From Candidatus Sumerlaeia bacterium (GTDB lineage: Bacteria; Sumerlaeota; Sumerlaeia; SLMS01): a stretch of DNA of 10,640 nt. The translations under genes were made by a program, and so were the position numbers. The notes beneath the pieces were generated by a model. It was not told the origin of the DNA and searched no databases. It worked only from the letters and a program-made list of their open reading frames with translations. The DNA lies in NCBI GenBank assembly GCA_038208905.1, contig JBBQYG010000145.1:1-10640 (forward strand), read 5' to 3'. Shown piece after piece: positions 1 through 10,640 of this stretch (positions are counted from its first letter, which is position 1; each line of letters opens with the position of its first letter).

Positions 1-675
1 CTCGACCAGGACGCCGTCGGCGGACGCCAAGCATTCCTTGCAGCGTGGCAACGCATGGTCAGCGGAGAAGCCCAGATCATCCTCGGCACCCAAATGATCG
101 CGAAGGGTCTCCACCTCGAGCGCGTGACACTCGTGGGCGTCATCCTCGCGGAGGTCGGCCTCTTCATCCCCGATTTCCGCGCCGAAGAGCGCACGTTCTG
201 CCTCCTTACCCAGGTCGCCGGGCGCTCCGGTCGTGTGAGTATGGGCGAGGTGATTCTCCAGACTTACATGCCCCAGCAGCCGGCGATCGTCTTCGCCGCA
301 GCGCACAACTACGAGGGCTTCGTGGAGGCAGAGATGCAGCGCCGCCACAAGTCGCGCTTTCCCCCGGTCGAGCGCCTCATCGCGCTCACACTCGCGGGGG
401 AGGATTTTGATCGGACGGTTTCCCAGGCCAGGAATCTGACCGGAATTCTGCGGCGCATCGCGCAGAAAAGCGACTGGCGGTCCTGCCGCGTGCTGGGTCC
501 ACTTCCCGCGCCCATCGAGCGTCTGGCCGGGCGCTATCGACAGCGGATCCTCCTGCGCGGCCCCGTCGCATCCACCAATGCGGGGCTTCTCCGCGCGGCG
601 CTCGCCGATTCCCAGTGGAAGGCTTCGGCATCCGTCGCACTCTCGATCGATGTGGATCCGATTGATCTACTCTAG
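1..675 (+). CDS. priA: Primosomal protein N' (replication restart helicase), C-terminal part; 5'-truncated by the window edge
   Basis: Frame is open from base 1 (LDQDAVGG...). It has the PriA motifs ILGTQMIAKGLH, VTLVGVI, PDFRAEERTF-LLTQVAGRSGR and GEVILQTY, then the C-terminal domain VLGPLPAPIERLAGRYR...IDVDP. Stop TAG at 673-675. Confidence 0.97.
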   Translation, partial: LDQDAVGGRQAFLAAWQRMVSGEAQIILGTQMIAKGLHLERVTLVGVILAEVGLFIPDFRAEERTFCLLTQVAGRSGRVSMGEVILQTYMPQQPAIVFAAAHNYEGFVEAEMQRRHKSRFPPVERLIALTLAGEDFDRTVSQARNLTGILRRIAQKSDWRSCRVLGPLPAPIERLAGRYRQRILLRGPVASTNAGLLRAALADSQWKASASVALSIDVDPIDLL

Positions 676-1836
676 GGCGCCGAGCGTGGGCCATTCCTCG
701 ACGTTGGCGGAAGCGGGCACCACCGTGATCAAGCCAAGCTTCGTTTCTGAATCCTCGTTGCTCCCGTTGACCGCTACCAACTCCACGTCGAAGACCCCGG
801 GCGACGTATAGATGTATATCGGATTTCGATCCGTCGAATCCACCACGCCGTCCCGGTCAAAGTCCCACCTCCATGCCGATGCCGCCGCCGTGGAGGAGTT
901 CGCAAACGTGACGGCTTCGCCCACGGATGCCGTGGAATGGGAGACGCTGAATGCCGCCGTAACAGGAAGGTCAGAGAAAATGACGGTGATGCGGGGCACA
1001 ACTTGGCTGAGCGTCCGCAAGGCGGGTGTGCTCCCGCTCCAGTCGCCAACCGGCGTCCCCGAAGAGAGCGCCCGCCCCGCTCGTGTCCGGTCAACACCGG
1101 AGGCGAAACCCTCCAGCAGAAGGCTGGAACCCGTCGAGTCGGCCTCGAAGAGAAACGATATCCGAAGTGGCAGCGTCCCCGAATACACAAAGGGCGTATC
1201 CGCTGAGACCACCAAGGGACTGCCACCCACCACTGGCGCGAGGCCTCCCGTGTGCAGCGTCGTCCATCCTGCCGCGTCGAGGTTGTTGGAGGCAAAGGTC
1301 GAACCGGATGCCTCCTTCAGGCGGGCAGTAATGGTCCCACTCGCTGCGCCCGCTCCGACGGTGGGATGAATGGCCAGTCCTTCAAGAGAACCAGCGCGCC
1401 CCAGCTCCTCGGGATACAGGATGATCTCCGTGTTGACCAGCAAGGCCCCCCGATGCAGCGGGTACTCCGTTGTCGCGGTGCTCAGCCCGCCGACCTCGAC
1501 CGCGCTGCCGCGTCGAATCTCCACGGCGTTCGCCTTTGCGCCCGGCTGCCCTCCGCTATATGTATAGACAATATGATGCAGGGCGGCGGAAAGCGCCGCC
1601 GTGTTGGCCGCGGCCTCGATCTGCGCCGCCGACTGGCTGACGATCTGGAGCGGAGTGTCCGCCGCGCCGGGCCTCCGCAGCGCGAGGCCCTCGATGCCGG
1701 CCAGGTCGCTTCCGGTGATGGTCCAGCGCGTCATGCTCGCCGCATCCGCCACACTTGGGGAAACGCCGCCGATCGTGGGCGCCGCCACCGCGTGGACCGC
1801 GAGGAAAGCGAGTGCTATGGCGAGCAGGCGCGTCAT
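667..1836 (-). CDS. Secreted/surface protein (389 aa): signal peptide, IPT/TIG-like domain, beta-sandwich domain and C-terminal PKD domain
   Basis: Start reassigned to ATG 1836 (MTRLLAIALAFLAVHAVA|APT, Sec-type signal). The longer ORF from 2103 overlaps the kinase gene. APTIGGVSP...WTITGSDL is IPT-like. AAFSVS...VGEAVTFANSS...WRWDFD.DG..DST.RNP.Y.YTSPG.FDV.L is a PKD signature. Confidence 0.85.
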   Translation of the reverse strand: MTRLLAIALAFLAVHAVAAPTIGGVSPSVADAASMTRWTITGSDLAGIEGLALRRPGAADTPLQIVSQSAAQIEAAANTAALSAALHHIVYTYSGGQPGAKANAVEIRRGSAVEVGGLSTATTEYPLHRGALLVNTEIILYPEELGRAGSLEGLAIHPTVGAGAASGTITARLKEASGSTFASNNLDAAGWTTLHTGGLAPVVGGSPLVVSADTPFVYSGTLPLRISFLFEADSTGSSLLLEGFASGVDRTRAGRALSSGTPVGDWSGSTPALRTLSQVVPRITVIFSDLPVTAAFSVSHSTASVGEAVTFANSSTAAASAWRWDFDRDGVVDSTDRNPIYIYTSPGVFDVELVAVNGSNEDSETKLGLITVVPASANVEEWPTLGALE

Positions 1837-1840
1837 TTCG

Positions 1841-3481
1841 TCAGGCTGGCTTTCCCGGGACGCGGATAGCCACCCGCAGCCCTCCAAGATTCGAGTCGAT
1901 CGTCGCCTCCGCGGAGCCGCTATTCTCCTCGGCGAACTTTGCCACCATGGCGAGGCCAAGGCCCGTCCCCACGGAGCCCTTGGTCGAATAGAACTGGTCG
2001 AAGATCGTCGCCAGATTTTCTTCCGGCACCCCCGGCCCGTTGTCTGAAACGGCGAACTCCAGCTCATTTCCAAGGTCGGTGATTTCCAGCCGAACGAGAC
2101 CATCCTGGGCGACGGCGTCCCGCGCGTTGGAGATTAGGTTCATGAGCGCGCGGTGCAGCCGATACCGATCCAATAGATACCTCCCCTCCACGTCGCAGAG
2201 CACCTCGAATGCGTGGCGCTTCTGCTGCGCCGCGGCTTCTGCCTCGCCTGCGATGTCACCCAGGAGATCCTCCAGCAAGACCTCCTCCGGCTCCGGTGCC
2301 CGTTTCTTGGACAAGTCGAGTAGGTCGAGCACCAGGTTTTCCAGTCGGCGCACGCCATTGCCAATCAGTCGGGAACTGGTCGCAATCTGGCCGAAGTCCT
2401 GTTTCTCCAACCCCTTCTCCAGGATCATCGTAGATCCCTTGAAAACCGTCAGCAGATTCTTGATGCAATGCGAGAGCGTGGAGAGCGTGGAACCGATCGC
2501 GGCAAGGCGTTCCGCCTCCACGTTCTTCTTCACAAGGCGCTGATTGGAAATCGCCATCGCCAACAGGCTCGCGAAAACCTCTGTCGTTGCCAGATCGGCA
2601 GGAGACAGTTCGCGGCGCCGGTTCGCCGACGCGAAGTTCACCGTTCCCAATACCTCGCCCTGCGACACAATCGGGGCACAAATCGAAGTTTCGACCTTGC
2701 CAGTCAGCGATCGGCTTCCCGGCTGGTCACCGATCATCAAGCGCGACCGACCGTGCTGGATCACCCAGTCCGTGATGCTGCCGGGCTTCACATCCAGGAG
2801 CTTATTGTCTAATGCGTCCGAAGCGCTGCCCACCGACGCCGCCAGCCGGAGTTGGTTCCCCTCCGCAAGGAGGATCGACCCGCGATCCACGCCCATCTGG
2901 GAGATGAACACGCGCAGCAACTTCCTGAACTGGATCAGGTCCTCCGTCACCAGATCGATCTCGCCCGCCGCGCGCACCAGCGTCTGCAGCCATCGCGTTG
3001 GATCGGGGAAATAGTAGTCGCGCTTTACTCCGCGCCCCTCCAACTCGTGGATGAGTTGCTCCGGCGTCGCGCCAGCCGGCAGCAACCCATCGGCCCCCGC
3101 CCGCATCAGGCTCAGGATGCGCTCGAGCTGAAAATGCCGCAGCATCACCACCACGCGCGTTGGGCGGAAAGCCACCGTCACAAGCTGCGTGCATTGCAGG
3201 AGGTCCTCGAACTCCGCTCCTTCGTCCAAGTCCAGCGCAACCACTGCCCATGCGGCGCCGGGCTCGCGCTTCTCCTGCCAGGAGGGCGAACGCCATTCCG
3301 ATCCGGGCACATGGACCAGTCGATGGGTACCCGCGCGGACGAGTCCGTCAAGCTGCGCCCCAAACTCGGCGCTCCCGCCGATTACCAGCAGCTGTACACT
3401 GTCAGAGACGAGACTGAGACCAGGCAGGTCCAATGTATGGCTCCGTTCATCCTCGGAAGGTTTTACGATCCTCTGGGGCAT
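1841..3481 (-). CDS. Cytoplasmic sensor histidine kinase (546 aa): degenerate receiver-like domain, GAF, HisKA and HATPase_c
   Basis: H-box LSHCIKNLL, N-box LMNLISNARDA, G1 DNGPG, F-box IFDQFYSTK and G2 GTGLGL. GAF segment RGSILL...LRLAASVG...SICAPIVSQGEVLGTVNF. No transmembrane helix. ATG 3481 preferred; an alternative TTG start lies at 3496. Confidence 0.93.
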   Translation of the reverse strand: MPQRIVKPSEDERSHTLDLPGLSLVSDSVQLLVIGGSAEFGAQLDGLVRAGTHRLVHVPGSEWRSPSWQEKREPGAAWAVVALDLDEGAEFEDLLQCTQLVTVAFRPTRVVVMLRHFQLERILSLMRAGADGLLPAGATPEQLIHELEGRGVKRDYYFPDPTRWLQTLVRAAGEIDLVTEDLIQFRKLLRVFISQMGVDRGSILLAEGNQLRLAASVGSASDALDNKLLDVKPGSITDWVIQHGRSRLMIGDQPGSRSLTGKVETSICAPIVSQGEVLGTVNFASANRRRELSPADLATTEVFASLLAMAISNQRLVKKNVEAERLAAIGSTLSTLSHCIKNLLTVFKGSTMILEKGLEKQDFGQIATSSRLIGNGVRRLENLVLDLLDLSKKRAPEPEEVLLEDLLGDIAGEAEAAAQQKRHAFEVLCDVEGRYLLDRYRLHRALMNLISNARDAVAQDGLVRLEITDLGNELEFAVSDNGPGVPEENLATIFDQFYSTKGSVGTGLGLAMVAKFAEENSGSAEATIDSNLGGLRVAIRVPGKPA

Positions 3482-3606
3482 TGCCCCGCGAGTCAATGCC
3501 CTATGCCAATTTGGCTCCTCATTGGGTGAGGGGCGTCGGCGAATCCCACTAGCGGTCGCGGCCTACAGCGCCAAGGTTTCGCCGCCTTCGGATTCAAATC
3601 CGCTGA

Positions 3607-3619
3607 AATCAAATCCTTG
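3607..3619 (+). promoter_or_regulatory. Candidate IHF binding site
   Basis: AATCAA-ATCC-TTG matches WATCAA-N4-TTR exactly. It lies in an AT-richer patch about 30 bp upstream of the sigma54-like motif at 3648. Confidence 0.45.
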
Positions 3620-3647
3620 CAATCTCCTACCCCCCAGAAGGCCATTG

Positions 3648-3663
3648 CGGCATGACTTCTGCC
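3648..3663 (+). promoter_or_regulatory. Candidate sigma54 (-24/-12) promoter for the YceI gene
   Basis: CGGCATGACTTCTGCC has GG at 3649-3650, N10, then GC at 3661-3662. It is a partial match to TGGCAC-N5-TTGC and has an upstream IHF-like site. Confidence 0.4.
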
Positions 3664-3728
3664 CAAGTGGGAATGCATCTCAGTCGTCCATCCCAAGCCT
3701 CACCAACCCAGCCGAAGGAGTTCCTCCC

Positions 3729-4487
3729 ATGAAGGTTCGCGTCGTTCGGAGTCTCGCCGCCGCTGTCCTCGCCATTTCTGTGCTTTCCGCCCCCGCCTAC
3801 GTATCCGCCCAGGACGAGGCCAAGCCGGCAACCTTCGACGTCACAAAGTTCATCGGCGCCGACGGAAAGCTGACCCAGGGCGATGTCCCCCTCGGCACGA
3901 TTTCCTTCGTCGGTACAGCCCCTGGCAAGAAACACGATGGCGGCTTCGCCAAGTGGCGATTCACCAAGGTGGACATACCCGGCGGCGACCTCGCCAAGGG
4001 GATCATCGAGCTGGAGATAGACATCGCCTCCGTCCATAGCGACGCGGGAAAATTGACGAACCACCTCCAGCAGCCCGATTACTTCTCCGCGGCCGAATTC
4101 CCCAAGGCCAAATTGGCCATCAAGAATGCCAAGCCGGGGGAAAAGGATTCCAGCGGCGCCCAACTCTACGAAGCCGACGGCGAGCTGACGATCCGCGGCG
4201 TCGCGGCCCCCCTCACGGTTACCTTCTCTGTCGTCGAAGAAAAGCCCCTCAAGGTAAAGGGCACCGCCACCGTCAATCGCGACAGCTTCGGCGTCGGCCC
4301 CAAGTCCAACCCCGAAGCCCCCCGCACCCCGAATGCAGATGTCGCCATCGTCTTCGAGACCTTTGTCCCTGAGAAGATCGAGGCTCCCAAAGCCGTTGCG
4401 GAAATCGAGAAGAAGGTGGACGATGCCGCCGCAAAGGTTGGGGCCGCCTTGGACGCCGCCCTCCCCACCCCGCGCAAGTCGCACTAG
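3729..4487 (+). CDS. Secreted YceI-family (polyisoprenoid/lipid-binding) protein, 252 aa
   Basis: GAAGGAG RBS at 3714-3720 before ATG 3729. Signal peptide MKVRVVRSLAAAVLAISVLSAPAYVSA. YceI motifs HDGGF, IELEIDIASV, LTNHL..PDYF.A.EFP.A, GELTIRGV and VNRDSFGVG. Ala/Lys-rich C-terminal tail. Confidence 0.9.
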   Translation: MKVRVVRSLAAAVLAISVLSAPAYVSAQDEAKPATFDVTKFIGADGKLTQGDVPLGTISFVGTAPGKKHDGGFAKWRFTKVDIPGGDLAKGIIELEIDIASVHSDAGKLTNHLQQPDYFSAAEFPKAKLAIKNAKPGEKDSSGAQLYEADGELTIRGVAAPLTVTFSVVEEKPLKVKGTATVNRDSFGVGPKSNPEAPRTPNADVAIVFETFVPEKIEAPKAVAEIEKKVDDAAAKVGAALDAALPTPRKSH

Positions 4488-4633
4488 GCAAGCGTAAAGG
4501 GGCTTTGCCATCGGCGCTCGCGATAGCCGCACGATTCCCAACTGGGGTGTAACTGATTACTCAATTTCCTCCGGATTTGGCGTCGAAGAACCAGATGAAC
4601 CCCGGAAAGTCCCATTTTTCCTCGCTTTCGGCA

Positions 4634-4649
4634 AGGCACGGCAGTTGCC
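4634..4649 (+). promoter_or_regulatory. Sigma54 (-24/-12) promoter motif
   Basis: AGGCACGGCAGTTGCC contains GGCACG-N4-TTGC, with GG at 4635-4636 and GC at 4647-4648. This is near-consensus; predicted TSS about 4660. Confidence 0.65.
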
Positions 4650-4659
4650 AATCACCTCC

Positions 4660-4770
4660 CCAGAGAAGAGGCCCGAAGCACTCGACCCACCGACCCCACT
4701 GGTCCTTCTCCAGCACAACCCAACCCGTTGTTCCTTGCGCCGGAGGGCCCTCCCTCTGGCGCAAGCCTTT
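4660..4770 (+). ncRNA. Candidate sigma54-dependent small RNA or structured leader
   Basis: Begins at the predicted TSS. Stem 1 is GAGAAG-A-GGCC/GGUC-CUUCUC (4663-4710) with a C-rich loop. A C-rich linker is followed by a 14-bp GC-rich hairpin (4734-4765) and CCUUU. No convincing ORF. Confidence 0.4.
4734..4770 (+). terminator. Strong hairpin, possible intrinsic terminator or 3' stem of the candidate sRNA
   Basis: CTTGCGCCGGAGGG-CCCT-CCCTCTGGCGCAAG forms 14 bp with one G-U pair on the + strand. The U-tract after it is short. Confidence 0.5.
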
Positions 4771-4897
4771 GCAGCCGAAATCAGGCTTACCCCGAATTCC
4801 CACGCATCCCCGCGACACGCCGACTCCCATCGCGCCCTGTGTTTGATTGGTCGCCAGAACAGGCATAGGGGGGGCTCCCTGCTTTTTGTGAGGAGAG

Positions 4898-4926
4898 TTG
4901 ACAGGCCGCATTTCACCCGGTACCTT
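4898..4926 (+). promoter_or_regulatory. Sigma70-type promoter for the PilZ-like gene
   Basis: Perfect TTGACA (4898-4903), a 17-bp spacer, then TACCTT (4921-4926, TAnnnT), about 30 bp before ATG 4956. GAGG RBS at 4946-4949. Confidence 0.6.
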
Positions 4927-4955
4927 CTTCCCACGATACCGCGTCGAGGCTTGCC

Positions 4956-5336
4956 ATGAAGCCCAGCACCCCCTTCTCGGCGGCACAGAGAGTCAGCAGT
5001 CAGAGGGCGATTGTCTCGCTCGCACACGACGATGCGACACCCGCCGGGGATTACCACGCGGCCGTCACAAGGATATCGCCGTCAGGTATCCGGATTGCAC
5101 TGGAGGTAGCACCCAAGACGGACATGCGCACGCTCTATCGCTGCAATCCGCGGGTGGACCTCTTGCTAGACCTGCCCCGCCCGCTCAAGCCGGTGCAAAC
5201 GCAAGGGCGTATATCCGGAGTGGCGATCAATCACGGCGTGGACGAGCCGCCGATGGTGATCGACTTGGAATTCCTCGAGTTGACGGCGGAAGAAGAAAAG
5301 GCGCTGCGGGATTCCAACCCAGCGCTGGTCGTTTAG
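4956..5336 (+). CDS. Stand-alone PilZ-like domain protein with degenerate c-di-GMP motifs, 126 aa
   Basis: Beta-barrel pattern AAVTRISPSGIRI...VDLLLDLP....VQTQGRI...IDLEFLEL followed by the helix TAEEEKALRD, typical of PilZ domains. It has its own promoter and RBS. Confidence 0.7.
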   Translation: MKPSTPFSAAQRVSSQRAIVSLAHDDATPAGDYHAAVTRISPSGIRIALEVAPKTDMRTLYRCNPRVDLLLDLPRPLKPVQTQGRISGVAINHGVDEPPMVIDLEFLELTAEEEKALRDSNPALVV

Positions 5337-5345
5337 GGAGGACTA

Positions 5346-5458
5346 AAGTTTGGGGGCTCGCCTCTGTGGCGGGATCTGGTCTCGAAGCAGTCATGGGTGT
5401 GTGGGTCCCATGCCTGCTCCGAAACCGCAAAAGGGTCCGGCGAGCCCCCAAAAAACTT
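5346..5458. repeat. 113-bp rod-like inverted-repeat element between convergent genes (MITE/REPIN-like or structured RNA)
   Basis: Perfect 14-bp IR TTTGGGGGCTCGCC (5349-5362)/GGCGAGCCCCCAAA (5439-5452). Inner ~20-bp imperfect stem at 5378-5397/5407-5426. Outer AAGTTT/AAACTT ends flanked by CTA on both sides (5343-5345, 5459-5461). Confidence 0.7.
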
Positions 5459-5469
5459 CTAACTGCCGA

Positions 5470-5943
5470 TTAGGCCGTTGCGCCCAATTCGGAGGTGCAG
5501 TTCGGGCAGCGAGAGGCCCTGATCGGAATCGCCGTATAGCACTTCGGGCAGTCCTTCGTTGTGGGGTCGGGCACAGCGGCAGCGGCTGCCGCCTTTGCGT
5601 CGTCCTTGGCCTTCAGCTTATTGATGAACTTGATCATCAGGAAAATCGCAAAGGCCAGGATCAGGAAGTCCAGCACCTGGTTGGTGAAGATGCCATAGTT
5701 GATCGTCGGCGCCCCGGCCTCCTTCGCCGCCGCCAGCGAGGCGTGACCCGCCCCCGAGAGATCCAGATACAGCTCAGAGAAATCCACCCGGCCGAGCAAC
5801 AGACCGATCGGCGGCATGAGCACATCGCTCACCAGCGAACTGGTGATCTTCCCAAACGAGGCGCCGATGATCACGCCCACCGCGAGGTCGATCACGTTGC
5901 CCCGCATCGCAAACGCCTTGAATTCCTGAACGAAGCCCATCAT
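5470..5943 (-). CDS. mscL: Large-conductance mechanosensitive channel with C-terminal zinc-ribbon-like tail
   Basis: Contains [44 protein letters not shown] and INYGIF...[16 protein letters not shown]. Start is ATG 5943 or 5940; the ORF-track extension to 6393 overlaps the next gene. Tail is CPKC-x10-CPNC. Confidence 0.97.
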
Positions 5944-6065
5944 TTTGATCCTTTTCGGTTGGTGGCCGGGGGAGCCCCGACTACTTGCACTGACCCGGTA
6001 GAAGCCCATCAAACCCGTCCGACCGTCAACAGATATGACCCCCCCAACTGGGATAGGCGAACTGG

Positions 6066-6872
6066 TTACAATTCCAATTCCATCCACCGCGGCCGCCCAT
6101 AGTCGCTCGGGATCACCGCCGTGCCGATCGGCGACATGCCGACCCGATCCACCACTCCGTTCAGGCCAACGTGGGTGTGGCCGCTGACCACATAGCGCAC
6201 CTTCGCGTGCCGCCTGATTTCCTCCCCCAGCGTCAGGTGCCCGAAGTATGGGTTCCCCATGGACCACTGCGCGTCTTCGGGATGGCGGTCCATCTGCGAC
6301 TCGAACGCAGGAACGTGGGTCGCCACCAGAACCCGGTCCACGGCGGGGTTGGCCTCCAGCGCGGCCAAATGGGCCACAAGGCGCTCCCTGCAACGAGCTG
6401 CGAATTCAAGATCGTTGTACTCCCAATCCACGCGTACCGCATCCATGGCGAATCGCGGCTTGGTCTTGGCGATGTCATCGTCGGACTGGCCGTAGGATGG
6501 CTCCCTCGCGCTATAGTCATACCACGCGATGTTGCCGCAGACCCCCACGCCACCCGGTAGCACCAACGGCGCCTCGTCGAGCCAATGGAACCCCATCGAC
6601 CGCGTGATTGCCGGCAGGATCTCTCCATACAGCCCGATGCTCGTCTCCCCAAGGCTCGTCCACACGTCGTGATTCCCCGGCAGCACCGCCACCGGGCAGG
6701 AGAGCTGGAGGAACGGCACGAGGCACTGCTCGAAAAGGCGCGACGGATTCCCGAGATCACCGGCAAGCACCACCAGATCCGGATCCTCGCGATCCATCCC
6801 GGCGACGAGCCGGCGAATCGGCTCGATTCCTGTGATTTCAACATGCAGATCGGACGCGATCAGAACGCGCAA
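6066..6872 (-). CDS. Calcineurin-like metallophosphoesterase (268 aa)
   Basis: All five motifs are present: SDLH, LAGDL, PGNHD, THVP and SGHTH. Likely TTG start at 6872 ([10 protein letters not shown]) with GGAG upstream. No signal peptide. Confidence 0.9.
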
Positions 6873-6945
6873 CGGTCGAAACTCCGCGCATGGGGATGGA
6901 CGCGTCTTGTGTGGCGCGCGAGTCAGTGCGGCCAGCAATCAATAG

Positions 6946-6975
6946 GATTCCCCCCTCCTTCGCAAGGGGGGAATC
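6946..6975. terminator. GC-rich hairpin just downstream of the ggt stop (terminator/REP-like)
   Basis: GATTCCCCCC-TCCTTCGCAA-GGGGGGAATC is a perfect 10-bp stem. On the minus strand it is followed by CTATTGATTG, a weak U-tract. Confidence 0.5.
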
Positions 6976-6980
6976 AGCCA

Positions 6981-8672
6981 TCACGGCGCGGCGGGGGGAA
7001 TCAGCCTCACCGCTCCGTCGCGGCGGGGGTCGGCGGCGGCTCCCATTGCTGGCGTGCCGTCCGAAGCGGGCTCGATCCAGCAACCCTGCGCACCGCCGAA
7101 GTACGCGTCCATCTCGCCCAATTCCTGAGTCTTCCATTCGGCTCCGGGTGCCAGCAGGGCCAGCGCCTCTTCGATTTGCTCGGCGCTGTATCGCTTCTCG
7201 TAGGAGATCTTGCCGGCCTTCGTGTCCACATGGATGCGGCGACCGTTGATGGCGTCCTGAAGGCTCTCGCCAAAATCGATCTTCCTCACCATGATCTGGG
7301 CCATTGTTCCCGGGATGCGCGTCCCACCTGGCGAACCGACCGACGCGATCAGCTCGCCATCCTTCATCACCAGCAGCGGCGTCATGTTGGAACGCGGAAT
7401 CTTTCCTGCGGCGGGAAAATTGACGGAGTCCGACTCGAAATCGAAGTCGATCATTTCATTGTTTAGCAGGATTCCCAGCGACCCCACCATCACCCCCGCG
7501 CCAAAGAATCCGTTGATCGTGCTCGTCAGCGCCACCGCGTTCCCTTGGGCGTCGATGACCGAGAAGTGCGAGGTGTTCCCCGACTTCTCGTCCTTCGCGG
7601 CGGCGGGGGGGGCGGGGTTTGGTGGTGGTAGGGTGGTCCTTGCGCGCGCCGCATCGATCCACTCCCGGCTCGTCAGCTCTGCCATCGGGATCGTTGTGGT
7701 CGCCGGATCCGCCAAGTGCTTGCGCGCCGCTTCCTGCGCTGCTGCTGCCGCGCCGATATACAGTGCGAGGTGCTCCTTGGAATCCAAGCCGTATGACTTC
7801 AGGTCATAGGCCTCCAGGCACGCGAGAATCTGCAGCAACTGAAGCCCGCCGGAACTCGGCGGCGCGGCCGTCACGATGTCGTACCCGCGATAGGTGCCCA
7901 TCAGCGCCTCGCGCCAGCGCGGCTTGAAGTTTGCCAGATCCTCCACGGCAAGCACACCCCCCGCCGCCTGAACCGCGTCGGCGATGGCCTTGGCACCCAC
8001 GCCCGAATAGATTGCCGAGTCGCCCTCCGCAGCCAGCCGCCGAAGCGTGGCGCCCAACGCGGGCTGCTTGAGAATGGTCCCGGGTTCCAATGGAAACATC
8101 CCATCGGTGAGATAGGTGGCGCTGGCGGCCTCGCTTCCCATGAGCATGTCCATCTTCTCTTCCGCCTGGCGACTGAATAGCTCCGACACGGCAAAGCCCT
8201 CCTCCGCGTGGCGTATCGCCGGAGCCAGCAGCCGATCCAGCGGCATGGTGCCGAACTTGGCGTGGGCCTCCAGCAGTCCGCGCGCTGAGCCCGGCGTCCC
8301 GACGGAAAGGCCACCGCTCCGCATCGTGGAACTTGCCGGCTTGCCGTCCTTGGTGAAGTGCTGCTCCGTGAGCGCGGCGGGAGCCGTCTCGCGGTAGTCC
8401 AGGAAGTAGGTCTTCCCAGTTGCCGCCTCGCGATAGATCAGGAAGCCGCCGCCGCCAATACCGCTTGCCTGGGGCTCGACGACGTTCAGCGCAAAAGCAA
8501 CCGCGATGGCGGCGTCGAGCGCGTTGCCGCCCTCGCGGAGCACGCCTTCGCCTGCCTCCGCGGCAAGCGGATGGGCGGCGGCGACGGCGGCGCCACGCGA
8601 TGGCTTCAACTCTGCGAGGGCGTGAATGGGCATCAGAATCGACAGCAGCAGTGGGATGGCTAGAAGGCGCAT
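6981..8672 (-). CDS. ggt: Secreted gamma-glutamyltransferase (563 aa), CapD-like by context
   Basis: Signal peptide MRLLAIPLLLSILMPIHALA. Motifs HPLAAEAG..VLREGGNALDAAIA, EPQASGIGGGGF, LDYRETAP and PPSSGG. Autocleavage site N|TSHFSVID (Thr367, codon 7574-7572), plus STINGFFG, GSPGG and ADPRRDG. Confidence 0.95.
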   Translation of the reverse strand: MRLLAIPLLLSILMPIHALAELKPSRGAAVAAAHPLAAEAGEGVLREGGNALDAAIAVAFALNVVEPQASGIGGGGFLIYREAATGKTYFLDYRETAPAALTEQHFTKDGKPASSTMRSGGLSVGTPGSARGLLEAHAKFGTMPLDRLLAPAIRHAEEGFAVSELFSRQAEEKMDMLMGSEAASATYLTDGMFPLEPGTILKQPALGATLRRLAAEGDSAIYSGVGAKAIADAVQAAGGVLAVEDLANFKPRWREALMGTYRGYDIVTAAPPSSGGLQLLQILACLEAYDLKSYGLDSKEHLALYIGAAAAAQEAARKHLADPATTTIPMAELTSREWIDAARARTTLPPPNPAPPAAAKDEKSGNTSHFSVIDAQGNAVALTSTINGFFGAGVMVGSLGILLNNEMIDFDFESDSVNFPAAGKIPRSNMTPLLVMKDGELIASVGSPGGTRIPGTMAQIMVRKIDFGESLQDAINGRRIHVDTKAGKISYEKRYSAEQIEEALALLAPGAEWKTQELGEMDAYFGGAQGCWIEPASDGTPAMGAAADPRRDGAVRLIPPAAP

Positions 8673-9778
8673 GGCAGGTTGTCTCTCTGTGGGTTGACAT
8701 GGCGCGGGCCACGTGGGGCACGGCAAAGCAGGGCGATGCAGGGCAGGGCGATGCCCACGATCAGGGCGATGGTTCTCCGCGGGGCGGACAATGAAACAGC
8801 GGAAGGAATCCGATCAGACAACGAGTTCAATTGCCACCCATTCTGCGTCAGCAACCCGCGCAGATCGAGTACATTCAGCACGGGGACACCTCTCGCCAGC
8901 GATGCGGCCACAAGGCTCGCGGGTTTTTCCGGGGCGGCAATATCGCCGGGAAGAATCAGCCCCCGCGGAGTCGCAAGCGCCTCGCGTCCCGTGCCGAAGT
9001 TCGTGACGTGACCGCCTATATTGATATACAGAGCCACAGGTTCCCCGCCATCGAGGAGCAGCTCCTCGCGCAGGCGCAGGCTCTCCGCGCGGCTCTCCGG
9101 CAACGCGACGCGCGGCGCGCCAGTCTCCTTCGAGATGGCGTCGAGGCGTGCCATCAGGAACGCACGGTCGGCCCCCTCGAACCCCAGCGCGCGGTCGTCG
9201 TCGCCGCCGGGAGTGATCGCCACGATGGCCGGGGAGAAGTTGGCCTCCCGCACCAGAACCTTCTCCATCTCCCACAAGTCGAACTCCGGAATCGTGGCGC
9301 CGTGATTGGATGCGGCCAACGACCCCACGGCGCGCACGCGCAGGCCCATCGATTCCGCCGCGACACGGGCAGCGAGCAGTAGCCCGGGAAACGACCCCGA
9401 ACTCCCGATGCCGACGATATCGCCCGGCTTAAGACCGACCTCTGCAAACCATCGCCGAAACTGCACGACCCACACGGGATGGGCGGAAAGCTGCTTGGCG
9501 TCGAGGATTCCCTGTGTGGAGACGAGCGGACTCCACTCGATTCCCACGATGCCCGTATTGAGCGGATCGACCATCGCCAACTCGCGGCGCGTCTCATCGC
9601 CGATTCGCGCGTCGCGGGCGCGATGAAGCGTGGCGCGCGCGGCCAGAAATCTGTCCACCGCCACGCGGTCCGCCGGGGCCAGCGACTCACCCGTGCCTAC
9701 GCCGATCGACACCATCGCCCACGCCATTGCCAGCGCGGAGATGCCGAGGACCGAAAGCGCGACGAGCCGATTCACCAT
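8660..9778 (-). CDS. pgsW: Poly-gamma-glutamate system protein PgsW (372 aa), N- and C-terminal TM helices
   Basis: Motifs DPLNTGIVGIEWSPLVSTQGILDAK, GLKPGDIV.IG.SGSFPG, S..ASNHGA..P.F, YINIGG and GVPVLN match the family found with pgsB/pgsC (recalled as TIGR04332). Lies directly downstream of pgsC. Confidence 0.85.
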   Translation of the reverse strand: MVNRLVALSVLGISALAMAWAMVSIGVGTGESLAPADRVAVDRFLAARATLHRARDARIGDETRRELAMVDPLNTGIVGIEWSPLVSTQGILDAKQLSAHPVWVVQFRRWFAEVGLKPGDIVGIGSSGSFPGLLLAARVAAESMGLRVRAVGSLAASNHGATIPEFDLWEMEKVLVREANFSPAIVAITPGGDDDRALGFEGADRAFLMARLDAISKETGAPRVALPESRAESLRLREELLLDGGEPVALYINIGGHVTNFGTGREALATPRGLILPGDIAAPEKPASLVAASLARGVPVLNVLDLRGLLTQNGWQLNSLSDRIPSAVSLSAPRRTIALIVGIALPCIALLCRAPRGPRHVNPQRDNLPCAF

Positions 9779-10203
9779 CCCATCACCCCCGCCGCGATCA
9801 GCCGCGTGCTTCCCGCCGCCAGCGCCAGCGTCGCCAAAGTTGGCAACACGCCCTGCCGCGCGCAGGTGTCGGCCAGAACGCCCGGCACTACATAGCCGAT
9901 CACAAGAAGACCATAGGGCAGGACGCCGAACTGGGGGAGAAAGCCCAGCAGCCCCGCCTTCAACAGCAGTCCCGTCAGCACTAGAAAACCAAATCGCCTG
10001 CGGCCATAGAGAAGCATCCGCGGCTCAAGCAACCGATATACGCCCAGCGCCAGCAGCGCCACCGCCAGCGTGGCCACCACTTCCGATGGCTCGTGCAGCG
10101 CCAGCGCCACGAACCCCGGCACCACCACGCCACCCGGGGAGTAGCCCGTGATCTCCTCCACCAGAAGCGATACCACGATACCGATGGCAAAGATCGTCAC
10201 CAT
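9772..10203 (-). CDS. pgsC: Poly-gamma-glutamate biosynthesis membrane protein PgsC/CapC (143 aa)
   Basis: IGIVVSLL.EE.TG.SPGGVVVPGF.AL, LLYGRRRF and IGYVVPG.LA....RQG..PTL are diagnostic CapC motifs. GGAGG RBS upstream. Confidence 0.95.
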   Translation of the reverse strand: MVTIFAIGIVVSLLVEEITGYSPGGVVVPGFVALALHEPSEVVATLAVALLALGVYRLLEPRMLLYGRRRFGFLVLTGLLLKAGLLGFLPQFGVLPYGLLVIGYVVPGVLADTCARQGVLPTLATLALAAGSTRLIAAGVMGW

Positions 10204-10640
10204 GAGGAGACCTCCGCGCGCCGGCGCAGATCATCCCTCAGCATCGCGCCGTATCCGCCAGTATTCCCAACTAGGAAAGCGGTCCGTGGGGGGCCGTCGC
10301 CCGATGGCTCCCATCGCGGCGTATAGACAACGCCAGTCCGCCGGCGCCACCAGGAGGGCGGCGCCTCGCCGACGATGCGTAGCTCCGCTCCTGAAAGCAG
10401 GTGCCTAAAGGACTCAAGGCGCTCGCTCCGATCACGGCGATGGTTATAGACGTATAGACAGTCACCACGAGATTGCCCCGCGATTTGCTCCACGAGTGCA
10501 GCCGTCGATTCGCAATCGTTGGCTGAAAGAAGGTCATAGGCTACCATCCCGCCCACGCGATAGACGGCGATGCGCTGAAGATCGCGCGCCCTTGCCGCTA
10601 TCGCTTTGGCGATCGCGTCGGAGTGCAGCCCGCAATGCCT
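10197..10640 (-). CDS. pgsB: Poly-gamma-glutamate synthase PgsB/CapB, C-terminal part; 5'-truncated by the window edge
   Basis: Frame is open from 10640 (RHCGLHSDAIAKAIAARARDLQRIAVYRVGGMV...). It has SANDCEST (cf. AANDPxST), YNHRRDRSER (cf. NxRxDRxxR) and LVGNTGG (cf. GxGNIxG). It overlaps the pgsC start. Confidence 0.85.
   Translation of the reverse strand, partial: RHCGLHSDAIAKAIAARARDLQRIAVYRVGGMVAYDLLSANDCESTAALVEQIAGQSRGDCLYVYNHRRDRSERLESFRHLLSGAELRIVGEAPPSWWRRRTGVVYTPRWEPSGDGPPRTAFLVGNTGGYGAMLRDDLRRRAEVSSW

Follow-up and report, generated by a model that had tools for sequence, protein, structure and literature searches.

The distal part of a probable operon-like cluster of nine genes lies at one end of contig C145 of a Candidatus Sumerlaeia bacterium. 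The cluster probably encodes a polyglutamate synthase that lacks CapA and is linked to trimming of the polymer in the periplasm and to recovery of its glutamate. As judged from sequence, such an arrangement would allow the cell to control and recycle the length and amount of this extracytoplasmic polymer. The window analyzed here is this entire contig (10,640 nt). Four overlapping minus-strand genes for a PgsB-like protein, PgsC, PgsW and a GGT with signal peptide had been proposed in an initial annotation, and all of them were confirmed by open reading frames and family matches. The features are the following, with the second one located on contig C7:

10197..10640, minus strand: pgsB-like gene, 3' portion of 147 codons that runs off the contig end
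C7:2-613, minus strand: 5' part of the pgsB-like gene, N-terminal 204 aa, on contig C7
9772..10203, minus strand: pgsC, 143 aa, integral membrane subunit
8660..9778, minus strand: pgsW, 372 aa, TIGR04332
6981..8672, minus strand: GGT1, secreted, without lid loop, 563 aa counted from the ATG at 8672, PF01019 and TIGR00066
6946..6975, minus strand: terminator-like hairpin, 12-bp stem, 7 G-C pairs, weak T tail

The overlaps amount to 7 nt for both pgsB/pgsC and pgsC/pgsW. The longest open reading frame of GGT1 spans 6981-8726 with a TTG start at 8726; the true start is likely the ATG at 8672 (MRLLAIPLLLSILMPIHALA/ELK), and the overlap with pgsW is 13 nt with the ATG and 67 nt with the TTG start. 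The hairpin starts 5 nt past the GGT1 stop codon and has the longest stem of the 4 terminator-like sites in 5000-10640, a region in which the total of such sites is not above that of shuffled sequences (shuffle mean 3.8). The start of contig C7 carries the remainder of pgsB and five further cluster genes. No exact shared overlap was found between the ends of C145 and C7, and we infer their join from two relatives in which a single contig carries the genes in matching order; about 13 pgsB codons are absent between them, a gap estimated from the coordinates of one relative's locus (L014). The order of the nine genes is DUF6305, GGT2, a 330-aa secreted unknown, a DctM-like permease, an AstE/AspA-type zinc amidohydrolase, PgsB-like, PgsC, PgsW and GGT1. 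All nine are found in the same order on single contigs in G016 (locus L013) and G010 (L014), which come from different families. The unit perceived initially is thus real in its four genes, but the true cluster comprises nine, including a second GGT with a CapD-like residue change.

The ligase was analyzed from its two pieces. The 147-aa C-terminal piece matches no family by itself, and tblastn matched it to the C-terminal portion of the PgsB genes in six of six relatives at 30-39% identity. The N-terminal fragment on C7 covers TIGR04012 positions 5-182 with 101 bits, and its translation contains the motif GMRGKST, which we take to fit a Mur-ligase-type nucleotide-binding loop near the N-terminus. 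The full-length orthologues of L014 (384 aa) and L013 (383 aa) score 98 and 85.8 bits; like the fragment, they fall short of the 222.7 bits required by the curated equivalog cut-off. Because the orthologues remain so far under this cut-off, the ligase is regarded as PgsB-like and divergent, and its product could therefore differ. PgsC scores 108.5 bits to TIGR04011, above the equivalog cut-off of 96.45, and matches PF14102 (E 1e-30). PgsW, whose gene adjoins and overlaps pgsC, scores 210.3 bits to TIGR04332 (cut-off 100) and matched no Pfam family. An AlphaFold2 model (pLDDT 90.2; helices 2-26 and 332-351) predicts that PgsW has a hydrophobic helix at either end and an alpha/beta globular domain in the middle. 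The structural matches are generic Rossmann-like folds with Z up to 8.0 and Foldseek E-values no better than 2e-3; no metallophosphatase is among the matches listed, and the comparison revealed no specific relative that would explain the role of PgsW. The topology signal is weak, with a mean K+R of 3.07 and 3.23 in the tails vs 2.57 and 2.00 on the domain side. PgsC-PgsW fusion proteins occur in two separate sequence clusters, one with three 441-aa members from three contigs and one with three 424-aa members, of which one comes from an NCBI Bacteroidota MAG. In addition, one PgsW-AstE fusion was found (P0198, E 5e-70 to the AstE-like protein of the cluster). Homology, gene overlap and the natural PgsC-PgsW fusions suggest that PgsB, PgsC and PgsW act jointly in synthesis.

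The absence of CapA, which had been noticed downstream of pgsC, extends to the whole assembly (93.9% complete), where PF09587 (CapA/PgsA, PGA_cap) has no match. No canonical capA lies just upstream of pgsB either, the gene there being that of the AstE-like hydrolase. With pXO2 CapA as tblastn query, 0 of 88 PgsW-bearing sequences were matched, while the CapB query matches 62 and the CapC query 73 of the same sequences. The description as a CapA-less pgsB-pgsC-pgsW operon therefore stands, with PgsW placed where Bacillus has CapA and presumably in the role of CapA/PgsA, but there is no sign of a mix of Bacillus and Fusobacterium systems that would justify calling the cassette a hybrid. A glutamate racemase was sought and not found. 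The system had also been described as uncharacterised, in agreement with a literature search that found no paper on a PgsW-type system or on PgsW function; to our knowledge, the product has been shown for none of these systems.

It is conceivable, though improbable, that the PgsB-like protein, PgsC and PgsW make or modify another gamma-glutamyl compound, for instance short oligo-gamma-glutamates in the periplasm or a glutamylated component of the envelope, instead of free high-molecular-weight PGA, and that the hydrolases and the permease edit this product. The low scores of the PgsB orthologues would fit such a product, as would the generic fold of PgsW, its lack of sequence kinship to CapA and a cluster in which no outer-membrane export component is visible. 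The idea is also compatible with the capBCA locus of Francisella tularensis, a three-gene Gram-negative locus with homology to the cap genes of B. anthracis: in review passages on it, the locus is needed for virulence, capB and capC are reported as dispensable for making the capsule, and the function of the locus is given as unknown. No GGT or module genes were seen reported next to this locus. Francisella "CapA" is named "poly-gamma-glutamate system protein" in a table of one paper, the name that NCBI gives to TIGR04332; this shared name is only a lead for placing Francisella CapA in the PgsW family. A different product is harder to reconcile with the PgsC score above the equivalog cut-off, with TIGR04012 as the sole NCBIfam match of the ligase and with the direct tblastn retrieval of such genes by B. 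anthracis CapB and CapC. Moreover, the genes are accompanied by those of three kinds of enzymes that act on bonds of the gamma-glutamyl or N-acyl-glutamate type.

The secreted GGT1, called CapD-like in the initial annotation, matches PF01019 (E 8.5e-139) and TIGR00066 (420.4 bits, above the cut-off of 357.85). The nucleophile Thr is present (GN-T-SHFSV), aligned with T391 of E. coli GGT, and R114, T409, N411, D433, S462 and the oxyanion Gly-Gly pair G483/G484 are kept. Position 430 is Glu, as in B. subtilis GGT. The lid loop is replaced by a 10-residue gap relative to E. coli 438-449, and the alignment with the small chain of B. licheniformis GGT is gapless. GGT1 scores 301.6 bits to the E. 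coli precursor and 298.2 to B. licheniformis GGT vs 142.9 + 67.7 to the CapD chains, with which it shares 28% identity. In the GGT tree, CapD lies on a long separate branch and GGT1 is not grouped with it; N411 and D433 are kept in six of six members of the GGT1 clade. A CapD-type identity for GGT1 is thus not supported. Instead, its sequence resembles a B. subtilis-type GGT that has no lid loop and keeps Asn411 and Asp433, and a missing lid loop is a trait shared with CapD. Since absence of this loop is common among bacterial GGTs, it permits the use of a polymer but is not diagnostic. Compared with E. coli GGT, the lid-loop region is shorter by 8-12 residues in each of the 22 pgs-linked GGTs examined. 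Passages of a published review describe an open cleft in lid-less Bacillus GGTs that is suited to PGA, whose use is hampered by insertion of a lid (PMC8062742). According to the same passages, the D433N variant of E. coli GGT no longer transpeptidates but still hydrolyses, and it newly acts on a glutaryl substrate without an alpha-amino group (PMC8062742).

The second secreted GGT, GGT2, is encoded in the upstream part of the cluster on C7. In four of four members of its clade, N411 is changed to G and D433 to N. The CapD equivalents of E. coli N411 and D433 are S and N, and it is GGT2, not GGT1, that has the CapD-like Asp433-to-Asn change. This observation, together with the Asn411, Asp433 and Glu430 of GGT1, its scores and its place in the tree, makes it unlikely that GGT1 is a CapD-type transpeptidase that builds a capsule by anchoring the polymer covalently to the envelope, for example to peptidoglycan. 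In a two-membrane cell, a peptidoglycan-linked polymer would furthermore remain periplasmic and not become a surface capsule. What recommends such an anchoring role is the missing lid loop, a location kept in relatives (see below) and the likeness to B. anthracis capBCADE (pXO2, L100), in which a CapB-type ligase, CapC and a third membrane protein are likewise followed by a secreted lid-less GGT-family enzyme in one operon; GGT1 occupies the position of capD right after the third synthase gene. However, this third gene is pgsW (TIGR04332) here and capA (PF09587) there, the host is no Firmicute, and the cluster has five more genes, including the second GGT, the zinc amidohydrolase and the permease. 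CapE of the Bacillus operon is a 47-aa peptide.

Among the remaining partners, the AstE-like protein scores 33 bits to PF24827 (cut-off 25) and has the motifs GGTHPNE, NLNRVYPG and DFHE, over which it is aligned by PDB 2qj8, 6twm and 3na6. The PDB entries that match it best belong to the AstE/AspA and DoeB families. Enzymes of the AstE/AspA family release glutamate or aspartate from N-acylated forms. Signal peptides were read from the translations of GGT1, GGT2, the AstE-like protein, DUF6305 and the 330-aa protein, the last of which was found only in this class.

Relatives from a sample of the class Sumerlaeia support the link between GGT1 and the synthase in part. A GGT1 orthologue (46-49% identity) lies directly after pgsW in five of six relatives with PgsW, across two families, so the initial proposal of synteny with pgsBCW holds. 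A GGT1-type gene is present in all eight PgsW-positive genomes of the sample. In G026, both GGT types lie within the cluster with their positions swapped, and in G024 the GGT1 gene and the cluster are on different contigs. The GGT1-type gene stands alone in G001, G020 and G021, where roughly 8 kb around it contain no cluster gene and no PgsW was found. GGT1 is therefore not bound to the pgs system, and the claim that it is dedicated to pgsBCW is only partly sustained: it is the last gene of the operon, overlaps pgsW, is followed by the hairpin and keeps its place in relatives, but occurs alone in three genomes without detected PgsW. These lone genes, the separate contig in G024 and the TIGR00066 score would suit a general periplasmic gamma-glutamyl hydrolase, acting on glutathione or gamma-glutamyl peptides, that came to lie beside pgsW by chance in this lineage. 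A sample of 80 PgsW loci from other phyla (L017-L096) points in the same direction, as any GGT is found in only nine of them and directly after pgsW in only one (L031). We nevertheless consider a chance neighbor very unlikely in view of the 13-nt overlap, a hairpin only after GGT1 and the position kept in five relatives of two families. The second secreted GGT and the AstE-type hydrolase point to gamma-glutamyl polymer chemistry, and the genome has a third GGT that is cytoplasmic and YwrD-like.

The usual partner of PgsW in the other phyla is a DUF6305/DctM/AstE module. At least two of its three genes occur in 39 of the 80 loci; when only the 35 loci flanked by at least 5 kb on both sides are counted, the number is 24. 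PgsC lies beside PgsW in 66 of 80. These clusters share the core of PgsB-like protein, PgsC and PgsW and the module with the Sumerlaeia-like version, which differs by two GGT paralogues of different clades, the 330-aa protein and, apart from L031, the GGT1 gene directly after pgsW. A profile search of public data yielded 1467 PgsW-family clusters (at 50% identity), spread across many, mostly uncultured, phyla.

The proposed polyglutamate cycle also resembles B. subtilis, in which pgsBCAE is accompanied by PgdS and an unlinked ggt, and a lid-less GGT with Glu and Asp at the equivalents of E. coli 430 and 433 degrades the polymer. B. subtilis reportedly recovers glutamate from its own PGA, as Kimura et al. 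are said to have described in 2004. In contrast to B. subtilis, the degrading enzymes and the transporter lie inside the synthesis cluster here, PgsW replaces PgsA, and an AstE-type enzyme is found instead of an NlpC/P60-type PgdS, none of which is present. In the favored scheme, the PgsB-like ATP-dependent amide ligase, the membrane protein PgsC and PgsW would join glutamate by gamma-amide bonds into a chain and translocate it across the inner membrane. Residues and family chemistry suggest that GGT1, GGT2 and the AstE-type enzyme would then cut the polymer outside the cytoplasm. With its open cleft and a free alpha-amino group still bound, GGT1 may take glutamate off the amino end, whereas the Asp433-to-Asn and Asn411-to-Gly changes of GGT2 may allow an acylated amino group to be tolerated, and with it internal cuts or transfer. 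The AstE-type amidohydrolase could start at the carboxyl end or use gamma-Glu-Glu as substrate, since its family frees Glu and Asp from N-acyl derivatives. The freed glutamate would be re-imported by the DctM-like permease, perhaps together with the secreted DUF6305 protein.

More speculatively, and with considerable doubt, PgsW-type systems might represent a distinct and widespread polyglutamate machinery of two-membrane bacteria, with PgsW as a new synthase subunit that is fused to PgsC in some lineages. The polymer might stay in or cycle through the periplasm as a regulated polyanion, serving as osmotic buffer or as glutamate/nitrogen store and not as a classical capsule. In the Sumerlaeia-like version, GGT2 might be devoted to CapD-like internal cutting or transfer, GGT1 to taking glutamate off one chain end and the AstE-type enzyme to the other end, with the dedicated permease closing the cycle.

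Knowledge of polyglutamate comes almost wholly from the pgs/capBCA(E) systems of Bacillus and Staphylococcus. If the clusters described here make and recycle polyglutamate, the polymer would be far commoner in nature than assumed and CapA would be dispensable for its synthesis. Biotechnology would also gain a set of new enzymes that act on PGA and a compact synthase that does without CapA, and the clusters may have a bearing on the unexplained capBCA locus of Francisella.

The window is one complete contig of its host assembly (4.24 Mb, 301 contigs, 64% G+C, 93.9% complete) and holds four minus-strand reading frames that overlap head to tail. The initial annotation had described them as a hybrid pgsB-pgsC-pgsW operon extended by a CapD-like gamma-glutamyltransferase (GGT), with no capA or capE downstream of pgsC. 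The four overlapping genes were confirmed, and they are listed here with the two features that follow them.

Genes and features at the cluster end of the window
10197-10640, minus strand: 3' part of the pgsB-like gene, 147 codons, running off the contig end
9772-10203, minus strand: pgsC (TIGR04011, 108.5 bits, cut-off 96.45; PF14102, E 1e-30)
8660-9778, minus strand: pgsW, 372 aa (TIGR04332 as sole match, 210.3 bits, cut-off 100)
6981-8726, minus strand: GGT1, a secreted GGT (PF01019, E 8.5e-139; TIGR00066, 420.4 bits, cut-off 357.85)
6975-6946, minus strand: hairpin with a 12-bp stem, 5 bases after the GGT1 stop codon
6066-6938, minus strand: metallophosphoesterase (PF00149, E 4e-15), the next gene after GGT1 and the hairpin

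The name PgsW is taken over from the initial annotation; the title of TIGR04332 is "poly-gamma-glutamate system protein". Translation of GGT1 likely starts at the ATG at 8672, with a typical signal peptide (MRLLAIPLLLSILMPIHALA), and from this start the gene overlaps pgsW by 13 nt. Scans for sigma-70 promoters yielded nothing exceeding shuffled sequence. Elsewhere in the window, the longest open reading frames at 5470-6393 (minus), 3189-4487 (plus) and 667-2103 (minus) overshoot the real genes: an MscL domain begins at residue 152 of its frame, a YceI-like domain begins at about residue 248 of its own, with a signal-peptide-like start further in, and the frames of a PKD-domain protein and a GAF histidine kinase (1841-3496) overlap by 263 nt.

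The N-terminal part of the PgsB-like ligase (204 aa; TIGR04012 positions 5-182, 101 bits) is encoded at the very start of a second contig of the same assembly, C7, and five further genes lie behind it on the same strand.

Genes behind the pgsB-like part on C7
Same strand as pgsB-like: secreted AstE/AspA-type zinc amidohydrolase, 429 aa (PF24827)
Same strand as pgsB-like: DctM-like permease, 449 aa
3429-4421, minus strand (locus L002): secreted 330-aa protein, no family
Same strand as pgsB-like: GGT2, a second secreted GGT, 565 aa (PF01019, E 1.3e-145)
Same strand as pgsB-like: secreted DUF6305 protein

Between the two contig ends there is no exact overlap. Their join is taken as real because two relatives from different families, G016 (locus L013) and G010 (locus L014), carry all nine genes in identical order on single contigs, and from the coordinates of L014 the gap within pgsB amounts to roughly 13 codons. 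The cluster does not stand out in G+C content. Beyond the DUF6305 gene, C7 carries a pilin-like gene (6814-7566) and then, about 0.9 kb from the DUF6305 gene, a phage-integrase and Sel1-repeat gene (7722-9095, plus strand; L002).

A PF09587 (CapA/PGA_cap) profile had no match over the whole 93.9% complete assembly, and no capA sits just upstream of pgsB, since the amidohydrolase gene occupies that place. Among 88 PgsW-bearing sequences, Bacillus anthracis CapA as a query found none, CapB found 62 and CapC 73. The metallophosphoesterase at 6066-6938 was considered as a stand-in for CapA and rejected: it had no tblastn match in the loci of six relatives and is not conserved at this place. A Metallophos gene (L102:5869-6837) that lies beside the relocated GGT1 gene of the relative G024 shares only motifs with the window protein (E 0.01). 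For glutamate racemase, both TIGR00067 and PF01177 gave no match in the 93.9% complete genome, which is a lead and not an absence.

In sequence, the ligase is divergent. It is called PgsB-like because TIGR04012, the only NCBIfam family matched, scores below its cut-off of 222.7 even for the full-length orthologues of two relatives (98 and 85.8 bits), and because a tblastn search with B. anthracis CapB retrieves the gene (33% identity). AstE-type enzymes act on N-acyl derivatives, releasing Glu or Asp, and the amidohydrolase of the cluster displays the motifs GGTHPNE, NLNRVYPG and DFHE. Searches of PHROGs with this protein, the DUF6305 protein, the 330-aa protein and PgsW gave no match, and thus no sequence link between the AstE-like enzyme and phage PGA hydrolases was found. 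A flavodoxin-like fold was modelled for DUF6305 (pLDDT 81.8); Foldseek returned nothing specific for it, and the protein matched no PDB sequence. The 330-aa protein likewise matched no family and no PDB sequence; it contains an internal repeat of about 85 residues in two copies, and its relatives were found only within this class (L013, L014, L106) and in 0 of 80 loci of other phyla.

An AlphaFold2 model of PgsW built from 71 sequences (pLDDT 90.2, pTM 0.82) comprises hydrophobic helices at residues 2-26 and 332-351 and an alpha/beta domain at 86-312. Fold searches provided neither a specific relative nor a functional clue: Foldseek against the PDB returned nothing at E 1e-3 or better (TM at most 0.28), and in a wide VIA-align search the top hit reached Z 8.0 over 116 residues, with nothing but generic Rossmann-like folds among the hits. 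The protein atlas returned only clusters of the same family. Of 134 family members, 118 have the hydrophobic segment at each terminus, and Lys and Arg counts hint slightly at cytoplasmic tails with an extracytoplasmic domain. Across 1.84 billion cluster representatives, a profile search collected 1467 members at E 1e-3 or better. Two separate clusters of PgsC-PgsW fusions occur among them (P0176 and P0194), one with three 441-aa members on three contigs and the other with three 424-aa members, one of them from an NCBI Bacteroidota MAG. A single PgsW-AstE fusion (P0198) has an AstE-like part that is 33% identical to the AstE-like enzyme of the cluster over 411 residues. The fusions are the best evidence in this analysis for PgsW acting together with PgsC. 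Two other PgsW proteins (P0207 and P0267) have C-terminal extensions of about 370 aa, which showed no similarity to the AstE-like protein. The 618-aa protein P0135 has two PgsW-like stretches.

GGT1 scores 301.6 bits against the Escherichia coli GGT precursor and 298.2 against Bacillus licheniformis GGT, compared to 142.9 and 67.7 bits against the two chains of CapD, to which it is 28% identical. A maximum-likelihood tree of 59 GGTs, built quickly under LG+G4 with SH-aLRT as the sole support measure, groups the six GGT1 sequences adjacent to pgsW in a clade (support 99) that also holds 18 database proteins of unknown context. The four GGT2 sequences form another clade (support 100). The GGT2 clade is sister (support 92) to 6 of the 12 pgs-linked GGTs of other phyla, namely those of KSB1, Rectinema, Thermotogaceae and three Gammaproteobacteria. 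Neither E. coli GGT nor CapD, which sits on a long branch, belongs to either clade. Okada et al. 2006 reportedly addressed the roles of individual GGT residues. GGT1-type enzymes keep R114, T391, T409, N411, D433, S462 and G483 and carry Glu at 430. Two of these positions are substituted in GGT2-type enzymes (N411G and D433N), and CapD has S and N there. At the lid loop, E. coli GGT is longer by 8-12 residues than every one of the 22 pgs-linked GGTs, and GGT1 aligns without gaps to the lid-less small subunit of B. licheniformis GGT.

Passages of a review (PMC8062742) place the lid loop at Pro438-Gly449 and state that the open cleft of lid-less Bacillus GGTs is thought to admit PGA, that a lid grafted onto Bacillus subtilis GGT shifts the enzyme away from PGA, and that the D433N variant of the E. 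coli enzyme has lost transpeptidation but not hydrolysis and has acquired activity on a glutaryl substrate. From a table in the same source we infer that B. subtilis E442/D445 correspond to E. coli 430/433, so GGT1 has the B. subtilis pattern. On our reading of these positions, GGT1 would be an end-acting gamma-glutamyl hydrolase able to take polymer, and GGT2, not GGT1, would be the enzyme with a CapD-like pocket. The initial interpretation thus holds in part: a CapA-less pgsBCW cluster with a GGT after pgsW is supported, whereas residues and tree place GGT1 elsewhere than with CapD. A third GGT, on contig C228, is without a signal peptide and looks YwrD-like.

PgsW exceeds its cut-off in 7 of 75 genomes of the phylum, this one included and all in one order, and the cluster is therefore regarded as an accessory trait; one more genome, G026, has a PgsW fragment at a contig end. 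The two nearest database homologues of GGT1 are named "Candidatus Sumerlaeia bacterium" and match the GGT1 orthologues of G016 and G007 exactly. The proposed synteny of ggt with pgsBCW was found in five of the six PgsW-bearing relatives, where a GGT1 orthologue (46-49% identity) directly follows pgsW (L011-L015), but it is not strict. G024, the sixth, carries its orthologue (52% identity) on a different contig, away from any cluster genes, and G026 is rearranged, with GGT1-type, DctM, AstE, DUF6305 and PgsC genes in this order on one contig and PgsW, GGT2-type and a relative of the 330-aa protein on another. Three further genomes in which PgsW was not found, G001, G020 and G021 (90-92% complete), have GGT1-type genes (tblastn identity 41-49%) whose surroundings, over about 8 kb, hold none of the cluster genes, and these lone copies count against a strict tie between GGT1 and pgsW. 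The patchy distribution over 7 of 75 genomes fits an accessory, possibly mobile, trait.

In other phyla, 80 PgsW loci were collected with one peptide pattern, which makes the sample biased; 35 of them are well flanked, with at least 5 kb on both sides. Cultured, non-pathogenic carriers among these loci are Rectinema subterraneum SURF-ANA1 (L047), Acetomicrobium hydrogeniformans (L066) and Leptospira biflexa (L081).

Gene content of PgsW loci in other phyla
PgsC: 66 of 80 loci; 31 of 35 well-flanked loci
PgsB: 56 of 80 loci
At least two of the DUF6305, DctM-like and AstE-like genes: 39 of 80 loci; 24 of 35 well-flanked loci
All three of these genes: 31 of 80 loci
Any GGT: 9 of 80 loci; 6 of 35 well-flanked loci
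Neither this module nor a GGT: 11 of 35 well-flanked loci

All six well-flanked loci with a GGT carry the module too, and only one of the 80 loci (L031) has a GGT directly after pgsW. On these counts, what generally accompanies pgsBCW is the three-gene module, to which some lineages add GGTs; a GGT1 gene following pgsW marks this order. In seven Spirochaetota loci (L017, L018, L021, L022, L023, L041 and L044), a second AstE-like gene lies directly after pgsW, in the place of GGT1; six of them have the usual module upstream of pgsB, at a distance of several kb, and L017 is cut just upstream of pgsC. Six Atribacterota loci (L027, L029, L030, L032, L035 and L039) have PgsW and gave no tblastn match to PgsB or PgsC of this genome within the locus (E 1e-4 or better); either these proteins are too divergent for detection or PgsW stands in another context there.

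The system is recognised by annotation models, and an experimental description was not found in the literature searched. No paper on pgsW was among the matches listed, and none was found on TIGR04332, DUF6305 or PF19823; the terms polyglutam-, capsul- and gamma-glutamyl do not occur in a Sumerlaeota genomics paper (PMC10866078). Table 3 of one paper calls the Francisella tularensis "capA" product a "poly-gamma-glutamate system protein", which is also the title of TIGR04332 and a lead towards a PgsW-type protein there. In the relevant passages, reviews on PGA cover machinery of the PgsBCA(E) type only and name F. nucleatum as the Gram-negative producer.

The analysis establishes which genes are present and in what order, how they are conserved, that CapA is absent, the residue patterns and the fusions. 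For the cluster as a whole, we infer the product, the specificity of each enzyme, the direction of transport and the destination of the polymer as follows. In our preferred model, the PgsB-like ligase, PgsC and PgsW would make the polymer, with PgsW in the place of CapA; the cluster holds no gene for an outer-membrane exporter. Outside the cytoplasm, GGT1 would trim the polymer from its amino end, GGT2 would make internal cuts or transfer it, and the AstE-type amidohydrolase would also trim it, while the DctM-like permease would take glutamate back up.
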